Made by a program: the position numbers and the translations under genes | Shown: piece after piece, positions 1-64,000 of the stretch | How positions within the stretch are numbered: the first letter of the stretch is position 1 | How the letters are laid out: every line of letters starts with the position of its first letter | Notes under the pieces: generated by a model | What the model was told of the DNA's origin: nothing | Database searches by the model: none | Seen by the model: the letters and a program-made list of their open reading frames with translations, nothing else | Source of the DNA: a virus | Lineage: Duplodnaviria; Heunggongvirae; Uroviricota; Caudoviricetes | Length of the DNA stretch: 64,000 nucleotides | IMG/VR virus record: IMGVR_UViG_2675903313_000009 | Direction: 5' to 3' (one strand)

Positions 1-3
1 GTC

Positions 4-711
4 TTGTCTGAAATGCCGAGAGCGACGAGAATTATCGCTCTCGGTGAGTTCTATTTTATCTCCCGAGGTTTCGATCTAATTCGATTTACCGAATACGAGC
101 TTGTTGATTCGGCCTATGAACGCTGTATTGTTGGCGAGTGTCTTGAGTCATGTGATCCTGATTACCAAGAGCAGGAAGTTAAGCGACTCAAACGTGCTGG
201 TTACACACCTCTTGAGATAGGAGCAGAAATTGAATCCTACAAGTTGCATGTGGGGCAGCCAGTCCAAACAGTCTTCCGCGTGGCCTACTGCGAGTTTCCA
301 ATCAAGGATAAATCTGGAGTAAAAGTCAGCGCCAAGCAGATTAGAGGGGTTTTTACTCATGCTGATTATATGGGATTAGGCATCGCAAGTTTTGCTTACC
401 TTTATCTCGTAGATAAGTATCAGTACTTGGTTTGCGATACGTTACAGACGGTAAAAGGCGCAACTCTTTGGGCTGTGAGTATGCGCAAACATGGACTGGT
501 CGAAATTTACGATACGAAGAACGAAAATTTTATAGAGGAATTGGGTGAGGATGCCTGTGGCGTAAGTGGTTTTATTCCGTGGGATATCGGTAAGTCTGAC
601 GGAGGCCAGATGCGAAGACGTGAAGAGTGGGGGACTAATAAAATCAATCTCACCCCAGGTGCTTGTACTCATATAGTGAACATTCTGACTAAACGATCTA
701 TGAATCAATAA
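4..711 (+). CDS. hypothetical protein; ORF reaches the window edge so the 5' end may be truncated
   Basis: 235-codon ORF on the dominant coding strand, immediately followed by an intrinsic terminator; no recognisable motif. Confidence 0.45.
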   Translation: MSEMPRATRIIALGEFYFISRGFDLIRFTEYELVDSAYERCIVGECLESCDPDYQEQEVKRLKRAGYTPLEIGAEIESYKLHVGQPVQTVFRVAYCEFPIKDKSGVKVSAKQIRGVFTHADYMGLGIASFAYLYLVDKYQYLVCDTLQTVKGATLWAVSMRKHGLVEIYDTKNENFIEELGEDACGVSGFIPWDIGKSDGGQMRRREEWGTNKINLTPGACTHIVNILTKRSMNQ

Positions 712-732
712 ACCCGCTACGGCGGGTTTTTT
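712..732 (+). terminator. rho-independent terminator
   Basis: stem acccgc/gcgggt with 4-nt loop followed by T6. Confidence 0.7.
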
Positions 733-812
733 GTTATTAAGCCCCCCCTATGTACCTATCATTAAACCTTTACACCGCAGCCGTAGGCATTTAGGCTATA
801 TCACATATAAGA

Positions 813-825
813 AAACAAGTTGTTT
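813..825. promoter_or_regulatory. O1 dyad motif AAACAA-N-TTGTTT upstream of parA (candidate operator)
   Basis: aaacaagttgttt about 35 bp upstream of the parA start; same dyad recurs at least 6 more times in the window. Confidence 0.45.
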
Positions 826-860
826 CAGACGATAATTATATACGCAAAGGGAACTCTCCA

Positions 861-1529
861 ATGACCAAGATCTTTGTGGTTGGCGGCACAAAGGGCGGGC
901 CTGGCAAATCCACCGTTGCCCAGCAAATTGCCGTTTGCCTGAAAGTCAAAAAGAAGAAGAAGGTTTATATTACCGATATAGATATTCAGCGCACGACAAC
1001 GAGCTGGTGTGAAGACCGTCGACAGAACGAAGACCTTGAGCTGATTCCTTTTGCATACGTTCAGGATGACATCATTAAGCACCTAAAATCGCTTCAGGGT
1101 AGAGCTGAGTTTGTAGTGGTAGATGCTGGTGGCTTCGACTCCGAAATTCAGCGACAAGCGATGCTGATGGCTGACGTTATCATTATCCCGCTGCGTCCTA
1201 AGCGTCGTGATTTGAAATCTTTACGTGACATCGATCCTATTATCGACAATGTTCGCAATGTAAACGATAAAGTGAAGGTCCGCGCGGTCATGAACCAGTG
1301 CCCGGCTTTGCCATCACAAGTGTCTCGCATTCTGGCGGCTAAAGAGATTGTTGAGACGTTTGGCATCGAGTCTGCGCCAGTCAATCTATATAACCGCAAC
1401 GTCTATGATGATGCGGAAGAGTCTGGTCGTTCTATCTTTGAAATGACCGGTAGCGAGCGCGACAAAAAGGCGGAAGCCGAGTTTGAAGAATTTGTAGATT
1501 ATCTGTTGAGTCTGGAGGAAGAAGAATAA
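861..1529 (+). CDS. parA: ParA/MinD-like partition ATPase
   Basis: deviant Walker A GGTKGGPGKST near N-terminus; about 220 aa; followed by small RHH-type partner with overlapping stop/start. Confidence 0.8.
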   Translation: MTKIFVVGGTKGGPGKSTVAQQIAVCLKVKKKKKVYITDIDIQRTTTSWCEDRRQNEDLELIPFAYVQDDIIKHLKSLQGRAEFVVVDAGGFDSEIQRQAMLMADVIIIPLRPKRRDLKSLRDIDPIIDNVRNVNDKVKVRAVMNQCPALPSQVSRILAAKEIVETFGIESAPVNLYNRNVYDDAEESGRSIFEMTGSERDKKAEAEFEEFVDYLLSLEEEE

Positions 1530-1888
1530 TGTCCATGAAAATGGGTGACCTAGCAAAGCGCAAAGAGCCTGATGCACCGGCTAAGAACACAACTCCTTTG
1601 CGCCAACCAGTCAGACCACAGGGACGCCCGACTCGTGGCAAAGAGAAAATTAAAAGCCGCACAATGTCACTGGAGGACGAATACTTCGAACTGCTGGAGA
1701 TGATGAAGTTCATCCCTCGCTTCGAGAAGTTCACTCGTTCTGACGTGATTCGTGCTGCTATTTTCCATCTTGCGGAGAAGACACCGCAGGAAATCGAGGA
1801 CATCGTGAAACTTAACGAGGCGATCACAGCTGCCGATGTCACGATGCGTACCGATGAAATCAAACGCGAGTTGATGAAGAAAGGTTAA
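1529..1888 (+). CDS. ribbon-helix-helix (ParG/CopG-like) DNA-binding partner of ParA
   Basis: 119 aa, basic disordered N-terminus then predicted beta-alpha-alpha segment (KSRTMSL...EDEYFELLEMMK...RSDVIRAAIFHL); start overlaps parA stop. Confidence 0.5.
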   Translation: MSMKMGDLAKRKEPDAPAKNTTPLRQPVRPQGRPTRGKEKIKSRTMSLEDEYFELLEMMKFIPRFEKFTRSDVIRAAIFHLAEKTPQEIEDIVKLNEAITAADVTMRTDEIKRELMKKG

Positions 1889-1893
1889 TTTTA

Positions 1894-2652
1894 TTGAGGT
1901 GCTGCTTGGCACCTCTTTCTATAGGTTCCCTAATGCTCTACAAATATATTGGAAGTGAAGATTCGCAAAAAGTGTTACGTAACCTCAAACGGTTTGTAGA
2001 GGACGGCACTATCTCTGCTAGCGCACCTTCTTCATTCAACGACCCATCAGAGTTCAAAGTTTCGATAACGATGGGAGGTACAGAAGTGGAGCACCGGAAA
2101 CACTTTGAAGACAATGGATGTAAGGATTTTTCCTTTGAAGACTGGGATGCTGTAGCTCCTGAAGCTGCAAAATCGTTGGCTGTGGATTTGCGGAAAGAAT
2201 CATTAGGGGCTTTTGGTGTGGTGTGCTTGTCACCAAACGAAGATAACATCTTGATGTGGTCACATTACTCAGTGTCGCATAAAGGTTTCTGCATAGGCTT
2301 TGATGATGATTTTGTTACCTCTATTGAGGGGTATCACAGCTTTGATAATGTGAAATATATACCTTCTGTTCCCGTGTTCGATGAAGTTACAGATGAGTTT
2401 AAGGTACTTTTTGATAAGCTCTTTTTCTACAAGCACGAATGCTGGAAATATGAGGAAGAACAAAGGGTTATTACTAAAAAAATAGGCGCTCAGGCATTTG
2501 ATAAGAAATATATTAGAGAGATCATTCTTGGACATAACGTTTCTCCTGAAGTAGAAGAATATGCCCGGACACAGCTAGACACGAGCATCGAGGTTTACAA
2601 AATGAGTACACCTGATGATGGTTATCTTCTTGTCAAAGAAAAGCTGAAGTAG
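1894..2652 (+). CDS. hypothetical accessory protein (motifs reminiscent of DUF2971-type proteins; unverified); alternative ATG start at 1933
   Basis: ORF with lower GC than replication genes; motifs NDPSEF and LMWSHYSVSHKGFCIGF; TTG start at 1894 or ATG at 1933. Confidence 0.5.
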   Translation: MRCCLAPLSIGSLMLYKYIGSEDSQKVLRNLKRFVEDGTISASAPSSFNDPSEFKVSITMGGTEVEHRKHFEDNGCKDFSFEDWDAVAPEAAKSLAVDLRKESLGAFGVVCLSPNEDNILMWSHYSVSHKGFCIGFDDDFVTSIEGYHSFDNVKYIPSVPVFDEVTDEFKVLFDKLFFYKHECWKYEEEQRVITKKIGAQAFDKKYIREIILGHNVSPEVEEYARTQLDTSIEVYKMSTPDDGYLLVKEKLK

Positions 2653-2718
2653 CTCCAGACTTTCCTCAAATGATTATGTTGGGCGCTTTTCTTATTGAAC
2701 TGGTTAGTGAGGCTAATA

Positions 2719-3891
2719 ATGGATTTGTTCTCAACCAAAATAGCAAAAAACAAGCTGCACGAATCTTTTAAACAGATTTATCAAGATAATACATATGCTC
2801 CAGTAAGAGAAGTGATACAGTCGTGGGGGCGTGGGTTACTGGAGCGTAGCGGTGAGCAGACTAAATTCGTTAAAGAGTTTCAGACAACCTTCAATTCCGC
2901 CTTATGGGAATTGTATCTGAACGAAATGTTTATTCGTCTCGATTATTCTGTCGACTACACAAAAGACAGTCCCGATTTCTGTGTTACTACACCGTCAGGC
3001 TACCAGTTTAACGTCGAAGCTGTGATATCAGATCGGCCACATAATCCACCTGCAGGTGTTCTTTTTAGCGAATCAAAATTCAAACATCAATCAACGCTAA
3101 AATTAATCGGAAAAATCAAAGACAAACATGATCTTTTTACAGGAGTTAATGGCAAAAAATTCCCGTACTCTACGATGTCTCATGTAGTTAATAAGCCGTT
3201 TGTTCTGGCGCTTGCACCCTTTGACTCCGATTTATCATTGTCTCAAAATAACACAATCATCAATCGAGTGTTGTTTGGCATTGAGGAACCTACCACCAGA
3301 AATTTGGTGACTGGCAGCCAAACTAAAGTTACCTCAATCAAAAAGAATGAAGACGTTGAAATTCCATTAGGTATATTTACTAACGACTCATATAAAGAAA
3401 TAAGTGCGGTTATTTTCTCCACCACCGGCACTTTTGGAAAAGCCGTGGTTCAAAGCGGTATCGGTAGATATGTAAGGTCAACACGATATCGAGCCATTGA
3501 TGTGAATGATTTCATCGCCAATGAAGGGATGAAAAACGAGGGAAAGCACACACAAAGGATAGGACCTGATCATTTCATCACTACATATCGGCATTTTTTA
3601 AATAACGAAGTCACTGGTGCGGATATTGTAGTTTGTCATTCCACTGCTCATGAAGAGACGCACTTTGACGGCCTTCATATTTACTACAATCCTTTTGCGA
3701 CAGTGCCACTGGACAGAAATATTTTCTTCCCCCCAGAGATAACTCATAATTTTTACGATATGGAAAAAGAACAGTCTGTTCAGAATCATCCTGATGGAGC
3801 GCTGGTATCTAGACAGGTTTTTGAACCAACTAGAGCACATTTTAGGTATATCATGAAACATTGGTTTCCAGGCTTTCTAAAAGATGTTTAA
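2719..3891 (+). CDS. hypothetical accessory protein (ORF open from 2695)
   Basis: ATG at 2719 preceded by GAGG 7 nt upstream; AT-rich coding sequence; no recognisable catalytic motif. Confidence 0.5.
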   Translation: MDLFSTKIAKNKLHESFKQIYQDNTYAPVREVIQSWGRGLLERSGEQTKFVKEFQTTFNSALWELYLNEMFIRLDYSVDYTKDSPDFCVTTPSGYQFNVEAVISDRPHNPPAGVLFSESKFKHQSTLKLIGKIKDKHDLFTGVNGKKFPYSTMSHVVNKPFVLALAPFDSDLSLSQNNTIINRVLFGIEEPTTRNLVTGSQTKVTSIKKNEDVEIPLGIFTNDSYKEISAVIFSTTGTFGKAVVQSGIGRYVRSTRYRAIDVNDFIANEGMKNEGKHTQRIGPDHFITTYRHFLNNEVTGADIVVCHSTAHEETHFDGLHIYYNPFATVPLDRNIFFPPEITHNFYDMEKEQSVQNHPDGALVSRQVFEPTRAHFRYIMKHWFPGFLKDV

Positions 3892-3914
3892 GCATCCTGC
3901 TGGTTGAATTTGGA

Positions 3915-3978
3915 ACCTGCTTCTGTATATAAATACTAAGTTACTTATTATTATTTATACGGAAGCAGGTCTTTTTCT
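3915..3978 (+). terminator. long imperfect hairpin plus T-run; copy 1 of a conserved hairpin element
   Basis: arms acctgcttctgtatataaata / tatttatacggaagcaggt followed by ctttttct; a near-identical element occurs at 50318-50383. Confidence 0.5.
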
Positions 3979-4079
3979 ATGCCAACTTCCCAGACACATT
4001 CCCTTCCGTTTCCACTTCCAAAAACTGCCACCAGTCGCTATCATCCGCTCATTGCAATAAGTAAGTAACTACCTATCTG

Positions 4080-4829
4080 GTGAGCCACATGAGCCAAATC
4101 TTTTTTGATACCATTGACAACGACCAGTACGACTTCATGACAGAGTGGAATACCGCTGTTATGGACAAGTGGGTCGCTGAAAACATTGGTTTGTCGCGCT
4201 GCAAAGACGAGGCTGAACTCTTCGAGACGAAGTGGTTTGATTACCGCGATATGCATCCTCTCATGGCCACCTGTCTGTTTACGGAGGCGTACAAACGTCA
4301 GTACTCAAATATCATGCTGACGCACGGTCGCGAACACTTTGAAACAGCTCCGTTCACCACCGGGTTAAAACGCCTGCCTTATCAGGAGTTGTCGACTGCC
4401 AATAAAACGTCGCTATGGAAAGCACGCCAGTTTGCTGATCGCTATTGCTGTTCATACGACTACTTTATCTCCACGGTTCTTTCCGCAGCTGCACGGCGTC
4501 TGTGGGACAAGTTGCCGCGCCCACAGCATTTATGGCAGCCAGAACTGGTTGAGATATTCGAAGAGAAATTATCCAGACGCGCAACAACCCGTCTGGATGA
4601 CTCTCTGGTTAGCTTTAAGCATATGGGAGACATGCAGTTCAACCCGATTCAGGAAAGCTATTTTGAGTGGATTCTGGAGCGTTTGCGCATCATCCCCCGC
4701 AGCAAGCGCATACGCGCAATTTTCTCTGCTATCTGGCTAATGGAAATCGTTCCAGAGCGCCTTATTTCCGCCCACTTTCCAGAAGAACTGGAAGAAGCAC
4801 GGCGGTTTATTGATCCCCTATCTAATTAA
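4080..4829 (+). CDS. hypothetical protein
   Basis: 249-codon ORF on coding strand; alternative ATG at 4089; no recognisable motif. Confidence 0.5.
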   Translation: MSHMSQIFFDTIDNDQYDFMTEWNTAVMDKWVAENIGLSRCKDEAELFETKWFDYRDMHPLMATCLFTEAYKRQYSNIMLTHGREHFETAPFTTGLKRLPYQELSTANKTSLWKARQFADRYCCSYDYFISTVLSAAARRLWDKLPRPQHLWQPELVEIFEEKLSRRATTRLDDSLVSFKHMGDMQFNPIQESYFEWILERLRIIPRSKRIRAIFSAIWLMEIVPERLISAHFPEELEEARRFIDPLSN

Positions 4830-4841
4830 CTAATACTAGAA

Positions 4842-4854
4842 AACAATTTGTTTA
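4842..4854. promoter_or_regulatory. O1 dyad motif (candidate operator) upstream of helicase gene
   Basis: agaaaacaatttgtttaaaa about 20 bp upstream of the ATG at 4873. Confidence 0.45.
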
Positions 4855-4872
4855 AAAAACAAAGGAAAGCAC

Positions 4873-6213
4873 ATGACCGAACTTTGCCATACAGGACGCG
4901 GGCTGTCCGAAGAGTTTGATGAAGATTTCCAGAACAGACTGACGGCATATTTTTGTCGTGATCACGAGTTTCTTACTCGTGCGGGAGATCTGGTTGTGCC
5001 TAGCCAATTTGCCAATGCGGCCAATGCCATATTGGTTAATATGGTTTCGGGCTATTACCGTATGTACAAGAGCGCGCCTTCTTCATCTGCGATTCTGGAT
5101 ATGCTTAAGCGCGCGAAACGCGATAAGACCATCCGTGAGGAACTCTTCCCGGATGTTGTTGCTGCGTTTAAGCGCATCCTTGCAGAAAAATTGTCTGATA
5201 CCACGTACATGGTTGACCAGGTATCCACATTCGCAAAAAGTGTAGCGTTTGATGATGCTCTGATTAAAGCTGCTGAACTGAAAGAGAAGGGCGACTTTCA
5301 GGGGGCGATGGCAATCATGGCCAAGGTTCAGCAGATAGGCTCGAACGAAGCGACCGGAATCTATGACTACTACACCTCCGCAAGTGAGCGATTGAAAGCG
5401 CGTGAATATGAGGCTTCAGAGGAGTATGTGCCAAACAGCATTACAACTGGACTCCCTCTGCTCGATAGGTTGCTGTACCAAAAAGGCTGGGCGAAGCGTG
5501 AAATGGTGCTCTTCATGGGGTTCGCTAAATCCGGCAAATCGACCGCAATGGGTGAGTTTTCCATAAACGCAACGCTTGCTGGCTACAATGTTCTGTATCT
5601 CTCGCTGGAGGTTCACACCACCATTTTATCCGACCGTTTTGATGCAAGATTGTCGGAGACAGAAATGTCCAAGCTGGTGGAACGGCGCGATGAGGTTCAT
5701 CGTAAGTTGGCAGAGTTGGGAGCCACGAAGGGGATTGGTAGTTTGTGGGTGGTTGAGCGTCCGTCAGGAAGTATGTCACCGGCAGATCTGGACCGTATGC
5801 TTAACAGCATGAAAGCCAACGGCATGGTGCCTGACATGGTTGTTGTCGACTACGCAGATTTGATGCGTGCCAGTTATGACCTTCGTGATGATCGCGCCAA
5901 CATTCGTAGTATCTACACCGATTTACGTGCTCTTTATGACAAGCATAACGTTGCTGGGATTACGGCATCGCAGACAAACCGTGAAGGTGGCGCGTCAGAA
6001 GTTGCCACAATGATGCACGCTGCCGACAACATCGAAAAAGTACGTATTGCTGACCTGGTAATAACGATCAACAAAACCGAAGAAGAAGAAGCGAAAGGAG
6101 AGGCTCGTCTCTACTTTGCTGGTTCACGTAACCAGCAGGGAGGGATCAGCATTCGCGTTAAACAAAACCTCGAACAAATGCGCTTCATTGAGCGAATCTT
6201 AGACGTTACCTAA
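4873..6213 (+). CDS. replicative DNA helicase (DnaB/T7 gp4-like RecA-fold)
   Basis: Walker A GFAKSGKST, Walker B MVVVDYADLM, arginine-finger-like TASQTNREG; conserved start context aaggaaagcacATG. Confidence 0.8.
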   Translation: MTELCHTGRGLSEEFDEDFQNRLTAYFCRDHEFLTRAGDLVVPSQFANAANAILVNMVSGYYRMYKSAPSSSAILDMLKRAKRDKTIREELFPDVVAAFKRILAEKLSDTTYMVDQVSTFAKSVAFDDALIKAAELKEKGDFQGAMAIMAKVQQIGSNEATGIYDYYTSASERLKAREYEASEEYVPNSITTGLPLLDRLLYQKGWAKREMVLFMGFAKSGKSTAMGEFSINATLAGYNVLYLSLEVHTTILSDRFDARLSETEMSKLVERRDEVHRKLAELGATKGIGSLWVVERPSGSMSPADLDRMLNSMKANGMVPDMVVVDYADLMRASYDLRDDRANIRSIYTDLRALYDKHNVAGITASQTNREGGASEVATMMHAADNIEKVRIADLVITINKTEEEEAKGEARLYFAGSRNQQGGISIRVKQNLEQMRFIERILDVT

Positions 6214-6294
6214 AAAATAAGCGTGGAGAACACCTCCACGCTTGATTCATTGGTGAAACAACTTTTCTTTTGCCAAACCACAAAAGAAAAACAC

Positions 6295-7476
6295 ATGAAC
6301 CTTTATATTATATCAACATTTAGGTTGGTCACAATATTGCCTATTAAAAGTGGAATTATCGTGAGCGAGCTGAAAGAGCTAATTACCGAATTAGATTTTG
6401 AACAATGGTTGGACACTGAAGGTATCGTTTATCGACGTGGAGGCGTGAGTGCTCGCGGTCGTGAAGTGAATATCAAGGAGTGTCCGGTATGTGGCAGCTC
6501 CAACTGGAAGGTATATTTCAATCTGACCAGTGGCGTCGGCAAATGCTTTGCTGGTGATCATCCCGAAGAGATTCAGTTCAATAAGCTGATCTTCCTCAAG
6601 CACTACAGCGGTAAATCACGACGACAGTTCGAGGAATATGTGCAGAACGCGCTGATCTCACAAGGATGGGCGCCGAAGAAGGAAGAGGTCGTGCTGGCCA
6701 GCAAGGTTGAACTCGAAGGGCCAGTAGCTCTCCCTCGACATTACGAACTCCCCATTGACGGTCGTCTTCCTGATTATCTGGTGGAGCGCCATATCTCCCC
6801 GGATCTGGCCAAATACTTTGATCTGCGTTACTGCGTCGAAGGCAAGCACGCATACGTCGATCCGTACACAGACCAGGTCAAAGGGCAGGTGTTTGATATG
6901 CGCATCCTGATACCGGTTTACGATCTGGATGGCGTGATGAAGACCTTCCAGGGGCGTGACATTACCGGTGCAGCAGAACGTCGCTACCTCTTTCCTATGC
7001 AGCTTCCAGCTTCAGGTAGGTTTCTCTACAACGGCCATAATGCAGTCGGCAAACAGACTGTAGTTGTCTGTGAGGGGGCGTTCGATGTTATGGGGGTCAA
7101 ACGAGCTATTTTTGACGAAGAAACATTACGTGATTACGTGGAACCAATAGGAACGTTCGGGATGCATCTATCTGGTAACACCACTCAGGATGCAGAAGAT
7201 CAGCTGGGCGCGTTCCTGACGCTCAAGGCGCGTGGGCTACGTAATGTGATTATGATGTGGGATAGTGAAAAGCAGGCTATACGCAACACTATGGCCGCAG
7301 CCAGGCGACTGAGCAGTATTGGTCTTAATGTGAAAATTGCATGTTTGGGCGAGGAAGGACTCGACCCCGGCGATGCGACCCCGGGGCAGATTATCAAAGC
7401 CTACTATTGCGCAAAACCTTACTCACGACAGCTTGAACTTTTAAGCAAGGTAAAAGGCATAGCTGCATTAGTTTGA
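6295..7476 (+). CDS. DNA primase (zinc ribbon plus TOPRIM-like); ORF open from 6223, alternative GTG start at 6361
   Basis: CPVCGSSNW...KCFAGDH zinc-binding motif, acidic VVVCEGAFDVMGV and MMWDSE segments; start context aaagaaaaacacATG. Confidence 0.6.
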   Translation: MNLYIISTFRLVTILPIKSGIIVSELKELITELDFEQWLDTEGIVYRRGGVSARGREVNIKECPVCGSSNWKVYFNLTSGVGKCFAGDHPEEIQFNKLIFLKHYSGKSRRQFEEYVQNALISQGWAPKKEEVVLASKVELEGPVALPRHYELPIDGRLPDYLVERHISPDLAKYFDLRYCVEGKHAYVDPYTDQVKGQVFDMRILIPVYDLDGVMKTFQGRDITGAAERRYLFPMQLPASGRFLYNGHNAVGKQTVVVCEGAFDVMGVKRAIFDEETLRDYVEPIGTFGMHLSGNTTQDAEDQLGAFLTLKARGLRNVIMMWDSEKQAIRNTMAAARRLSSIGLNVKIACLGEEGLDPGDATPGQIIKAYYCAKPYSRQLELLSKVKGIAALV

Positions 7477-8613
7477 ACCAGTATTAGTCACATACACATT
7501 GACCGAAAATGATTTAACTTCAGTATTGAAGTTGTCAGTCATTACCGCGAGGTAGGCATTTTTGGTATCTCTGAATTGCTTCAGGATGATTTGAACGTTA
7601 TCTGTGCAAACAAACGAGGTAGCCAGATTGCCTCCTTTCTCTGAAAAATCCTTCAGGAATGTGCAGTCAACTTTGCCATCATTAGCGGTGAAGGTAGCAT
7701 CATCACCCTGCCAGGTAAATGTAGCGTTAACGCCCTTATCAATGGATTTAGCAATAAGTCGCTGGGTGGCGGATTTTGTTTTGGCTTTGGAAGCCGGCGC
7801 TCGATATTTGCCGCTTTCTTTCAGTTCTGCAATGTAATCGCAGCCTCTTTTTTCTCCTTTATCGCAAGCAGTCTGATAAAGGTCGGCTGCTTTTTTATAG
7901 TCCTTTTTTACACCTTCCCCATTCTCATACATAATGCCAAGATTGGTTATGGCGTCGGCGTTTCCAAGTTCCGCTGCCTTTTTATACCACTTAACTGCTT
8001 CTGCATCATTGCGTTTAACGCCTAACCCATCATCGTATAGTATTCCTAATCCTATCATAGCTTCTGAACTGCCTTGGTCTGCCGCCTTTTTGTAATAAGT
8101 AAAAGCCTTTTTATAATTCTTTTTAACGCCTTTACCATATTGGTAATACGCCCCAAGAACTGAAGTTGCTTTAACATACCCGGCATCAGAGGCTAGTTTG
8201 AAGTATTTAATGGCGAGTGCATGATCTACTTTACCAAGCAACCCCTTTTGATAAATAGCACCAAGATTGTTGTAGGCTCTACCTTCACGAGCATCCCCCG
8301 CAAGTTTGTAGTACTCAACAGCTTTATTTAGGTCTTTATCTACACCCTCGCCAAATGTGTACATAACCCCAAGTGCATAATATGCTACTTTGTCTCCCTT
8401 TTCTGCAGCGAGATCAATCCACTTCTTGGCCTCAACTACATCCTTATCAAAACCATTGATACCATCAAAATAATTTGTCCCTAACTCACTTTGTGCTGCG
8501 GTATCCCCTGCGGTAGCGGCTTCTATCAGCGTTTGTTTATTGTCTGCGTTAACGAATCCAGAGCTAAAAAGCAAAGTTAATGCCAGCAACGATGAAGATT
8601 TTATGTATTTCAT
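7468..8613 (-). CDS. Sel1-repeat (TPR-like) secreted protein
   Basis: N-terminal signal peptide MKYIKSSSLLALTLLFSSGFVNA; about 7 repeats of G-x-G-V-x-K-D/N-x-x-K-A-x-x-W/Y-Y-K-x-A; opposite strand to neighbours. Confidence 0.8.
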   Translation of the reverse strand: MKYIKSSSLLALTLLFSSGFVNADNKQTLIEAATAGDTAAQSELGTNYFDGINGFDKDVVEAKKWIDLAAEKGDKVAYYALGVMYTFGEGVDKDLNKAVEYYKLAGDAREGRAYNNLGAIYQKGLLGKVDHALAIKYFKLASDAGYVKATSVLGAYYQYGKGVKKNYKKAFTYYKKAADQGSSEAMIGLGILYDDGLGVKRNDAEAVKWYKKAAELGNADAITNLGIMYENGEGVKKDYKKAADLYQTACDKGEKRGCDYIAELKESGKYRAPASKAKTKSATQRLIAKSIDKGVNATFTWQGDDATFTANDGKVDCTFLKDFSEKGGNLATSFVCTDNVQIILKQFRDTKNAYLAVMTDNFNTEVKSFSVNVYVTNTGSN

Positions 8614-8846
8614 ATTTTTTGTTCTGTTGATATAGGATGAACAGTTTAGACGCGGCAAGCGTCAAGTGTGCGAAAAAGGGTACTTAAATTTAGTTAATAT
8701 GTCAGCTTTGTTGATTTAGTTTATGGTCGGTAAAGTTACTAGGAAACTAATAACCATAAGAAATAGTACGCCATTTAATTATTGTGGCACTGCTCGTGTT
8801 TTGATTAACTAATACCTGCGATAAATATAAATAAAGGGAAGCCAAC

Positions 8847-9260
8847 ATGAGCAAAAATAAGCTGATTTTAACAGGAGCTTTATTGTCTTTGTTTGCTTTA
8901 GTGGGGTGTAAGCCTACAGACGAGAAGGCTATTGCTCTGGGCCAACAAGCAATTGCGGATGATATGAAAGATCCCACGTCGGTGATGTTTAGGAAAGATA
9001 AGTTTGTCAGGACTGATCATGACGATGGGAGTGTGACAGGCTTTGTGTGCGGAGAATTGAACGCCAAAAATGGCTTTGGTGCATACGTGGGCTATCACTC
9101 ATATGTTGTTGAACTCGAAATGAAGCCAAAGGGCATGTTTTCGAAAGGGGTGGTATACAAAATCCTATCGAAGTCGTTGGCACCTAATGATCCTCATGAC
9201 TTACAGCGTTATAAGCAGGTCTACAGAAAGATGTGCAACAGTGAGGCTGTAGCTCATTAA
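8847..9260 (+). CDS. lipoprotein (candidate superinfection-exclusion type)
   Basis: signal peptide with lipobox LVGC; 137 aa; divergent from the Sel1 gene. Confidence 0.65.
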   Translation: MSKNKLILTGALLSLFALVGCKPTDEKAIALGQQAIADDMKDPTSVMFRKDKFVRTDHDDGSVTGFVCGELNAKNGFGAYVGYHSYVVELEMKPKGMFSKGVVYKILSKSLAPNDPHDLQRYKQVYRKMCNSEAVAH

Positions 9261-9385
9261 TGGTGAATGCCGGGCAGACTATAAGCCCGGCATCTTCGTA
9301 TAGGGAACTATTGCGCCTAAAATGATAAGTAGATACATACTTAGTTTTTTGTAAGAATACTTTCATCTGTTAGCTAGGAGTTGGT

Positions 9386-10162
9386 ATGAAAGACGAAATT
9401 CAGAAATTGGCCTGTGACATCATTGATAAAACAGGTTTAGAAATCAGCGAGGGCAGTCGACTAGACATCATTGGAAAGGCCGTCAATACAGCAATGAATC
9501 ATATCGCTGCTCGTATGGACGAGATCCCGCTACCAGGGTTGCCTTATCTGAAAGTTGAGTTACACGTATGGGGCGAACCTTCTTGTGCACGGCGTTCTGC
9601 ATTAGTTGTTTTTATTAGCAAAGAAAACCCGCTCAGTCTTAAAGTGCAGGTTGGAGCATGGCTTGATGGCAGAGTGATCTACACAAATACCGTTTTTTGT
9701 CTTTCAAACGACGAAACTATTGAAGCGGCCATTCAAGAAGCAGTTCTAGCAATGCGCAGCAGCGGTTTGATGAAGAATAACTACGAAGAGTACTTGCGTT
9801 CGATAAGTGGTGAAAAGACATTATCTCTGAAAGCAGATTTCGTTACCCCGAAAAATCTGTTGGAAGTTTTGATTAATAAAGGGGCTAATAGTGCCGTAAA
9901 TGTAATCAGAGAGAGTGAATACGCGTCTCTTTGGGATATGTGCAAAAGCCAGTTGGATCTTGTGCATATCGTTGTAGATGCGGGGAAGGCTTGTGATGGC
10001 GTAATGGCGGAATTTACTGGGAAGATGGTCAGGATTGCTAACGAATTACCGATGATTAAACAAGAGGCTAAATCATACGCCACCAATCATGTCACAGAGC
10101 TTCTTGCCCCTTATCGCTTAGAAAGCGATCAGCGCAAGATGATTAGCTGGGGAAGTTGGTAA
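9386..10162 (+). CDS. hypothetical protein
   Basis: 258-codon ORF on coding strand, RBS-like aggag upstream. Confidence 0.5.
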   Translation: MKDEIQKLACDIIDKTGLEISEGSRLDIIGKAVNTAMNHIAARMDEIPLPGLPYLKVELHVWGEPSCARRSALVVFISKENPLSLKVQVGAWLDGRVIYTNTVFCLSNDETIEAAIQEAVLAMRSSGLMKNNYEEYLRSISGEKTLSLKADFVTPKNLLEVLINKGANSAVNVIRESEYASLWDMCKSQLDLVHIVVDAGKACDGVMAEFTGKMVRIANELPMIKQEAKSYATNHVTELLAPYRLESDQRKMISWGSW

Positions 10163-10229
10163 GCTCTCTGTGTGTCGTTTTTTACGCAAACAATGATAGG
10201 TAAGCACAAGATTATTTCTGGCGGTAATT

Positions 10230-10700
10230 GTGAAAGCTGATTTGTCAAAAATCCCTTCTATTTCAGGAAATAACGGTTATTCACTTCGTTGTGAGGAAGT
10301 AAAGATAAACGGTGAGTCGGCATATTGCAGCTACTCCGTTTGCCAGCACACCATTCTTGCCTTCAAAGAAAACCGTCTTCCTCGAACTTCATTCCAGTCG
10401 TGCGCAACCGCTATCAAAGCAGGCAAATGCAAGGCGTTAAAAATGATGGTTGAAGAGATTCGTAAAGGAGAATCTCTGTATTTCGAAGATATGACCGCGC
10501 TCATTAAGGAGGTTGAAGAACGGAATAAACAAGCCAGAACTTTAAAACGAAAACGTGACAGTGTAACGATTAATAGCATGGTTAAGAAGAGCACCACATC
10601 ACAAACAGCGATCACTGACGTGTATGCGGCGTTGCTTGAAGAAACAACAAAAGAAACACATGAGCAAATCGATCAACATATGGAGGTAAAACAACAATGA
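10230..10700 (+). CDS. hypothetical Cys-containing protein
   Basis: 156-codon ORF (GTG start), stop overlaps ligase start. Confidence 0.45.
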   Translation: MKADLSKIPSISGNNGYSLRCEEVKINGESAYCSYSVCQHTILAFKENRLPRTSFQSCATAIKAGKCKALKMMVEEIRKGESLYFEDMTALIKEVEERNKQARTLKRKRDSVTINSMVKKSTTSQTAITDVYAALLEETTKETHEQIDQHMEVKQQ

Positions 10701-12019
10701 AAAAGTTGATCGCACTTAAGCATAAGCTGGACGAAATGAAAGCTATGGGAACCAATGCAAAAAAAGAGGCATTGGCCAACATGGATGACTTCGAGCAAAG
10801 CATGGTTTCATTGATGCTCAACCCTTTCATCCGTTTTGGGGTAAAGAAATACAAAGTGGCAGAGCCGCTTAGTGAGTCCATCCCAAGTGACGAAAAAGCC
10901 ATTGATGTACTGAATAAGCTGGCCTCTCGCGAGCTAACGGGGAACGCAGCAATAGCTGCTGTTGAGTCTATCGTGGCGTCAATGTGCGCCGATGGGCAGG
11001 ACGTGTTCCGTCGTTTCCTCTTAAAAGACCCGAAAGCGGGTGTTGGGATTAGCCTATGCAACAAGGTTTTTGAAAATCCCATTCCGAAATTCGAGGTGCA
11101 GCTGGCGTCACCGTATAAAGAAAAAGGCGACAAATACCCCTTCAAGCCAAATCCTAAAGCAAAATGGCCGATGATTGGCAGCCTTAAGCTCGATGGTTTG
11201 CGAGTAATTTGCGAGGTTATTGTTGACGAAGAAGAGGTTAACTTCCTTTCTCGTACTGGTAATCCAATCACGTCTCTCGATCACCTAAAGCCAGCCATGC
11301 TCGAATTAGGCAAACTTTCAGGCCACAAACACATCTTCTTCGATGGTGAAGGCACAGCCGGTTCATTTAACCAGTCCGTATCTGCATTGCGCAAAAAGAA
11401 CGTGCAGGCAATTGGCGCTATTTATCATATTTTCGACTTCTTCCTACCGGAATGGCGAGCACAGGCTAAATCCAAAGAGTATGCAAAGACAGGTATGAAG
11501 CTGAAAGAGCGCCTGGCTATGCTGGTGGCGTTGTTCAAAAACGATCGCAGTGAAGGCTACACACAAGACATTCACCTGCATCCGTTCTATATCATCCATA
11601 GCCACGAAGACTTCATCGAACGCTTCATGAAACGCCTGGACGATAACGAAGAAGGGGAGATGGGCAAAGATCCGAACTCTGTTTACGAGTTTAAACGTAC
11701 CCGCAGCTGGTGGAAGTTAAAAGACGAAGATTCAGAAGATGGTGAAATTATCGACTTTGAGCCGGGCGATCCGGACTCTGGTTTTGCCAACACGCTTGGA
11801 AAAATTGTTATTCGCCTTGAAAACGGTGTGATTGTTCGTGCGAGCGGCATTAAGCATAAATATCTGGACGAGATCTGGAACAACAAAGAGAAGTACCGTG
11901 GTCGTATTGTCGAGGTTCATTGTCACGAGAAAACGCCGGATGGCAGCTTACGCCACCCACGACTGAAATGGCCGCGTTGCTTACGCGATACAGAAGATCG
12001 AATCGGAGATAAAGAATGA
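10697..12019 (+). CDS. ATP-dependent DNA ligase
   Basis: nucleotidyltransferase motif I KLDGLR, motif III-like FFDGEG, C-terminal OB-like region. Confidence 0.7.
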   Translation: MKKLIALKHKLDEMKAMGTNAKKEALANMDDFEQSMVSLMLNPFIRFGVKKYKVAEPLSESIPSDEKAIDVLNKLASRELTGNAAIAAVESIVASMCADGQDVFRRFLLKDPKAGVGISLCNKVFENPIPKFEVQLASPYKEKGDKYPFKPNPKAKWPMIGSLKLDGLRVICEVIVDEEEVNFLSRTGNPITSLDHLKPAMLELGKLSGHKHIFFDGEGTAGSFNQSVSALRKKNVQAIGAIYHIFDFFLPEWRAQAKSKEYAKTGMKLKERLAMLVALFKNDRSEGYTQDIHLHPFYIIHSHEDFIERFMKRLDDNEEGEMGKDPNSVYEFKRTRSWWKLKDEDSEDGEIIDFEPGDPDSGFANTLGKIVIRLENGVIVRASGIKHKYLDEIWNNKEKYRGRIVEVHCHEKTPDGSLRHPRLKWPRCLRDTEDRIGDKE

Positions 12020-12195
12020 TGCTCGGTTGGATGATTGCATTTTTAGCAGTTGGTTTTTTCATAGGTATTGTGGTGATGTCCAGTTGCATCAATGACTACA
12101 TTAAAAGCGGTGTTATAGAAAGACGCGGTCGTATTTATCGCATTGTAGAAATAACCAACACCGTGAAGGAGATTAAGGATGATCGTATTAAGTAA
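12016..12195 (+). CDS. small single-TM membrane protein (paralog family member)
   Basis: 59 aa, ATG overlaps ligase stop (ATGA); hydrophobic N-terminus then RRGRIYRIVEITNTVKE tail resembling the 12391 ORF tail. Confidence 0.4.
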   Translation: MMLGWMIAFLAVGFFIGIVVMSSCINDYIKSGVIERRGRIYRIVEITNTVKEIKDDRIK

Positions 12196-12394
12196 ACGGG
12201 AGAAGGAAACGCTTCATGAAATCAGTAAGTGGCCGGAGTTCCCTGAGTACTGGAAGCCTAAAACGCGAGCTAAGTTAGAGCGTTTAGGGTTGGTTGCAAA
12301 CGTTTCTGAAACGTGGTGTTCGGCCAACTACCAGTTAACTGATAAAGGGAAAGTATTGCTACAGCAATTAGTAGAATCAGGAGTGTTAAAATGA
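12179..12394 (+). CDS. hypothetical small protein
   Basis: 71 aa ORF with AAGGAG 7 nt upstream of the ATG. Confidence 0.45.
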   Translation: MIVLSKREKETLHEISKWPEFPEYWKPKTRAKLERLGLVANVSETWCSANYQLTDKGKVLLQQLVESGVLK

Positions 12395-12543
12395 TTCCAT
12401 ACATCTCATTAGCTTTTATGGGTGGCTTCCTTATCGGCTTCGGCATCTGTCGTGATTTAATTAAGCAGGAACTTAAAACCAAAACACTGTGCATCGGAAA
12501 GCGTGTGTATCGGGTAGTTCATGAAACAAAGGTGAAAAAATGA
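12391..12543 (+). CDS. small single-TM membrane protein (paralog; MIPY N-terminus)
   Basis: 50 aa; hydrophobic helix then GKRVYRVVHETKVKK; start lies inside the recurring 13-mer AATGATTCCATAC. Confidence 0.4.
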   Translation: MIPYISLAFMGGFLIGFGICRDLIKQELKTKTLCIGKRVYRVVHETKVKK

Positions 12544-12830
12544 TCAATTTGACTTCTTGGAACTGGTGGTTGGCCACCTATTTCTTAGCGGCCGGAGTCG
12601 CATTCGCCTTTTACGTAGGTCAGTTAGTCGTAAAACTGTTGCTGATTAAATTTGCTAGTCATAAACGTATCGATGATGGTCTGTGGCGTCTTGGCACCCT
12701 GGTGGAAATTCGCTACGGGCAACTTAAGGAGAACGAAACCATTACTATCCAAGCGAAACGATTCACTGCCACCATTACAAGAACACCTAGTCGTAGAGTG
12801 GCCTTGATCAAAAAAGTCACAACCGAATAA
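12540..12830 (+). CDS. small membrane protein
   Basis: 96 aa with N-terminal TM helix; ATGA start/stop overlap with preceding ORF. Confidence 0.45.
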   Translation: MINLTSWNWWLATYFLAAGVAFAFYVGQLVVKLLLIKFASHKRIDDGLWRLGTLVEIRYGQLKENETITIQAKRFTATITRTPSRRVALIKKVTTE

Positions 12831-13220
12831 AAACATATTGATAAGTATTTACTTACTTATCTTTTGTGTATAAGATGACTTTGTTTTCGTTGAGACGCGA
12901 CTGTTTGAACTTAAATACAAGTGCAAACGAAGAAGTCTATCTGGCAGTAGCCTAATAAGCCAAACACCAGCGAGGTCAGTTTCCAGCCTCGTTACCGAAA
13001 TGGGACACACTGAGCGAGTGTGATTGCAGAACGCAGGAGGGAACATTCATGTTCCCTCCGATGAAGTAACAGAATGGGCGGTTGGTATATTTTCAACTCC
13101 ATATGACTCCCGGATTCTTAGCCACTGACCGCCCATCCTGTTACGTCATTTTGTTCAATTATGTCGTTTATACTGGGTTAAAAAGCGGCGACGTAGCCCG
13201 GCTGGTATGGTTAGCCAGCA

Positions 13221-13342
13221 CACAACGTTGAGGCCATTACATTTTTATCAATTCTAAGGTTCTATTCACAGAGATACCGGCGAACGTTGATATGTAACAT
13301 GTTGGGCAAACATTCAATCGGAGTAGTGGCCTCAACGTTGTG
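13221..13342 (+). other. long inverted repeat (16-bp perfect stem, about 90-nt loop) upstream of tRNA cluster
   Basis: cacaacgttgaggcca pairs with tggcctcaacgttgtg; stem sequence resembles the hairpin after tRNA-Ser. Confidence 0.5.
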
Positions 13343-13608
13343 AAGACGGGATTGTTGTGTAGGTTTAACCACTGTTGCCATTGGTGCCTGTTTTCACAAC
13401 AAATGATTCCATACATCACATAGTATAAATTACAAAGTAGGTGCTGTCCTCAGAAACATCATCTACTTAAAGATTTTGCCTTCTACTATTGAGCGAAGTC
13501 GAAAGCGTCTGGCACTAACGAAAAGTGCAAGTAGCGGTGCGTTTCCTGGCAGAAACTAAACCGTCGCGATTGGCACTGTTGAGTAATAAATACTGGCAGT
13601 GCTGAATT

Positions 13609-13683
13609 GATGGTGTAGCTCAGCGGTAGAGCAGTTGGCTGTTAACCAACTGGTCGGTGGTTCGAATCCACCCACCATCGCCA
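13609..13683 (+). tRNA. tRNA-Asn (anticodon GUU)
   Basis: cloverleaf read by eye: acceptor GATGGTG/CACCATC, anticodon loop CTGTTAA, T-loop TTCGAAT, encoded CCA. Confidence 0.85.
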
Positions 13684-13688
13684 ATTTA

Positions 13689-13775
13689 GGGGAGTTAGTC
13701 CGTAGAGGTAGCGGTGTAGACTGTAAATCTACTGTCATGGCGACTCGGGTGGTTCGACTCCATCACTCCCCACCA
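13689..13775 (+). tRNA. tRNA-Tyr (anticodon GUA), class II with long variable arm
   Basis: acceptor GGGGAGT/ACTCCCC, anticodon stem GTAGA/TCTAC with loop CTGTAAA, T-loop TTCGACT, encoded CCA; D-arm not fully resolved. Confidence 0.7.
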
Positions 13776-13779
13776 AATT

Positions 13780-13855
13780 GCCGGTTTAGCTCAGTTGGTA
13801 GAGCAGTCGCTTTGTAAGCGAATGGCCAGCGGTTCAAGTCCGTTAACCGGCACCA
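13780..13855 (+). tRNA. tRNA-Thr (anticodon UGU)
   Basis: acceptor GCCGGTT/AACCGGC, D-arm GCTC-AGTTGGTA-GAGC, anticodon loop TTTGTAA, T-loop TTCAAGT, encoded CCA. Confidence 0.8.
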
Positions 13856-13863
13856 ACACAACA

Positions 13864-13939
13864 GGTAAGAGCATTGGGCGAATCGGCGATACTGACCCAC
13901 AAGGCCGTAAATCGATAGAGTCAGACCAGTGCTCTTACC
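13864..13939 (+). other. inverted-repeat hairpin between tRNA-Thr and tRNA-Ser (14-bp stem)
   Basis: ggtaagagcattgg pairs with ccagtgctcttacc (one G-U), loop about 48 nt. Confidence 0.5.
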
Positions 13940-14045
13940 GTTGTGATGAATGCACAGGCTGATGTGCCGCAACTACAGTAGTGCGCGCTTTGCGGGGCTT
14001 GCTACAACCCTGTGTCGGAGTTCAGTACCGACCATCACAATAGCT

Positions 14046-14132
14046 GGAGAGTAGGGAGCATGGTGCTCAAGCGGTCTTGAAAACCGTTCCATTGTGCAAA
14101 CGATGATGGTTCGATTCCATTACTCTCCGCCA
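14046..14132 (+). tRNA. tRNA-Ser (anticodon UGA), class II
   Basis: acceptor GGAGAGT/ACTCTCC, anticodon stem GCGGT/ACCGT with loop CTTGAAA, long variable arm, T-loop TTCGATT, encoded CCA. Confidence 0.7.
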
Positions 14133-14134
14133 GA

Positions 14135-14212
14135 CACAGCGTTGAGCGGTTTGGCCTTTTAATCAACTCGATTAAGACTCCGCTAACATAAACCAGACCG
14201 CTCAACGCTGTG
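14135..14212 (+). other. inverted-repeat hairpin after tRNA-Ser (16-bp perfect stem)
   Basis: cacagcgttgagcggt pairs with accgctcaacgctgtg, loop 46 nt; stem sequence related to the 13221 hairpin. Confidence 0.5.
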
Positions 14213-14289
14213 ATAGATAATTACGGCAGACGTTCTTAACCATAGCTTGCTAACATCTTAGCAACACTTTTTTCAGCGCAAAATTCAAA

Positions 14290-14309
14290 GGGGCTTCGGC
14301 CCCTTTTTT
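14290..14309. terminator. bidirectional rho-independent terminator
   Basis: ggggc-ttcg-gcccc stem flanked by A-run and T6; sits between the tRNA operon and the convergent minus-strand gene. Confidence 0.8.
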
Positions 14310-14324
14310 GTTGAACAGTGCAAT

Positions 14325-15587
14325 TTACTTTACATAGTCGCCCAGTTTTAATATTTCGCGCTTATATTCTTTAACCATGCTACTGGATTCAGTATAAATT
14401 CGATTTAAAAGATTATCGCTATCTTTATTCTCATTTATCTTAATGAGTGATAATTTAAATTCATAGTCATCAAATGCCACAATCAAATGGTGGCCTGGGA
14501 TTATATCTTCGTCACTCTTGAAGTATATATCTTCAAGTATGTAATCTAGTTGATTAGATTTTCTTTTCTCGATGTAATCTTCAGCCATAGCTATTACATC
14601 ATTCCTGTCATTTAACCTGTTTTTTTCGGAAGGCACATCTTCGTAATGTTGCACGATTGAACAACCAATAAGGCGTGGGATGTAAACGTCAAAATGAGTA
14701 ACTCTATCATTCGCGGTTTTAAGTTGTTCCTCAAAGTAGTTTCTTACATGTAAAGGCAACTTCTCAAAGTAATCATTAATTATAGGAGAACAAGGAGTTT
14801 TATAATTCATAAGAACCGACGGTACGAGCTGTGGGCGTCGAAACATCCAGTCCCTTTTAACGTCCGATGGAACATAATAACTTTTAATGATATTATCAAA
14901 ATAATTTATCATTCGAGATTTGAATATTTTATTGAATCTAAGGTTTATGAATGTATCCAGATAAGGCATATTTGAATAAGCATCATCAAAAAATATTTCA
15001 TCATTGAAAAAATCATATTTATTCAATAAACAACACAGTTTTTCCGAATTAATATGTTCACAATAATCGATTTTTAATCCAAAGATAGCAATGATCAACT
15101 TCATCTGAGGTGGGATTTTAAAAATTAATTGTGATACATACGCTCTTTTTTCCTTGAGACATTCCCCATCAATATAAAATGAACTATCCACATACTCAAA
15201 TATATTAATAATATGCTTCACATACTGTATTACCTCATGCTGTTTTACCAATGGGTAATAGAGTCTATGTAACTCATCGCTGTTTAAATTAATTTTGTGT
15301 TTATCGATAATTTGTTTTGCAAGAAGACATAACGCATCATGTTGATTTAATAAGGAATCAAACCATTGTTTAAATGCACTCTTTCGCATTTCGAACAATG
15401 ATTCAGTTGTTAATTGAAGGGCTGAAAAAGCTGCTTTTGCACTTTTTCTCGCTTCGTAGGCATTCCATGCTGTTGCTATAAAAGCAAATGCTGTAGCCAA
15501 TGTTCCAACAGTTTGACCATTTAAAACAACCCAATCCCAAAAAATAACGGTGAGCAGTAGTATAATAATGAAAATTAAAAAAGGCAT
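14325..15587 (-). CDS. hypothetical membrane-anchored protein, strongly AT-rich accessory gene
   Basis: 420 aa, N-terminal TM helices then large soluble domain; much lower GC than flanking genes; opposite strand. Confidence 0.6.
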   Translation of the reverse strand: MPFLIFIIILLLTVIFWDWVVLNGQTVGTLATAFAFIATAWNAYEARKSAKAAFSALQLTTESLFEMRKSAFKQWFDSLLNQHDALCLLAKQIIDKHKINLNSDELHRLYYPLVKQHEVIQYVKHIINIFEYVDSSFYIDGECLKEKRAYVSQLIFKIPPQMKLIIAIFGLKIDYCEHINSEKLCCLLNKYDFFNDEIFFDDAYSNMPYLDTFINLRFNKIFKSRMINYFDNIIKSYYVPSDVKRDWMFRRPQLVPSVLMNYKTPCSPIINDYFEKLPLHVRNYFEEQLKTANDRVTHFDVYIPRLIGCSIVQHYEDVPSEKNRLNDRNDVIAMAEDYIEKRKSNQLDYILEDIYFKSDEDIIPGHHLIVAFDDYEFKLSLIKINENKDSDNLLNRIYTESSSMVKEYKREILKLGDYVK

Positions 15588-15761
15588 GTATGTATTTCAC
15601 TCTACTAACTATAAATTATTAGGCTAATGTTAACCAAACAATGCCTTAATTAATAGATTGATCGAGGCTTTAATAGCTTTATAATGCAGACTGCAAAGAT
15701 AAGTATGCACATACCTATCTTCTTTGTAAGTAAAGTTGCATATCAATTCTATGAGGTAACA

Positions 15762-16007
15762 ATGACGATCACTATCTACGGACGAGATAACTGCTCATAC
15801 TGCAAACGTGCGGTCGAGCTGGCGAAGCAACTAAAGGGACATGGCTACGGTGATTATGAGTACATCGACATCACCACTGCCGGTATCAACAAGGAAAAAC
15901 TAAGTGAAATTGTTGGTAAACCGGTAGAGACTATCCCCCAGGTGCTGATCGATGGCCAGCCGATTGGCGGATACACAGAACTGGCTGCATACGTCAGCAC
16001 CCTCTGA
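15762..16007 (+). CDS. glutaredoxin/NrdH-like redoxin
   Basis: 81 aa with CSYC active-site motif and C-terminal TIPQVLIDGQPIGG; ORF open from 15684. Confidence 0.75.
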   Translation: MTITIYGRDNCSYCKRAVELAKQLKGHGYGDYEYIDITTAGINKEKLSEIVGKPVETIPQVLIDGQPIGGYTELAAYVSTL

Positions 16008-16012
16008 TTTTA

Positions 16013-16034
16013 ACGGCTCACAGGAGCCGTTTTT
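16013..16034 (+). terminator. rho-independent terminator
   Basis: stem acggctc/gagccgt followed by T5. Confidence 0.65.
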
Positions 16035-16086
16035 ATTCCCACCAAACTCACTCCCATTTCCCTTAAAATTCAAAAAACAACGTCAA

Positions 16087-16119
16087 AATGATTCCATACC
16101 TACTATGTATGGAATCATT
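16087..16119. other. candidate site-specific recombination core site (13-bp inverted arms, 7-bp spacer)
   Basis: AATGATTCCATAC-ctactat-GTATGGAATCATT, perfect arms, 100 bp upstream of the tyrosine recombinase gene. Confidence 0.5.
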
Positions 16120-16217
16120 ACTGAAAATGAGTTACTTTTACTCTTGATCCTATAAGAATCTATGCCTAATATACTGTTTACTTATACAGTGAATCGGCGT
16201 AACTCGGTGATTGTCAT

Positions 16218-17321
16218 ATGAAAAATAGCTTTGACAGAGCACGCGCTGCGGAGAACACCTCAAAAGAGGCGATTGAGTATCTCGAAAGAGCATCTCAAAT
16301 GCAGGCCGTTATGATCTCGCAGGTCAGCAATGACATGAGATTCTCGGACGCATTCATGTTATTCACTCGCTTATCTCTGCTGATAACAAGACGTCGGCCA
16401 GAGATCGCTGTTCATTGTATTTTGATACATGTTTTGCCGCACATTGCCGATGTAAAAGTAAGTGACATTAATAGGTTCATGGTGAACCAACTGGTCAACC
16501 CACTAATACTGGATGGCAAAATTGTTATGGGCCGCCGCGTTTTCTCTCTGATGAAGCAGTTCCTTAGCTGGTGCGCCTTCCAGGGGATGATAGACGTGTC
16601 ACCGTTAAACGATATGTCACTAAACAAAGTTGCCGGTGGCGCAAAGCCCACACCTCGCGAGCGGAAGCTGACCGACGCAGAGGTATGGGTGTTCTGGAAT
16701 ATATGGGACTACTTCAATGTGTGCGCTGGTACAAAATGGGCGGCCAGGCTGTGTCTTGTATCCGCAAGACGACCTGACGAAGTACTGCGGGCTAAAAAAA
16801 GTGAGTTCAATCTTAAGCGTGGGGTTTGGAATCAAGGCAAGAGGAACAAATCTGCCCGTGAGCATTCGCTGCCTTTAAGCACATTAATGCGCACATGTAT
16901 TGAAGAGTTGTTCGAATACGGTAAAGGCAGCCAGTGGCTCGTGCCTTCGAATAAAAAAATCGGGAAAGACCTTCCTATGTCTAAAGTGGCAATAGCCCAG
17001 GCATTACGTCGTATCCTGGAACGACCAGAACTGATGGAGCTTGAGCCATTTACACCCCGAGACTTGCGCCGTACTGCGCGTAGTTACTTCCCAGCATTAG
17101 GCATAAGCCAGGAGGTATCACGCAAAATCATGAACCACAGTCTTGAGGGGATAGATCGAGTCTACGACCGGCACGATTATATGGACGAGATGCGAGACGC
17201 CTTAGAAAGTTTCTCGACGTACATCGCATCAATCGTAGAGCAACCGGATTTAGACGAAATTGACCACAAATTCAAGGGAGATCGTCTATCAACAGAGCTT
17301 ATTCGTGTAAATTTTTCATAG
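16218..17321 (+). CDS. tyrosine recombinase (integrase/resolvase family)
   Basis: catalytic-domain motifs LVSARRPDE, TPRDLRRTARSYF and HSLEGIDRVYDRHDY (R...H-x-x-R...Y). Confidence 0.8.
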   Translation: MKNSFDRARAAENTSKEAIEYLERASQMQAVMISQVSNDMRFSDAFMLFTRLSLLITRRRPEIAVHCILIHVLPHIADVKVSDINRFMVNQLVNPLILDGKIVMGRRVFSLMKQFLSWCAFQGMIDVSPLNDMSLNKVAGGAKPTPRERKLTDAEVWVFWNIWDYFNVCAGTKWAARLCLVSARRPDEVLRAKKSEFNLKRGVWNQGKRNKSAREHSLPLSTLMRTCIEELFEYGKGSQWLVPSNKKIGKDLPMSKVAIAQALRRILERPELMELEPFTPRDLRRTARSYFPALGISQEVSRKIMNHSLEGIDRVYDRHDYMDEMRDALESFSTYIASIVEQPDLDEIDHKFKGDRLSTELIRVNFS

Positions 17322-17702
17322 AGACTTTATGGCCTCAACAACCTTTTGTGATGCGCCTTTCTCTTTACCGAATCGCTCGTTATATGCAGCAAGAACCTGT
17401 TTTTCGTCCTCGTTAAGAGGAGCGGTGCCTTCTTTGTATAAAAATGCTGCGAGTTCAGGTTGGCGTTCTTCCAGCACCATCATCATAAGACGACTTGGCT
17501 CAATACCCAGCGCCAGCGCCAACGGACGAACCTTATCGATAGGCAAAGGAATTTTGCCACTTTTAATTAAAGAAAGGTTGTTGGCATTTTTATAACCAAT
17601 AAGTCTGGCTATTTGGGCCTGACTCATAGGTGAGGATTCAATCAGCCCTGCGATAAAAGCAGCATAGCGACTTTCTATAAATTCAATCTTGTTGTCAGAC
17701 AT
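17316..17702 (-). CDS. XRE-family helix-turn-helix regulator (repressor-like)
   Basis: HTH SQAQIARLIGYKNANNLSLIKSGK; divergent from downstream genes; palindromic operator in its promoter. Confidence 0.6.
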   Translation of the reverse strand: MSDNKIEFIESRYAAFIAGLIESSPMSQAQIARLIGYKNANNLSLIKSGKIPLPIDKVRPLALALGIEPSRLMMMVLEERQPELAAFLYKEGTAPLNEDEKQVLAAYNERFGKEKGASQKVVEAIKSL

Positions 17703-17733
17703 TGTTACAACCTTTGCGCGTTCAATTCTCTCT

Positions 17734-17747
17734 GGTAAGTGCTTACC
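17734..17747. promoter_or_regulatory. O2 palindromic operator GGTAAGTGCTTACC in the repressor promoter
   Basis: 6-bp inverted arms with 2-bp centre, about 32 bp upstream of the repressor start; near-identical copy upstream of nrdA. Confidence 0.5.
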
Positions 17748-17952
17748 GATATTACATCAAAGGTTAGGGTTGTAAAGCTATTATCATTTTTTCGATAGGC
17801 ACTTAAAAGACCGGTTAAAGGCCATTGCACGGAGAAAAATTAGCCCAAAACAGGTAAGAAAATTAACTTGCATATGATATGAATGTATTCAGTATTGATA
17901 TAAATTTTAGTAGTATTCCTTACCATAGTATAAGTTAGAATGGATTGATTGA

Positions 17953-18165
17953 ATGAACACCACTATTTCCAGCCTAATCGCTCTTGAGATCGGACACGTA
18001 CAGAAATTAGCTGATGAGTGTGTAGCTGACATCCTCACCGATCTACCGAATGAGCAGATTCAGGTTGGTGTGAATGACACAACTGGCTTTATATTCGAAC
18101 TTAACAACAAACGCTTCACGCTTCTCAATATCGGCTCCGGGTCTTTAGCCGTCAGAATCTGTTAA
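17953..18165 (+). CDS. hypothetical small protein
   Basis: 70 aa ORF divergent from the repressor gene. Confidence 0.4.
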   Translation: MNTTISSLIALEIGHVQKLADECVADILTDLPNEQIQVGVNDTTGFIFELNNKRFTLLNIGSGSLAVRIC

Positions 18166-18263
18166 CCCCTCTTCTCCCTGCGCGAATGGCTTAGTTCCCT
18201 GTTCGCGCAGTGCTACATTAAACACACTAGTAAATAATTTGTTTTCATAACAAAGGATTAGCC

Positions 18264-20372
18264 ATGTCTAAAAAACGTTCCATCAAAGAGGTTCAGGACT
18301 TCCGTGACAGTGTAAAACGAGTAGTCGCTCTCCTTTCAGGTAAAAACATCCCTGTTGCAGAACGAGGGGACGACGCTTATGTACGCTATAACGATGATGG
18401 AGAGCCAATTCTCGTAAACATCCCATCAATCCCGGATAACGCAACACCGGCATTGATGAATGCTGTGCGCGGATTTCTCGATCATGAGGTTGCTCACATT
18501 TTGTTTACCGATATTCGTGTGTCCAACAAAATGAGAGAAAAAGGACGCGTTCCTTCCTGGTCGCTATGGAATGCCTTAGAAGACGTGTTCATCGAGCGAA
18601 AAATGGGTCAGGTCTTTAACGGAACAAGACGTAATCTGATGGCAACTCAGCGCCTTATAATCGAAAAAGTCTTTAAACCAAAGGCTTCAGAGGCTATTGC
18701 TTATTGTGGCAAAGATCAGCGCGCGCTTTTTCTAAACTTCTTTCTCTGTCCGGTTGTAAGAGCCTGGGATGGCCAAGCACCGTTCGTAGATTTCATGGAT
18801 GAACATTGGCCTGTCATTGAGAAACCAATTTCATTATTAAAAGAACATGGTATCGATGTGGCCGTGCGTAACATGTCTTGCACCGAGGATTGTGTAAAGG
18901 TGGCTGCGACCATAGCTAAGATCCTCAAAGACACTGAAAGTGAAAGCAAAGGTAAGGAGTCAGCTCCGGGAAAAACTTCCGATCCTTCAGACGCTGACCA
19001 GACGGATGCCTCTGGAGAAAACAATGAAGACAACGAAGATCATGAGACTCCCTCAGTGTTAGATAATTACAAATCTATCAAATCAGAATCACATAGTAAG
19101 TACAAACATGATAATAACGACAGTGATGATTCAGATAATTCTGAATCATCAGAAACAATATTCGATGATACAGAAAATGATAAAGAGGTATCAGATTCTG
19201 ATGCTTCTGATAACGCGGCGTCAGAATCATTAACCGCTGACCACGAAAAAAGAAAAACGACAGAAGACGGCTCTTCAGATATCCCAACTCCGTCAAAAAT
19301 GAGTCTGGAAGAGGCTTTAGAGGAGTTGGATAGCATGGAAGATGAAGTCGGAGGCATGACAGAAGATGCGCTATCCGAAACGATTAAAAGCGAGTTAACA
19401 GAAAGCTCGAAAAGCGAATACAGGCCATACAATCGCTCATACGACTTCATCGGCTCGATTGATCAGGCAGAAGCCCATATCAAACGGCTTATTAAAACAT
19501 TCTCCGATATTGATTTGGGAGGATATCCAATCAGCCGCTATCGCATCGTTCCTGAAGGCAACCAGCTCTTCGACAAATATATTGAAAAGCATCTTTCGTC
19601 AGGTGTTTCGTCGACGCTGGCAAAAGACCTGGAGCGAGCAATAGCAAGCAGAAACAGAGTTCAGTTTATACCGGGCCAGCGTCGGGGGCGCATTCATGGT
19701 TCTAGTATCTACAGATTAGCAATGAATGATGCTCGCGTGTTTCGTAAAAAAGAAGAATCTAAAGCCGTTAACGCCTGTGTTCAACAAGTGATTGATTTAT
19801 CAGGTTCAATGAGTGGTATAACGATTAAACTGGCTCTTGCAAGTGCATATACCATCGCCGATGCCCTTGATCGAATAAATGTTCCCAACATTATCACCGG
19901 CTTCACTACATTTGGTAGTCATATGGCGGCAGGAGAACTTAAGGCTGTCAAGTATGAGTTCTCTCGCTTTGAATCTTTAATGCTACCTATCATCAAAAAT
20001 TGGAATGAAAAGGTAAATTCTCGCGAAGTTCGCTCACGTATGGGGTGCGTAGGCTACACATTCCCACTTCTTAATAACGTGGATGGTGAAAGCATAGCCA
20101 GCCTTGCATCGTTATTTTCCGGTCGCATGGAGGACAGGAAGATCATGCTTGTTCTGAGTGATGGCGCGCCGTGGGCTGTTGGGAGAGGTTTTGACGCTCA
20201 TTTGCGTTCAGTTGCGAAGCAAATTGAAACGCAGACTGATATTGATTTGATGGCAATTGGCATCATGACTGACGCACCGGAGAGATTTTACTCAAATCAT
20301 GCCCTGGTAACGAGCGTTGATAGTCTTGGTTCATCTGTAGTTACTGAACTATCTCGTATCATTTTAAAGTGA
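18264..20372 (+). CDS. von Willebrand factor A domain protein with acidic linker (CobT-like)
   Basis: MIDAS motif IDLSGSMSG in the C-terminal domain; 140-aa D/E/S-rich central stretch. Confidence 0.65.
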   Translation: MSKKRSIKEVQDFRDSVKRVVALLSGKNIPVAERGDDAYVRYNDDGEPILVNIPSIPDNATPALMNAVRGFLDHEVAHILFTDIRVSNKMREKGRVPSWSLWNALEDVFIERKMGQVFNGTRRNLMATQRLIIEKVFKPKASEAIAYCGKDQRALFLNFFLCPVVRAWDGQAPFVDFMDEHWPVIEKPISLLKEHGIDVAVRNMSCTEDCVKVAATIAKILKDTESESKGKESAPGKTSDPSDADQTDASGENNEDNEDHETPSVLDNYKSIKSESHSKYKHDNNDSDDSDNSESSETIFDDTENDKEVSDSDASDNAASESLTADHEKRKTTEDGSSDIPTPSKMSLEEALEELDSMEDEVGGMTEDALSETIKSELTESSKSEYRPYNRSYDFIGSIDQAEAHIKRLIKTFSDIDLGGYPISRYRIVPEGNQLFDKYIEKHLSSGVSSTLAKDLERAIASRNRVQFIPGQRRGRIHGSSIYRLAMNDARVFRKKEESKAVNACVQQVIDLSGSMSGITIKLALASAYTIADALDRINVPNIITGFTTFGSHMAAGELKAVKYEFSRFESLMLPIIKNWNEKVNSREVRSRMGCVGYTFPLLNNVDGESIASLASLFSGRMEDRKIMLVLSDGAPWAVGRGFDAHLRSVAKQIETQTDIDLMAIGIMTDAPERFYSNHALVTSVDSLGSSVVTELSRIILK

Positions 20373-20467
20373 ACAAAACAGCCTTAACGATAAGTAACCA
20401 CTTACGATATATAATGATATATTTATATAAGAAGTTGAACGCTCATTAGAGAACAAAGGAAAAACGC

Positions 20468-21703
20468 ATGACGACTACTGCACTGCAAAATGAAAAAAAT
20501 CCTTCTGATTACCTTGTTTGCAAGTGGTGCGGCAAATCATTTCACTATTTTAAGTCCCATGTAGCCAATGGTAATTGCGAGGGCATTCCTGAGTCAGTAA
20601 AAGATGCCGATCCTGACACCGTACTGAAAATGTACACAACGCAGTTTCCAGATGAACCAACGCTATCGAAAAAGGCACTTGATGCAATTCAAGCTAAACG
20701 TGCCGAGCAAAAAAGCGAAATGGCCAAATCTTCTGGCTTGACCAGTAGCCCTGGCTACACAGGCACAGTTGAGTACAAGACAGATCTGGTCGCAGCTCAC
20801 GAACTGCTAAACGTAACGGTGGAAGAACTCGGAACAAAACGTGGGACGCCGCTCATGGTTAGCGTCAACGTCAATACGCCGTATCCAGAGTTCGTTCCCG
20901 AAGTGAAGAAAGGCTACGTATATGGCGACTTCGAACTGATCAAAGATATTTTCATGATGCTTGAACTTGGCATACCTGGCTATTTGTGGGGTCATGCAGG
21001 AACAGGCAAATCGTCATTGCCTACACAGCTATGTGCTTTGCTCAATCGTCCGTTGATCCGTGCCCAACATACAGCATCAATGGAAGAGGCACATGTTACG
21101 GGGCAAATTCTGGCGCGTGATGGCTCTACGTATTTCGAACCTGGCTTGCTTGCGCTCGCAATGAAGCATGGCTGGGTTTACCTCGCGGATGAATACGACT
21201 TTGCGTTTCCACAAATTCTTGGCGTGTATCAGCCAGTGCTGGAAGGTGAAGCGTTGGTCATCAAAGAGGCAACTCCAGAATGGCGTCGCATTACTCCGCA
21301 TGAACGGTTTGCTTTCATTGGCACTGGCAACACGAACGGATCTGGTGATGAAACCGGCTTGTACCAGGGTACAAACATCCAGAACGCCGCGAACTTTTCG
21401 CGTTTTGGCATCGTTTCGAATGTGAAATACATGAGCAAAGACGCAGAGATCAACATGTTGACAAATGCAGGCATCGTGGATGAATACGCTGAAAAGATGG
21501 TTAAGTTTGCCGGTATCGTTCGCGATGGATACGAAGAACACCTCATTAGTCAGCCAATTGGCCCTCGTGAACTTTTGTTGTCGGCCAAGATTGGAATGAT
21601 GCGAGGCGACTTTGTGACAGGTATTGAGCGTTCTTTCATTAACAAACTCCCTTCAGCTTCTGCACAAGCGGCTCGTGAAGTTGTTCAAAAAATATTTGGT
21701 TAA
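20468..21703 (+). CDS. AAA+ ATPase (CobS/MoxR-like)
   Basis: Walker A GHAGTGKSS, Walker B VYLADEYDFA; N-terminal CxxC...C cysteine cluster. Confidence 0.65.
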   Translation: MTTTALQNEKNPSDYLVCKWCGKSFHYFKSHVANGNCEGIPESVKDADPDTVLKMYTTQFPDEPTLSKKALDAIQAKRAEQKSEMAKSSGLTSSPGYTGTVEYKTDLVAAHELLNVTVEELGTKRGTPLMVSVNVNTPYPEFVPEVKKGYVYGDFELIKDIFMMLELGIPGYLWGHAGTGKSSLPTQLCALLNRPLIRAQHTASMEEAHVTGQILARDGSTYFEPGLLALAMKHGWVYLADEYDFAFPQILGVYQPVLEGEALVIKEATPEWRRITPHERFAFIGTGNTNGSGDETGLYQGTNIQNAANFSRFGIVSNVKYMSKDAEINMLTNAGIVDEYAEKMVKFAGIVRDGYEEHLISQPIGPRELLLSAKIGMMRGDFVTGIERSFINKLPSASAQAAREVVQKIFG

Positions 21704-21705
21704 TC

Positions 21706-21909
21706 GTGCGTAAAGGATGTTTCGGCTCTCTTATCGCTGCTTCTGAAACTGGTAAGGCTTGTCTGGTGTGTCCAGACAAGCCCGATTGTCACCAATCAGC
21801 AAAAGAAGTTGCGATTTCGATGCATGGGAAGTTCGTAGGCTTCCCCAATGACAAAATCAAAAAAACCAGAAAGGTAAAAACACATGAAGGCACTGATGGT
21901 TCGAACTGA
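21706..21909 (+). CDS. small Cys-rich hypothetical protein (uncertain)
   Basis: 67 aa, GTG start, overlaps the polymerase start region. Confidence 0.3.
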   Translation: MRKGCFGSLIAASETGKACLVCPDKPDCHQSAKEVAISMHGKFVGFPNDKIKKTRKVKTHEGTDGSN

Positions 21910-24900
21910 CTTCTCACTTGGGGAGTCGGCTCTAAAAGCAGAAAACGCGGTGAAGATTGCCAGAGAAGCTGGCTACACCGCTGTAATTTCAGCAGATAGC
22001 ATGAATATTGCGAGCGTTATTCCACTACAACGTGCCGCTGGTGACGACATGGCGGTTATTTGTGGTGTGAAACTAAACATTGTTGATGATCCCACATACG
22101 AGCACCGGGCTAAACTTGCTAAAGAATCTATGAGATGTATGGAATCATTAGAGCGGGGACGTAACTACTCGTTTACCGCTCTAATTAAAAATGAGCAAGG
22201 ATATCGCGACATCTGCGAACTAATGACGGTGGCCAACACACGAGAACAGTTCTACTTTGTACCGCGTCTCTCGCTCGAAAAGTTGGTTTCTACATATGCC
22301 AAAGGCAACATCATCCTGCTCACTTCCGACATCGGTAGCGTGTTCCAACGCAACGATTTTGCAAAAATCATAAGCTCACTGATTACAGCGGGCGGGAAAG
22401 ACAACTTCTATAGTGTGGTTTATCCGCACCCTACCCCATTCTACGACCAGATTAACGTCCGAGCGATGAAAGTCGCCAGCGCACTGAAAATAGAGCCAGT
22501 AGCGTTCTATCCCGCTTATTACGAATCGATCGACGATGCAGACATTAAAGACATTGCGCACATGGTTACGAACAACATAAAAATCGACCAGCCGCATCGT
22601 CTGCGTATCCCCCACCAGCGAGATAACGCCATCAATGGTCGTCGCCATCTCCTTGAGGCGCTTAAAGCCTTCTCCGTTCGCATGGATGTGCCGGTAACAG
22701 CTGCAATGGCCTCAACAACGCAGGACTCCATTATCGATGCCTGCACATGGCGCTGGCATGAATTGCCACCAGCACTGCCCAAGATGGCAGACGACGAACC
22801 TGCAACGCTGATGAAACTGGCTGTTGCAGGGCTGCGTAAACGTCTTACCACAAAAGAGTTTGGATACACACCACCTGCTTCTGAGAACAGGGTTTATGTT
22901 GAGCGGCTAAAGTACGAAATGGACACGCTGACTCGCCTGGGATTCTGTGGTTACTTCCTGATGGTACGCGATCTGATGAATCACAGCCGTGAAACTGGCA
23001 TTCCTGTCGGGCCTGGTCGTGGTTCCTCTGCCGGTTCTCTGGTGGCGTGGTGCATAGGCATAACCAACGTCGACCCAATCCGTCACGGTCTTCTGTTTGA
23101 GCGTTTCATCAACCCTGAGCGTCTCGACTTGCCGGATGCGGACTTGGACTTCAGCCAGGCACGTCGCCATGAGGTGATCGAGTATCTGAATGAACGCTAC
23201 GGCGAAGATTACGTTGCAGGCATTCCGAACTTCACCTACCTGGGCGCAGCCTCTGCACTACGTGACACCGCTCGTATTTATGGTGTGGAGTCCGCAGATA
23301 TGGCGGTATCAAAAGAACTGAAGAACGTCGAGGATGATAGCCTTCCATTGGAAGAGCTGCGCGAACAACTGGCAAGTCTCGACAAATACGCAACAAAATA
23401 TCCTGATGCATTCAATGCAGCCTGCAAGTTACAAAGCCTTATGCGTGGCTTTGGTAGACATGCGGCAGGGATGATCGTAGCAGGTGTTCCTCTAACAGAA
23501 CGTACACCGGTTGAGCGCCGTGGTGACGCGCGTTGTATCGCATTTGACAAGCGTTACTGCGAGGCTATGGGCCTAATTAAGCTGGACGTACTTGGTCTGG
23601 CAACTCTCGATTTGCTCGATAGTGCAAAACGCTACATAAAAGAGAACACAGGTGAAGATATCAATCTTGATGCCATTTCTCTTGAAGATCGCAAGGTGCT
23701 GGATGGTTTTGCTGCTGGGTACACTCAAGGTGTTTTCCAGCTTGAATCAGGCCCAATGCGCAAGCTGCTTAAAGATTTAGGTGGTGGAATTGAGCCAATG
23801 AGCTTTAAAACGGTTGTTGCTACGACTGCGCTCTTCCGGCCGGGGCCAATTCAGTCAGGCATGTTGGATGACTATGTTTCTGTAGCCAAAGGCTTTATGA
23901 CGCCGGAATCATTACACCCCGTTCTTGATGAACTTACCGCAGAAACAAATGGCGTGATTCTCTATCAGGAACAGACGATGAACGCGACTCGATTGCTTGC
24001 TGGCTTCACAATGGCTGAAGCTGACGGCGTTCGTAAAGCGATCGGTAAAAAAGACATGGAAAAAATGAAGAGCATGGGCGAGAAGTTCATCGTTCAGGCT
24101 CAAGCTGGCTGGATAGACGTTGAGCTGGAAGATGGCACTACACAGCGCATTCACCGTGCGGAACATTTTAAATGCGAAGACGGAACTCTGAAAACTGTCG
24201 AAGAGGCACTTGAGTACGGCGCAAAACTACCTATAAACGCAGTACGCGTTACAGCGTCACATCCAGGGCTATCAGAGATGAAAGCGAAGGAGATCTGGAC
24301 CGCATTCGAAAAGAATGGTGCCTACCAGTTCAACAAATCACACTCTGTTGCTTACTCCTTAATCAGTTATCAATCTATGTGGTTGAAAACTCATTATCCC
24401 GCGGAGTTCTTCGCTGCTGCTCTCACTATTCTTGGCGAAGATAAACACCAGGGGCTGGTTAAAGATGCGCTGACCTATGGTATTCGCGTATTGCCACCAG
24501 ACGTTAACGTGTCATCTAACCGAATCGAGATCCGCACGCTTGAAGATGGCAGCCAGGTGCTGTATGCGCCCTTCTCTGCTGTGAAAGGGTGTTCTGAGAA
24601 TGGCTGCCAAGCCATCATGAGAGCGCGAGAAAAAGTTGGCGGCAAATTCGAGTCACTGGCGCAATTCGAAGAAGCTGTCGAGAAACGTGCCTGTAATAGT
24701 CGAGTGCGCGAATCGCTGCAAAAAGTAGGGGCGTTTGCATCCATCGAGCCAGGCAGTCTGCCAGCAACTGATCCAGAGCGCCTACGCGACCAGGCTGAAT
24801 TGATGGGAAACCTTGTCATAGACGCAGTTAAAGCCTCACGTCCGTTTGAGATGAACCCCAAACGTTCGGCTGAAATTAACGTACTCATGACGCGGATGGC

Positions 24901-25402
24901 GGCTGAAATGGGCTTAGGTGATGAACTAATCCGCCCCAGCATTGGTATTAAGCCGAAAATCATGATCATTCTGGACAATGCGAACGGCAATGATGCTCGA
25001 ACCGGTTACTTTATGGAGAACGGATACGACGACTTTAAGGCCAAGCTATTGACGGCTGGAGATTTACGCATGGGCGATCTCTATGTCACAGGTGTTTGCA
25101 AGAAGGTTAAAGACAAAGAAAAAGACTACACCAAAGACGAGATCGGCCAGTTCACCGACTTTATGCGTGAAGAGATCAATCTGGTGCGTCCGACCTATGT
25201 GCTGACGTGTGGCAGCCGGGCAACTTCATTGTTTAACAACAAAAACAAGCCATCCGATTTGGTCGGCAGGAAGGAGTATCTTCCAGACCTTGACGTTACT
25301 GTCTTTTACGGGTTTAACCCCAACATTCTTTACTTCAGACCTGAAGAGGGAGAACGACTAGAAGCGATATTAGCCGACGTAGCAGAAACCATTAAGACGT
25401 GA
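21884..25402 (+). CDS. dnaE: DnaE-type (DNA polymerase III alpha-like) replicative polymerase
   Basis: 1172 aa; segments GIPVGPGRGSSAGSLVAW, LLFERFINPERLDLPD and FNKSHSVAYSLISYQSMWLKTHYPAEF closely parallel E. coli DnaE. Confidence 0.9.
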   Translation: MKALMVRTDFSLGESALKAENAVKIAREAGYTAVISADSMNIASVIPLQRAAGDDMAVICGVKLNIVDDPTYEHRAKLAKESMRCMESLERGRNYSFTALIKNEQGYRDICELMTVANTREQFYFVPRLSLEKLVSTYAKGNIILLTSDIGSVFQRNDFAKIISSLITAGGKDNFYSVVYPHPTPFYDQINVRAMKVASALKIEPVAFYPAYYESIDDADIKDIAHMVTNNIKIDQPHRLRIPHQRDNAINGRRHLLEALKAFSVRMDVPVTAAMASTTQDSIIDACTWRWHELPPALPKMADDEPATLMKLAVAGLRKRLTTKEFGYTPPASENRVYVERLKYEMDTLTRLGFCGYFLMVRDLMNHSRETGIPVGPGRGSSAGSLVAWCIGITNVDPIRHGLLFERFINPERLDLPDADLDFSQARRHEVIEYLNERYGEDYVAGIPNFTYLGAASALRDTARIYGVESADMAVSKELKNVEDDSLPLEELREQLASLDKYATKYPDAFNAACKLQSLMRGFGRHAAGMIVAGVPLTERTPVERRGDARCIAFDKRYCEAMGLIKLDVLGLATLDLLDSAKRYIKENTGEDINLDAISLEDRKVLDGFAAGYTQGVFQLESGPMRKLLKDLGGGIEPMSFKTVVATTALFRPGPIQSGMLDDYVSVAKGFMTPESLHPVLDELTAETNGVILYQEQTMNATRLLAGFTMAEADGVRKAIGKKDMEKMKSMGEKFIVQAQAGWIDVELEDGTTQRIHRAEHFKCEDGTLKTVEEALEYGAKLPINAVRVTASHPGLSEMKAKEIWTAFEKNGAYQFNKSHSVAYSLISYQSMWLKTHYPAEFFAAALTILGEDKHQGLVKDALTYGIRVLPPDVNVSSNRIEIRTLEDGSQVLYAPFSAVKGCSENGCQAIMRAREKVGGKFESLAQFEEAVEKRACNSRVRESLQKVGAFASIEPGSLPATDPERLRDQAELMGNLVIDAVKASRPFEMNPKRSAEINVLMTRMAAEMGLGDELIRPSIGIKPKIMIILDNANGNDARTGYFMENGYDDFKAKLLTAGDLRMGDLYVTGVCKKVKDKEKDYTKDEIGQFTDFMREEINLVRPTYVLTCGSRATSLFNNKNKPSDLVGRKEYLPDLDVTVFYGFNPNILYFRPEEGERLEAILADVAETIKT

Positions 25403-25409
25403 TCCCATA

Positions 25410-25439
25410 AACATGGCCTCTATGGCCATGTTTTCTCTT
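25410..25439 (+). terminator. rho-independent terminator
   Basis: stem aacatggcc/ggccatgtt followed by ttttctctt. Confidence 0.7.
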
Positions 25440-25527
25440 ATCCCCTCATATCCCCTATCCTCGAACTCCTTGCCTTATCATCACAATGATATAATCAATA
25501 TAAGATGATAAGTAAAAAGGAAAGCAC

Positions 25528-25959
25528 ATGATCACCGATATTTACGAGAAAATAATGTCTGATCTCGAGTTTGACCGAGACAATCTGGAGGAAGTCTGGC
25601 GTAGACAACCCCGCCTTTTAATGGAGTATGGCTCAAAACTCGCTCATGCAGAAAGAAGTGTCGCAGAGGCAAAACTTAACCTTGAAGCTGTTGAAGCAAA
25701 GCTATACGACACAGAGCGTAAGAACTTGAGTATGAACGGCATTAAGTTCAACGAATCTGTACTGGACGCTAAGGTTAAAACAAACCCACAGTATCTGTCT
25801 AAACGGCAGAAGTTGGATGAAGCACGGCACATCGCAGACATATACAAACATGCTGTCGCCGCCTTTTCGCATCGCCGAGACATGATCGTTCAGGCGTCAA
25901 AGATGGCCATCGTTGAATTAGAGCGATTAGGCTCTGAACGCTTTATTACTCCCCGTTGA
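25528..25959 (+). CDS. hypothetical coiled-coil protein
   Basis: 143 aa; conserved start context aaaaaggaaagcacATG. Confidence 0.5.
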   Translation: MITDIYEKIMSDLEFDRDNLEEVWRRQPRLLMEYGSKLAHAERSVAEAKLNLEAVEAKLYDTERKNLSMNGIKFNESVLDAKVKTNPQYLSKRQKLDEARHIADIYKHAVAAFSHRRDMIVQASKMAIVELERLGSERFITPR

Positions 25960-26076
25960 TTTTTGATAGATAATAAGTATGTACTGATCTATTATTTAAC
26001 AGCTCGAAAGAGCCACGAATGAACGAAAGCCCAACGCGCATAGCGCCATCGGCCAAATCACAACAAGGAGAAACAC

Positions 26077-27105
26077 ATGTCTAAGACATTACTTGATTTG
26101 CTTAACAAAACTCGTGAAGACATTGCCGCCAAACGTGGTAACAACGTTGATCTGACTCGCTTAAAAGACGGCGTCAACTATATCCGCATCTTCCCGAATA
26201 AAGACGACCCAAACGGTAAGTTCTTCCAGACTTTCGGTATGCACTACGTTAAGTATCAGAACGAGGAAGGTAAAGAAGCAACCAACGCTTATATTTGTGA
26301 GCAACATACTCACGGTCGCGCTTGTCAGCTATGCGAAATGGTGATGGAAGGTCGCGCTCGTCACAAGGGTAACAAAGCAATGGAAGAACGCATCGGTCAA
26401 ATGCGTGCCACTCCTCGCTACCTGGTCAACGGCATTCTTTCTGCTCGTGAGGATTTCGCAGATGCTGAGAAATGCCAGTTAATCGAGCTGCCGTCTACTG
26501 TATTCGATGATATCTGCAAAGCAATCACCGAAGACATCGCTGATGATATCGGCAATCCACTGAGCAAAGAGGAAGGCTACGCATTCCTGATTAAACGTAC
26601 TGGCTCTGGTCGCGATACCAAATATGACGTCTCGCCTAAGCGTAAAGTCTACAAAGGCGATATCGAAGATAAATTCTGGAACACCCAGCATGATCTGATC
26701 GCATACGCAAATCAGGCTGATGAAACTCGTCTTCTGTCGACAGTTCGCACTATGGGTCGTCTGATTGGCATCGCTGCACCAACTGCCGCAGCATCTGCAC
26801 CAGCAATTTCCTCAACCGCGAAAACATCGGCTGCGGCACTACCTGGATTTGGCTCTGTCACTGGTCATACAGAAGGAGCGACTGCTGTAGCAACCGCTCA
26901 CACCCCAGCTTCTGAACCAACCAGTCTGGTTGATGAAGAAATCCTCCGTGCCGTTGAAACTGAATTTAAACCAGAGGCAAGTTCCGCTGCCGTTGCCGTA
27001 TCAGTCAAAGAGTCTGAAGCAGTCGCAGCGACATCTGTAGCAACCGCATCTGCGACGGAAGATGAAGGTCTGGATGACCTACTGAGAGAGCTGGACTCTC
27101 TGTAA
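26077..27105 (+). CDS. putative single-stranded DNA-binding protein
   Basis: Cys/His cluster CEQHTHGRACQLC, Ala/Thr-rich linker and acidic C-terminal tail EDEGLDDLLRELDSL; sits between polymerase and nuclease genes. Confidence 0.4.
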   Translation: MSKTLLDLLNKTREDIAAKRGNNVDLTRLKDGVNYIRIFPNKDDPNGKFFQTFGMHYVKYQNEEGKEATNAYICEQHTHGRACQLCEMVMEGRARHKGNKAMEERIGQMRATPRYLVNGILSAREDFADAEKCQLIELPSTVFDDICKAITEDIADDIGNPLSKEEGYAFLIKRTGSGRDTKYDVSPKRKVYKGDIEDKFWNTQHDLIAYANQADETRLLSTVRTMGRLIGIAAPTAAASAPAISSTAKTSAAALPGFGSVTGHTEGATAVATAHTPASEPTSLVDEEILRAVETEFKPEASSAAVAVSVKESEAVAATSVATASATEDEGLDDLLRELDSL

Positions 27106-27121
27106 TCCCATTACGTGACCA

Positions 27122-27150
27122 GTAAGGCGTCTACGGACGCCTTACTTTTT
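27122..27150 (+). terminator. rho-independent terminator
   Basis: stem gtaaggcgtc/gacgccttac followed by T5. Confidence 0.7.
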
Positions 27151-27165
27151 GGAAGGAATGTACCG

Positions 27166-28110
27166 GTGAATTATCTCTTCGTAGATGGCAATAGCCTGGG
27201 TTATTACCACCAACAATCTGACAAATTGCACAACGGCGAAATGGAAGTACAGGCTGCTTTCGGCTTTGTTAAGAACGTCCGTCGTTATGCCTCCATCCTC
27301 CATGCCCGACCTATGATTCTTTGGGATGGATTTAGTGACAAGCGTCGCGACTTTTACCCGGACTACAAAGCAAATCGCGACGACGATCCTGATATGAAAA
27401 AGATGAAGGAAGGCTTTGCTATCCAGAAGCCATACATCCTCAAAATGATGACCGCGCTTGGAGTTACCCAACTCATTGCAAAAGATGCAGAAGCGGATGA
27501 TCTGGCCGGGCTGCTGGTAGCCAGCATTGCACCGCAGCCAATCGTTGAACACATCTATCTGTTAACAGGCGATAGCGACTGGCTTCAGTTAGTTCGCGAA
27601 AACGTAAGCTGGGTAAGCCTGCGCGAAGACGCCAAAAACAAGCAGGTTAATTTTGAGCAATTTGCGGAGCTGACAGGATTCGCTACTCCTCGCGCATTTT
27701 TGGAAGCAAAAGCATTACAAGGCGATAAATCGGACAACATTAGCGGTGTTGGTGGCATTGGTGCTGGCGGTGCGAAAGAGCTGCTGCATGAATGGGGAAG
27801 TGTCGCAACGATGGTACGCGGCATCAACGACGGCTCAATCGTGGTTGACAAAGGACGCCATAAGACCGCCTTCAACAAACTAGCGAAGAATGCCTTCAAC
27901 GAGAAAACAGGCTGTCGAATGCTCGAAGCGTTCAAGAGAAACATCACGCTAATGAACCTGATTGAGACGAAGTTTCCGCCTACCGAAATCGAAACAATCA
28001 AAGGCAATCGTGACGTGAAAGCATTCGAGCAACTGTGCTACGAGCTGAATTTCCGTTCGTTCCTTGAAGACCTTGAAGTGTTTGTTCTTCCATTCGAAAG
28101 GTATTGCTAA
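27166..28110 (+). CDS. 5'-3' exonuclease / flap endonuclease
   Basis: N-terminal YLFVDGNSL motif and helix-hairpin-helix GDKSDNISGVGGIGAGGAKELL; GTG start after the terminator. Confidence 0.8.
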   Translation: MNYLFVDGNSLGYYHQQSDKLHNGEMEVQAAFGFVKNVRRYASILHARPMILWDGFSDKRRDFYPDYKANRDDDPDMKKMKEGFAIQKPYILKMMTALGVTQLIAKDAEADDLAGLLVASIAPQPIVEHIYLLTGDSDWLQLVRENVSWVSLREDAKNKQVNFEQFAELTGFATPRAFLEAKALQGDKSDNISGVGGIGAGGAKELLHEWGSVATMVRGINDGSIVVDKGRHKTAFNKLAKNAFNEKTGCRMLEAFKRNITLMNLIETKFPPTEIETIKGNRDVKAFEQLCYELNFRSFLEDLEVFVLPFERYC

Positions 28111-28376
28111 TGCTTAAATCGATTATCAATGGCGCTACAACCACCCCTGCCCAACTGGCAAAAGAGATTGTCTTTTATCACGGTGAGTACGCTGTCATCG
28201 CACTGCCGTCAATTCTAGGCGCTGCCGGAATGAAAGCGACAGATCGCGAGTTTGGATTAGTCAGCGAGCAGGTCGTAAAAATCCTCGCTCGTGTATCCAG
28301 ACTCCTTAACCACGATGCGATTGTATTCGATGAATCCGCCGCTTTAAAACGAATCAACGAAACAAAAGGAGCCTGA
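28104..28376 (+). CDS. hypothetical small protein
   Basis: 90 aa ORF with overlapping start/stop in the operon. Confidence 0.4.
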   Translation: MLMLKSIINGATTTPAQLAKEIVFYHGEYAVIALPSILGAAGMKATDREFGLVSEQVVKILARVSRLLNHDAIVFDESAALKRINETKGA

Positions 28377-28378
28377 TC

Positions 28379-29452
28379 ATGGCAAAAGGAAAATCCGCAC
28401 TGGCACTTGCTCTGAAAAAGAAAATCGGTAGCAACGACGAAATTCAGAAAGTAACTCATTGGATTGATACAGGCTTTCCACCGTTAAACAAAGCTATTTC
28501 TGGTCGTTACGATGGCGGCTTCCCATGTGGTCGTATCGTCGAAGTATTCGGTCCTCCAAGTGCAGGGAAAACGTTCCTTGCAACAGCAGCGATGATCTCC
28601 GCTCAAAAACAAGATGGTCTGGCGGTATTCCTCGATCATGAAAACAGTTTTGACGTTGGCCTGGCTGTAGCCAATGGCCTGAACGCAGATGAGGATGACG
28701 GTCAGTGGGTATACAAGCAGCCTGACACCTTCGAAGACTCTGTAGAGTTGATCGGCACAATACTTAAATTGGTACGTGATGAAGAGCTTATCCCTGAATC
28801 AGCACCTATCTGTATCGTGGCTGACTCACTTGCGTCTATGGTTCCGAACTCCAAAGCCGAGAAGTTCGAAAAGATGGCTGAAGGCACTGCCAAAGACAAA
28901 GATCAGCTAAACATGAACGACAATACGGCACTGGCTCGTGCGACAAGTGCGAACTTCCCTACTCTGGCTTTGTGGGCACGCAAATACAACGCCTGCATCA
29001 TCTTCTTGAATCAGGTTCGCACAAAAATCGGTGTAATGTTTGGCGACCCTACTACGTCGCCAGGTGGAGATTCACCGAAGTTCTACGCTTCTGTACGTAT
29101 CCGTCTTGGTGCATCGGTGATGAAGGATGGTAAAGAGAAGATCGGCCAGGACGTAGGCGCAGAATGCATCAAAAACAAAGTTGCACCACCGTATGGCAAA
29201 TGCACCTGGAAATTCTACTTCGATCCTACTCGTGGCCTCGACGTTATCGAATCGCTCGTCGAGTACATGCTGGAAGAAGGATACCTGCCAAAGAACGCCA
29301 GCGGGCGAGTTGAAATTGGTGACAAGAAATACACCAAATCGCAGATCGTCGAGATGTATCGGGAGAAGCCACTGGCTGAAATCATTGCGGCTTTGCAGGC
29401 AATCGACGACCGAAGAGCAAAAGACAACCCCACCGAGTCAGTAGAAGAGTAA
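28379..29452 (+). CDS. RecA-like recombinase
   Basis: GRIVEVFGPPSAGKT Walker A, FLNQVRTKIGVMFGDPTTSPGGDSPKFYASVRIRLG and KNKVAPPY parallel E. coli RecA. Confidence 0.9.
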   Translation: MAKGKSALALALKKKIGSNDEIQKVTHWIDTGFPPLNKAISGRYDGGFPCGRIVEVFGPPSAGKTFLATAAMISAQKQDGLAVFLDHENSFDVGLAVANGLNADEDDGQWVYKQPDTFEDSVELIGTILKLVRDEELIPESAPICIVADSLASMVPNSKAEKFEKMAEGTAKDKDQLNMNDNTALARATSANFPTLALWARKYNACIIFLNQVRTKIGVMFGDPTTSPGGDSPKFYASVRIRLGASVMKDGKEKIGQDVGAECIKNKVAPPYGKCTWKFYFDPTRGLDVIESLVEYMLEEGYLPKNASGRVEIGDKKYTKSQIVEMYREKPLAEIIAALQAIDDRRAKDNPTESVEE

Positions 29453-29456
29453 ACAC

Positions 29457-29482
29457 AAGGCGTCCACAGGACGCCTTTTTTA
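29457..29482 (+). terminator. rho-independent terminator
   Basis: stem aaggcgtcc/ggacgcctt followed by T6. Confidence 0.75.
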
Positions 29483-29544
29483 TCTCTTGAAAATATATAA
29501 GTACTTACTTATTATTTTCGCATAACAACCACATAGGAAAACAC

Positions 29545-29745
29545 ATGATCAAAATCTATCTATTGGCAGTAGCCACAGGCGTTTCAGTGGCTCTCATCTA
29601 CGGTTTACTGGTTCCGTCGCTGATTTCTACCAAGAGTGATTTAGCCGTCATGTTTGGAGTTATCGTTGGTTTTGGTGCTCCTGTAATCGGTCTTATTGCT
29701 GGTCGTAAGTTTATCAACTCATTAATCAAAGCAAAGGGGAAATAA
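29545..29745 (+). CDS. small two-TM membrane protein (partner of SPFH lipoprotein)
   Basis: 66 aa, two hydrophobic helices; sigma70-like promoter TTGAAA-N17-TATTAT upstream. Confidence 0.55.
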   Translation: MIKIYLLAVATGVSVALIYGLLVPSLISTKSDLAVMFGVIVGFGAPVIGLIAGRKFINSLIKAKGK

Positions 29746-29748
29746 GTA

Positions 29749-30579
29749 ATGAAGAAAGGTTTACTTGCAGTTGCTCTGGCGGCTATTTGCACAATGGGTC
29801 TTACTGGCTGTGATCGCGTGGAGCCTGGATACGTTGGCATCAAAGTAAACAAATTAGGTGAAGACAAAGGGATCGGTGAAGTGGTTGGCGTTGGTCGCCA
29901 ATGGACAGGTCTTAACACCGAACTTTACGTATTCCCGACCTTCAAACAAATGAAGACCTACGACGAGCCGTTCACATTCCAGATGAGTGACGGTACTGCT
30001 ATTGGTCACAAAATTGGCGTTGCGTATCTGGTTAATCGTGACAAGGTAACGACGGTGTTCCAGACCTATCGCAAAGGCGTAGACGATATCACCGAATCAG
30101 ATCTGCGTCAGAAAATTGCCGACTCTCTAAACCGTTTGGCCAGCCGTATGACCACTGACTCATTTATCGACGGTGGTAAGGCGCAATTGCTGGACAACGC
30201 ACTGAAAGACATTCAGAAAGAGATGTCTCCGGTTGGTATTGAGGTACTGAGCCTGTCATGGGTTGGAAAGCCTGATTACCCAAAAACCGTCATTGAATCT
30301 ATCAACGCCAAAGTAACGGCTAACCAGCGTACTCTGCAACGCCAGCAGGAAGTTGAACAGCGTAAAGCTGAGGCGAATATGCTACGTGAACAGGCTAATG
30401 GTGAAGCTGATGCTATCCGTGCTCGTGCGCAAGCAGAAGCAGACGCCATTCGTCTGCGCGGTGAAGCTCTGCGTCAAAACCCGAACGTTATGGAGCTGGA
30501 AGCCATCAATAAATGGAATGGCCAGTTACCGCAGTACATGACTCAAGGGGCTAACACTCCTTTCATTACAGTGAAATAA
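29749..30579 (+). CDS. SPFH/band-7-like lipoprotein
   Basis: lipobox LTGC; central domain then Ala/Glu/Arg-rich coiled-coil tail (QRKAEANMLREQANGEADAIRARAQAEADAIRLRGEA) typical of the band-7 family. Confidence 0.6.
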   Translation: MKKGLLAVALAAICTMGLTGCDRVEPGYVGIKVNKLGEDKGIGEVVGVGRQWTGLNTELYVFPTFKQMKTYDEPFTFQMSDGTAIGHKIGVAYLVNRDKVTTVFQTYRKGVDDITESDLRQKIADSLNRLASRMTTDSFIDGGKAQLLDNALKDIQKEMSPVGIEVLSLSWVGKPDYPKTVIESINAKVTANQRTLQRQQEVEQRKAEANMLREQANGEADAIRARAQAEADAIRLRGEALRQNPNVMELEAINKWNGQLPQYMTQGANTPFITVK

Positions 30580-30594
30580 CTCCCCTTAAAAGTT

Positions 30595-30622
30595 CAGGCG
30601 TCCAGTTGGACGCCTTTTTTAT
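30595..30622 (+). terminator. rho-independent terminator
   Basis: stem caggcgtcc/ggacgcctt followed by T6. Confidence 0.75.
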
Positions 30623-30641
30623 CGCAATTATCTTATTAAGA

Positions 30642-30654
30642 AAACAATTTGTTT
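30642..30654. promoter_or_regulatory. O1 dyad motif (candidate operator)
   Basis: aagaaaacaatttgtttaaaa about 17 bp upstream of the ATG at 30671. Confidence 0.45.
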
Positions 30655-30670
30655 AAAAGGATAAGAAAAC

Positions 30671-31096
30671 ATGACAGTTATTAAGAAACTCTACGATGCC
30701 GCAAACGTGGCTCTGGATGTTATTGATGATGAAGTAGCAAAAGGCTTTCCTGAACCTGATTGGGCGCATCAGCTACGAAACGCTATCGCAGAAATGACCC
30801 CACCAGATCCAACCCCCGACGAGACAGACTGGCAGCGATTCATCCGTATGTACGCTCAGGAAATAGGTCCAACGCCAACGGCAGAGCAGGCAATGCTGCT
30901 GAAATACTTCAAAGAGGCGGGAGAGGATTTACCAATTGATGACTCAGCATATTGGTTCCACTGCGCATGGCGTAAGTATGACGTGATATTCACACAAGGC
31001 ATGGGAAGCAAAGATATGGTTGTGTGGCATCTACTCCATATAGACACAGCCGTTGACAGAGTTATTGAACAGTTTTTCCCTAACCAAGAAGATTGA
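30671..31096 (+). CDS. hypothetical protein
   Basis: 141-codon ORF downstream of an O1 motif. Confidence 0.5.
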   Translation: MTVIKKLYDAANVALDVIDDEVAKGFPEPDWAHQLRNAIAEMTPPDPTPDETDWQRFIRMYAQEIGPTPTAEQAMLLKYFKEAGEDLPIDDSAYWFHCAWRKYDVIFTQGMGSKDMVVWHLLHIDTAVDRVIEQFFPNQED

Positions 31097-31151
31097 TCGC
31101 CTATTCATAACTAACAAAATAAGTAAACACTAACCACAAAAGGAAAAACAC

Positions 31152-31427
31152 ATGAGAGTTTTAGTTCGAATCGTTACCAGCACTGTCTATGACGTGTTTC
31201 CGCTTTTTATGGTCAAAGTCGATGGCCTTAACGATGAAGAAACTGACGCGCTGATCCAGCGTACTCTTGTTGAATATACAGGTCATGACGCTGATTCAGT
31301 GATGGTTGATGATGATGGTGTTTGTTGGCATAACGGCAACTGTTGGTACGTAGAAGAGACTCAACAAATCAGTAATGAAGATGCTGAACATCTTGAGCGT
31401 ATTTTAAGCATCAGCACTTTTGAGTGA
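31152..31427 (+). CDS. hypothetical protein
   Basis: 91 aa; conserved start context aaaggaaaaacacATG. Confidence 0.5.
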   Translation: MRVLVRIVTSTVYDVFPLFMVKVDGLNDEETDALIQRTLVEYTGHDADSVMVDDDGVCWHNGNCWYVEETQQISNEDAEHLERILSISTFE

Positions 31428-31466
31428 GTTTACAGTAAAGTTTATATAAGTTAGTATCTACCTATC

Positions 31467-31646
31467 ATGAAGATTTTTATTGAATACTTGTTACTCATCG
31501 TTTCAATAGCTTTTGTCATCGACTGCATTTTCACTGGTGTCATTCGTAAAGTCTTTTCCCCGGTGCACGACGTAGTCATAAACGCTTTGGCTATCGTGCT
31601 CGTATTTAATTCAGCATTTGATGTAATCAAAGAGGTGGCAGCATGA
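31467..31646 (+). CDS. small membrane protein
   Basis: 59 aa hydrophobic ORF; stop overlaps the next ATG (ATGA). Confidence 0.4.
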   Translation: MKIFIEYLLLIVSIAFVIDCIFTGVIRKVFSPVHDVVINALAIVLVFNSAFDVIKEVAA

Positions 31647-31978
31647 AGACCATCCCATTCGCGCTGTTGTTTCTTTCTTCGATCGTTGTGGCCGACACCA
31701 CTGTTTATCAGTGTGAAATGTCTGTAGCCGACGTTAAGAATGGCGCTCTTACCGACGTCATAAAAGCACCATATGGAGCGATGGTCGTAGACAGCGGCGA
31801 CCAGTTCTATATTGTGCGTGACGATCGAGTGTTGTCATCCCCATATCTCACAAATCGTAATGGCAAATTAACCGGCGTCGGAGAAGACCACTTCGTATAC
31901 AACAAATACAAGGGCTTTTATGGCGTTCACGCTTCTCAGCAAAGCTACCTTTTCGATGACTGCAAGGAGGTTGGGTAA
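31643..31978 (+). CDS. secreted hypothetical protein
   Basis: N-terminal signal peptide MKTIPFALLFLSSIVVA. Confidence 0.5.
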   Translation: MKTIPFALLFLSSIVVADTTVYQCEMSVADVKNGALTDVIKAPYGAMVVDSGDQFYIVRDDRVLSSPYLTNRNGKLTGVGEDHFVYNKYKGFYGVHASQQSYLFDDCKEVG

Positions 31979-32190
31979 TGGCATTAACACTGGCAGGTCT
32001 GGAAATCGAGAAAACAAGCGGCTACTGGCGTGCTAAGGGTTTCAAGCAGCCTGGCATTCTTGAGCGTCTGGAACGTGAAGATGGGTATATCGTCCACCAG
32101 CGGCGTGAATGGCGTATGTACGATCCAGAAACAGGAAAACTGACTACAAAAGCCGGAACACTTTGGGGTCTGTTAAAGAAAATACACTAA
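31978..32190 (+). CDS. hypothetical small protein
   Basis: 70 aa ORF, start overlaps the previous stop. Confidence 0.4.
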   Translation: MALTLAGLEIEKTSGYWRAKGFKQPGILERLEREDGYIVHQRREWRMYDPETGKLTTKAGTLWGLLKKIH

Positions 32191-32237
32191 ATGCAAACTG
32201 ACTGCGGCTCGTTCCGCAGTCATATTTCATAGTCGTC

Positions 32238-32770
32238 ACCGCTGACAGCATACACAATCAACTACCGCTGATAGCATATCGAGAGTCTATATCACCGCTC
32301 ACAGCATACTTTACTCGATTTTTTACCGCTGGCAGCATACTTAAGACATTGCATGAATAATGTGTACCGGTATGGGTATAACCAGAACAAAATTACCGCT
32401 GGCAGCATACGAAGGTCTGACATATACCATTAATTACCGCTGATAGCATATCCAAACAAAAATTCCTCAATAAAACACCGCTGACAGCATACGTTCTATC
32501 AGGGAGCAGCAGGCAATAAATGCCTTTCACTACAAGCAATCAGCGCAATAGCAATAGAATGTTAGTGAGCGCAAACCTATATGGAATGCACTCTTCGAGG
32601 TTAGTAACCACTGGGGAGGTATGACAGAGCATTGAGTGGTGATAGATGATTTACCGCTCACAGCATACGTTTATCTCACTATACCGCTGGTAGCATATCT
32701 TTAACCGTTCACAGCATACTTTTCAGAAAAATAGCCGCTGATAGCATACATTTCACCGCTGACAGCATAT
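32238..32770 (+). repeat. iteron array downstream of repA (incA-like copy-control locus), 12 copies
   Basis: 16-bp direct repeats ACCGCT(G/C)NYAGCATAY at 32238, 32264, 32294, 32325, 32395, 32436, 32477, 32653, 32683, 32704, 32734, 32755. Confidence 0.8.
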
Positions 32771-33864
32771 CAAAGCAGTTTGAGACTATTGGAAAGGATC
32801 TCAATCATCTTGATATTTTCAGGCGTCAAATTCTGCGAAAGTTCGGTTATCTTGTTGATAATGTTCTGTTTGGCATCAATTTCCCCAGCTTTCTCATCTG
32901 GTTTTTTGGGTTCGATGTCTTCAGGTTTTGGCGGTGCGACTTTGAGTTTTGGATTGCGGCTGTGAATCTGGATATAGATCGACCGCCCTCGCTTAATCTC
33001 GCTGTATTCGAGATAGCCCAAATCTTGGAGAGCTTTTAAGCCGTTACGTATAGTCTGATTCTGCGAGCTGACATTCCTGCTACTCAAATTGAGTCGCGCA
33101 CGTAATCGAGCAAGCGATACCGGCGCAGGCTTGGTTGGAAGACTTTCGATGAAGGTGTACAGAGCCTGTGCTGTTTCTTTGCGTGGTAGCTTATTGATAA
33201 CCTTTAACTGCAAAAGAACCTTATGGTCAAAGCGATATAGTTCGGCCAGCTTCGGTTCTGCATAGAACACCACCGTATCTTTCTGCTCGTTGTAGTCCAC
33301 GCTATTGATGAGGTGCACCATCAGAAGCGAGATCTTGTTAGAGCCGTCGACATTCTTTTCTTCATACGTTCTCTGAAAAGACAGAGTTGTACGCATGATC
33401 TTCAAAAGACTGTTTGTAAGCCGGTCGCGGAGTGTTTTGCGGATCTGTGACGATGGATAGCCACAAAACTTCGCAAATTTCGTGATGCTTAACTCGACAC
33501 GACCGTTAGGTTCGCCGTATTCTGCCAGCGAACGCACAACGCCCACCCACGTTTTGAAATCATGATCCATGTCGAGACGAGGACCGGTTATCTTGATATC
33601 GGAATAACCTTCAGAACGGGCTACTTCGAGCTGAACAAGCTCCTTTGAAGCATCGATCTCATTTGGCTTATTACGCTTGCTGTATTTTGTCCCCTTGAGC
33701 GTGGGCACGAACAACCCCAGCCGCATCAACGCAATTGGTTGGACTGTATTGTTGCTATTAGGGACAAGTTCCCCTGTGTACAATTCAAGGGAACCTTCTT
33801 CAAAGTTGTCGAGATTATCTTCTACTTCTTTGTTATTTTTACCTTTTTTATTTTTTGTGGACAT
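32770..33864 (-). CDS. repA: iteron-binding replication initiator (RepA/Rep3-like)
   Basis: 364 aa basic protein flanked on both sides by iterons; ATG at 33864 preceded by aaagg; ORF open to 33984. Confidence 0.7.
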   Translation of the reverse strand: MSTKNKKGKNNKEVEDNLDNFEEGSLELYTGELVPNSNNTVQPIALMRLGLFVPTLKGTKYSKRNKPNEIDASKELVQLEVARSEGYSDIKITGPRLDMDHDFKTWVGVVRSLAEYGEPNGRVELSITKFAKFCGYPSSQIRKTLRDRLTNSLLKIMRTTLSFQRTYEEKNVDGSNKISLLMVHLINSVDYNEQKDTVVFYAEPKLAELYRFDHKVLLQLKVINKLPRKETAQALYTFIESLPTKPAPVSLARLRARLNLSSRNVSSQNQTIRNGLKALQDLGYLEYSEIKRGRSIYIQIHSRNPKLKVAPPKPEDIEPKKPDEKAGEIDAKQNIINKITELSQNLTPENIKMIEILSNSLKLL

Positions 33865-33884
33865 GTGGACACCTTTGTCATTCA

Positions 33885-33986
33885 ACCGCTGACAGCATAC
33901 TTGATTTGCCGCTGGCAGCATACCAAAAACAGTTGGCAGCATACGGCGAACCGTTGACAGACTATCAATTACCGCTGGTAGCATAC
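33885..33986. repeat. origin-proximal iterons (incC-like), 3 intact plus 2 degenerate
   Basis: accgctgacagcatac, gccgctggcagcatac, accgctggtagcatac plus partial copies, immediately upstream of repA. Confidence 0.75.
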
Positions 33987-34025
33987 ATGAACATGGCTTC
34001 AGACCAGTCGTGGCGCGGCTTACAG

Positions 34026-34099
34026 CGATCGGGGATCTTATTTGATCTATACAAGGATCTATCTATGGATCTCTTTATTAGGATCTATCCTGTGGATAT
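34026..34099. promoter_or_regulatory. GATC cluster plus DnaA-box-like site (plasmid origin core)
   Basis: six GATC sites within 60 bp (repeated GGATCT units) followed by TGTGGATAT. Confidence 0.6.
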
Positions 34100-34185
34100 G
34101 TGAATAATTAAAACAGGCATTTACTACCTTCGGCGCACCTGGTGGGTTATCGTTGCCTCGGCTAACAATCACAGAAAAATGACAT

Positions 34186-34839
34186 ATGGATCTAAAACGC
34201 ACGCGCTGGGTTCGTCGTCTTGAAGACGGCTCCTACACTATCGAATCAAATTCCAACCTGAATAAGCAGAAGTTGCTTTGTGACATCTGCGGTATAGCGG
34301 CGAAGTGCCCGATCTACGAAACCAGAATTAAACTTGATAAGGCTGGTGTGAATTTTCATTTAAACAGTTGCATCAGGTACGTTCCATTGCTCGCATTTCG
34401 TAAACCGATCATCGGATTGGATGCCCCCTACTTCAACACACTCCGTTCAGGTGTGACGTGGCGAGATCGTTTATCACCAGACAAGCTGATTTGCCTTGTA
34501 TCCGCAGACACAGGGAAAATCATCCGTTTTGGGAAAGTAGACAAGGTTTACTCAGGTCCAGTAGACGAAATGTTGCGAAAACACAGCCGGTTTAATCATC
34601 TCTGTATGGGGGGTGAGAAAATCGAGAAGGTAGAAGAAGTGATCCGCAAATCCTACGGACACTTCCTAACCAAAGATAGCCTGCTCACCGCAATCTACAT
34701 CAGACATGTAAAACGTGAGTTCGACCTCGAATACCACAGTGAAGAAGAGCTTAACCTTGTTGACCCACGTCCAAAAGCTGGCGTCATAAGCATAAACGCA
34801 GCGCGTAACGCGCGTAAAAAGCCCTCCGACACGATTTAA
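34186..34839 (+). CDS. hypothetical protein
   Basis: 217-codon ORF next to the origin; no recognisable motif. Confidence 0.5.
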   Translation: MDLKRTRWVRRLEDGSYTIESNSNLNKQKLLCDICGIAAKCPIYETRIKLDKAGVNFHLNSCIRYVPLLAFRKPIIGLDAPYFNTLRSGVTWRDRLSPDKLICLVSADTGKIIRFGKVDKVYSGPVDEMLRKHSRFNHLCMGGEKIEKVEEVIRKSYGHFLTKDSLLTAIYIRHVKREFDLEYHSEEELNLVDPRPKAGVISINAARNARKKPSDTI

Positions 34840-34986
34840 ATGGTTTAGTAGGCCCATCCACAAACAAAAAAAGAGCGCTCGTTACATAGGCGCTCATTGG
34901 CTTTTAGAACTTTTCCTGTTTAAAATTTACTCATCCAAGTAATGGTAATCCTTTAAGAGACAAACCCTCAAAACTAATACAACTAT

Positions 34987-35244
34987 TTAAATAAGTTTTC
35001 TATCCACAAATAGTTGTCGAATTTTATTAAATTCATCGGAGGGTAAATCTTTAATTTTTTCTGAACATGCTCCTGCAAATGTGATCAATTTGGCTTTTTG
35101 CATATGGTCAAATTTATTTTCTACATTTCCACCTCGAGGAGCGTATTTCACTTCATCATCTTTTATTTCTAGAACGACCCGTTCTTGATTCGTATGGGTC
35201 TTGTACAATCCACCAACAACAATATTTCTTTCATCAATAGCCAT
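34987..35244 (-). CDS. hypothetical small protein (AT-rich, opposite strand)
   Basis: 85 aa ORF on the minus strand in an AT-rich stretch. Confidence 0.4.
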   Translation of the reverse strand: MAIDERNIVVGGLYKTHTNQERVVLEIKDDEVKYAPRGGNVENKFDHMQKAKLITFAGACSEKIKDLPSDEFNKIRQLFVDRKLI

Positions 35245-35565
35245 TGATAATCAATCCTTTTTCAATTTGGAAAATTCCTCTTATACGGTAATTGTTGATA
35301 ATAAAAATATCAAATGATACATGACCCATGAGATAGTTCATTCATATGTAACGATGAGACTTTTGCCTACCATATACATCTAAGCACTTCAATGAAACTC
35401 TAGCCGCCTTGTAAGCAATCCATTCAACAATTTTGGTAGGTATTCACTTACCTATTTATTTTGTAATACTATGCCTGTTGATGTTCTTCTGTGCCGTGCT
35501 GTGTTGGTTGCTCACCTCTCGAGCAAGCTTAAGATTTGTATCAAATAACCACAAAGGAAAAACAC

Positions 35566-36651
35566 ATGACTTTGCCATACGGCGTCATTTCTGACTGCCA
35601 CTACCACAAATGGGATGCGTTCTCCACGACGAACGCTGAGGGGCTTAACTCCAGACTTGAAATACAGTTGGAAGCAACGAAAGAAGCAGCCATCGCCATG
35701 AAGAAGGCCGGTTGTAAGTACATGTTGGTTGCCGGTGATACATTTCACGTCCGAGGAACTGTGTCCCCTTCTGTTTTGCATTACGTAACTGAAACGTACA
35801 AGTGGATTATCAACGAGCTTGATCTGACAGTAGTAATGCTGGCCGGTAATCACGATCTTGAAACCAACGATTCATTATATAGCGCCAACGCAGCAGCATC
35901 GCTGAGTTCTATCGGCGTGGTAATCGTATGTGGCAAGCGCCCACACTCAATAAAAATTGGTGATGTGACTGTCCACCTGATTAGCTGGCGTAACAATCAT
36001 GCAGAGCTTATCAGCGATCTGAAAGCATTACGTAAGAGCGTAGAAGGTGATAATCATGATGTTGTTATCCATACATCCATTAACAAAGCCATTCCAACAA
36101 TGCCTGACGTCGGTATCGATGCGCAGGAGTTAAAGGATATCGGCTTTCGTCTCGTGCTTAGTGGGCATTACCACAACCATAAAGAGGTCATTCCTGGAGT
36201 TATCAGTGTCGGTGCGCTGACCCATCAAAATTGGGGAGATGTTGGATCTCTGGCTGGTTACATGATCGTAAACCCGGACGGCAGTTTCAGTCACTACGAA
36301 ACCAGTGCGCCTAAATTCATTAACCTGGAAGATTATGTTGCCGATGACCAAATTCGCGGCAACTACGTGCGTTTCCGCGCCGTAATTGAGAACGATGAAG
36401 AAGGCATTAAGTACCAGAACATCCTCAAAACAATGGGTGCAAAAGGTGTCGTGTGCAACTTCATCCGTAAGTCATCAATGATGGAAGGGACAGCAAGCAC
36501 AACGGAAACCAGCAAAATCGATAGCCTGGGAGAGTCGGTATCTGCTTATTGCAAGATTGTCCACGATACTGACGGCGGATTTGATCTAAGCAAGTTGGAT
36601 ATTTTGTGTCAGGAAATCCTCACCGAAGCGGAGAGTTCGGAGGCTGTGTGA
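35566..36651 (+). CDS. Mre11/SbcD-like nuclease
   Basis: metallophosphatase motifs DCHYHKW, GDTFH, AGNHD, SGHYH; start context aaaggaaaaacacATG. Confidence 0.85.
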   Translation: MTLPYGVISDCHYHKWDAFSTTNAEGLNSRLEIQLEATKEAAIAMKKAGCKYMLVAGDTFHVRGTVSPSVLHYVTETYKWIINELDLTVVMLAGNHDLETNDSLYSANAAASLSSIGVVIVCGKRPHSIKIGDVTVHLISWRNNHAELISDLKALRKSVEGDNHDVVIHTSINKAIPTMPDVGIDAQELKDIGFRLVLSGHYHNHKEVIPGVISVGALTHQNWGDVGSLAGYMIVNPDGSFSHYETSAPKFINLEDYVADDQIRGNYVRFRAVIENDEEGIKYQNILKTMGAKGVVCNFIRKSSMMEGTASTTETSKIDSLGESVSAYCKIVHDTDGGFDLSKLDILCQEILTEAESSEAV

Positions 36652-36692
36652 GGCAAAGTCGTTATGGGAGCTTTCGAGACTTTGCCATCACG

Positions 36693-36884
36693 ATGAAAAG
36701 ACTTGAACGAGGCCAGACGGTGATGTTTCACAAGCCCTACCCGCCACAAGGAAATCCCGTAGCGTTTTATCTTGGAAGGTTAACCAGAAAAGGCGTATTG
36801 AGGCGCAGATCCTTCCCGGCGCATACGGAGTTCAGATTGAAAGAAGGTCAAAAGCTAACACACGGTATCAAAGGTGTTATATGA
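36693..36884 (+). CDS. hypothetical small basic protein (uncertain)
   Basis: ORF between sbcD-like and sbcC-like genes; start assignment uncertain. Confidence 0.3.
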   Translation: MKRLERGQTVMFHKPYPPQGNPVAFYLGRLTRKGVLRRRSFPAHTEFRLKEGQKLTHGIKGVI

Positions 36885-38797
36885 AGTTTTTAAAGCTCCA
36901 GGTTGAGAATTTTATGGCTATCGCCAGCGCGGAGGTCGAGTTAGATCAGCGTGGTTTAGTGCTCATTCAGGGTGTTAATAGTGATGATAGTTCCGCATCA
37001 AGTAATGGCTCTGGAAAGTCAACGCTAATGAATAGCCTGATGTGGTGTCTTTATGGCGAAACAGCTCATGGTGTGAAGGGTGACGATGTGTTGTCTACCG
37101 ACCATGAAAAGAACTGTCGTGTTGCAGTAACCATCGAGGATGAAGGCAAGAGATATGCGATCATTCGTCACCGTAAACACAAAGAGTTCAAAAATCGGCT
37201 TATCGTTCGTGGTGAAGACGGCGATATGACGAAAGGCAAAGATGCGCTGACGCAAGAGTTCGTCGAGCGTCTGATCGGTGCATCTAAAGAGGTTTTCATG
37301 GCTTCCATCTATGCGAGCCAAGAAGCTATGCCAGATTTACCTGGAATGTCCGACAAAAACCTCAAAACCATCGTAGAAGAAGCCGCTGGCGTTGACAGAC
37401 TGACACGCGCCTACGCTATTGCTCGTGAGCGAGCTAATGCAGCTGCCGCACGTATGGATGTGGTTAAAACCAAATTGGAGTCGACAATCTCGACCATTGA
37501 GGCAACACAGTCAGAAATTGAGTCAGCGAAAGCCTCCTCTGAATCATGGGAGCAAGAGCGTTCTAAACGTTATGACGATGCCCTGGCTGGGCTGGCCAGT
37601 GCCGAAGTTGAGTTAACGGAAGTTGAACTTGAGATCCGCACTCTTCCCGAACAGATCCGTGATACCGAGAAGGCAATCGAAAGTGAGCGCAAAAAGTTAG
37701 CCTCAAAAGAAGAACATGACGCCAAGTTGCTCAAAGTTCGTGGTGCGATAACTGATATTCGGGCAAGCATCAAAGCTACAGAAAATAGTCAGGCTGATGC
37801 AATGAACCGCGCGCGTAATTTTAAGACCAAAGCAGAAGAGGTTGGTACTAAAGTGGGATCACCATGCCCTACTTGTGGCAAAGCCTACTGCGAAGAAGAT
37901 CTATCAACGGTGAAGGAGAATTTCATTGAACAAGCACGTCAGGAAATTGGTCAGGCGAAGACACTTGCAGAGGCAATGGCTAAACACAAAACGAATCTTG
38001 AGAAAGCGTTAAGCATTGAGTCTGCCCTTGTTAAAACGACACCTGATGTAACGGCTATCATTGCCCGGATTGAAGAGCTTACGAAACAACTCTCATCTTT
38101 GCGTCATCGTGAGAAGGAGGTTGTTGCTATTGAGTCTCTTGTGACTCGTGCTCGTACTGAGGTCGATCGTATATCAAAAGAGATTAATCCGTTTATTGCT
38201 CTTATCGCCAGACACGAAGATAACCTGGTATCCAGTAAGTCTACCTTCAAGTCCTTAAAAGATGAGTTGAAGGCTATTCAGGAACAAACGTTGCTATTGG
38301 AAAAAGCTCGTCAGGTCTACTCTCCTGCCGGGGTGCGTTCTCATATTTTGACGTCTGTTACGCCTTTCCTGAATACACGCACTGCCGAGTATCTCAATAC
38401 GTTGTCTGACGGGAATATTACTGCTGAGTGGTCGACGATGGATGTCACTAAAAAAGGTGAGTATCGCGACAAATTCAACATTAGTGTGCAGAAGAAAGGT
38501 TCAAGTAAGTCGTTCCAGACCCTCTCTGGTGGTGAGAAGCGGAAGGTTCGCATTGCGTGTTCTTTGGCATTGCAGGATCTGGTTAGCAACCGGGCGAGTA
38601 AAAACATCGATTTGTTTATCGGCGACGAAATTGACGATGCACTCGATACAGCCGGTCTTGAACGCCTCATGGGTATTCTGGAGTCCAAAGCTCGCGAGCG
38701 AGGTACTGTGCTGATTATCTCCCATAAAGAGATGAAGTCATGGTTCCGGGAAACTATTACGCTGGAAGTTAAAGAGGGGCGCAGCTATGTCGTTTAA
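36881..38797 (+). CDS. Rad50/SbcC-like ATPase
   Basis: Walker A GSGKST, long coiled-coil with CxxC zinc hook (CPTCGKAYC), ABC signature LSGGEKRK, Walker B LFIGDEIDD. Confidence 0.9.
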   Translation: MKFLKLQVENFMAIASAEVELDQRGLVLIQGVNSDDSSASSNGSGKSTLMNSLMWCLYGETAHGVKGDDVLSTDHEKNCRVAVTIEDEGKRYAIIRHRKHKEFKNRLIVRGEDGDMTKGKDALTQEFVERLIGASKEVFMASIYASQEAMPDLPGMSDKNLKTIVEEAAGVDRLTRAYAIARERANAAAARMDVVKTKLESTISTIEATQSEIESAKASSESWEQERSKRYDDALAGLASAEVELTEVELEIRTLPEQIRDTEKAIESERKKLASKEEHDAKLLKVRGAITDIRASIKATENSQADAMNRARNFKTKAEEVGTKVGSPCPTCGKAYCEEDLSTVKENFIEQARQEIGQAKTLAEAMAKHKTNLEKALSIESALVKTTPDVTAIIARIEELTKQLSSLRHREKEVVAIESLVTRARTEVDRISKEINPFIALIARHEDNLVSSKSTFKSLKDELKAIQEQTLLLEKARQVYSPAGVRSHILTSVTPFLNTRTAEYLNTLSDGNITAEWSTMDVTKKGEYRDKFNISVQKKGSSKSFQTLSGGEKRKVRIACSLALQDLVSNRASKNIDLFIGDEIDDALDTAGLERLMGILESKARERGTVLIISHKEMKSWFRETITLEVKEGRSYVV

Positions 38798-39530
38798 ATT
38801 AAGTCGCTCGCAGTTTTTGCAGGTATTTGCAGTGATGCAGTCGATAAAACTGATCAATGGGCATACTTCCAATGGTGCGGCTCCACGTATTCTGTGGGGC
38901 AGCAACAATATTGACGGAGTACAATTCGCCGCGTTGCTTGGTCTAATATCCGAGACGCCATTGATGCAAAGTTTGAAATCACTACCACCTGGATGTATTG
39001 CGCCGATCCTGATTAATCCTTTTGTTGAGGGGGGATATCTTCCCAACGTCGGGCCTGGGTTTATTGCATCCCATGAAACTGAAGATCTTAACATTAATAG
39101 CGAAGGGTTCTTTGGGGGAATGGGTGCGCATCACTGTATGGCTTTCACGAACCTTATTCGACTTGCCAATAAGCGGGTGGATAGTTTGGCATCGCCAGGT
39201 GATGCTTTTACTGGTTTCCTTATCCAAAGGAGGGATAAAAAGTACAGTGCGGACAAACTACAGTTTGTTGGTAAGTATGGAGAAATGGTAGAAATCGAAC
39301 TTCAGCTCCCTCATGTTTTAGCAAACGATAGTGCAGACAGTCGGAGGCTGTTGGGCATCATGCGTCATTTCATAGCAAGTGGTGTTAAACATGCCGCAGA
39401 TAAACGTGTCACGCAGGAAAATGAGTATTCAGACTTTGCAAACTATCCCCAACCAACGTTGCAAACGGCAATAGTAGCCAATTCGTTGGAGGCGAGATTA
39501 TTGGAAAACCCTATATGGGGAACATGGTAA
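38787..39530 (+). CDS. hypothetical protein
   Basis: 247-codon ORF overlapping the sbcC-like stop. Confidence 0.5.
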   Translation: MSFKLSRSQFLQVFAVMQSIKLINGHTSNGAAPRILWGSNNIDGVQFAALLGLISETPLMQSLKSLPPGCIAPILINPFVEGGYLPNVGPGFIASHETEDLNINSEGFFGGMGAHHCMAFTNLIRLANKRVDSLASPGDAFTGFLIQRRDKKYSADKLQFVGKYGEMVEIELQLPHVLANDSADSRRLLGIMRHFIASGVKHAADKRVTQENEYSDFANYPQPTLQTAIVANSLEARLLENPIWGTW

Positions 39531-39539
39531 GGAGACTAT

Positions 39540-40109
39540 ATGAGTAAAAAAATCAGCGTAGTTGGTGTTGATCCCTCAATGAGCAACTTTGGGCTTGCTG
39601 TGGGCACTTTAGACCTTGAGACGGACGAACTTGAGATTCACGGCCTTACTCTTGTTGAGACTAAAGCGGGGAGTAACAAAAAGACCGTTCGTGTGAACAG
39701 TGACGATCTGCGCCGAGCCAGTGAAATATGGCGTGTTGCGAAGCCAATCATTGATAAGGCAAATATGGTTTTTTGTGAGCTACCGGTTGGGAGCCAAAAC
39801 TCTCGTTCGCAGACGTCTTACGGTATTTGTATCGGTGTACTTGCGTGTGTGGATAAGCCATTGATCCAGGTTACTCCAAACGAAATCAAGCATTTTGTCG
39901 GCAATAAACTTACTACATCGAAAGAAGAGATTATCCAGTGGGCTACGAAAAAACACCCTAAAGCACCGTGGCTGCGTCGTAAGCAATCTGGACAGGATGT
40001 TCTCGTGAACAAAAACGAACATTTGGCTGATGCGGTGGCTGCCATCCATACCGGTATGCAAACAGATCAGTTCCGCCAGGTGCGCGATGTTCTTAAGTCT
40101 CTCATTTGA
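39540..40109 (+). CDS. RuvC-like Holliday junction resolvase
   Basis: N-terminal VVGVDPSMSNFGLAV and C-terminal EHLADAVAAIH resembling RuvC catalytic motifs. Confidence 0.55.
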   Translation: MSKKISVVGVDPSMSNFGLAVGTLDLETDELEIHGLTLVETKAGSNKKTVRVNSDDLRRASEIWRVAKPIIDKANMVFCELPVGSQNSRSQTSYGICIGVLACVDKPLIQVTPNEIKHFVGNKLTTSKEEIIQWATKKHPKAPWLRRKQSGQDVLVNKNEHLADAVAAIHTGMQTDQFRQVRDVLKSLI

Positions 40110-40121
40110 TTTCATTGATAG

Positions 40122-40135
40122 GTAAGTGCTTATCT
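40122..40135. promoter_or_regulatory. O2 operator-like motif GGTAAGTGCTTATC within a sigma70-like promoter upstream of nrdA
   Basis: TTGATA-aggtaagtgcttatctat-TAACAT; 13 of 14 identical to the motif in the repressor promoter; followed by a hairpin (40142-40165). Confidence 0.45.
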
Positions 40136-40182
40136 ATTAACATGGGCCACTATATTTAGTGGCCCTCTTTATTTGGTGATAC

Positions 40183-42498
40183 ATGATAAGCATCGTAAAA
40201 CGTAACGGCCAAACAGAGCCGTTATCCGAAGAAAAATACAACCGCGTCGTAATGTATGGCGTAGAAGGCATTCGTGGTGTAAGCGCATCCGCTGTAGCAA
40301 TGGGAGCTGCGGCCAGCATTTTTGATGGGATTACCACCAGCCAGTTGCATGAGGCTTTGGTTAAATCTGCCGCTGATTTGATCTCACCAGAAGCACCAAA
40401 TTACTCACAGGTGGCTGCCCGCCTGAACATTTTTAAAATCCGCAAAGATGCCTTCGGTCGTTACGACTATCCGAACTTCTACCAACACATTGTCAAGAAC
40501 GTTAACAAGGGCGTTTATGACAAGGATTTGCTGACACATTATTCGTTTGAAGAGATCGAAGAACTCGGCAATTACATTAAGCCGAAACGTGACGATCTTT
40601 TTGGCTATGCAGCTACGGTGCAGTTGCAAAGCAAATACCTCGTTCAAAACCGTGTTACTGGTGAGATTCATGAGGGGCCGCAACATATCTATATGCTGGT
40701 AGGCATGTGTCTGTTCCAGAATTGGGAAGACGACTGCGCTGGCAAAACACGTATGGAGATGGTCAAAGGTTTCTATGACGTTACAAGTACGTTCAAACTG
40801 TCTCTGCCCACACCAATCATGGCCGGCGTCCGTACTCCAACCCGTCAGTTCTCCAGTTGTGTGCTGATTGAGTCTGGCGATAGTCTGAAAGGGATTAGTG
40901 CAGCTTCAGCCGCAATTATCGACTACGTTTCACGTCGTGCTGGAATTGGTATTGGTTTTGGCCGTATCCGTGCGCTGGGCAGCGAGATCCGCAATGGTGA
41001 AGCCACCCATACCGGAGTTATTCCATTCCTGAAGCATTTCCAGACGGCTGTTAAATCTTGTTCGCAAGGTGGTGTTCGTGGTGGCGCAGCAACAGCGTTT
41101 TACCCGATCTGGCATCTTGAAGTTGAAAGTCTGCTGGTGGTGAAAAATAACCGTGGTATTGATGAAAACCGCGTTCGCCATCTTGATTACGGCGTCATGA
41201 GTAACCGTCTAATGTACCGTCGACTCGTCAGAAGCGAGAACATCACTCTGTTCAGCCCGCATGATGTGCCTGATATGTACGAAGCCTTCTTCACAGACCA
41301 GGAGCTGTTTGAAAAGCTGTACCATAAATACGAAGCCGATGATTCAATTCGCAAGAAGTCAGTACCTGCCATTGAGCTGTTCTCATCTCTGATGCAGGAA
41401 CGAGCGTCCACGGGCCGAATTTATATTGCGAACGTCGATCATATTAATGAGCATGGCGCTTTCATTCCTGCTCTTGCACCTGTCCGCCAGTCAAACCTGT
41501 GTATGGAGATCACCCTACCCACCCGTCCACTGGCATTTACCGACGACCCGAACGGTGAGATCGCGCTATGCACTTTATCCGCTTTTAACCTCGGAGCCAT
41601 CCGTTCACTGGAGTCTCTTAAAGAGGTGGCGTTCTATGCCGTTGCTGCACTGGATTCGTTACTGGATTATCAAGACTATCCGATGGAGGCAGCCGAAGTG
41701 CCTGCCAAAGCTCGTCGTAGCTTGGGAATTGGTGTAACCAACTTTGCTTATTACCTGGCAAAGAATGGCGTTCGTTATTCTGATACCGCTGGCAATAAAC
41801 TGGTGCATGAAACGTTCGAAGCTATCCAGTATTACCTTCTTGATGCCAGCTGCCGACTTGCCGAAGCAAAAGGTGAGTGTGACTGGTTTGAGCAGACCAA
41901 ATACGCAATTGGTCAGTTGCCGATCGACCATTACCGTTCTTCATTAGACGAAAGTGGCGAAACAAACTTTGAGTTAAAGATGCCGTGGGAAGAACTGCGT
42001 GAACGTATTGCAAAATACGGCCTTCGCAACTCCACACTGACGGCACAAATGCCATGCGAGACTTCCAGCCAGATCACTAATTCCACCAACGGCATCGAAC
42101 CGCCTCGTGGCCCGGTGTCAGTGAAATCTTCTAAGGACGGCATCGTCAAGATGGTCGTGCCTGAGTTTGAAAAACTGAAGGAACAGTATGAATACCTGTG
42201 GGATATGCCGGACAACCGCGGCTATCTGACAAAGGTGGCGATCATCCAGAAGTTCTTTGACCAGGCTATTTCGGCCAATACCAACTATGACCCTTCTCGC
42301 TTTGAAGGCGATAAAGTCCCAATGATGACGCTACTGTCAGATTTGCTTCTCGCCTACAAGATGGGAGTTAAAACGCTTTACTACCACAACACCAGAGATG
42401 GTGCAGGAAAGCGTGATGACGACGAACCGCAGAATCCACTGGCGCAAGCTGTAGCCGTCGAGCCAGAAGATGAGTGCGACGGAGCCTGCAAAATCTGA
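40183..42498 (+). CDS. nrdA: ribonucleotide reductase class Ia alpha subunit
   Basis: 771 aa; N-terminal ATP-cone, catalytic core, C-terminal redox tail ending ECDGACKI. Confidence 0.95.
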   Translation: MISIVKRNGQTEPLSEEKYNRVVMYGVEGIRGVSASAVAMGAAASIFDGITTSQLHEALVKSAADLISPEAPNYSQVAARLNIFKIRKDAFGRYDYPNFYQHIVKNVNKGVYDKDLLTHYSFEEIEELGNYIKPKRDDLFGYAATVQLQSKYLVQNRVTGEIHEGPQHIYMLVGMCLFQNWEDDCAGKTRMEMVKGFYDVTSTFKLSLPTPIMAGVRTPTRQFSSCVLIESGDSLKGISAASAAIIDYVSRRAGIGIGFGRIRALGSEIRNGEATHTGVIPFLKHFQTAVKSCSQGGVRGGAATAFYPIWHLEVESLLVVKNNRGIDENRVRHLDYGVMSNRLMYRRLVRSENITLFSPHDVPDMYEAFFTDQELFEKLYHKYEADDSIRKKSVPAIELFSSLMQERASTGRIYIANVDHINEHGAFIPALAPVRQSNLCMEITLPTRPLAFTDDPNGEIALCTLSAFNLGAIRSLESLKEVAFYAVAALDSLLDYQDYPMEAAEVPAKARRSLGIGVTNFAYYLAKNGVRYSDTAGNKLVHETFEAIQYYLLDASCRLAEAKGECDWFEQTKYAIGQLPIDHYRSSLDESGETNFELKMPWEELRERIAKYGLRNSTLTAQMPCETSSQITNSTNGIEPPRGPVSVKSSKDGIVKMVVPEFEKLKEQYEYLWDMPDNRGYLTKVAIIQKFFDQAISANTNYDPSRFEGDKVPMMTLLSDLLLAYKMGVKTLYYHNTRDGAGKRDDDEPQNPLAQAVAVEPEDECDGACKI

Positions 42499-42561
42499 CA
42501 TATGGTGGGGGATATCCCCACCTTCTCTTTGATTTGTAAGCCTTGTTTAAACACATAAGAT

Positions 42562-42573
42562 AACAACTTGTTT
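42562..42573. promoter_or_regulatory. O1 dyad motif (candidate operator) upstream of nrdB
   Basis: gataacaacttgtttaaacg about 30 bp upstream of the ATG at 42605. Confidence 0.45.
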
Positions 42574-42604
42574 AAACGCACCAAAAAAGAAAAAGGAAAA
42601 ACAC

Positions 42605-43747
42605 ATGTCATATTCAACGTTCCGTTTGGGTGCTAATGATGCAACCAAAGAGCCTATGTTCCTCGGACAATCTGTCAACGTGGCACGTTACGATCAGCAA
42701 AAATACCGTGATTTTGAAAAGTTGATTGAACGTCAATTGTCTTTCTTCTGGCGGCCGGAAGAAGTTGATATTTCGAGCGATCGTATCGACTTCAACACGA
42801 AGCTGCGGGACCACGAACGTCACATTTTTCTGAGCAATCTCCGTTATCAAACGTTACTCGATTCAGTTCAGGGACGTAGCCCAAATGCAACGCTGCTGCC
42901 GCTTATCTCTATTCCTGAACTGGAAACGTGGGTTGAAACGTGGTCTTTCTCTGAGACTATCCATAGCCGCAGCTACACCCACATTATTCGTGGCATGGTG
43001 GACGATCCGAGCATTGTTTTTGACGGTATTGTTACGGATGAAGAAATCATCAACCGAGCGATCAGTATCTCTGCTGAATATGACAGGCTTTATGGGATGA
43101 CCTGCGAGCGCCAGTCGTTAGGTGAGAAGGAATTTGAGCGTCTGTACGTAAATGAATATGGCTGGGAGCCATACCCTTTGCACCGTCAGCTTTTCCGCAC
43201 ATTGGTGTCCATTAATGCGCTTGAGGCGATCCGTTTCTATGTAAGTTTTGCATGTACTTTTGCCTTTGGCGAACGGAAGTTGCTTGAGGGTAACACCAAA
43301 ATTATGCGCTTTATTGCCCGTGATGAAGCTCTGCATTGCGAAGGAACTGAACGCATGATCCGCTTCATGCGTACCGGTCGCGAAGGTTTATTGTGGAAAG
43401 AGATTGCTGCTGATGAAGAAAACGTCATTTACGACACCATGAAATCAGTCGCCGAACAAGAAATGAACTGGGCAGACTATCTCTTCAAAGATGGTTCGAT
43501 GATTGGTTTAAACGCGGATATTCTCAAAACGTATGTAAAATACCGCACCAATCTGGCTATGAATCGTCTTGGCCTGAAGGCTTTATTTCCAGAAGTTACC
43601 ACTGATCCGCTGGTCTGGATGAACAAGTGGTTGTTAACCGACACACTGCAAATTGCACCACAAGAGGCAGAGCAAAGCACATATCTGGTAGGTCAGATCG
43701 ATTCTACCGTGGATAAGGCTTCTCTAAGCCAGTTTGCAGACCTGTAA
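42605..43747 (+). CDS. nrdB: ribonucleotide reductase class Ia beta subunit
   Basis: 380 aa; near-colinear with E. coli NrdB ([45 protein letters not shown]). Confidence 0.95.
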
Positions 43748-43824
43748 ACCGATACAAAGCATTATGTGGCCTGGCAACGCTGGGCCACAATGGATCACAA
43801 GAATTAAGAAGGAACAAAACTAGC

Positions 43825-44694
43825 ATGAACTTTACCAAACTGACTGACCACCTGAAACTTGCCACCGATCGACTCATTGGATTTAAGCCAGAACCATATG
43901 AGTTGCATGAAGGCCATGGTGTAGCCACTGAAAGTATTTACAAGATGGTCGATCAGTTTCATGAACTCTTCCAGCATCCGAGACGCGTTATGCCGACACC
44001 AGAGCTGCTTCGTCTCCGTGCAAGCCTGATTCATGAAGAAGCTGTAGTGGAAGGTATTCCAGCCGCAATGAATGGGGATATTGAGCAACTGCTGGATGCA
44101 ATGGCCGACTTTTTATACGTTGGTGTTGGTACGATGGTCGCCATCAAAGGTGGTATTTCTACCGGCATGACTTATTACACGCAGGAACAGAGCATTGATC
44201 GCTTTATGCAGACAATTTTTGTGCCTGGTAACACTGTTTTCGATGATATGGCAATGCCATTTCAGGAAGCTCGTGAGGCGTCATGTATGCTCGAAGAGCT
44301 GGCAGATAAACTTGAGAACAAGACTGTTAAGGATTCTGAGCTGATTCAGGAACTGCGCCGTGTAATGAACAAAATCTATGTGGCGTGCATGATGACCTAT
44401 CGACTGGCTGATTTCCTCGGTATCAATGTCGTCGAGCTGGTTGGCGAAATTCATCGGTCCAACATGACAAAATTATGGCCTGCAGATGCCAAAGAGCGTC
44501 GCCATGCTGTGGCCAACTGCAAATACGACTCTTCTGACCTGGGATTTCGCCATGCTGATGGCACCGATAAGATGATCGGTTTTCGAATTTCCGATGGAAA
44601 GATTCTGAAGTCTCCAACCTATAGTGATGTCGATTTATCCTCCTTTGTTGAGCAAGCTAAAGCCTCAGCAATGTACGGAATGATCAAAAAATAA
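43825..44694 (+). CDS. MazG-like all-alpha nucleotide pyrophosphohydrolase (putative)
   Basis: E-x-x-E ... E-x-x-D pattern (HEEAVVE ... EQLLDAMAD) in the N-terminal half; located inside the nucleotide-metabolism operon. Confidence 0.4.
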   Translation: MNFTKLTDHLKLATDRLIGFKPEPYELHEGHGVATESIYKMVDQFHELFQHPRRVMPTPELLRLRASLIHEEAVVEGIPAAMNGDIEQLLDAMADFLYVGVGTMVAIKGGISTGMTYYTQEQSIDRFMQTIFVPGNTVFDDMAMPFQEAREASCMLEELADKLENKTVKDSELIQELRRVMNKIYVACMMTYRLADFLGINVVELVGEIHRSNMTKLWPADAKERRHAVANCKYDSSDLGFRHADGTDKMIGFRISDGKILKSPTYSDVDLSSFVEQAKASAMYGMIKK

Positions 44695-44865
44695 TTGTAG
44701 GTAGTTATCTATCTGTGTATATTGCGTTGGCGCGTTAAATTTCTGAAACAACTATTCGTTTTTGGTGGCCTGTGGCCACCATTTTTTTATCTATCTGGTC
44801 TTGTTCTCTCAATAAATGTAAACTCACACAATGAATAAGTGATTACTTATCTTTGTGAGGTTTTT

Positions 44866-45969
44866 GTGTCACTCCTTTTGAATCGTGAGCATACGAACGG
44901 TCAGGTAACAAACGCATCGTATGCAAAAGTTATTGAGACGGTGCTTAAAAGCGGCGTGCAGGCTGATGATCGCACAGGCACTGGTACTTTAAGCACCTGC
45001 TACGTTCCCTCTTACTACATGCTTACTGGTGGGACTGTGCCGCTTATTTCTGGAAAGGCGGTAAATCTTAAGCCACTACTTGTCGAACTTGAGTGGTATC
45101 TGAAAGGCACGGGCAACATCCAATTTCTCAAGGATAACGGCGTTAAGATTTGGGATGCATGGGCCGATGAGAATGGCGATTTGGGGCCGGTTTACGGTAA
45201 GCAGTGGCGTCGATGGGAAGATACCCGCATCGTGAGCCATAGTGAATATCTGAGCAAGATCGATACTTTCCGTGAACGCGGGTACAAAGTCGAGGGATAC
45301 CTGGGTATCAGTGAAGATCGCGTAGTGCTGTCCCGTGAAATCGATCAGCTACAGCGTATTGTCGATACACTGCGCACGAACCCTACCGATCGTCGCATCA
45401 TGCTTAACGCATGGAACGTAGGCGAGCTTGAGGATATGAAACTGCCACCTTGCCACTTTGTCTTCTCTTTGTGGAGTCGTGAGCTTGATTTTGAAACCCG
45501 TTTAACGATGGCAACTGACATTGGTCTTCAACACAGTCGCCTCGGTTATGAGTCTATCTACACCAAGATGCTATACGATCTGGAGATGGACGGCAGTGTT
45601 ACTGAAACTGAACTGGATGAACTTGGAATCCCCAAACGCATCCTCAACTCCTGCCTCGTACAGCGTAGCGTAGACACTTTTGTTGGTATGCCATTCAATA
45701 TTGCTGGCTATGGCATTCTCACTCATTTTCTCGCGAAGATTACGGGTCACATGGCCGGTGCATTTGTGCATTTTGGCTTTGACGTGCATTTGTACAACAA
45801 CCACATGGAAGGTGTGTGTGAGCTAATGCAACGACAGGCTCCAGAGCATTCAGATCCGGTCGTTATATTCCCTAATGAATGGTCTGAGCTGGATGATTTC
45901 AAATGGGACGAGATTCTTATTCTTGGCTATGCCCCTCTACCGTGGATCAAGGTTCCAGTGGCGGTGTGA
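44866..45969 (+). CDS. thyA: thymidylate synthase (ThyA family) with two lineage-specific insertions
   Basis: DRTGTGT, WADENGDLGPVYGKQWR, catalytic LPPCH, FNIAGYGIL, YNNH; GTG start with GAGG upstream; ORF open from 44839. Confidence 0.85.
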   Translation: MSLLLNREHTNGQVTNASYAKVIETVLKSGVQADDRTGTGTLSTCYVPSYYMLTGGTVPLISGKAVNLKPLLVELEWYLKGTGNIQFLKDNGVKIWDAWADENGDLGPVYGKQWRRWEDTRIVSHSEYLSKIDTFRERGYKVEGYLGISEDRVVLSREIDQLQRIVDTLRTNPTDRRIMLNAWNVGELEDMKLPPCHFVFSLWSRELDFETRLTMATDIGLQHSRLGYESIYTKMLYDLEMDGSVTETELDELGIPKRILNSCLVQRSVDTFVGMPFNIAGYGILTHFLAKITGHMAGAFVHFGFDVHLYNNHMEGVCELMQRQAPEHSDPVVIFPNEWSELDDFKWDEILILGYAPLPWIKVPVAV

Positions 45970-45970
45970 T

Positions 45971-46384
45971 ATGGCAAGAGGTATGTATGTCTTATGCGAA
46001 ATTGAAGGTGTGCTGGCAAATACCAGCCATCGTAAATCTGTATCTGACTCGGATGCAGGCCAATTCATTGCCGGTGATGAACTCATTTTCCCCACCAGCC
46101 GTATGTTGCGTGGTTTTGCTCGCTCAGGGGCTGAAGTGGTGCTTATCAGTAGCCGCTCTGAAACTCTTGAAGCGCCCACTAAACGATGGCTGAAAGATTT
46201 TGGTGTTGATTACGACTGGCTTCATCTCGTACCGAATAGCACTAGTTATGAGAAGCATATTAAGCGCACATTAGCGGAGCATAAAGGCGATCTGCTTATC
46301 GCTGCGCTGGTGCACGATCCTCGACTCCGTGCCGCTTTAGCTGACTCTCATCATAGACCGGTCATCTATGAGGTGAGCATATGA
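45971..46384 (+). CDS. hypothetical protein
   Basis: 137 aa; ATG one base after the thyA stop; ORF open from 45875. Confidence 0.45.
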   Translation: MARGMYVLCEIEGVLANTSHRKSVSDSDAGQFIAGDELIFPTSRMLRGFARSGAEVVLISSRSETLEAPTKRWLKDFGVDYDWLHLVPNSTSYEKHIKRTLAEHKGDLLIAALVHDPRLRAALADSHHRPVIYEVSI

Positions 46385-46857
46385 AGATGATAGCTGCTGT
46401 TGGCCGTAACTATGAGATCGGCATAGCGAACGAACTGCCCTGGCGTTGTTCTACCGATCTGAAGCTATTTAAGAGACTCACCAAAAACGCCACTGTCGTT
46501 ATGGGGCGTAAAACGATGGAAAGTCTCAAACGCCCTCTTCCAGAGCGTCATAACCTCGTTTTGACGCGCTCGCATGGCTTTGTACCAAATGGATTCTACC
46601 CTGCTGGTGTGGATGATGTGCTACGATTACCAGAGCCTGTGTGGGTGATTGGCGGGGAACAAATTTACTCGCTATTCATGCCGCATGTTGAAGAGATTTG
46701 GCTCTCTCACATCGGCGTTGATGTACCAAACGCCGATGCATTCTTCCCGACAAGCATGATGCGTAACTTAGGCTTTGTGCCTGTTGAAACAGTTTTTACC
46801 CAACGAGCCAGCGAGGAAGAGCCTGGCTTTTCGCAGATCGTATACAGAAGGTCGTAA
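46381..46857 (+). CDS. dihydrofolate reductase
   Basis: 158 aa; MIAAVGRNYEIG, LPW, VVMGRKTMESL, VIGGEQIY parallel FolA. Confidence 0.9.
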   Translation: MKMIAAVGRNYEIGIANELPWRCSTDLKLFKRLTKNATVVMGRKTMESLKRPLPERHNLVLTRSHGFVPNGFYPAGVDDVLRLPEPVWVIGGEQIYSLFMPHVEEIWLSHIGVDVPNADAFFPTSMMRNLGFVPVETVFTQRASEEEPGFSQIVYRRS

Positions 46858-47501
46858 TGGATTACCGGATTGGGATCACTGGTGCTCAGGGCAGTGGGAA
46901 AACAACCCTGGCAAAATATATCGACAAACATTACGGAATCCCTTACGTGGATGCTGGGGTCGGAAGTTTGATGAGCCGACTCGGTGTTCGAGTAGGTGAG
47001 TCTATGCCTCTATATGAGCGGCTTCAGATTCAAATGGAAATAGCAAAGCATATAGAGCTACTTACGCGTGGTGTTGAAGGCTTTGTTATCGATCGCACAC
47101 CTGCTGATGTTATGGCCTACACGTTGGATTTGGTCGGCCATACCAATGAAGATCGATGTATTGAGTTAGCCCTCGATATCGAAAAGTTTTGCCACAAAAC
47201 TGCTATTTCAAATTTTAACGCCATTGCTGGCCTACGCCCGGGGGTCGCTCTCTCAGAGCGAGATTACTTGCGGTCACAACGAGCATCATTAGACCGTCTG
47301 TATGTCGCTCGTATTGATGCGTTGATGTGCGGGGAACTGACAAAAATTCACCTGCATCCGCAAAGGGGAGATCTGCAAACCTTCGTCGTTTCCAACCGGT
47401 ATCGCACAGTTGAAGCAAGAGCCAGATCAGTAATGAGAATGCTCGATAACGCGGTAGAAAAGATAGAAAACCGCTTCTGTGGCCGAGTAACCGTTCATTA
47501 G
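46857..47501 (+). CDS. P-loop nucleotide kinase (dNMP-kinase-like)
   Basis: Walker A GITGAQGSGKTT at N-terminus, about 210 aa, within the nucleotide-metabolism operon. Confidence 0.55.
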   Translation: MDYRIGITGAQGSGKTTLAKYIDKHYGIPYVDAGVGSLMSRLGVRVGESMPLYERLQIQMEIAKHIELLTRGVEGFVIDRTPADVMAYTLDLVGHTNEDRCIELALDIEKFCHKTAISNFNAIAGLRPGVALSERDYLRSQRASLDRLYVARIDALMCGELTKIHLHPQRGDLQTFVVSNRYRTVEARARSVMRMLDNAVEKIENRFCGRVTVH

Positions 47502-47562
47502 AAATTGTTCGCCTCTTCGACATTGCGACAATAAAACTCTCAAAATGGGTTAAGGATAAAAA

Positions 47563-47982
47563 ATGTTTAGTGAACTGTTGCTTGAAGATGAACTGGATCG
47601 GAAAACAACAGAGGCTTTGATTCGTGTAGCGGACGAACATTCCCGGTCGCTTATGAGCGATCGAGAGGCTCGTCTGGCTATTCGTGCCATATTCGAAACT
47701 GCGCAGGGGCTTGTTGGTACACAAGTGGGTGAAGCCATTAACATCGCCATGTCTCAGTTCAGTGAAGGCAGTAAAAAGCCTCTGTTTCCTATGCATTTGA
47801 TGCTGGCTGGTGGCACGGTGCTTTATATCTCTGTTTGTCTGGATAGCAACCAAATCAATATTCTCAACACTGTGTCAGGTAAGTGGAAAGATCCGATTGT
47901 CTGTGAAACCAGTGAAGAAACTTTGAAAAAAGCGGCTCAATTTGTACGTAGCGCACTACTTAAGGGCGCTAAGAAGTTGTAA
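47563..47982 (+). CDS. hypothetical protein
   Basis: 139-codon ORF with RBS-like aggataaaaaATG. Confidence 0.5.
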   Translation: MFSELLLEDELDRKTTEALIRVADEHSRSLMSDREARLAIRAIFETAQGLVGTQVGEAINIAMSQFSEGSKKPLFPMHLMLAGGTVLYISVCLDSNQINILNTVSGKWKDPIVCETSEETLKKAAQFVRSALLKGAKKL

Positions 47983-47991
47983 GGAGTTCTG

Positions 47992-48549
47992 ATGACAACG
48001 ATTGTTGCAGGCATCGATATCGAGTCTACGGGACTGGATTTCCTTGCTGGTCATAAAATTATTGAAATCGCAATTACCCGCTATGAACTGGAGACACAGA
48101 GACATATTGATAGTCTGGAGATGCGTTTTAACCCTCGCAGAAACATAGATCCGAAAGCTCAAGCCGTTCATGGCATTTCATTGGAACAGCTCGCAGCTGA
48201 ACCTTTGTTGTCAAATCATGCCAGCGAAATTGGCGCTTATATGGGGGCATGTAGTGTGTGGGTTGCTCATAACGGCGAAGCATTTGATATACCATTTATT
48301 CGACACGAGTTTTCAGGGTATGGAGTAAGACTGCCAGAAGTTCCTGTTATAGATACTATGTTATCGGGATTGTGGGCCACAGAAGACGGTAAACGTCCCC
48401 GCCTTGAAGAGTTGGCCTTCTCTCTTGGCTTTATATACGATCATGCCAAAGCACATAGTGCCTTATATGACACAAACTTAATGATGCAATGCTTCTTTAA
48501 GGCACGTAATAAGTACGGATTTTTTAAATTACCCTCTGAAATTGTGTAA
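47992..48549 (+). CDS. DnaQ-like 3'-5' exonuclease (DEDDh)
   Basis: Exo I GIDIESTGLD, Exo II HNGEAFDIPFI, Exo III AHSALYDT. Confidence 0.85.
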   Translation: MTTIVAGIDIESTGLDFLAGHKIIEIAITRYELETQRHIDSLEMRFNPRRNIDPKAQAVHGISLEQLAAEPLLSNHASEIGAYMGACSVWVAHNGEAFDIPFIRHEFSGYGVRLPEVPVIDTMLSGLWATEDGKRPRLEELAFSLGFIYDHAKAHSALYDTNLMMQCFFKARNKYGFFKLPSEIV

Positions 48550-48555
48550 AACAAA

Positions 48556-48592
48556 AGCCTGCTTTAAAGAGAGTTTGAAGCAGGCTTTCTTT
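48556..48592 (+). terminator. rho-independent terminator
   Basis: stem gcctgctt/aagcaggc followed by tttcttttaaa. Confidence 0.65.
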
Positions 48593-48709
48593 TAAAGAAC
48601 AGTCGCCTTTCAATCATTTCCTGCCTGTATTTAATACTTTTCCGCCTGATAGGTTTAGTCAAAATGCAGCCATCGAAACGCAAATGTAACCAAACAGAAG
48701 GAGACTTAC

Positions 48710-49519
48710 ATGAGTTCGGTTGAAAATGTAATGACAAATGATGATCTGGACGAGCTGACAGCCATGTTGCAATCACTTGATGAACCAGTAAAAAAAGCTG
48801 CACAGGTTGAAAATACTGATGATATTGACGATCTGCTGCTCGGCCTAGATGCTGGCGTAGCCATGAGTTCTGATGATGTTGCCGAAGAACTGTTCAATGA
48901 AGAAAAAGCAGGTGATTTCAGCTCTACTTTAAATGAGTTGGAGTTAGCGCATGAGCCTATAAACGTAATTAACGCTGAAAGTGTTGAAGCTGCCGAAAAC
49001 GAGCCAGAACAATTGGGATTTATTGAGGTTGAAGAGTGTGTTGAGGTTAATGATGAATTAAAAGTTCAACAGTCAAATGATAGCAATACAAATAAAAAAG
49101 CTCGTACTGCAAGAGGTCCTCGTTTTACTTTAAGTGATAAAGATGATTCGTTTTTCAATAAAGCGGGCTTAGAAAAAGATATTTTCTTAGACGCTTACGA
49201 TAACGCGCCTGTCAAAGCAAAGGATAAGATATTAAACCTTCTTAATTGGTTTAGCGGAGGTCCAGATATTAGTGTTTACACGGTAATTTCCATGAGACAC
49301 CTTCTCACAGAAAAGAAGGCTACAAGTAATAGTATTAAGATTGCTTTAATGAGCAATCCAGAAAAACCGTATCCGCTTAACACTGCGTCAACTCAGGCTG
49401 GGCAAATGATGGCTGTATTTCCAGCGACAGGAATTGCCGTTAGAGACGGTGGAAATCTAACATTGAACGAAGAATCACCGATCGTTAAGAAGTTTGTCGC
49501 GGAGTACACTATTGGATGA
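48710..49519 (+). CDS. hypothetical protein with highly acidic N-terminal half
   Basis: 269 aa; first 110 residues dominated by D/E; immediately upstream of the Dam-like methyltransferase. Confidence 0.5.
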   Translation: MSSVENVMTNDDLDELTAMLQSLDEPVKKAAQVENTDDIDDLLLGLDAGVAMSSDDVAEELFNEEKAGDFSSTLNELELAHEPINVINAESVEAAENEPEQLGFIEVEECVEVNDELKVQQSNDSNTNKKARTARGPRFTLSDKDDSFFNKAGLEKDIFLDAYDNAPVKAKDKILNLLNWFSGGPDISVYTVISMRHLLTEKKATSNSIKIALMSNPEKPYPLNTASTQAGQMMAVFPATGIAVRDGGNLTLNEESPIVKKFVAEYTIG

Positions 49520-49702
49520 CGTTCCCCTACTTAAAATAAAGCCCATAGAGAGCTTTATAGTACTGGGTAAGCCAATCACATACCCAGCACCACAAAAACG
49601 CGCCAGAGAGCTTCTCGTTTGCATTTCTGGCGCGTTTTATTTGATTGCCAGACATAAAATCAAATGCAAAAATAGGTATATACTTACCTATCGAGAAAGA
49701 AG

Positions 49703-50296
49703 ATGATTGCAGCCGAAAAAATCAAACAGCGAAAGCGCGACAACTCTCTTCGTGACCTCTGGAGAACACCTGACTGGCTGTTTTCTGCCATTCAACGTTA
49801 TCTTGGAGTGACATTTGATGTTGACGTTGCCTGCAACAAGGACAATGCAAAGCTGCCTAATTTCATAGGCGTTGAGCGTGATGCTTTGAAATCTGAATGG
49901 GGACAGCCAGGTACAATTGCCTTCCTCAATCCACCCTACTCCAAAATCTACCCCTGGATTGATGCGGCTATACGTGAGCAGGCTCGCGGAGTTACAACAG
50001 TGATGCTAATTCCTCAATCCCTAGATACAAAGTGGTATGAGCGTGCAACAGAGTGTGCGAATGAGACGATTATTCTGTCTGGTGGCCGCGTAGCGTTTGT
50101 CGAACCTGACGTAAATCTGGGTCAGGTAGAAGTAAACATCAACCCAGGTGGCAGTATGCTCGTTGTTTTTCGAGGATTCTGTCAGGACGCTGGGCACTCT
50201 ATAAGCAAGATCCCTTTGGACGTCATGAAAAGTCTGGGAGGGTATGATCATGCGAATGTGATCAGGAAAAAAAGACCATCAAAGAAGGCTGCTTAG
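49703..50296 (+). CDS. phage-type DNA N6-adenine methyltransferase (Dam-like)
   Basis: catalytic motif FLNPPYS; about 197 aa. Confidence 0.75.
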   Translation: MIAAEKIKQRKRDNSLRDLWRTPDWLFSAIQRYLGVTFDVDVACNKDNAKLPNFIGVERDALKSEWGQPGTIAFLNPPYSKIYPWIDAAIREQARGVTTVMLIPQSLDTKWYERATECANETIILSGGRVAFVEPDVNLGQVEVNINPGGSMLVVFRGFCQDAGHSISKIPLDVMKSLGGYDHANVIRKKRPSKKAA

Positions 50297-50317
50297 TTTG
50301 TTCTGGCGTCTGTAATT

Positions 50318-50383
50318 AGCCTGCTTCTGTATATATAAATAACCACATATTAATTATTAATATACGGAAGCAGGCTGTTTTGT
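50318..50383 (+). terminator. long imperfect hairpin plus T-run; copy 2 of the conserved hairpin element
   Basis: arms agcctgcttctgtatat / atatacggaagcaggct followed by gttttgt; arms nearly identical to the 3915 element. Confidence 0.5.
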
Positions 50384-50481
50384 ATCAGAGACTCCAGACC
50401 TGAACATCACTACAGAATCCACTAGAACCCCTTCCCAGACGCTTTAAAATCGATTTTATGAACCACTTTAAGGAAACCAAC

Positions 50482-50712
50482 ATGTCATACCCGACTAATG
50501 TCGTTGCGCTCGTAGAGAGCGATTTTCTGGCCCAGGCTCGTGAAATGATGAAAGATCGTGAGCAGGCTTTCAACTTGTACGAATGGGCAATTAAGTGCTT
50601 GCATCTTGGCGAGCATCGCGAACTTGTTGAACAGCTTTTAGGTGAGTTGATCAATGAGGTGTTTGCCTTGAATGTTCAACTACATGGTAGAGAAAATAAT
50701 CAATCACAATGA
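50482..50712 (+). CDS. hypothetical small protein
   Basis: 76 aa; start context aaggaaaccaacATG; ORF open from 50458. Confidence 0.45.
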   Translation: MSYPTNVVALVESDFLAQAREMMKDREQAFNLYEWAIKCLHLGEHRELVEQLLGELINEVFALNVQLHGRENNQSQ

Positions 50713-50719
50713 TAGATAA

Positions 50720-51290
50720 GTACAAACTATTCATAAAGTGAATTGTAAGTGCTAAGATCTGATAGTTTCCAGTCGTAGACTGGAGACTCGACCTGATGGG
50801 TGGGGGTAAGCGTCACTGGCGTCAGGTTTAAAAAAGCTCACTACCAGCGTAGAACTGGTGCCGTTTAGGTGTCGGGGAAGGGGGAACCAAAGTGAGCAGA
50901 GACAAGGGTCACTTTATGATTGTCGAGTCTGGGGTGTTTCGAGAGGTTGAATCCAGTACTCCCCTTCATAAAGTGTGGGAAGATCTCGGTTCTGGGGTGC
51001 TGTCATCCATAACTTCCCAAGTCTAAGCTGGCAGTAGACTTAGACCATAACTTTTCAGGTTATGAAACGACCAGGTTGGTGAGAGATTTTTATACTCACC
51101 TCCCTGGGAGAGTATTACCTGAAAAGACAACCTCTCACTTCGTTCGAGGTGAACTTCACTCACTTCGTTCGTTCAGTTCAGGTTTATAAAAACCTGTTCT
51201 GGGAAGTAATTTGTTTATTTTAATAATTATTAACACGCACGCGTGTGCGCACGCGCGAGGAAAAATCGGCGCGGCGCTTGATTCAGGAGT
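50720..51290 (+). other. 570-bp structured noncoding region (candidate ncRNA or origin/packaging element)
   Basis: no credible ORF; G-runs, repeated tctggggtg, several local hairpins, tandem tcacttcgttcg repeat, 25-nt perfect alternating purine-pyrimidine tract at 51233-51257. Confidence 0.4.
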
Positions 51291-51294
51291 TTAT

Positions 51295-51885
51295 ATGACG
51301 ACGAAGACACCAGCCCGATCGCAAGCAAAAACTCGCAAAAAAGACAAAAACAAAAATTCTCCCCGCACCAATCCCACAACGCCTGTCGTAGAGTTCAATC
51401 CCCAGCTTAAAACCGTGAAAATCTTTAGTGATGGCTCTTGCCTTAAAAATCCGGGTGGCCCGGGCGGTTACGGTATCGTTCTCCAGTATCGTGGTGAGGA
51501 ACGCGAGTTCTCAGATGGTTTTCATAGCACCACCAATAACCGCATGGAGATGATGGGGGCACTTATCGGGCTGGAGCGTTTGAAATATCCATGCAACGTT
51601 ATTTTGCACTCTGATAGCCAGTATCTGAAAAACGGCATGACACAGTGGATGAAATGGTGGAAACGCAATGGATGGATGACTTCTGACAAAAAACCGGTAA
51701 AGAATGTTGATCTGTGGAAGCGTCTGGATGAGGCCGCAAGTCGACATAATGTTCGCTGGAAGTGGGTTAAAGGTCACGCCGGGCATCGTGAAAATGAAAT
51801 ATGTGATCGACTCGCGAAGATCGCAGCTTTTTCAGCAGCAGATATGCCTCACAAGAAAGATATTGGTTTTGTTTATAACAAATAG
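51295..51885 (+). CDS. rnhA: ribonuclease HI with basic N-terminal extension
   Basis: [38 protein letters not shown] parallel E. coli RNase HI; ORF open from 51211. Confidence 0.9.
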
Positions 51886-52033
51886 TAAGTAAGTGTTTAC
51901 CTATCATTTTAAATCATGTATCTTATCGGCGTCAGGATGACAATGTGTCGGTAAGACACAGTTCCAGGATGGAACGAGAAAGGCGGCTGGCAATCGCCAG
52001 CCGCAACTCTTTCTGACACTGGATGGAGTCCAC

Positions 52034-52528
52034 ATGGCACGTCAAACCTATTTCACTTCTGTAACTAAACGTCCTCGTTCTTTACGTCAAATTTTGGCCG
52101 AATTATTTAGCGGTCGTGTTATGTCACGTCTTGATGAACTAGAGACTACCGTTCGGTTGCTGAATGAACGTTTAGATAATCAAGCGTCAGTTGTTGCGAA
52201 CGTGGGGGCGATTGTTGCCTCTGGTTCTTCACGCGAAGCGAAAAGTACACGGCCTTTAGTGAAGGAGAAAAACAACAAGGACAGTTCGAATGGAAAATTT
52301 TCAAAGAAAGAGGCTGAAACCAATGGCCTACGTTCTCATTATAGTTTCACTGGCGACGGTAGCCGTTCCAGCCGGCCAGAGCCTTTTGATGCCGGGTTCA
52401 TCCATCACCACACCTCCGTCGACGACAATTACCACCACTCCAGTAGAGCGTCCTGTCACTCTGGATGGGATGACGGTGGATGCGATACCTCAAGTTCATC
52501 CGGTTACTCAGGATCATGCTGTGACTAA
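52034..52528 (+). CDS. hypothetical protein (3' part overlaps 52323-52541 in another frame; extent uncertain)
   Basis: N-terminal 95 residues look protein-like; C-terminal part low-complexity S/G/H/C-rich. Confidence 0.3.
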   Translation: MARQTYFTSVTKRPRSLRQILAELFSGRVMSRLDELETTVRLLNERLDNQASVVANVGAIVASGSSREAKSTRPLVKEKNNKDSSNGKFSKKEAETNGLRSHYSFTGDGSRSSRPEPFDAGFIHHHTSVDDNYHHSSRASCHSGWDDGGCDTSSSSGYSGSCCD

Positions 52529-52541
52529 GGCGGTTGTATGA
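52323..52541 (+). CDS. small membrane/secreted protein with Thr/Pro-rich linker
   Basis: ATG with agagg 9 nt upstream; hydrophobic N-terminus MAYVLIIVSLATVAVPA; ORF open from 52290. Confidence 0.35.
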   Translation: MAYVLIIVSLATVAVPAGQSLLMPGSSITTPPSTTITTTPVERPVTLDGMTVDAIPQVHPVTQDHAVTKAVV

Positions 52542-52726
52542 ACTGGTTTTCAAATCACTTTGGAAAAATTTGGCTGGCAATTCTTGCCCTCATGGCCGCC
52601 GGTTGGGTATCGAACATTATAAAACTTGTTTGCTCTGGCGATCTCCAGTTTCAGGCTGGCATGACCTTGGCTCGTGTAGTTGGGATTTTTGTTTTTCCAG
52701 TCGGTTCGGTACTTGGTTATTTCTGA
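52538..52726 (+). CDS. small two-TM membrane protein
   Basis: 62 aa, two hydrophobic helices; start overlaps the previous stop (ATGA). Confidence 0.4.
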   Translation: MNWFSNHFGKIWLAILALMAAGWVSNIIKLVCSGDLQFQAGMTLARVVGIFVFPVGSVLGYF

Positions 52727-52782
52727 CGGCTGTTAGTGCATATGCATTGACCATCTTTGCGTAAGCAATTTATGTAATTAGA

Positions 52783-52795
52783 AAACAACTTGTTT
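52783..52795. promoter_or_regulatory. O1 dyad motif (candidate operator) upstream of TerB-like gene
   Basis: agaaaacaacttgttttgac about 25 bp upstream of the ATG at 52820. Confidence 0.45.
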
Positions 52796-52819
52796 TGACA
52801 AATAATAAAAGGAAAACAC

Positions 52820-53245
52820 ATGTTAGGTTTCTTCAAAAAGAAAACTCGTAAAGCTGTTATCGAAGTCAAAAAAATGGAGAACCGTGATGCGGTTGAGGCC
52901 ACCGTGTGGGGCGCGTACATGATCTCCTATGCCGACGGCACATGTGACGCAAAAGAAATTGCCATTCTTGAGAAGACAATTGCAGCTCTGCCTGCGTTTT
53001 CTCCGTTTGCTGGTGAAATTGCCCAAATGAGCGCCAATATCCGTGCTCGTTACGAAGCGTCCCCTCGTTCTGCTAATGCACAGGCTATTCGTGAGCTGTC
53101 TGATATTGCGGGTACTCCAGAGGCGGTCGATGTTCTGTGTCTGTGCCTTGATATTGCCGATCAGGACGGCATTGGTGAACAAGAAGAGCAGGCACTGAAA
53201 AAGATCGCCCAGGCGCTTCAGTTGTCACTGGATGCTTATCTCTAA
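52820..53245 (+). CDS. TerB-like domain protein
   Basis: two ADG...E repeats (ISYADGTCDAKEIAILEK and DIADQDGIGEQEEQALKKIAQAL) typical of TerB-type domains; 141 aa. Confidence 0.5.
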   Translation: MLGFFKKKTRKAVIEVKKMENRDAVEATVWGAYMISYADGTCDAKEIAILEKTIAALPAFSPFAGEIAQMSANIRARYEASPRSANAQAIRELSDIAGTPEAVDVLCLCLDIADQDGIGEQEEQALKKIAQALQLSLDAYL

Positions 53246-53403
53246 TGCTTGAGAGATTCCGGCTTGTGATCGTCATTGCTCTTCTGGTGATGGCGGTGTT
53301 GGTGGATTTTACGGGAAAGATGATGTCTGTCATTTCTGATGGCGTCCTCATTGGTTTGGCGATCTACTTCGCTTATCCGTTAGTTCGTAAAGCAAAGTGT
53401 TAA
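53245..53403 (+). CDS. small membrane protein
   Basis: 52 aa hydrophobic ORF; ATG overlaps the TerB-like stop (TAATG); followed by a terminator. Confidence 0.4.
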   Translation: MLERFRLVIVIALLVMAVLVDFTGKMMSVISDGVLIGLAIYFAYPLVRKAKC

Positions 53404-53405
53404 TG

Positions 53406-53435
53406 ACAAGGGCCATTTGGCCCTTGTGTTTCGTT
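53406..53435 (+). terminator. rho-independent terminator
   Basis: stem acaagggcc/ggcccttgt followed by gtttcgtt. Confidence 0.65.
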
Positions 53436-53511
53436 GACCGAAATAGAGAGTTTGCACCTTTACGTTTAGCTTGCTCCCCTTTTATGCCACATCACAATAA
53501 AGCCAATAAGA

Positions 53512-53524
53512 AAACAACTTGTTT
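53512..53524. promoter_or_regulatory. O1 dyad motif (candidate operator)
   Basis: aagaaaacaacttgtttaag about 18 bp upstream of the ATG at 53543. Confidence 0.45.
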
Positions 53525-53542
53525 AAGCATTAAGGAAAACAC

Positions 53543-54109
53543 ATGTGCGAGAAATGCAAAGCAATAGCTGATGAACAAAACGCCCTATTCGAAGAAATGG
53601 ATGCTAATGAACTTGTCAAAATGTTAGGCATTGTTCGGGGAACAGAAGACGTTTCTATATTTGAGAGACTGTTTACAGTACTTAATTTTAATTCCACCTT
53701 TGAAGAGCCAACTCAGGTTGTAGCTTTGGCACACCATTTCGGTGTTCATTATCTTGCCGAAAAAGAGCGCGCTAATAAGTTGCAGGCGACTTTGGATATG
53801 GTGAGCGAGACTCAAGGAACCCATGACGGTAACAATAGTGAGACGATTATTGCCAGCAAAGATCGTGAAATTGCCGGACTTAAGTCTTCTCTAACGATGT
53901 TGATGTCTGCAATCAATCTTATGTCTTCTAAAGCGGGATATAAAATGCCATCACTAAACAGTGACGATCCAATGGCCGTTCGCCAGCTTTTGGGAGCAAT
54001 GGCCGACCAGCTTGATGATACGAAAAGTCGGCTTGAAGACATGATGCGGGAGCTTACGCATCGCCACGACTTGAATAAGCAACCGCACAAAACGCAATAC
54101 GCACTCTAA
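53543..54109 (+). CDS. hypothetical protein
   Basis: 188 aa; start context aaggaaaacacATG. Confidence 0.5.
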   Translation: MCEKCKAIADEQNALFEEMDANELVKMLGIVRGTEDVSIFERLFTVLNFNSTFEEPTQVVALAHHFGVHYLAEKERANKLQATLDMVSETQGTHDGNNSETIIASKDREIAGLKSSLTMLMSAINLMSSKAGYKMPSLNSDDPMAVRQLLGAMADQLDDTKSRLEDMMRELTHRHDLNKQPHKTQYAL

Positions 54110-54250
54110 TACTGCACCAGTCGACAGGGGGCGAAAGCCCCCATTTTTACGCCTTAAATCTGCTGTAACGCCTATGAATGCAGCTTTTATGCCTTTTCAA
54201 GTTTGCGATAATTACACCAATCAGAAAACAAATTATTTAATGGTGTAATT

Positions 54251-55936
54251 ATGAATACAGCCCTTTCCATCATCGACGATGCCAGCTCAAACACGGCTAT
54301 CGACTATCGTCAGGAAATGAATGTCATCCACGAAATCGTGGCCGAGTGCGAGAAAGAGATCGCCTTCATGTATCAGGTACACGACTTCGTTTATGGCGAC
54401 GAACGCCACAACATGATTAATCGCCTGCTGAGACTAAACCATCGACCAGATGAAGATCGCTCGCGTTTAAATCGAGGTTGGTTGGATAAAGTCGATCTGG
54501 AATGGGTGAAACAGAATATTTGGGCCGAGTACTGGAGGAAGGTCACGGACATGACTAACGTTTTGCTGATCATGCCAGCTTCCCGTCGAGATGAGTGGCG
54601 CGAGCAGTTTATAGAGGGCAAACAGGAAGTCATCAAAACTGACAGAACCGGCTACCAGATGAAGGTTAAAGAGTTCGTTGGTGTACCGGAGTTCAAAGCA
54701 GAAACGGTCATACCCACGATGCTTAATTTGCTGAATGACAGGCACAAATATCTCTCTGAGCGCGTGTATGGCTTGTTTAAGGCGCTGAGTCCTGCGCACA
54801 AGACAAATAAGACAAACGGTTTCAGCGAGCGTCTGATAATCGCTGACTGCATTTCTGATTTCTGGCGGGACAGCGTTAGCGTGAACTATCGCAAAGAGGA
54901 CTACATCGACGATCTGCGTGTCTTGCTTCATTTCTTCGCGCACAAAGAATTTATTACCATCAACCGCACTGCTGAGGTGCTATCAGCTGCGTATCGGGCA
55001 AACGACTGCCAGACCGGTGACTGGATGAACGTCGATGGAAATCTGATGCGCGTGAAGATGTTCAAGAACGGCAACGTTCACTTTGAAATACATCCTGACG
55101 TGGCCTGGAAGTTGAATGAGGTGCTGGCTTACAGTATGCCTGCTGCAATCCCCGCGCCATGCCGAACTGCGCCAAAAACACGGGCACCAAAGCAGTTCGG
55201 GTTAATCCAGAAGACGATCTCCGTGCCGGTTCGCACTGCGCTTCGTGACGGGCGATTGAGCAAAGACAAAGGCGTATGGTACTTCTCTGATTCAGCTCTC
55301 CAGAAGTCGCAGGTGGAAGAGCTTGAGCGCACACTGAGCTTCATTGGCGGCGTGCAGGAGAAAAAGCACTGGCAGTTCCCGTATGACATCGGCCATACGC
55401 TAAATACGATTGTGGCTACCGGTTTAATACCGGATACAAAATCACACCAGTTCTACCCTACCCCACGCTTGATTGCTGAGTACGTTGCAAGAGCCACTGA
55501 ATTGAAGCCTGGTGAGAAGCTGTTGGAGCCTCAAGCCGGACGTGGGGATCTTCTGGCCTATATAAACGCCGATCTGGAAGATGTTACCTGCATAGAAATC
55601 GCACCTCTCTTCGCTGATATCCTGCGTGGAAAAGGGTATACGAACACGATTTGCTGCGACTTCATAAAGTGGTCTGAGGACAACGCAGGTTATCAGTTCG
55701 ACAAAATCGTTATGAACCCGCCGTACTCGCTTGGTCGTCATAGAGAGCACACGCTGGCTGCGCTGGGGCATCTGAAAGTCGGCGGGCGTCTTGTAGCAGT
55801 ATTGCCGGGCACTGCGCCAATACTGGACTGGATGACGATGGATAATTACGTTTATGCCAGAGGGAAGTCGTTTACCAACGAGTTTGAAGACACAGGGATC
55901 ACAGTCAGCGTATACGTTTTCAAACGCGTTAAATGA
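54251..55936 (+). CDS. DNA N6-adenine methyltransferase fused to a large N-terminal domain of unknown function
   Basis: C-terminal region with FYPTPRLIAEYV, FxGxG-like LEPQAGRGDLL and catalytic NPPYS; about 400 aa of unassigned N-terminal sequence. Confidence 0.6.
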   Translation: MNTALSIIDDASSNTAIDYRQEMNVIHEIVAECEKEIAFMYQVHDFVYGDERHNMINRLLRLNHRPDEDRSRLNRGWLDKVDLEWVKQNIWAEYWRKVTDMTNVLLIMPASRRDEWREQFIEGKQEVIKTDRTGYQMKVKEFVGVPEFKAETVIPTMLNLLNDRHKYLSERVYGLFKALSPAHKTNKTNGFSERLIIADCISDFWRDSVSVNYRKEDYIDDLRVLLHFFAHKEFITINRTAEVLSAAYRANDCQTGDWMNVDGNLMRVKMFKNGNVHFEIHPDVAWKLNEVLAYSMPAAIPAPCRTAPKTRAPKQFGLIQKTISVPVRTALRDGRLSKDKGVWYFSDSALQKSQVEELERTLSFIGGVQEKKHWQFPYDIGHTLNTIVATGLIPDTKSHQFYPTPRLIAEYVARATELKPGEKLLEPQAGRGDLLAYINADLEDVTCIEIAPLFADILRGKGYTNTICCDFIKWSEDNAGYQFDKIVMNPPYSLGRHREHTLAALGHLKVGGRLVAVLPGTAPILDWMTMDNYVYARGKSFTNEFEDTGITVSVYVFKRVK

Positions 55937-55997
55937 TAGGTAAATACTTACTTAATTTATGTAAGAATGTAGTTACTAAACGATAAGAGAAAAACAC

Positions 55998-56702
55998 ATG
56001 AGCAACCTCCAGTTAGAGCATTTTAACGTCACAGGCCATTCCGATTTTCCTTTCAAGTTTACATTGAAAGGTTATGCAGAGGATGCGGTAGGCCAGATCA
56101 TTATTGATAAAGGCATCGTTAAGTTTGAGGGGAATTTTGATGAATCCGCGAAAACATTCATAGACTTCGTTGCCAAACGTTGGAGCGAGCAATGGAAAGA
56201 CCTGGAAAAGCGCGCTAGTGAGTTTGATCGGTTCATGGATGCAATGGATACAGCAAAAGAGGCTCTTGCTGCCGGGACTCCGTTAGATCTGGAGTCACTT
56301 TTCAACGGCGAAGTGGCCTCTGCGATGTTCGCCACCATGTTCGCGGGTGAGTTCGTCCGCAGCGGTGCCAAAAACTACCTTGAGCTGGATTACAACGTCC
56401 CTGCAATTGGCGATTTCGTCGTTACCATCCAACGCAAAGAAGGTAAGACGCCAGGTGAACGCGTCGCAGAGCTTGAGGCCGTTGTGGATCAGCGTAACGG
56501 AGAGTGTGACCGTTTGATCAACGAGCTTCATGCACTTCGGGAAGAAAGAATATGCGCGGGTAGTAATACACGTAATGCAGCGGATATCTACTTCCAGTTA
56601 GTTGAGGAATGCCAGATTCCACCAGGTGGCTCTCTTGTCGATTACGTCAGACATTTAATGGCGGAAGTTAACTCCAGCCATAAAGATGGTGAGGTGCGCT
56701 GA
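55998..56702 (+). CDS. hypothetical protein
   Basis: 234 aa; start context aagagaaaaacacATG. Confidence 0.5.
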   Translation: MSNLQLEHFNVTGHSDFPFKFTLKGYAEDAVGQIIIDKGIVKFEGNFDESAKTFIDFVAKRWSEQWKDLEKRASEFDRFMDAMDTAKEALAAGTPLDLESLFNGEVASAMFATMFAGEFVRSGAKNYLELDYNVPAIGDFVVTIQRKEGKTPGERVAELEAVVDQRNGECDRLINELHALREERICAGSNTRNAADIYFQLVEECQIPPGGSLVDYVRHLMAEVNSSHKDGEVR

Positions 56703-57082
56703 TGTTTGGCATTGATGCACAGCGTATAGCAGCTTTTGCAAAAAGTCCTCTTGATAATCCCTTGTCTCGTAGTGAGCAAATGGCGCTGGCAAGGCTTTTT
56801 CTTCACATTCAAAAACAGGCAGACGTTTTCAATAACATGCCTGATCAACCTATTCTGGATGGTCACATCCAGATGGTCATTAACAGTCATGAGAAAGGCT
56901 GGGCTGCAATCGTCCCCTGCACAATTACATACAAGTTGGCGAAAGAGGTTCAAGAGTTTCGAAAAGTCAGCGTCGAATCAGAGTCTACCAAAGCCGCAAT
57001 AAACACTCTTATTCGCATGGGGTTCACATGGGACGGTGGAGCTTACTGGCAAGCACCTCAACCCATTTTATCCGACAATTAG
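56702..57082 (+). CDS. hypothetical protein
   Basis: 126 aa; start overlaps the previous stop. Confidence 0.45.
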   Translation: MFGIDAQRIAAFAKSPLDNPLSRSEQMALARLFLHIQKQADVFNNMPDQPILDGHIQMVINSHEKGWAAIVPCTITYKLAKEVQEFRKVSVESESTKAAINTLIRMGFTWDGGAYWQAPQPILSDN

Positions 57083-57220
57083 GCGCTACAAATCCTTCTG
57101 CATGAATAAATAAAGGCCATAAGTTATGGCCTTAAATAAATTGTTTTCTACCTTTTCTTATTTGTGAAAATAAACCAGCACTTGGTAGTGCTTATGTAAC
57201 AGCAAAGAAGAGAAAAACAC

Positions 57221-57721
57221 ATGAGTAACAAAATCGAAAATCCCGTAGTTCTCATTCACAAGCGCGAGAACCACGACTCCTATGCGGTGGCGATCACCAA
57301 TGGGAGTCACGATTTTTACGATGGCCTGCTAATGGCCTCAGTGTCGCCTGATGAGGCAGACAACTCTTTTGCCGTCTTCGCTATGGTTGGTTACTACATG
57401 GCTGCCGAAATTGAGAAGTTGCGGGCGCAAAGAGACGCATTAGCGGCGGAGAATGCAGCCCTGAAAGAATCTGAGCGAGCATTCGATGCGATGTGTGCCG
57501 AGGAACACGGAGATAATTGGGTTAGCGAATTAACGGAGACTCCAGCCACCGATACTTTTCTGGCTGAAGTACGTGCGCAGGGCGTGGATATGGCTCGTAA
57601 CGCGATGATTGATTTTGTTGATGGTGAAGTTGGGCCAAACAAGAACGTTCCGGGGCTGATTAGAGGCGCAGAGATATGCGTAAGTATTGCTGAACAGCTT
57701 CGTAAAGGAGTCATCCAGTGA
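57221..57721 (+). CDS. hypothetical protein
   Basis: 166 aa; start context gaagagaaaaacacATG. Confidence 0.5.
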   Translation: MSNKIENPVVLIHKRENHDSYAVAITNGSHDFYDGLLMASVSPDEADNSFAVFAMVGYYMAAEIEKLRAQRDALAAENAALKESERAFDAMCAEEHGDNWVSELTETPATDTFLAEVRAQGVDMARNAMIDFVDGEVGPNKNVPGLIRGAEICVSIAEQLRKGVIQ

Positions 57722-58185
57722 GCAAGATTGACTATCAGGCACTGCGTGAAAAGGCAGAGAAAGCAACGTGTGGTGAGTGGTCGCTCGAATATGGAGAGAG
57801 CCGATTAGATGGTGATGATGCGCTAATTCATCGTGAAGTTGCTGGATATATTCCTATTTGCAGAATTGAAGGAGCGCATCCTGAAAGCGGTTTCGATGAA
57901 GATTTCCAGATGGAACAGCAGGCCAATGCTGAATTCATCGCCGCAGCCAGTCCAGCTACCGTGCTGGCACTACTGGATGAGATCAACGCATTAGAGGAAA
58001 CGCGTATCAACGATGTTTGCCGTATTGCGGAACTAACAAAACAACTGGAGTTGGCAAAATCAAAACTCAACGAGCAGCGTGAGTATTACGAGGGCGTTAT
58101 CTCGGATGGAAGTAAGCGCATAGCCGCTCTTCTTCGCAAGGACAATCTTGCCAGCGCCACGAACATTGAAGGTGAAAGAAAATGA
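57718..58185 (+). CDS. hypothetical coiled-coil protein (possibly Ea22-like; unverified)
   Basis: N-terminus [21 protein letters not shown] recalls prophage ead/Ea22-like proteins from memory; needs a search. Confidence 0.4.
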
Positions 58186-58505
58186 CCACATCGCACTCTG
58201 CTATTACCCAAGAAAAAGCCTTCAACATACTCGAACGACTAGAGACGCTCGCTACGGAGGAGGATATATCCCCGGAGAAACTGGTTGAGTTCAGCCGTGT
58301 GATATTGCGTCGCAAGAACGATATGGAGCGGCTGACATCTGGCGCTCCATCCTTATCAGTCAGGCGAACACTTTGTTGCAGCTTCTGCAACAAATCCCAG
58401 TACGCCGTCAAAAAGTTAATTGCTGGGGACGCCGTTTTCATCTGCGACGAGTGTGTGGATGTGTGCAACAGAATTATCCGGGGAGAGAAAGAGGGATCAG
58501 CATGA
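58182..58505 (+). CDS. small protein with ClpX-type C4 zinc-finger domain
   Basis: [34 protein letters not shown] closely parallels the ClpX N-terminal zinc-binding domain ([34 protein letters not shown]). Confidence 0.75.
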
Positions 58506-59032
58506 AATTTTCCAAATTTTCTGAGTTGGTGAATCGTATTTTGTCCAACAACCACAGCCATCGTCGCGATATGGATGTAACGATCGTTGTTCATTCGCCT
58601 GGTCGCATCGGTTCAACACCATCAGTTGAGGTTCAGTCAATTCAGGCGGGTTTTGATTGGGATGCCGGGCAAGTGATGATTTTTCCAGCACAGCCACTGA
58701 CCACGCTAACACCAGAGCAGGTTGCTGATATCACTGATAGTGTGCGCAAAGGTCAGTCTTGGCACGCGTATCAGGAATACAAGAAGCATAAAGAGCAGTT
58801 GGAAAAATTGTCGATGGAGTTGGAAGCCGCTAAACAGCGGGAAAAAGATCTGTTTATGGAAAATGTTCGACTTAAGTCAGGTATAGCCGGTCTGATACAC
58901 CTCGGTATTCGATATGCGGATGTTGAGGTCATGAAAATTGCTGGAGATGCCCAGCTTTCTACTCCATGCACTGACAGCATCATAAACAGCATTGCAGCAG
59001 GCATTTTCACCAAAGAGGGGGCAGCACGATGA
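58502..59032 (+). CDS. hypothetical protein
   Basis: 176 aa; ATGA overlap with the preceding ORF; ORF open from 58373. Confidence 0.45.
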
Positions 59033-59214
59033 GAACACTAGAGGTTCGCGCTGAAGACGTAATCCCTGGTGATGTGCTCATAACATCTAAAGGTCAACAA
59101 TGTGCGGTTAAATCTTTTTGGATGGAAAATGACAAAGTGACTCTGTTCGGTACGGATGGTTCCGAAACTGATTATGACTACGACGAATTGCTTGTTGTTG
59201 AGAGAGCTGCCTAA
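59029..59214 (+). CDS. hypothetical small protein
   Basis: 61 aa; overlapping start/stop. Confidence 0.4.
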   Translation: MRTLEVRAEDVIPGDVLITSKGQQCAVKSFWMENDKVTLFGTDGSETDYDYDELLVVERAA

Positions 59215-59867
59215 TGACCACCGTTAACAATAAGAAATGCTACCCAAGCGAGAAATATCTTAATGAGCTGATCACCAACATTGAGTTTGCTGCAAGGGCA
59301 CCAGTTGAAGTCGTGAGAGCGATTGCAGCAGAGCTACAGAAGCACCGTAAGGCCTATGCCAATACAGCCGCATCTAAGGATGGTTGGATAAGCTGTAGTG
59401 AGCGAATGCCTGTAATTGGCGAGCTAAATTGGAGAACTAGTTTTCCTTTACTGGTTATGTGTGAGATCGGCGTTATACCTGCTTATTACGGCTTTGTGAG
59501 CGTTAATGGTGATAGGCATTATGGCTTTATGGAGAGTCTTAAATACGGAGACGATAACGGCAACCATCCTCAAACTAATGAATATGGTCTGATTAGCAAT
59601 GTCACACACTGGATGCCACTACCAGAACGCCGCAGGAGTCGAACAGTGAATAATGCAGAGTTATTTCAGAAAATATCGGCTCTCGCGACTGAATGCCACG
59701 CTATAGCATCTGAGCTTGATGTTGGCGATGAACGAACCGAGATGTTCGAAATATACAGTGTGCTGCGCAATCTCTGTCGGCGTGGCTACGCCACTCAAGT
59801 AGGGCGAATGACTAACCCACTACTCTCATCCTGTGATGAGGATGACTCGGATGAGGATGACGAATGA
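59214..59867 (+). CDS. hypothetical protein with acidic C-terminus
   Basis: 217-codon ORF in a tightly packed operon. Confidence 0.45.
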   Translation: MTTVNNKKCYPSEKYLNELITNIEFAARAPVEVVRAIAAELQKHRKAYANTAASKDGWISCSERMPVIGELNWRTSFPLLVMCEIGVIPAYYGFVSVNGDRHYGFMESLKYGDDNGNHPQTNEYGLISNVTHWMPLPERRRSRTVNNAELFQKISALATECHAIASELDVGDERTEMFEIYSVLRNLCRRGYATQVGRMTNPLLSSCDEDDSDEDDE

Positions 59868-60247
59868 TGCATAAATCAGTAGCCGGTGAGTTTCAGAAGG
59901 AAGTCGATAATACCACTGATCTATTGGACGATATTTTAAGCATTCTCGCGCTGCTTGAGGCTGGCGATTGGTCAGAACATTGCACTAAAACAGAGCTAGG
60001 CGGTCGGCTTGAAAGAGAGATTACACGACTGATTAGCGATGCCCAAAATGATTTGTCACCTGAGCATCTCCCCTGCGATGTAGTTCTTGTGCCAGGGATG
60101 AGGATACACGAAGGCGTCAGAACGAAAACATTATTAACCGCATTACAGAGAAGAGCCGAACTAAGCTCGCGGATAAAGTTGATGCCATCCAAAATATTTG
60201 ATGTCGTCAAATTTACGCCATCGCAACATACTGAGAGAGATAAATGA
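59864..60247 (+). CDS. hypothetical protein
   Basis: 127 aa; overlapping start/stop. Confidence 0.45.
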   Translation: MMHKSVAGEFQKEVDNTTDLLDDILSILALLEAGDWSEHCTKTELGGRLEREITRLISDAQNDLSPEHLPCDVVLVPGMRIHEGVRTKTLLTALQRRAELSSRIKLMPSKIFDVVKFTPSQHTERDK

Positions 60248-60870
60248 GCACGGTAGCGAAAGATCTCACAGAAGATATTCTCAATGAAATTATTGCTGGT
60301 GCAAATACCTCGCTTGAGCAACTTCTTGCGTTAGCACTGAGAGCCGAACGTCGAGACAGAAATCGTTTTTATGAGCGATTACCAGGGAAGCGACCAGATA
60401 GATCGGATGAAGAAGGTTGCGATATAGACTACATGGAGCCTTCAGAGATTTATCAACTTGGTAAAGATGACGGCTGGAACGCTTATCACGATGCTGTGAT
60501 GAAGTTGGATGAAAAAGTTAAACCTCTTTCTCGACCGGTAGATCACGGTTTCCGCGATAACTGCGAATGCTCTAGTTGCCAGACCACGGCCCGTATTTGT
60601 TCCGAATTGACAGATAAGTCCAGCCTAATCTACGAAGTTAATGTAGGCGGTAATACATGGGTCGAATGCACAAGAGCTGCATACGTAAGAGCAAAAGACA
60701 AGGGTGAATTAACCAGAGTTGTTACCCATCACCCAAATAATGAGCTTAAAGATCACCAGATTAGAGAACTGGTGAACGAGTTGCGGGATATTGCGGTTCA
60801 GTACCACGGAGCGCAGCAATTGCGGGAGAAAATTGCCAGAGCAGTGAACAACTCAGTCCGTAAAAAATAA
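60244..60870 (+). CDS. hypothetical protein (last phage-type ORF before the junction region)
   Basis: 208 aa; overlapping start with the previous ORF; followed by a hairpin lacking a T-run. Confidence 0.45.
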   Translation: MSTVAKDLTEDILNEIIAGANTSLEQLLALALRAERRDRNRFYERLPGKRPDRSDEEGCDIDYMEPSEIYQLGKDDGWNAYHDAVMKLDEKVKPLSRPVDHGFRDNCECSSCQTTARICSELTDKSSLIYEVNVGGNTWVECTRAAYVRAKDKGELTRVVTHHPNNELKDHQIRELVNELRDIAVQYHGAQQLREKIARAVNNSVRKK

Positions 60871-60925
60871 GCAATAGTACGATAAAGAGGCCCCATGCTC
60901 TTGATGGGGCCTGTAGCAACTAGCG

Positions 60926-61009
60926 TTATGGACGCTGGTTTACGTACTCAATGATCGCTTTGATAATCGCGAACATCGGCGGCACGATTTTGAACAGTAA
61001 GTTAACCAT
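60926..61009 (-). CDS. candidate 27-aa hydrophobic peptide (type I toxin-like; speculative)
   Basis: minus-strand ATG with GAGG 6 nt upstream; MVNLLFKIVPPMFAIIKAIIEYVNQRP; a degenerate copy of its 5' segment recurs near 61100. Confidence 0.2.
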   Translation of the reverse strand: MVNLLFKIVPPMFAIIKAIIEYVNQRP

Positions 61010-61314
61010 AACAGGCCTCACTTAGTTTTATCGCGCCTAGCTGCAAATACCTTTGGGCTTGCCTTTGCAGTTGCAATATCTGTAGTCGCCAGATACTTAC
61101 GGCACGATTTCGAGTTAAGGTAAGGTTTTAGAGTCACCAAAAACCTGGACTTAAATCTTCTTTGAGAACAACGATGTTTAGTAAATGGTCATTATTACCT
61201 AGTATGACCACTCAACGTTTCTTGATGAATCCAGTACATTCGGTTAATCTTAATTCAGTCGCCAGATACTTATGGCTCAGGAACAGAGCCGCAAACTCTG
61301 TTTCCTTTTAAAAA

Positions 61315-61340
61315 GCCCAGCCTAGTCAACTGGGCTTTTT
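61315..61340. terminator. bidirectional rho-independent terminator
   Basis: stem gcccag/ctgggc flanked by A5 and T5. Confidence 0.7.
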
Positions 61341-61637
61341 AATGTCTATTTTTAACCCAACATACCCTCAATACTGCAACATCAGTGTCTTGCGAATTAA
61401 GATAGTGTGAATAGATTTTTCATGCAAGTGCATAAGCCTGTGGATAACTCAGGAAGGAAAAAGTGACTTCTGCGCACTTTAGACCGGACAAGGCGTTCGA
61501 AAAAGTCAATGGGAAGAAAAAATTTGTTAAAAATAACGTTTGTTTGAATTGTATATATTTATGCCTTTCAATAGTTAGCATCTTATTAACATCTTTTTTA
61601 AGAGATAGAGTTCAAAAATATATAGCTTCAATATACA

Positions 61638-61653
61638 CTGTATGTGTATACAG
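61638..61653 (+). promoter_or_regulatory. LexA (SOS) box
   Basis: CTGTATGTGTATACAG, matching the CTGT-N8-ACAG consensus, about 20 bp upstream of the umuD'-like start. Confidence 0.8.
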
Positions 61654-61671
61654 TATTAAGAGGCGAGTATT

Positions 61672-62061
61672 ATGGGCTTCCCTTCTCCTGCGGCGGATTA
61701 TGCTGAGAGCCGTATTTCTCTTGATCAGCAGATAATTAGACATCCTTCAGCGACCTACTTCATGAGGGCAGCTGATAGTCATCATCGTGAGGGAATATTA
61801 CAGGGTGCATTGCTGGTGGTCGATTCCTCACTTACCCCGGTTGATGGTTCTCTGCTTGTATGCGCTCTGGATGGGGAATATCGCGTAAAAAGATACCGGA
61901 AGTATCCACGTCAGCATCTGGAGGATTTAAGAACCGGTAAGAAGGAAGCATTGCCAAAGGATGACGATGGATGCACGGGCAGCAATGCCGTGTTTGGTGT
62001 GATCACTCACATTATCAACGACGCAAGAAGTGGCGAGTTTGATGATTGTCCCGTGATGTAG
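61672..62061 (+). CDS. UmuD'-like (pre-truncated UmuD/S24 peptidase family) protein
   Basis: starts GFPSPAADY (the UmuD' N-terminus), then HPSATYF, DS(H), DGEYRVK and VFGVITHI parallel UmuD; no N-terminal cleavage region. Confidence 0.75.
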   Translation: MGFPSPAADYAESRISLDQQIIRHPSATYFMRAADSHHREGILQGALLVVDSSLTPVDGSLLVCALDGEYRVKRYRKYPRQHLEDLRTGKKEALPKDDDGCTGSNAVFGVITHIINDARSGEFDDCPVM

Positions 62062-62073
62062 GAGAACTGATTA

Positions 62074-62097
62074 GGCGGTGCAATGCACCGCCTTTTT
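62074..62097 (+). terminator. rho-independent terminator
   Basis: stem ggcggtgc/gcaccgcc followed by T5; sits between the convergent umuD'-like and apbC genes. Confidence 0.75.
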
Positions 62098-62098
62098 A

Positions 62099-63199
62099 TC
62101 ACACTGCGCGGAATGCGATTTCGCCAGGTATTACTTCACCTTGCCAATACATTTGGGCAGCAACGCGATCTGCGAGGTCACGATAAATAGCCGTAAATTC
62201 GCTATCTGGACGACTAATAACGGTTGGTGTTCCGTTATCCAGATCTTCACGAAGTGAGATATGAAGTGGCATTTGGCCTAACAACTGCGTGTTGTATTTC
62301 TCGGCCAGTTTCTCTGCGCCACCGGTGCCGAAAATTGGCTCGTGATGACCGCAGTTACTGCAAATATGCACACTCATGTTTTCGACGATACCCAGTACCG
62401 GCACTTCGACTTTTTCGAACATCACAATGCCTTTCTTCGCATCGATCAGCGCGATGTCTTGCGGCGTAGTTACCACAACAGCACCAGTTACAGGAATGTT
62501 CTGCGCCAGCGTCAACTGAATATCACCAGTGCCCGGCGGCATATCGAGAACAAGATAGTCCAGATCAGGCCATAGAGTTTCCTGCAACATCTGCATCAGC
62601 GCCTTGCTGGCCATCGGTCCACGCCACACCATTGCATTGTCGTCGGTGACCAGATAACCAATAGAGTTGGTTGCCAGGCCATGAGACATGATAGGTGCCA
62701 TGTGAGTACCGTCAGGTGAGGTTGGACGTTGGTTTTCCGCGCCCAGCATGGTTGGAATTGATGGACCATAGATATCGGCATCCAAAATACCAACTTTCGC
62801 ACCTTCAGCAGCCAACGCCAGTGCCAGGTTTACCGCCGTGGAGGATTTACCCACGCCGCCCTTGCCTGAGCTGACGGCGATAATGTTCTTAACGCCATTA
62901 ATGCCTGGTTGGTTTTTGACACGCTTAAGCGTGGCAATGTTGTACGACAGCTTCCAGTCAATAGCCTTTGCGCCAGTGATACGGAGCAGATCACCACTAC
63001 ATTGCTCTTTCAGGTCTTCAAAAGGCTTATTCCACACGAAAGGCATGATTAGTTCGACATGCAGTGTGTCATCCATCAACGCAACATGGTGTAACGCTTT
63101 AAGCGTAGTCAGGTTGTGTTTCAGGGTTGGGTGCTGAAAATTAGCCAGCGTACCGGCTACCATTGCTCTCAGGGCATCCGGCGATTTGGACTCGCTCAT
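62099..63199 (-). CDS. apbC: Fe-S cluster carrier ATPase ApbC/Mrp
   Basis: 366 aa; deviant Walker A SSGKGGVGKSS and CSNCGHHEP motif; near-identical to enterobacterial Mrp as recalled. Confidence 0.95.
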   Translation of the reverse strand: MSESKSPDALRAMVAGTLANFQHPTLKHNLTTLKALHHVALMDDTLHVELIMPFVWNKPFEDLKEQCSGDLLRITGAKAIDWKLSYNIATLKRVKNQPGINGVKNIIAVSSGKGGVGKSSTAVNLALALAAEGAKVGILDADIYGPSIPTMLGAENQRPTSPDGTHMAPIMSHGLATNSIGYLVTDDNAMVWRGPMASKALMQMLQETLWPDLDYLVLDMPPGTGDIQLTLAQNIPVTGAVVVTTPQDIALIDAKKGIVMFEKVEVPVLGIVENMSVHICSNCGHHEPIFGTGGAEKLAEKYNTQLLGQMPLHISLREDLDNGTPTVISRPDSEFTAIYRDLADRVAAQMYWQGEVIPGEIAFRAV

Positions 63200-63356
63200 C
63201 CCGTCTCCTTTATTTTAATTTGCGCAATTGTCGCCTTGTAGTGTACTCCAGCTACGACATTTAATCATTTATGAGAAATGCTGTTATCACATGGCAGACA
63301 TAAGGCCATTTTGTTACTATCAAGCCCCTTTTCACTACAAAGAAGTAATGCCTACT

Positions 63357-64000
63357 ATGACCCAAGTCGCGAAGAAAATTCTGGTGACGTGCGCGCTGCC
63401 GTACGCTAACGGCTCAATCCACCTCGGCCATATGCTGGAGCACATCCAGGCTGATGTCTGGGTTCGTTACCAGCGAATGCGCGGCCACGAGGTTAATTTC
63501 ATCTGTGCCGACGATGCCCACGGTACGCCGATCATGCTGAAAGCACAGCAGCTTGGTATCACACCGGAGCAGATGATTGGCGAAATGAGTCAGGAACACC
63601 AGACTGATTTCGCAGGCTTTAACATCAGCTATGACAACTATCACTCGACGCACAGCGAAGAGAACCGCCAGCTGTCTGAGCTTATCTATACTCGCCTGAA
63701 AGAGAACGGTTTTATTAAAAACCGCACTATCTCTCAGTTGTACGACCCGGAAAAAGGCATGTTCCTGCCGGATCGTTTTGTGAAAGGCACCTGCCCGAAA
63801 TGTAAAGCGCCAGATCAATACGGCGATAACTGTGAAGTTTGCGGCGCGACCTACAGCCCGACTGAACTGATTGAGCCGAAATCGGTAGTTTCTGGCGCTA
63901 CGCCGGTAATGCGTGATTCTGAACACTTCTTCTTTGATCTGCCCTCTTTCAGCGAAATGTTGCAGGCATGGACCCGCAGCGGTGCGTTGCAGGAGCAGGT
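63357..64000 (+). CDS. metG: methionyl-tRNA synthetase, 5' portion (continues beyond window end)
   Basis: [35 protein letters not shown] (HIGH motif) and zinc knuckle CPKC...CEVCG; no stop within the window. Confidence 0.95.

What the first reader, a model, noticed from the sequence alone, without database searches (positions are those of the whole stretch)
58182..58505. Small phage protein carrying a near-canonical ClpX zinc-finger domain
The C-terminal 35 residues ([34 protein letters not shown]) match the ClpX N-terminal C4 zinc-binding domain almost position for position, but the protein is only 107 aa and has no AAA+ module. The ClpX ZBD dimerises and docks adaptors and substrates, so a free-standing copy could hetero-dimerise with host ClpX or compete for adaptors. 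That would modulate ClpXP degradation of phage or host proteins, a plausible host-takeover or anti-proteolysis mechanism.
Basis: partly seen in the sequence, partly recalled or inferred. Interest (0 to 1): 0.6.

Follow-up and report, generated by a model that had tools for sequence, protein, structure and literature searches.

The report
Phage-borne copy of ClpX docking domain
A temperate phage-plasmid of E. coli carries a small gene whose product is a private two-helix domain joined to a faithful copy of the zinc domain that the host ClpX protease uses to dock adaptors and some substrates; it most likely acts as a decoy that changes what ClpXP degrades, but this has not been tested.

Summary
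The ORF at 58182-58505 (+) encodes 107 aa. Residues 64-105 are a ClpX-type C4 zinc-binding domain (ZBD): Pfam PF06689 E 1.2e-15, 28/40 residues identical to E. coli ClpX, and a predicted fold 0.5-0.6 Å from the ClpX ZBD crystal structures. There is no AAA+ module.

This is a conserved helical hairpin (residues 10-52) found only in this family, joined to the ZBD by a flexible linker.

The window is an SSU5-like phage-plasmid. The gene is a self-contained accessory gene in a translationally coupled Ea22-type operon. Relatives occur in about 4% of complete E. coli genomes: SSU5-like and D6/P1-like phage-plasmids, and P88-like P2-family prophages, including the one in UTI89. Both domains are under purifying selection, and synonymous sites against host clpX are near saturation.

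My best explanation (confidence about 0.45) is a soluble decoy of the ClpX N-domain that competes for adaptors and N-domain-dependent substrates. Published work shows that isolated ZBD added in trans inhibits RssB-dependent σS degradation.

No characterisation of this family turned up in the literature searches. Databases annotate it by domain name only, or wrongly as "carboxylate--amine ligase". I rate it a new variant of a known kind, of moderate interest.

The parts
58182..58505 (+). Complete gene: 107-aa protein (12.0 kDa) made of an N-terminal helical hairpin, a linker and a C-terminal ClpX-type zinc-binding domain
   Evidence: ORF list and sequence. Full-length match to PHROG 6797, unknown function, E 4e-58. 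24 full-length relatives at 63-99% identity. Molecular weight.
58170..58175 (+). Shine-Dalgarno-like AGGTGA, 6 nt upstream of the ATG
   Evidence: Read directly from the sequence.
58209..58337 (+). Residues 10-52: two-helix hairpin (H10-26 acidic, H31-52 basic), the family-specific domain
   Evidence: AlphaFold2 models, with block pLDDT 82-93 using the 29-sequence alignment. E21 and E27 are invariant; E11, K12, A13, E18, R19, L23, A24, E26, L42, R43, R44, D47 and L51 are nearly invariant. Searching 1.84 billion representatives found this domain only in family members or their truncated forms, apart from two long proteins that matched short helical stretches. Charge.
58338..58370 (+). Residues 53-63: flexible linker ([11 protein letters not shown])
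   Evidence: Low pLDDT (blocks 53-62) and no secondary structure. Length and sequence vary across the family.
58371..58496 (+). Residues 64-105: ClpX-type C4 zinc-binding domain (two short strands plus a C-terminal helix)
   Evidence: Pfam PF06689 E 1.2e-15. PDB ClpX ZBD E 1e-14. Foldseek top hits are 2DS5, 2DS6 and 2DS8 at rmsd 0.5-0.6 Å over 38 columns, 71% identity.
58377..58454 (+). The four Zn-ligand cysteine codons: C66 (58377-79), C69 (58386-88), C88 (58443-45), C91 (58452-54)
   Evidence: Read from the sequence. Invariant in all family members aligned. They align to ClpX Cys14/17/36/39.
57718..58185 (+). Upstream neighbour, an Ead/Ea22-like protein. Its TGA stop overlaps the ATG of the ZBD gene (ATGA).
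   Evidence: Pfam PF13935 E 2.4e-24. Overlap read from the sequence.
58502..59032 (+). Downstream neighbour (176 aa, PHROG 6026/368, unknown function). Its ATG overlaps the TGA stop of the ZBD gene.
   Evidence: It is not conserved next to the ZBD gene in other phage lineages.
57221..60870 (+). Accessory operon of eight mosaic Ea-type genes. Six of its seven junctions are 4-bp start/stop overlaps; at the seventh the genes share one base (59214).
   Evidence: ORF coordinates; Pfam and PHROG matches.

Best explanation
The protein is a soluble, free-standing copy of the ClpX N-terminal docking domain, carried by temperate phages and phage-plasmids. The ZBD half folds and binds zinc like the ClpX N-domain. 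By inference it also dimerises and presents the same hydrophobic client-binding patch. It therefore competes with the ZBDs of the host ClpX hexamer for molecules that must dock there. These include adaptors (the XB tail of SspB, RssB, the UmuD arm) and N-domain-dependent substrates (λO-type initiators, MuA, FtsZ, unfolded antitoxin degrons such as MqsA). The result would be selective stabilisation of that subset of ClpXP substrates. Degradation of substrates recognised directly at the ClpX pore, such as ssrA tags, would be spared. The family-specific helical hairpin, tethered by a flexible linker, most likely adds self-association (avidity) or a second, specific contact that narrows or strengthens the decoy's choice of targets.

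Shown here: domain identity, predicted fold, the two-domain architecture, purifying selection, single-gene modularity and distribution. Inferred: zinc binding, dimerisation, client binding and every physiological consequence.
For: 1. Domain identity and fold: Pfam E 1.2e-15; PDB ClpX ZBD E 1e-14; predicted structure 0.5-0.6 Å from 2DS5, 2DS6 and 2DS8.
2. Similarity is held by selection, not by recent capture. The ZBD is 70-78% identical to E. coli ClpX in protein but only 63-66% in DNA. Only 9-15 of the 24-31 identical residues use the same codon. Host clpX does not match the gene by blastn: only 220 of 5426 genomes hit. dN/dS is 0.16-0.6 for both domains in diverged pairs.
3. The client-binding patch is kept. 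The ClpX F16 equivalent (F68) is invariant. The I46 equivalent (I98) is I, V or L in 22 of 24 window-type sequences and I or V in 10 of 11 P88-type and other relatives. F16 and I46 lie in the hydrophobic side pocket that overlaps the λO, SspB and RssB sites (PMC7804408).
4. Mechanistic precedent: isolated ClpX ZBD at 5-20 µM inhibits RssB-dependent σS degradation by 0.6 µM ClpXP (PMC7226468). The N-domain directly binds UmuD', λO, MuA, FtsZ, SspB and the MqsA degron (PMC8808172).
5. The gene is a stand-alone unit. No neighbour is conserved across the three carrier lineages, and there is no PADLOC defence-system match.
6. Small free-standing ZBD genes recur in unrelated phages: a Caulobacter phage Cr30 ORF, a 65-aa protein of Pseudomonas phage PP9W2, and PHROG 12435.
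7. Phage inhibitors of host proteases are an established strategy (T7 Gp4.5, T4 PinA, λ RexB; PMC10286901).
Against: No binding or activity data exist for this family; nine literature searches found none.

Some ligand-contact positions differ from ClpX. The equivalent of ClpX L12 (Met-counted) is T in 28 of 35 family members, and ClpX L12S impairs MqsA-degron binding. H23, important for the SspB tail, is Y in the window protein and H or Y across most of the family. The conserved AGP becomes AGD or AGE in the window subfamily, although the P88 subfamily keeps AGPSVYIC.

In vitro, a free ZBD needs a large molar excess to compete, so high expression or added avidity would be required.

A pure decoy does not explain the strongly conserved N-terminal hairpin.

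ZBD modules also occur in bacteria fused to HTH-like or second zinc-finger domains, so a ZBD need not act on the ClpX pathway.

The timing of expression (lysogenic or lytic) is unknown; promoter scans were uninformative.
Confidence: 0.45

Rival explanations
1. The ZBD is only a zinc-stabilised dimerisation or peptide-binding module. The protein's real target is something unrelated to ClpXP and is recognised by the helical hairpin or by a re-tuned ZBD surface. On this reading it is an Ea-type accessory factor acting on a phage or host protein or on DNA.
For: Half of the protein is a conserved private domain. ZBD modules occur in bacteria joined to HTH-like or second C4 domains. Several contact positions differ from ClpX. 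The gene sits among mosaic Ead/Ea22-type genes of unknown function.
Against: The ZBD is far better conserved relative to the host's own ClpX (70-78%, with near-saturated synonymous sites) than a mere scaffold would need to be. The client patch residues F16 and I46 are retained. The P88 subfamily keeps the enterobacterial AGPSVYIC...VDLCN string exactly.
Confidence: 0.25
2. Poison subunit. The phage ZBD hetero-dimerises with the N-domain of newly made ClpX subunits. The resulting hexamers have docking domains that are capped or re-specified by the attached hairpin.
For: The ZBD is a dimerisation domain in ClpX (PMC9035409; ZBD dimers cross-link readily). The core hydrophobic positions are conserved in the phage copy: L64, I80, I87, V92, I99 and the C95 equivalent. 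The ZBDs of two ClpX hexamers can also associate with each other in a Listeria cryo-EM structure.
Against: The isolated ClpX ZBD is described as a very stable homodimer (Wojtyra 2003, my own knowledge), and each ClpX hexamer pairs its own ZBDs intramolecularly at high local concentration, so exchange should be disfavoured. No multimer modelling was possible with these tools.
Confidence: 0.12
3. Adaptor or bridge. The hairpin binds a specific target, and the ZBD tethers it to ClpXP indirectly, for example through a bivalent adaptor such as SspB or through ZBD-ZBD association, to promote degradation of that target.
For: Two independently folded domains on a flexible linker is the classic adaptor layout. 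A phage adaptor-like modulator of ClpCP is known (SPO1 Gp53, PMC6873191).
Against: Known ClpX adaptors dock onto the ZBD with short peptide motifs; they do not carry a ZBD themselves. No convincing XB motif is present. The conserved L42-R43-R44 lies in a predicted helix and lacks the hydrophobic fourth residue.
Confidence: 0.1
4. A decaying fragment of a captured clpX gene, or a chance ORF with no function.
For: Many database 'stand-alone ZBD' entries are truncated or frameshifted clpX genes.
Against: The architecture is fixed and intact across three phage lineages and hundreds of genomes. dN/dS is below 1 in both domains. The gene is translationally coupled within an operon. There is no residual AAA+ sequence.
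Confidence: 0.02

Closest known systems
[quoted passage not shown]
   Same: Same Pfam family, same four Cys ligands with the same spacing, 70-78% sequence identity, and a predicted fold within 0.5-0.6 Å. The hydrophobic client patch (F16, I46) is retained.
   Different: It is not attached to an AAA+ motor. It sits at the C-terminus of the protein rather than the N-terminus and is preceded by a private helical hairpin. In the window subfamily, L12→T, H23→Y and P32→D/E (Met-counted numbering).
Recombinant isolated ClpX ZBD used as a competitor in vitro
   Same: A free ZBD without the motor. It inhibits RssB-dependent σS degradation by ClpXP and binds RssB directly (PMC7226468). This is exactly the activity proposed for the phage protein.
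   Different: That is a laboratory construct. Here the free ZBD is a natural, selected gene of mobile elements with an extra domain. The activity of the phage protein is untested.
Anti-adaptors IraD, IraP and IraM of E. coli
   Same: They are small proteins that stabilise a ClpXP substrate (σS) by occupying the adaptor RssB. The ZBD and IraD are proposed to share a docking site on RssB (PMC7226468).
   Different: There is no sequence or fold relationship. The Ira proteins are specific for RssB, whereas a ZBD decoy could act on several adaptors and substrates.
Phage inhibitors or modulators of host AAA+ proteases: T7 Gp4.5 and T4 PinA (Lon), λ RexB (ClpP-dependent degradation of λO and antitoxins), SPO1 Gp53 (ClpCP)
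   Same: They share the strategic logic that a phage protein re-programmes host regulated proteolysis. That logic includes protecting antitoxins to defeat protease-dependent toxin-antitoxin defence (PMC10286901; PMC6873191).
   Different: None of them is a copy of the protease's own docking domain. There is no homology. This would be inhibition by domain mimicry and would be restricted to N-domain-dependent clients.
Other free-standing ZBD proteins: PHROG 12435 and the Pseudomonas phage PP9W2 65-aa 'Clp protease', the Caulobacter phage Cr30 small ORF, and bacterial ZBD+HTH-like and ZBD+second-finger families
   Same: They have the same ZBD without an AAA+ module. None has a described function in the sources seen.
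   Different: Their partner domains differ or are absent. The helical hairpin is unique to the enterobacterial family.

Membership tests
Pfam PF06689 zf-C4_ClpX (ClpX-type C4 zinc-binding domain) | Profile score above the curated gathering threshold | tested here: met
   57.5 bits against 27, E 1.2e-15, covering profile positions 2-38 of 39.
Pfam PF06689 zf-C4_ClpX (ClpX-type C4 zinc-binding domain) | Four cysteine Zn ligands, CxxC-(18)-CxxC | tested here: met
   C66, C69, C88 and C91 align to ClpX C14/17/36/39 and are invariant in the family.
Pfam PF06689 zf-C4_ClpX (ClpX-type C4 zinc-binding domain) | ZBD fold (short β-strands plus a C-terminal helix) | tested here: met
   AlphaFold2 model with ZBD block pLDDT 85-93. 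The best Foldseek hits are 2DS5, 2DS6 and 2DS8 at rmsd 0.5-0.6 Å. This is a prediction, not an experiment.
Pfam PF06689 zf-C4_ClpX (ClpX-type C4 zinc-binding domain) | Zinc binding and homodimerisation | not testable with these tools
   Needs metal analysis and SEC-MALS or NMR. No multimer modelling was available.
ClpX AAA+ unfoldase | AAA+ module (Walker A/B, pore loops, IGF loop) following the ZBD | tested here: not met
   The protein is 107 aa and ends 2 residues after the ZBD helix. The NCBIfam ClpX equivalogs score 41.9 and 39.7 bits against cut-offs of 359 and 371, and only on the ZBD. It is not a ClpX.
Functional class: competitor or decoy of the ClpX N-domain (works like isolated ZBD in trans) | Retention of the hydrophobic client-binding patch (ClpX F16 and I46) | tested here: met
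   F68 is invariant. I98 is I, V or L in 22 of 24 window-type sequences and I or V in 10 of 11 other relatives. The role of the patch is from PMC7804408.
Functional class: competitor or decoy of the ClpX N-domain (works like isolated ZBD in trans) | Retention of the residues shown to matter for the SspB tail and MqsA degron (Met-counted L12, L13, H23) | tested here: inconclusive
   L13 is kept as L or I (L64). L12 is T in 28 of 35 sequences. H23 is Y in the window protein and H or Y in 30 of 35 sequences. The mutational data are from PMC8808172.
Functional class: competitor or decoy of the ClpX N-domain (works like isolated ZBD in trans) | Binds adaptors or substrates and inhibits their ClpXP degradation | not testable with these tools
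   Biochemistry is required.
ClpX adaptors (SspB, RssB, UmuD type) | XB-type peptide motif (LRVVK or LREI-like, extended) that docks on the ClpX ZBD | tested here: inconclusive
   The only candidate is the conserved L42-R43-R44-K45. It lies in a predicted helix, and its fourth residue is K or E rather than hydrophobic. This is a weak resemblance judged partly from memory of the motif.
Known anti-phage defence systems (PADLOC-DB v2) | Match to any defence-system protein model | tested here: not met
   No PADLOC hit for the ZBD protein or its two neighbours at E ≤ 0.01.
Carboxylate--amine ligase (the name PGAP gives to many family members) | Any ligase domain | tested here: not met
   The only Pfam or NCBIfam signal is the ClpX zinc finger. 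The name appears and is a mis-annotation.

The most novel reading that the evidence does not exclude
Temperate phages and phage-plasmids of Enterobacteriaceae, and independently phages of Caulobacter and Pseudomonas, have captured the substrate- and adaptor-docking domain of the host ClpX. They deploy it as a natural dominant-negative decoy. On this reading the protein selectively switches off the adaptor-dependent and N-domain-dependent branch of ClpXP proteolysis, stabilising for example σS, UmuD'/HumD, replication initiators or antitoxins. General ssrA-type quality control would be left intact. This would be the first natural 'docking-domain mimic' inhibitor of an AAA+ protease, present in about 4% of E. 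coli genomes.
Probability: 0.35. Interest if true: 0.7.

Novelty: new variant of a known kind. Interest (0 to 1): 0.5.

Why it matters
ClpXP sets the levels of σS (general stress response), UmuD' (SOS mutagenesis), replication initiators, FtsZ and several antitoxins, and most of this control runs through the ClpX N-domain. A mobile-element gene that decoys this domain would give phages and phage-plasmids a way to tune host stress resistance, mutagenesis, plasmid or prophage maintenance and toxin-antitoxin-based defence, without killing the protease.

The family is in roughly 1 in 25 complete E. coli genomes, including prophages of uropathogenic strains such as UTI89 and an ST131 isolate. Any such effect would therefore be relevant at the population level.

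The protein could also serve as a natural, genetically encodable, selective inhibitor of adaptor-dependent ClpXP degradation.

The hypothesis can be tested directly with reagents and assays that already exist, and one carrier phage (PhiR41_1) is recorded with host K-12 MG1655.

Tried and rejected
1. Defence-system membership: no PADLOC hit for the protein or its neighbours.

2. Two-gene module: all-against-all BLASTP of the flanking genes in the SSU5-like, D6, P88/UTI89 and three other prophage loci found no neighbour conserved across lineages. Only a short Ead/Ea22 N-terminal motif is shared. I treat the gene as a single-gene unit.

3. Recent capture from host clpX: rejected. DNA identity to E. 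coli clpX is 63-66% over the ZBD, codon usage at identical residues is scrambled, and blastn does not match host clpX.

4. Relatives of the N-terminal domain: phmmer of residues 1-61 against 1.84 billion representatives returned only family members or truncated and frameshifted copies. Two long proteins also matched, but only over short helical stretches, and I did not inspect them. This gave no functional lead.

5. Fold search for the hairpin: PDB and BFVD searches were dominated by the ZBD. Nothing significant matched the hairpin.

6. Promoter and terminator scans around the gene in the window and in the UTI89 prophage were uninformative, with fewer promoter-like sites than in shuffled sequence. 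Expression timing is therefore unresolved.

7. Literature: nine full-text searches found no study of a free-standing phage ZBD. One search was badly designed and returned only generic prophage papers. Thibault 2006 (PNAS) could not be read.

8. Testing whether Cr30's ZBD is closest to its own host's ClpX: the homology search returned too few hits to tell.

9. The opposite-strand ORF 58097..58594 (165 aa) was considered and dismissed. The + strand frame carries the Pfam domain, conservation and dN/dS below 1.
Full report
**1. The observation**

The ORF at 58182-58505 (+) is real: ATG start, TGA stop, 107 aa. An AGGTGA Shine-Dalgarno-like sequence lies 6 nt upstream. The ATG overlaps the stop of the upstream Ead/Ea22-like gene (ATGA), and the stop overlaps the ATG of the next gene. 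The gene is therefore embedded in a translationally coupled accessory operon, 57221-60870.

Residues 65-100 match Pfam zf-C4_ClpX with E 1.2e-15, at 57.5 bits against a gathering score of 27. Against all PDB sequences the only hits are ClpX. The isolated E. coli ZBD (2DS5, 1OVX) gives E 1e-14 in a gap-free alignment of residues 62-102 to ClpX 10-50. 28 of 40 positions are identical to E. coli ClpX.

There is no AAA+ module. The NCBIfam ClpX equivalogs reach about 40 bits against cut-offs of about 360, and only on the ZBD.

**2. What the window is**

The region is 99% identical to Escherichia phage CMS-2020a and 96-100% identical to ~108-kb non-mobilizable E. coli plasmids. It encodes a phage DNA polymerase, a DnaB-like helicase, ribonucleotide reductase, SbcC-like, UmuD-like and ParA-like proteins and a tRNA cluster. 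It is an SSU5-like phage-plasmid. 'Phage protein' is correct, and specifically it belongs to a temperate, plasmid-borne prophage.

**3. Anatomy of the protein**

AlphaFold2 with a 29-sequence family alignment gives two confidently folded parts (the 24-sequence run gave the same topology):
- a helical hairpin, H10-26 and H31-52, with block pLDDT 82-93;
- the ZBD, residues 64-105, with block pLDDT 85-93.

A low-confidence linker (53-63) joins them. The pTM is only 0.40, so the two domains have no defined mutual orientation.

The ZBD part superposes on the crystal structures 2DS5, 2DS6 and 2DS8 at 0.5-0.6 Å. Helix 1 is acidic and helix 2 is basic.

The hairpin is as conserved as the ZBD. E21 and E27 are invariant, and E11, K12, A13, E18, R19, L23, A24, E26, L42, R43, R44, D47 and L51 are nearly invariant. 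A full HMMER scan of 1.84 billion representative proteins found the hairpin only in family members or their truncated copies. Two long proteins also matched over short helical stretches, and I did not inspect them. The architecture hairpin-linker-ZBD is therefore fixed and private to this family.

**4. Distribution**

Full-length relatives are confined to Escherichia, Salmonella, Shigella and Klebsiella.
- Among 50,697 phage records, only SSU5-like phages (CMS-2020a ×2, PhiR41_1), the P1-like phage-plasmid D6, and the P2-family phages P88 and PhiR44_2 carry it. No lambdoid phage does, even though the neighbouring Ea22-type genes are shared with lambdoid phages.
- In PLSDB, 95 plasmid records cover at least 80% of the protein; the carriers listed are 75-216 kb (mostly 87-121 kb), and 114 of the 118 matching records are non-mobilizable.
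- Among 5,426 complete E. coli genomes, 220 (4.1%) have a DNA-level match: 106 places on plasmids and 127 on chromosomes.
- Every chromosomal locus I read lies in a P88-like P2-family prophage, including UTI89. There the gene sits in a fixed position directly after gpA-ParM-StbB, ahead of variable cargo and the portal gene.
- No flanking gene is conserved across the three lineages, and there is no PADLOC hit. The gene behaves as a self-contained accessory module.
- RefSeq names it 'ClpX C4-type zinc finger protein' or, without any basis, 'carboxylate--amine ligase'. PHROG 6797 lists it as unknown function.

**5. Evolution**

The P88/UTI89 subfamily keeps the enterobacterial ClpX string [15 protein letters not shown] and is 31/40 identical to E. 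coli ClpX. The window subfamily has drifted to AGDAVFIC...VDVCN and is 28/40 identical. The hairpins of the two subfamilies are homologous, and a natural chimera exists (P0139). One capture of a γ-proteobacterial-type ZBD, followed by divergence and recombination, is the simplest history.

The capture is not recent. Nucleotide identity to E. coli clpX is 63-66%. Only 9-15 of the 24-31 identical residues use the same codon. blastn does not match host clpX at all.

Pairwise dN/dS in diverged pairs is 0.16-0.41 for the hairpin and 0.18-0.59 for the ZBD. Close pairs have too few changes to interpret. In window versus D6, for example, the hairpin is identical in protein while the ZBD has ω≈1.1, which may reflect recombination. 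The high protein similarity to ClpX is therefore maintained by selection. This argues that the ClpX-like surface matters, and not only the zinc scaffold.

**6. Is the functional surface kept?**

[quoted passage not shown] That pocket overlaps the λO, TF, SspB and RssB binding sites (PMC7804408). The equivalent F68 is invariant. I98 is I, V or L in 22 of 24 window-type sequences and I or V in 10 of 11 others.

In Met-counted numbering, the ClpX mutations L12S, L13A/D and H23A impair binding of the MqsA degron, and H23 also contributes to SspB-tail binding. A30S is neutral (PMC8808172). In the phage family:
- L13 is kept (L64 in the window; L or I in the family);
- H23 is H or Y in 30 of 35 sequences (Y74 in the window);
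- L12 is T in 28 of 35;
- the following AGP is AGD or AGE in the window subfamily.

The surface is thus largely ClpX-like but probably re-tuned.

**7. Mechanism**

Established knowledge sets the frame. The ClpX N-domain is the docking site for SspB, RssB and UmuD, and for substrates such as λO, MuA, FtsZ, UmuD' and unfolded MqsA, whereas ssrA-tagged proteins bypass it. A purified free ZBD at 5-20 µM inhibits RssB-dependent σS degradation by 0.6 µM ClpXP and cross-links to RssB (PMC7226468).

The most economical reading is that the phage protein is a natural version of that reagent. It would be a decoy that titrates N-domain clients and so selectively stabilises that subset of ClpXP substrates. 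The hairpin would add avidity or a second specific contact. I put this at about 0.45.

Which client matters is open. The candidates are:
- RssB and σS, acting like an IraD-type anti-adaptor;
- antitoxins such as MqsA or Phd, an anti-TA role analogous to T7 Gp4.5, T4 PinA and λ RexB (PMC10286901);
- Mu-type transpososomes, which would give exclusion of Mu-like phages;
- the phage-plasmid's own pre-cleaved UmuD' homologue at 61672-62061, which host UmuD would otherwise tether to ClpXP.

The last idea cannot be general. No umuD homologue was seen in the P88-like prophage loci I read.

**8. Rivals**

- The ZBD is merely a dimerisation or peptide-binding scaffold for a target unrelated to ClpXP (about 0.25). 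This is supported by the private hairpin and by bacterial ZBD+HTH-like and ZBD+finger proteins.
- Hetero-dimerisation with ClpX subunits, the 'poison subunit' model (about 0.12). The interface residues are conserved, but ClpX pairs its own ZBDs at high local concentration.
- An adaptor or bridge that promotes degradation (about 0.10).
- A non-functional relic (about 0.02), contradicted by conservation.

None of these could be separated computationally. Multimer modelling was not available.

**9. Comparison with what is known, and novelty**

The protein is a member of the Pfam zf-C4_ClpX domain family: score, ligands and predicted fold were all tested and met. It is not a ClpX, because the AAA+ module was tested for and is absent.

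It would work like the isolated ZBD used in vitro, and like the anti-adaptors and phage protease inhibitors. It is not homologous to any of those.

Small free-standing ZBD genes also occur in unrelated phages: an ORF of up to 79 aa in Caulobacter phage Cr30 that the record splits into two CDS, and a 65-aa protein of Pseudomonas phage PP9W2 with PHROG 12435. This suggests recurrent capture.

Nine full-text searches found no functional study of any of them. The library does not hold most subscription-journal papers, so absence is not proof.

The domain call itself is already in RefSeq. What is new is the recognition of a fixed two-domain family, its restriction to three temperate-phage and phage-plasmid lineages, the evidence for selection on the ClpX-like surface, and a specific testable mechanism.

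Verdict: a new variant of a known kind, interest about 0.5.

Noticed in passing
window 61672-62061 (+): A UmuD-like gene whose product starts M-GFPSPAADY. That is exactly the residue after the UmuD Cys24/Gly25 self-cleavage site, and it aligns from residue 1 of UmuD' (PDB 1UMU, E 7e-23). It is a 'pre-activated' UmuD'-type protein. From memory, P1 HumD has the same pre-cleaved form. Host UmuD tethers UmuD' to ClpXP through the ClpX N-domain, so this protein is a conceivable client of the ZBD decoy.
   Followed up: partly
window 54251-55936 (+): A 561-aa protein with a DUF4942 domain and a C-terminal N6-adenine methyltransferase-like half. It matches the PADLOC model mad2 (mads_2, E 1e-15) and type II MTase models. 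It may be an orphan or anti-restriction methylase, or a defence component.
   Followed up: no
window 57221-60870 (+): Eight consecutive small mosaic genes (Ead/Ea22-, EaA- and DUF551-like and unknowns). Six of the seven junctions are 4-bp ATGA/GTGA start-stop overlaps; at the seventh the genes share one base (59214). This looks like one translationally coupled accessory operon. The pieces are shared with lambdoid, P1-like and P22-like phages.
   Followed up: partly
window 13609-14132 (+): A cluster of four tRNA genes (Asn-GTT, Tyr-GTA, Thr-TGT, Ser-TGA) in the phage-plasmid.
   Followed up: no
L002:5004-5336 (P88), L003:5001-5321 (D6), and many RefSeq/GenBank records: Many family members are named 'carboxylate--amine ligase' in public records. 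The only detectable domain is the ClpX zinc finger, so the name is a propagated mis-annotation.
   Followed up: yes
L013:1522-1761 (Caulobacter phage Cr30, NC_025422 81470-81709): A small ORF (up to 79 aa) encodes a free-standing ClpX-type ZBD ([37 protein letters not shown]). The record splits it into two hypothetical CDS. This is an independent example in a phage unrelated to the enterobacterial carriers (from memory, Cr30 is virulent and T4-like).
   Followed up: partly
proteins P0161/P0184/P0213 (136 aa) and P0029/P0031/P0034/P0089: Bacterial stand-alone ZBD families with other partners: ZBD plus a C-terminal HTH-like segment (…GVSWARIGEALGMTRQSAWERF…), and ZBD plus a second CxxC…CxxC finger. 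These show the ZBD is a reusable module outside ClpX.
   Followed up: no
protein P0139 (110 aa, E. coli): A natural chimera with a window-type N-terminal hairpin joined to a P88-type ZBD ([16 protein letters not shown]). This indicates recombination between the two subfamilies at the linker.
   Followed up: no
window 58305-58316 (residues 42-45, LRRK): L42-R43-R44 is among the best conserved stretches of the hairpin. It faintly resembles the XB ClpX-docking motif (SspB LRVVK, UmuD LREI). However, it is predicted helical and lacks the hydrophobic fourth residue, so this is probably coincidence.
   Followed up: partly
L010:4491-6162, L004/L008/L011:4439-6333 (P88-like prophages): In P2-family prophages the ZBD gene always directly follows a ParM/StbB-type plasmid partition pair, downstream of the gpA replication gene. 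All three lineages that carry the ZBD gene have plasmid-type partition functions, which hints at a link with an extrachromosomal prophage lifestyle.
   Followed up: no

Follow-up and report, generated by a model that had tools for sequence, protein, structure and literature searches.

An unannotated 450-bp segment of a phage-plasmid with the layout of a type I toxin-antitoxin pair: a small peptide gene and a divergent small RNA

Results

Organization of the locus

The window (the whole 64,000-nt stretch of DNA that was analysed) contains a segment of about 450 bp that looks empty, and none of the RefSeq/GenBank copies inspected has an annotated gene anywhere in 60871-61671. This segment is an unannotated gene pair, consisting of a gene for a 27-residue membrane-type peptide and a divergent gene for a small RNA (sRNA) of about 85 nt. 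The original prediction had listed repeats, an open reading frame (ORF), a ribosome-binding site and a terminator within the roughly 450 bp, and all of these sequence claims hold, above chance. The features are as follows.

60888-60912, no strand assigned: GC-rich hairpin of 9 pairs, just past the ORF stop, from the terminator scan
60926-61009, minus strand: candidate toxin ORF, 27 aa plus stop, MVNLLFKIVPPMFAIIKAIIEYVNQRP, running from 61009 to 60926
61016-61019, minus strand: Shine-Dalgarno GAGG, partly within a local hairpin (AGUGAGGCC / GGU..CUUAC)
61030-61037, minus strand: leader element GGCGCGAU (GGCGCG(AU)), whose two alternative partners are the copies of the second repeat
61041-61070, minus strand: leader hairpin CUGCAAA...UUUGCAG, 7 bp, invariant in 20 of 20 aligned loci
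61084-61103, minus strand: predicted target of the sRNA within the toxin leader, GCCGUAAGUAUCUGGCGACU, forming 20 bp with it, one of them G·U
61100-61113, minus strand: 5' copy of the second repeat (13-14 nt), UCGAAAUCGUGCCG
61122-61148, minus strand: 5'-proximal leader hairpin, CCAGGUUUU...AAAACCUU, where conservation starts
61222-61250, plus strand: sRNA promoter, with TTGATG (61222-61227), 17 nt, TAATCT (61245-61250), and 6 nt to A61257
about 61257-61341, plus strand: candidate antitoxin sRNA of about 85 nt, with a 5' seed (nt 1-20), stem-loop 1 (GGAACAGAG/CUCUGUUUCC) and the terminator
61308-61342, no strand assigned: bidirectional intrinsic terminator formed by a perfect palindrome of 13 bp, each strand having a T-run

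The segment lies within a larger mobile element. Plasmid unnamed1 of E. coli O169:H41 F6326-C1 (NZ_CP024264.1) has 100% identity to the window, which is an SSU5/pLF82-type phage-plasmid. The region itself is 96-99.9% identical to plasmids of about 105-120 kb, to phage Cyrano (the pLF82 phage-plasmid) and to pECOH89. Of 5426 complete E. coli genomes, 115 have the locus by blastn; it lies on a plasmid at 106 of its 116 places. In the records of Cyrano and the plasmids the order is Ea-like genes, the unannotated gap, humD (S24 peptidase), apbC and metG. The last two genes are thus carried within the element as cargo, rather than being host flank, so the gap is internal, and readings of it as a boundary or as an attachment scar fall. 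The region had been proposed to mark the true boundary of the element, which is not the case, as both flanks, including apbC and metG, travel together on phage-plasmids of about 108 kb such as Cyrano/pLF82 and pECOH89.

The candidate toxin ORF

The proposed minus-strand ORF is present as described, with its GAGG (61019-61016) placed 6 nt before the ATG; the ribosome-binding region has a mean predicted probability of being unpaired of about 0.4. Of the possible starts, it is the ATG at 61009 that is conserved; an in-frame GTG upstream of it, at 61021, lies in the Shine-Dalgarno region and is missing from several relatives. Across 13 distinct alleles, pN/pS is 0.245 in frame versus 1.06 and 4.46 in the other two frames, and we read the peptide frame as being under purifying selection and the ORF as coding. 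Compared with the ORF of pECOH89, that of the window shows six synonymous and two non-synonymous changes, together with a change of the start codon (ATG in one, GTG in the other). The ORF is intact in 93 of 94 plasmid copies, and the lone copy that is not full-length has scattered single-base indels of the kind that is typical of sequencing error.

The peptide is predicted to form one helix (pLDDT 90.6), with two prolines in the middle of the helix. It is only moderately hydrophobic, having a GRAVY value of 0.86 versus 1.6-1.8 for TisB and DinQ. No toxin family in Pfam, NCBIfam or PHROGs matched the peptide, and five peptide variants found no NCBIfam family at E≤10. A scan of 1.8 billion proteins returned only the peptide itself and a 56-aa fusion; database copies are labelled "hypothetical protein", and the peptide strings are absent from 8 million full texts.

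The hairpin at 60888-60912 is the 3' hairpin in every mRNA fold, and relatives have an equivalent at the same place; we infer that it is the 3' terminator of the toxin mRNA. The same hairpin is also placed to terminate a plus-strand ORF at 60244-60870.

The candidate antitoxin sRNA

Promoter, fold and terminator of the candidate sRNA gene are all conserved. The promoter geometry, TTGAAG-17-TAAGCT-6-AGTCGCC, recurs in each of the 20 loci compared, the fold has a z-score of -4.99, and the consensus structure includes six pairs with compensatory (two-sided) changes. A covariance model built from the sRNA family scores 99.8 bits at 61257-61341. The sRNA has its 3' end in the terminator at 61308-61342, which in addition insulates the module on the humD side.

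Among Rfam families, AgrB (RF02891) gives 27.6 bits (E 0.17) at 61262-61343, below its curated gathering score of 40. OrzO-P (RF02083) has no match in the window; it scores 34.2 bits on the sRNA of an Enterobacter relative (L004), which is therefore not an OrzO-P member, the gathering score being 60. Both AgrB and OrzO-P are families of type I antitoxin sRNAs.

The first repeat is a seed and its predicted target

The first repeat noted in the original prediction, AGTCGCCAGATACTTA, has exact copies at 61084 and 61257 and no others in the 64 kb. At up to three mismatches there are four matches, versus 0.35 expected, and no shuffle reached four. The repeat extends to 20 nt with 19/20 identity. 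Its two copies have different roles: that at 61257 is the 5' seed of the candidate sRNA, and that at 61084 is a complementary site in the putative toxin leader. This predicted target lies 75 nt upstream of the start codon and about 45 nt from the inferred 5' end of the mRNA. The duplex of the cognate pair is predicted at -38.5 kcal/mol, versus -13.7±2.9 for shuffled seeds.

The seed varies among relatives, and its variants are mirrored in the target. There are at least five such variants (UAAGUAUCUGG, AAUGUAUCUGG, ..AUCCGG, GUAAAACACUGG and GUUGUUAACCGG), and further seeds ending in GGCAGC or GGCUAC are likewise mirrored. In each of the following groups both copies carry the same variant.

E. 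coli: GCC(G/A)UAAGUAUCUGGCGACU
most non-E. coli loci: GAAUGUAUCUGGCGACU
one Citrobacter locus: AUCCGG
two Citrobacter loci: GGCAGC
one metagenome contig: GGCUAC
loci L017, L047 and L068: GUAAAACACUGG
Klebsiella: GUUGUUAACCGG

In predicted duplexes, the divergent seed classes pair poorly with one another. For the covariation test we used a concatenated alignment of seed and target from 13 distinct loci in several enterobacterial genera. Pairing holds in 96.2% of the cells of this alignment, and two-sided changes occur at 11 of 24 pairs. None of 500 shuffles reached the observed value of any of five measures, and slid registers are only about 30% paired. The one-sided changes within the helix core are all to G·U and never to A·C. 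The seed and its predicted target thus co-evolve, as judged from the aligned loci. Gene conversion could in principle keep two nearby DNA repeats identical with no RNA pairing involved; however, mismatches that are consistently G·U are what RNA pairing predicts, and homogenization of a DNA repeat does not predict them.

The 3' part of the target site also forms a hairpin (61096-61076, GUAUCU/AGAUAU, with loop GGCGACUAC). The 3' arm of this hairpin changes in step with the target, giving CACUG/CAGUG in L017 and GUUAAC/GUUAAC in Klebsiella.

These results bear on two proposals made for the repeats. The suggestion that they are duplicated attachment-core scars is not supported, in that the two copies lie 173 bp apart in one module, which recurs intact in unrelated plasmid contexts. 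The original prediction called for a search for the 16-bp repeat at the other end of the element, and there is no copy elsewhere in the 64 kb. Neither of the marks of an attachment site, i.e., a core repeat at both ends and flanking host genes that are missing from the free element, was found. With the internal position of the region and no further copy of the repeat in the window, an attachment scar or element boundary is rejected. The other proposal, a type I toxin-antitoxin-like locus with a degenerate second copy, is upheld in its first part by the coding signature, the sRNA promoter and terminator and the covariation. Its second part falls, as the repeat consists of a seed and a target. 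The sRNA-family model does give a match of 19.1 bits at 61081-61158, but this reflects the seed repeat alone; the stretch lacks the conserved promoter and terminator, and is therefore a target and not a gene.

The toxin mRNA leader and the second repeat

Conservation across genera on the minus strand starts at CCAGG (61148), upstream of which E. coli is unrelated to the other genera, and the 5' end of the toxin mRNA is therefore placed near 61147. The candidates for its promoter are weak and the location is not secure. A weak -10-like element, AAGATT (61159-61154), aligns with GAAATT, TAAATT or TATATT of the relatives, and an alternative promoter, TTCATC-17-CATACT, would start the mRNA near 61194. 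We considered control of this promoter by LexA and rejected it; with up to one mismatch, no LexA box (CTGT-N8-ACAG) occurs in 61100-61300, and there is therefore no evidence of SOS control. The sole match to this pattern in the region is at 61638-61653, in front of humD.

From 5' to 3', the leader contains the 5' hairpin, the target hairpin, the CUGCAAA/UUUGCAG hairpin and the local hairpin at the Shine-Dalgarno sequence. The second repeat of the original prediction, CGGCACGATTTYGA, is likewise real, being present at 60980 and 61100 only, versus 0.03 occurrences expected. Its copy in the ORF (60980-60993) comprises codons 6-10 of the candidate toxin (F K I V P), and both copies can pair with the GGCGCG(AU) element of the leader. 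In the consensus fold, GGCGCG (61037-61032) pairs with CGUGCC (61106-61101), whereas in the minimum free energy fold of the window GGCGCGAU pairs with AUCGUGCC in the ORF (60988-60981). The two states are near iso-energetic (about 2-3 kcal/mol apart), and the Shine-Dalgarno hairpin is the same in both. These mutually exclusive partners suggest that the leader, as modelled, may be bistable. They recall the pairings of the dinQ leader, for which mutually exclusive alternatives were demonstrated by experiment (PMC5066626).

The switch between the two states leaves the predicted exposure of the ribosome site unaltered. We also rejected a model in which binding of the sRNA flips the leader so as to bury the ribosome-binding site, as constrained folding gave no change (0.42 versus 0.42), with similar results in nine relatives. 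Blocking the target in silico thus leaves the accessibility of the ribosome-binding site unaltered, and the mechanism of repression proposed below is therefore drawn by analogy only.

A further candidate was an upstream ORF resembling mok, with its ATG in the target site and its stop on the toxin Shine-Dalgarno sequence. Kluyvera, Enterobacter and some Citrobacter loci have it, and a 56-aa database protein (P0002) is a fusion of it with the toxin. As an element, however, it is not conserved: every E. coli allele, that of the window among them, has AAG in place of the ATG, others have AAA or TTG, and the frame is broken by indels in at least five lineages.

Relatives and mobility

A sensitive DNA search found diverged copies of the module, with 68-84% identity, in Citrobacter and Enterobacter plasmids. 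Using the invariant leader hairpin as a search pattern for further relatives, we found the module in genomes of Kluyvera and Citrobacter, on a conjugative plasmid of Klebsiella, and in 34 viral and 24 metagenome contigs; three matches to the pattern were spurious. The ORF is kept in the Escherichia, Kluyvera, Citrobacter, Enterobacter and Klebsiella loci as well as in the viral and metagenome contigs, with homologous ORFs of 26-28 codons at the same place in every locus. The encoded peptides are of two paralogous types, which occur singly or in tandem behind one leader. Type 1, found in the window, has the pattern M(V/A)(N/D/S)LL.KIVPP...IEYVNQRP, and type 2 has the pattern MQMLLLFLKLAHPV.VI..TLLG(Y/F)(W/F)K.R.

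The neighbors of the module are humD in the window, phd and repA/repB in Citrobacter plasmids, and an IS3 transposase on the Klebsiella conjugative plasmid. As the flanking genes differ among loci, the unit of about 450 bp moves as a cassette.

Discussion

A model for the module

We are highly confident that the region is an sRNA-controlled small-protein module, and we consider it probable, from the sequence comparisons above, that it is a true type I toxin-antitoxin pair, built like dinQ/agrB. The best explanation of its position is that the module is self-contained accessory cargo inside an SSU5/pLF82-type phage-plasmid. In the model that we propose, a minus-strand transcript of about 260 nt (from about 61147 to 60888) would comprise a structured leader of 138 nt and the 27-codon ORF, whose product would be a single-helix hydrophobic peptide, presumed to be a membrane toxin. 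The first 20 nt of the divergent sRNA (about 85 nt, 61257 to 61341) would form a duplex with the leader. This duplex would block the standby or entry region of the ribosome, trigger cleavage by RNase III, or both, so that the peptide would go unexpressed for as long as the element is there; this mode of repression is inferred from tisB/istR-1, zorO/orzO and dinQ/agrB. Should the sRNA be the less stable of the two partners, synthesis of the toxin and post-segregational killing would follow loss of the phage-plasmid. Addiction to the phage-plasmid would be the obvious guess for the biological role.

Alternative explanations

The reading that departs furthest from this model takes the region for non-functional junction DNA, in which serial insertions left repeats or attachment-site scars beside a chance ORF. 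Such DNA might indeed look like this, with short direct repeats beside a terminator where genes are few, but the region is internal to the element, the repeat has no other copy in the 64 kb, and the 450 bp, which show a coding signature and RNA covariation, are conserved as a unit from one element and genus to another, so that we consider this explanation extremely improbable. A closer competitor keeps the whole regulatory arrangement and changes only the nature of the product, which would be a small membrane protein that is not a toxin and whose translation is tuned by the divergent sRNA; it could serve, for example, in superinfection exclusion, in lysis timing or in modulating host membrane proteins. 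The evidence for RNA pairing and for coding is silent on toxicity, the hydrophobicity of the peptide is below that of classic type I toxins, and no toxin family matches it, all of which suits such a protein. Against it, a long structured leader, a distal antisense site and a sequestered Shine-Dalgarno sequence are type I toxin-antitoxin hallmarks, as is consistent with the design class described in PMC8594479. The seed/target specificity classes, a leader shared by one or two paralogous peptides, and the portability of the cassette on plasmids and phage-plasmids also argue for a toxin, and we regard the non-toxin alternative as quite unlikely.

Novelty and implications

The kind of system is well known, and the putative peptide and leader match no known family in our searches. 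Of the annotations, family models and papers covered by our search, none names the peptide or the RNA, and no paper links a type I system to SSU5-type phage-plasmids; supplementary tables such as those of Fozo 2010 and T1TAdb, outside this search, may already list the locus as an unnamed candidate. We lean, by a little, towards an unrecognized type I toxin-antitoxin family among enterobacterial phage-plasmids and plasmids, in which one leader serves either mini-toxin (MVNLLFKIVPP.../MQMLLLFLKLAHPV...) and at least five seed/target classes are poorly compatible. Such a family might be linked distantly to dinQ/agrB through its sRNA.

If this is true, such diversification would allow each of several related phage-plasmids a module of its own for addiction or exclusion. 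Phage-plasmids of the SSU5/pLF82 type are frequent in clinical E. coli, and their stable upkeep is only partly understood; an unannotated module of the addiction type, if that is what it is, would be part of the answer to how they are maintained. In many alleles the seed, the target and the arm of the target hairpin have changed together, an unusually clean experiment of nature for RNA biology, and seed specificity and the cross-talk of homologous type I systems are therefore directly testable. The locus also illustrates that annotation pipelines still overlook whole families of genes of 26-28 codons and the RNAs that go with them.

Comparison with known type I systems

In the T1TAdb classification, the non-overlapping 5' antisense class has the antisense gene 5' of the mRNA and within about 300 nt of it (PMC8594479). 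The members of this subclass are tisB/istR-1, shoB/ohsC, zor/orz and dinQ/agrB. The present locus agrees with this definition, with the sRNA starting at 61257 and the mRNA at an inferred position of about 61147-61194. It also has two general attributes of the type I class, namely a coding, hydrophobic short ORF and an adjacent sRNA gene with extended complementarity to the mRNA (20 bp). In complete E. coli genomes, blastn found only the 116 copies of the phage-plasmid type and no zor loci, so that, as far as identity can be detected, the locus is not a paralogue of zor, tis, sho or dinQ.

In zorO/orzO of E. coli O157:H7, the sRNA is divergent and pairs far upstream of the start codon, in a long 5' UTR. 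The locus of the window shares with it the divergent sRNA, the pairing in the leader far upstream, and a pairing region that varies across paralogues, but its peptide is unrelated. In the paralogous zor/orz systems, a short variable pairing region determines specificity (PMC5397157). The arrangement in tisB/istR-1 is also divergent, like that of the window, with no sequence similarity and, in the window, no LexA box. The tisB gene is chromosomal, its antisense site lies about 100 nt upstream of the ribosome-binding site, and its regulation involves a standby site and cleavage by RNase III.

Sok is encoded in cis, overlapping the hok/mok leader, and exerts its effect by way of the mok reading frame. 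Unlike in hok/sok, the sRNA gene in the window does not overlap the mRNA, and an upstream ORF starting from the target site is missing from the window and present in some relatives only. Modules of the hok/sok type mediate post-segregational killing (PMC8594479). What the two have in common is a small membrane-toxin gene, putative in our case, that is carried on a plasmid under an antisense RNA. The type 2 peptide (..LKLAHPVAVIIMTLLGYWKDR) has, by eye, an A-P-hydrophobic stretch, an aromatic pair and a basic tail, which we take to recall Ldr/Fst and treat as a lead only. There was no Pfam match to Ldr/Fst even at E≤10, no BLASTP alignment to an LdrD sequence, and the antisense arrangement differs.

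The closest parallel is dinQ/agrB of Enterobacteriaceae, together with the dql genes dqlA and dqlB, and it raises the possibility that the locus belongs, as a remote and highly diverged member, to the dinQ/dql-agrB family and not to a family of its own. Some of the evidence for such kinship comes from the sRNA. Besides the AgrB score in the window, the reciprocal search with our sRNA-family model on K-12 finds agrB (19.6 bits, E of about 0.007) and agrA (19.2 bits, E of about 0.009) at their exact annotated coordinates, with at most 14 bits for unrelated sites in the window, although the E-values of a home-made model are rough. The inner stem-loop AGAGCCNCNAACUC is common to both RNAs. In the leader, an AAGUCC(A/U)GG..GGUG patch at the conserved start corresponds, by eye, to the +44 position of dinQ, i.e., to the end of its processed +44 form (PMC5066626), and the target is about 44 nt from this end in both systems. 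On the other side, the AgrB score is under the Rfam gathering score, and by the criteria of Kristiansen et al. 2016 (similarity of the dinQ 5' UTR and the signature residues of DinQ/Dql) the resemblance does not extend to the mRNA: blastn, nhmmer and a covariance model were all negative for the leader against K-12 dinQ, plasmid dinQ and two dqlB loci, so that leader homology was rejected. BLASTP gave no alignment of the peptide to DinQ, and NCBIfam gave no match to the DinQ/Dql signature, although on other plasmids PGAP does assign the names DinQ and DqlB; tblastn of DinQ against the plasmids returned nothing, probably because of low-complexity masking. The absence of a LexA box from the toxin promoter also speaks against membership. 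Overall, a distant common origin of the window sRNA and agrA/agrB is possible, and we regard placement of the whole locus within the dinQ/dql-agrB family as unlikely.

There is a single sRNA copy in the window, as opposed to agrA plus agrB, and relatives of the window locus have two tandem paralogous peptide ORFs. The agrB duplex is 31/34, and that of the present locus is shorter, at 20-23 nt. K-12 dinQ/agrAB has the same map as the present locus, the sRNA gene lying upstream of the toxin gene and being transcribed divergently from the other strand; 275 nt separate the start of the ORF from that of the sRNA in K-12, compared to 248 nt in the window. Both systems have a 27-aa peptide with a single (in our case predicted) helix and an sRNA of about 82-85 nt, and in both the 5' end of the sRNA is repeated in sense orientation in the leader, which makes the leader transcript complementary to it. 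In both, finally, the target is far upstream of a sequestered Shine-Dalgarno sequence, in a leader with alternative pairings (PMC5066626).

Composition of the Candidate Toxin Cassette

In several homologous loci from other plasmids, genomes and contigs (L004, 2803-2993; L005, 2798-2992; L011, L014, L030 and L069), two paralogous mini-ORFs lie in tandem behind one leader, with the MQMLLLFLKLAHPV... type followed by the MV.LLLKI.PP... type, and each has its own SD. Only the first (MQMLLLFLKLAHPV) type is present in L003 and L006, and only the second (MV.LLLKI.PP) in the window, so that the cassette of the 27-aa candidate toxin looks as if it were modular, built from mini-ORF types that occur singly or in tandem. 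In the plasmid copy L012 (CP088831.1), five single-base indels are scattered over 490 bp and one of them puts the ORF out of frame; this pattern looks like long-read homopolymer error, not decay.

In many non-E. coli loci (L003, L004, L006, L016, L018 and others), an ATG falls within the sRNA target of the toxin leader (GAAUGUAUCUGG) and opens a frame of about 26 codons, which stops on the toxin SD (AAGUGAGG or AAGUAAGG). The equivalent stretch of the window is 61099-61018, minus strand. In one lineage this upstream frame is joined in frame to the toxin, forming the 56-aa database protein P0002. A conserved upstream ORF was considered and rejected, because E. coli has AAG in place of the ATG and other loci have an interrupted frame.

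Surroundings of the Candidate sRNA

Beyond the 3' end of the candidate antitoxin sRNA lies a promoter-like element:

~61427-61399, minus strand, TTGCAT-17-TATCTT

About 90 nt follow it, ending at the 61308-61342 hairpin. The stretch 61305-61427 (minus strand) may encode another small transcript, which would converge on the sRNA and end at the bidirectional terminator common to both. The covariance model built from the sRNA family scores this stretch at 26.5 bits, most of which comes from the terminator, and no complementary target of at least 10 nt was found for it elsewhere in the window. The sequence at 20915-20930, minus strand (AGTCGCCATATACGTA), differs from the sRNA seed by two mismatches, a resemblance that is probably due to chance.

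Just past the sRNA terminator, several relatives have in common a palindromic motif, CCACTACATGTAGTGG or CTA(C/T)ATGT(A/G)G, and this motif is absent from the E. coli copies:

L016, ~5760-5790
L003, ~3310-3330
L004 and L005, equivalent positions

Neighboring Genes

Beyond the sRNA, the window contains:

61672-62061, humD (UmuD'-like, S24 peptidase)
62099-63199, minus strand, apbC/mrp (Fe-S cluster carrier)
from ~63357, plus strand, metG (methionyl-tRNA synthetase)

The original prediction had treated apbC and metG as host flank; this is contradicted by the annotation of both genes in phage Cyrano and in plasmids, and the phage-plasmid carries its own copies. A perfect LexA-box core, CTGTATGTGTATACAG, occurs at 61638-61653, 19 nt 5' of the humD start. 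The single further exact match to CTGT-N8-ACAG in the window (16174-16189, CTGTTTACTTATACAG) may be a second LexA site of the phage-plasmid. Phages P1, P7 and SJ46 have, 5' of their humD, a region to which the stretch 61420-61673 is ∼79% identical.

Follow-up and report, generated by a model that had tools for sequence, protein, structure and literature searches.

A humD gene with a predicted LexA operator on an SSU5/pECOH89-type phage-plasmid

The humD gene and its product

The window, i.e. the whole 64,000-nucleotide stretch of viral DNA analysed here, carries close to its right end the gene humD (61672..62061, plus strand), which starts with ATG and codes for a 129-aa HumD-family protein, a pre-truncated UmuD' analogue with an S24 peptidase fold. 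The Shine-Dalgarno sequence AAGAGG (61658..61663, plus strand) is located 8 nt 5' of the start codon and overlaps the in-frame stop codon TAA (61657-61659). This stop codon closes the reading frame five codons upstream of the ATG, leaving four sense codons in between, and therefore renders an N-terminal extension impossible. The N-terminus of the product, M-GFPSPAADY, aligns with residues 25-33 of UmuD, and its second residue pairs with residue 1 of crystallised UmuD', which corresponds to Gly25 of UmuD. The sequence-only reading had proposed that the product starts at the position of RecA-mediated cleavage in UmuD; the alignment at Gly25 and the upstream TAA bear this out.

Searches of protein families and solved structures placed the product with UmuD'. 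At the sequence level, the top matches among solved structures were UmuD' (1UMU, 1I4V) and the UmuD subunit of Pol V (8GMT), and residues 2-118 of the query matched residues 1-114 of the 1UMU chain with an E value of 6.7e-23. The NCBIfam equivalog NF051876 ('HumD family translesion DNA polymerase') reached 219.8 bits (cutoff 120; E 8e-66) and was covered from end to end, residues 1-129 of the protein lying on positions 1-129 of the 129-position profile. The NCBIfam model that describes UmuD proper, the Pol V subunit with autoproteolytic activity, scored 87 bits and stayed below its cutoff of 110. Furthermore, Pfam Peptidase_S24 (PF00717) was detected with 37.9 bits (cutoff 23.3; 1.6e-9), and PHROG 811 'UmuD-like' matched at 2.7e-54. 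The protein is identical residue for residue to RefSeq WP_000506720.1, which carries the PGAP name 'HumD family translesion DNA polymerase'. The sequence matches to the UmuD' structures and to the curated equivalog suffice to establish what the protein is.

A multiple alignment revealed 100% identity of the product to CYRAN_98 of phage Cyrano, 98% to PhiR41_1, 93% to vB_EcoM-813R1 and 44% to E. coli UmuD. P1 HumD aligned over the full length without gaps at 91% amino acid identity, with differences at 12 of 129 positions. The comparison with UmuD and HumD, which had been suggested as a check, runs residue for residue from Gly25 onwards after Met1. The proposal of a pre-truncated UmuD' analogue like that of P1 is substantiated by the identity to P1 HumD and by the equivalog match. 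Most positions of the UmuD' core are invariant in the alignment. Ser36 and Lys73, the counterparts of the UmuD Ser60/Lys97 dyad, are invariant in the six aligned sequences. At the nucleotide level, humD and P1 humD are 86% identical with a dS of 0.77, a dN of 0.042 and a dN/dS of 0.055, values that reveal strong purifying selection; the gene is no decaying fragment. Both the cleavage site (Ala/Cys-Gly) and the N-terminal domain are absent from the product, and the self-cleavage feature of UmuD proper is thus missing, which sets HumD apart from UmuD proper. As far as a sequence can reveal them, all defining features of the HumD family were found. The gene is an ordinary, already catalogued humD: RefSeq already lists the exact protein as a HumD family member and the function of the type member, characterised in 1999, is on record, so that its discovery value is small.

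LexA operator, promoter and terminator of humD

A predicted LexA operator (SOS box) with the sequence CACTGTATGTGTATACAGTA is located at 61636..61655 and matches the E. coli consensus TACTGTATATATATACAGTA at 17 of 20 positions. Its palindromic core CTGT-N8-ACAG was detected by pattern match as the 16-mer CTGTATGTGTATACAG at 61638..61653. The bare core occurs twice in the 64-kb window where 0.91 occurrences are expected, and 22 of 100 shuffled windows contained at least two. In contrast, not one of 100 shuffles of the window contained a match to the 20-bp consensus with three or fewer mismatches. The four-plus-four core alone is not significant, whereas the full 20-bp site is; CTGTAT-N4-ATACAG with at most one mismatch is expected 0.11 times in the window. 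The near-consensus LexA box announced in front of the gene was thus confirmed. It had been placed about 20 bp upstream; the upstream position holds, and the distance to the ATG amounts to 18 nt from the 16-mer or 16 nt from the 20-mer.

The box overlaps the only plausible -10 region of humD. The candidate σ70 promoter (61611..61639, plus strand) consists of a -35 region TTCAAA (61611-61616), a 17-nt spacer and a -10 region TACACT (61634-61639). It was read by eye and matches the consensus at 8 of 12 positions; the promoter scan of the plus strand upstream of humD, with a threshold of 9/12, returned no site. By consensus the humD promoter therefore appears weak, its -10 region TACACT differing from the TATACT (5/6) found at the homologous position in Cyrano, 813R1, D6 and PhiR41_1. 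The -10 region overlaps the left arm of the box, a geometry that is usual for LexA repression and would fit it here. A promoter site on the minus strand (61659-61630) also overlaps the box, and no credible divergent gene was found downstream of it. On the 3' side, an intrinsic terminator (62073..62100, plus strand) with a 9-bp stem of seven GC pairs followed by a T run lies between the humD stop codon and the stop codon of the convergent gene apbC (62099). These elements are best explained as a single-gene SOS unit predicted to comprise promoter, LexA operator, ribosome binding site, humD and terminator.

This arrangement was compared in eight homologues, namely those of the window, Cyrano, P1, PhiR41_1, 813R1 and D6 together with N15 gp26 and phiKO2 gp23. 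All eight exhibit a box with an intact CTGT-N8-ACAG core and a 16-18/20 match to the consensus, located 14-44 nt 5' of the start codon, and in all eight the start codon is followed directly by GFPSPA or GYPSPA and preceded by an in-frame stop codon. Further 5', beyond the box and a short block immediately before it, the DNA is unrelated between the homologues. The box of the window aligns with the LexA site annotated in the P1 record AF234172 (87545-87564, 'in the regulatory region of lxr and humD'), which ends 19 nt before humD. The phiKO2 record likewise annotates a LexA site at its own box.

A second LexA-like box, TACTGTTTACTTATACAGTG, was observed at 16172-16191 (core 16174-16189) and is conserved in plasmid pR9-658-1. 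It lies 28 nt 5' of an ORF on the plus strand (16218-17321) coding for a 367-aa tyrosine recombinase (Pfam Phage_integrase, 6.8e-10), whose gene is convergent with that of a 128-aa HTH regulator (17316-17702, minus strand). This location suggests SOS control of the recombinase or of the lysis-lysogeny region of the phage-plasmid.

Genomic location and surroundings

The window aligns over 56.8 of its 64 kb at 95-99.7% identity with the complete 110,949-bp plasmid pR9-658-1. The matches form one collinear series that crosses the coordinate origin of the plasmid record (window 33864/33865 = record 1/110949), and both ends of the window fall into plasmid-homologous sequence. An 801-bp segment around humD is 99.6-99.9% identical to plasmids of about 107-120 kb from E. 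coli, Shigella and E. albertii and, at the same level, to phages CMS-2020a and Cyrano. For the 25 kb at the right end of the window, 121 plasmids match over at least 80% of the length, nearly all of them non-mobilizable; among them is pECOH89 (NC_023916), reported to be phage-like and a relative of Salmonella phage SSU5 (PMC3999498). The gene content of pR9-658-1 includes RepB, ParB and a full siphovirus structural module. The comparison indicates that the window is part of a circular SSU5/pECOH89-type phage-plasmid of about 107-111 kb.

Collinearity with pR9-658-1 also assigns to the element a set of genes of its own (window ~1-57000), which comprises RecA, DnaE (Pol III alpha), a DnaB-like helicase and an ATP-dependent ligase. 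NrdAB, ThyA, a DfrA51-type DHFR, RNase HI and a tRNA cluster (Asn, Tyr, Thr and Ser; window 13609-14132) are further element genes. Such a replication and nucleotide-metabolism set beside a Pol V cofactor is unusually complete. At gathering thresholds, Rfam returned four tRNA-type matches in the window at 13.6-14.1 kb and none near humD. A 107-aa stand-alone ClpX C4-type zinc-finger protein (Pfam, 1.2e-15) is encoded at 58182-58505 on the plus strand among Ea22/DUF551-type accessory genes.

Downstream of humD, apbC (62099..63199, minus strand) is followed by the 5' part of metG, which extends to the window end at 64000; the two genes keep their chromosomal divergent arrangement on the phage-plasmid. 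Their window copy shares 95-99.5% identity with plasmid copies but only about 85% with the chromosomal copy of E. coli, 5423 of 5639 matching records falling within the 80-90% identity band. All 5,426 complete E. coli genomes carry apbC-metG on the chromosome. Moreover, pTW10722_119, Cyrano, PhiR41_1 and pR9-658-1 each have more phage-plasmid genes beyond metG. The apbC-metG pair is thus a captured housekeeping segment on a phage-plasmid and not chromosome. The collinearity with a circular plasmid, together with the ~85% chromosomal identity, therefore leaves no element-chromosome boundary at this site, and the placement of humD at such a boundary in the sequence-only reading has to be abandoned. 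Its other statements on the neighbourhood fared better. The gene map agrees with a position between phage-type accessory genes and apbC, and the segment is indeed AT-rich, if modestly so, with a GC content of 0.35-0.41 across 60950-61850 compared to 0.44-0.54 on either flank. As to whether the gene is cargo of the element or an independent islet, the first option stands and the second falls: humD-apbC-metG is a conserved block of the phage-plasmid lineage, in which humD is evidently conserved cargo rather than a chromosomal islet. The DNA directly 5' of humD varies; in PhiR41_1, for example, a P1-type promoter and a spacer of only 157 nt lie upstream of the gene. ApbC is mislabelled as ParA/MinD-like by PHROGs and in the Cyrano annotation.

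The AT-rich 'intergenic' stretch of about 800 nt 5' of humD harbors an unannotated type I toxin-antitoxin-like module with elements on both strands (60888-61343). A candidate antisense sRNA on the plus strand (~61257-61343) gave a sub-threshold match to Rfam AgrB (27.6 bits at a gathering score of 40, E 0.016); it folds at -34 kcal/mol (z = -5) and has a perfect terminator at its end. Since its first 20 nt repeat positions 61084-61103 at 19 of 20 positions, it would be antisense to a minus-strand transcript. The candidate toxin ORF on that strand (60926-61009) codes for the hydrophobic 27-aa peptide MVNLLFKIVPPMFAIIKAIIEYVNQRP, with its ATG at 61009 preceded by the SD sequence GTGAGG, and the terminator scan placed the end of the candidate transcript at 60912-60888 (minus strand). 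In a 77%-identical relative (L014), both copies of the repeat change together, five base pairs of the sRNA are compensatory, and a homologous peptide, MVSLLLKILPPLVAIITTIIDYINKR, is retained. This covariation supports the predicted antisense sRNA. The peptide found no match in Pfam, NCBIfam or PHROGs, and the module lacks annotation in about 98 plasmids. Its layout is that of E. coli dinQ/agrB, and on plasmids such dqlB/agrB systems have been described as addiction modules (PMC12365149, PMC12317039, PMC5066626). The toxin was nevertheless rejected as a dinQ homologue, as the minus-strand RNA is devoid of similarity to dinQ mRNA, the peptide likewise shows none to dinQ, and the likeness consists only in the layout and the sub-threshold AgrB match.

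Several further observations concern the DNA on this side of humD. Between the sRNA terminator and the humD promoter lies a hypervariable non-coding patch (61340-61545) with 26 differences from Cyrano and 42 from plasmid 2013C-4991; no ORF is kept across it, and the flank at 61546-61631 is identical in the same comparison. Two ORFs were rejected as coding. Changes relative to Cyrano are mostly non-synonymous in both the 53-aa ORF at 61420-61581 (minus strand), whose stop codon is lost in Cyrano, and the 90-aa ORF at 61463-61735 (plus strand). About 2 kb 5' of humD, in the DUF551 gene region, pR9-658-1 carries an ISEcp1-blaCTX-M-15 insertion (window junction 59748/59753; L007 31455-34239) and pTW10722_119 an IS66 insertion (ISEc47). 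The window contains neither, and the DUF551 accessory stretch looks like an insertion hot spot. In the chromosome NZ_CP019259.1 (1826-1829 kb), a gene for a 208-aa hypothetical protein, the toxin-antitoxin-like spacer and the 5' part of a truncated humD are found in a KplE1/CPS-53-like prophage. The fragment sits at tRNA-Arg (argW) adjoining an IS3, from which it follows that the humD-region segment moves between phage backgrounds.

Relation to known systems and proposed role of HumD

The closest characterised relative is P1 HumD (AAQ14073), for which the literature to be named is McLenigan et al. 1999 (J Bacteriol 181:7005) and Lobocka et al. 2004. P1 HumD has the same length of 129 aa, the same MGFPSPAADY start at the UmuD' N-terminus and the same NF051876 match, and its gene resembles that of the window in the corresponding position of the LexA operator, in being an orphan without umuC in cis and in being carried by a plasmid prophage. 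The carriers differ, P1 being a myovirus and the window element a siphovirus-type SSU5/pECOH89 phage-plasmid. Likewise, the gene order in P1 is lxr-humD-phd-doc, whereas in the window the toxin-antitoxin-like spacer precedes humD and apbC-metG follows it. The promoter DNA 5' of the -10 region and box is unrelated, and the distance from box to ATG is 16 nt in the window and 19 nt in P1.

With E. coli UmuD' (1UMU, 1I4V; Pol V 8GMT) the product shares the S24 C-terminal domain, the Ser/Lys dyad and 44% identity over the UmuD' part. Its N-terminus equals that of the Cys24-Gly25 cleavage product, and a LexA box precedes both genes. UmuD', however, arises from a 139-aa precursor by RecA-facilitated self-cleavage, while HumD is translated short, with a 4-residue insertion before the last strand and an acidic C-terminal extension of 10 residues. 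Furthermore, umuD is co-transcribed with umuC, whereas humD stands alone. N15 gp26 and phiKO2 gp23 (128 and 127 aa) are likewise pre-truncated UmuD-like proteins with a (M/V)GFPSPA start, encoded downstream of a LexA box on (linear) plasmid prophages. Their nucleotide identity to humD is only about 68% and restricted to part of the gene; both adjoin sopB/parB, and in phiKO2 the LexA box is paired with a divergent dinI-like gene. MucA, ImpA, SamA and RumA are full-length UmuD homologues that require RecA-mediated cleavage and are encoded in operons with mucB, impB, samB and rumB, respectively. Like HumD, they are mobile-element-borne, SOS-regulated S24 proteins, acting as accessory subunits of Pol V-type polymerases (PMC7092418); in contrast to them, HumD does not depend on cleavage, and its gene stands without a partner. 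The pre-truncated homologues that we looked at, those of P1, P7, D6, RCS47, SJ46, SSU5-like elements, N15 and phiKO2, are all located on plasmid prophages.

A tblastn search of the window and of complete pR9-658-1 with UmuC and DinB as queries yielded only noise (E values of at least 0.45), and the 111-kb pR9-658-1 record contains no annotated Y-family polymerase. As in P1, humD is thus an orphan without umuC in cis. Since the element itself does not supply a Y-family polymerase, we propose the host-encoded UmuC as the partner of HumD, which presumably works with it as reported for P1.

Taken together, the data make it highly probable that humD provides a LexA-controlled, ready-made UmuD'-type subunit for a Pol V-like translesion polymerase built on host UmuC. 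In the unstressed lysogen, host LexA would occupy the operator, which overlaps the -10 region and probably the start of transcription, and would keep humD off. Upon DNA damage, activated RecA would trigger self-cleavage of LexA, and humD would be transcribed. HumD would be translated directly in the UmuD' form, skipping the slow RecA-dependent cleavage that gates polymerase V; removal of Met1 is likely, being favoured by the following Gly, and the product would then start at the equivalent of Gly25. A HumD dimer would bind UmuC of the host, and the two together with RecA-ATP would make up a Pol V-like translesion polymerase, which would allow damaged DNA, the plasmid prophage included, to be replicated at the cost of mutations. 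None of the observations contradicts this reading.

The starting points of this proposal, all observed here, are the anatomy of the locus, the assignment of the product to the HumD family, the conserved operator, the signature of purifying selection, the lack of a umuC gene and the phage-plasmid context. LexA repression, dimerisation, binding of UmuC and RecA and a role in mutagenesis are carried over from the 91%-identical P1 HumD and from UmuD' biochemistry. By the same homology, the product would be expressed only during SOS and in a constitutively active form, as the sequence-only reading had worded it. P1 HumD is said, in the work of McLenigan et al., to complement UmuD' function, to form dimers and to bind UmuC and the RecA filament. 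It was reportedly also poorly expressed, with good complementation only from a high-copy plasmid, and the physiological contribution may therefore be small. The P1 GenBank record notes that HumD 'functionally complements E. coli UmuD''. P1 has been described to encode a shorter, already activated UmuD named HumD (PMC7092418), and humD is listed as a LexA-regulated SOS gene (PMC9603915). Since the element brings its own RecA and DnaE, HumD could have other partners in the cell than those supplied by the host.

Although HumD lacks a tail that it could cleave off itself, its Ser36/Lys73 dyad is invariant, which could point to a product that mainly modulates the SOS and mutagenesis machinery of the host instead of serving as a polymerase subunit. 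It might titrate the RecA filament or, through heterodimers, UmuD; it might also interact with the beta clamp or with Pol III, or use the dyad for trans cleavage of an S24 protein such as the UmuD of the host, perhaps together with the RecA of the element and the protein consisting of the ClpX zinc finger only. The element does encode a RecA homologue and DnaE, and the gene for the ClpX-type zinc finger lies 3 kb upstream of humD. UmuD/UmuD' heterodimers are substrates of ClpXP, to which they are tethered via the ClpX N-domain, and cleavage of UmuD can be intermolecular; both properties would suit a modulator. However, UmuD' retains the dyad without needing it, so that its retention may be structural, the closely related P1 HumD complements UmuD' in mutagenesis according to the P1 record and, reportedly, to McLenigan et al., and nothing beyond the common replicon ties humD to the ClpX-finger or recA genes. 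We consider a mainly modulatory function unlikely.

The short length and the missing umuC partner might also be taken as signs of a decaying, 5'-truncated umuDC remnant, a pseudogene that begins at the cleavage site by coincidence. Such a remnant would hardly possess its own ribosome binding site and start codon, a LexA operator directly 5' and a terminator 3'. Moreover, the 127-129-aa form with an identical start is kept in eight phage-plasmids of four types, a curated equivalog model covers exactly this short form, and the low dN/dS argues in the same direction; conservation and selection effectively refute decay, which we regard as extremely improbable. Next to no chance is left to humD as an independent islet at the junction of an integrated element and the chromosome by apbC. 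This idea draws on apbC and metG being normally chromosomal housekeeping genes in their chromosomal divergent arrangement, and on the mobility of the segment, a fragment of which was found in the KplE1-like prophage at argW of one chromosome. For the window it is refuted by the collinearity with a circular plasmid across its origin, with plasmid-homologous sequence at both ends, and by the phage-plasmid genes that continue beyond humD-apbC-metG in four relatives (named above); apbC-metG, moreover, is only about 85% identical to the chromosomal copy, and E. coli genomes all carry their own.

A bolder, joint reading would make HumD part of a damage-tolerance set of the element, which includes its own RecA and DnaE and in which the ClpX finger acts as a decoy shielding UmuD'-type proteins from ClpXP; a decoy for UmuD/UmuD' is conceivable. 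The prophage would then assemble or stabilise its own mutasome, or the Ser-Lys dyad would process host UmuD in trans. Separately, the 27-aa peptide and its antisense sRNA would constitute a new type I toxin-antitoxin family serving as addiction system of CTX-M-15-carrying phage-plasmids. We hold this combination to be very unlikely.

The preferred reading, a LexA-controlled UmuD'-type subunit working with host UmuC, comes with a correction of the map: the 64 kb represent a phage-plasmid, and apbC-metG is captured cargo and not chromosome. Among the homologues examined, the pre-truncated UmuD' is always found on plasmid prophages, which fits the idea that extrachromosomal prophages bring along an instantly active Pol V cofactor. 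Autonomously replicating prophages must copy their own damaged DNA, and HumD would fit a role in staying replicable after damage. As relatives of the element carry CTX-M-15, an SOS-inducible mutagenesis factor on such phage-plasmids may be relevant to evolution under antibiotic stress.
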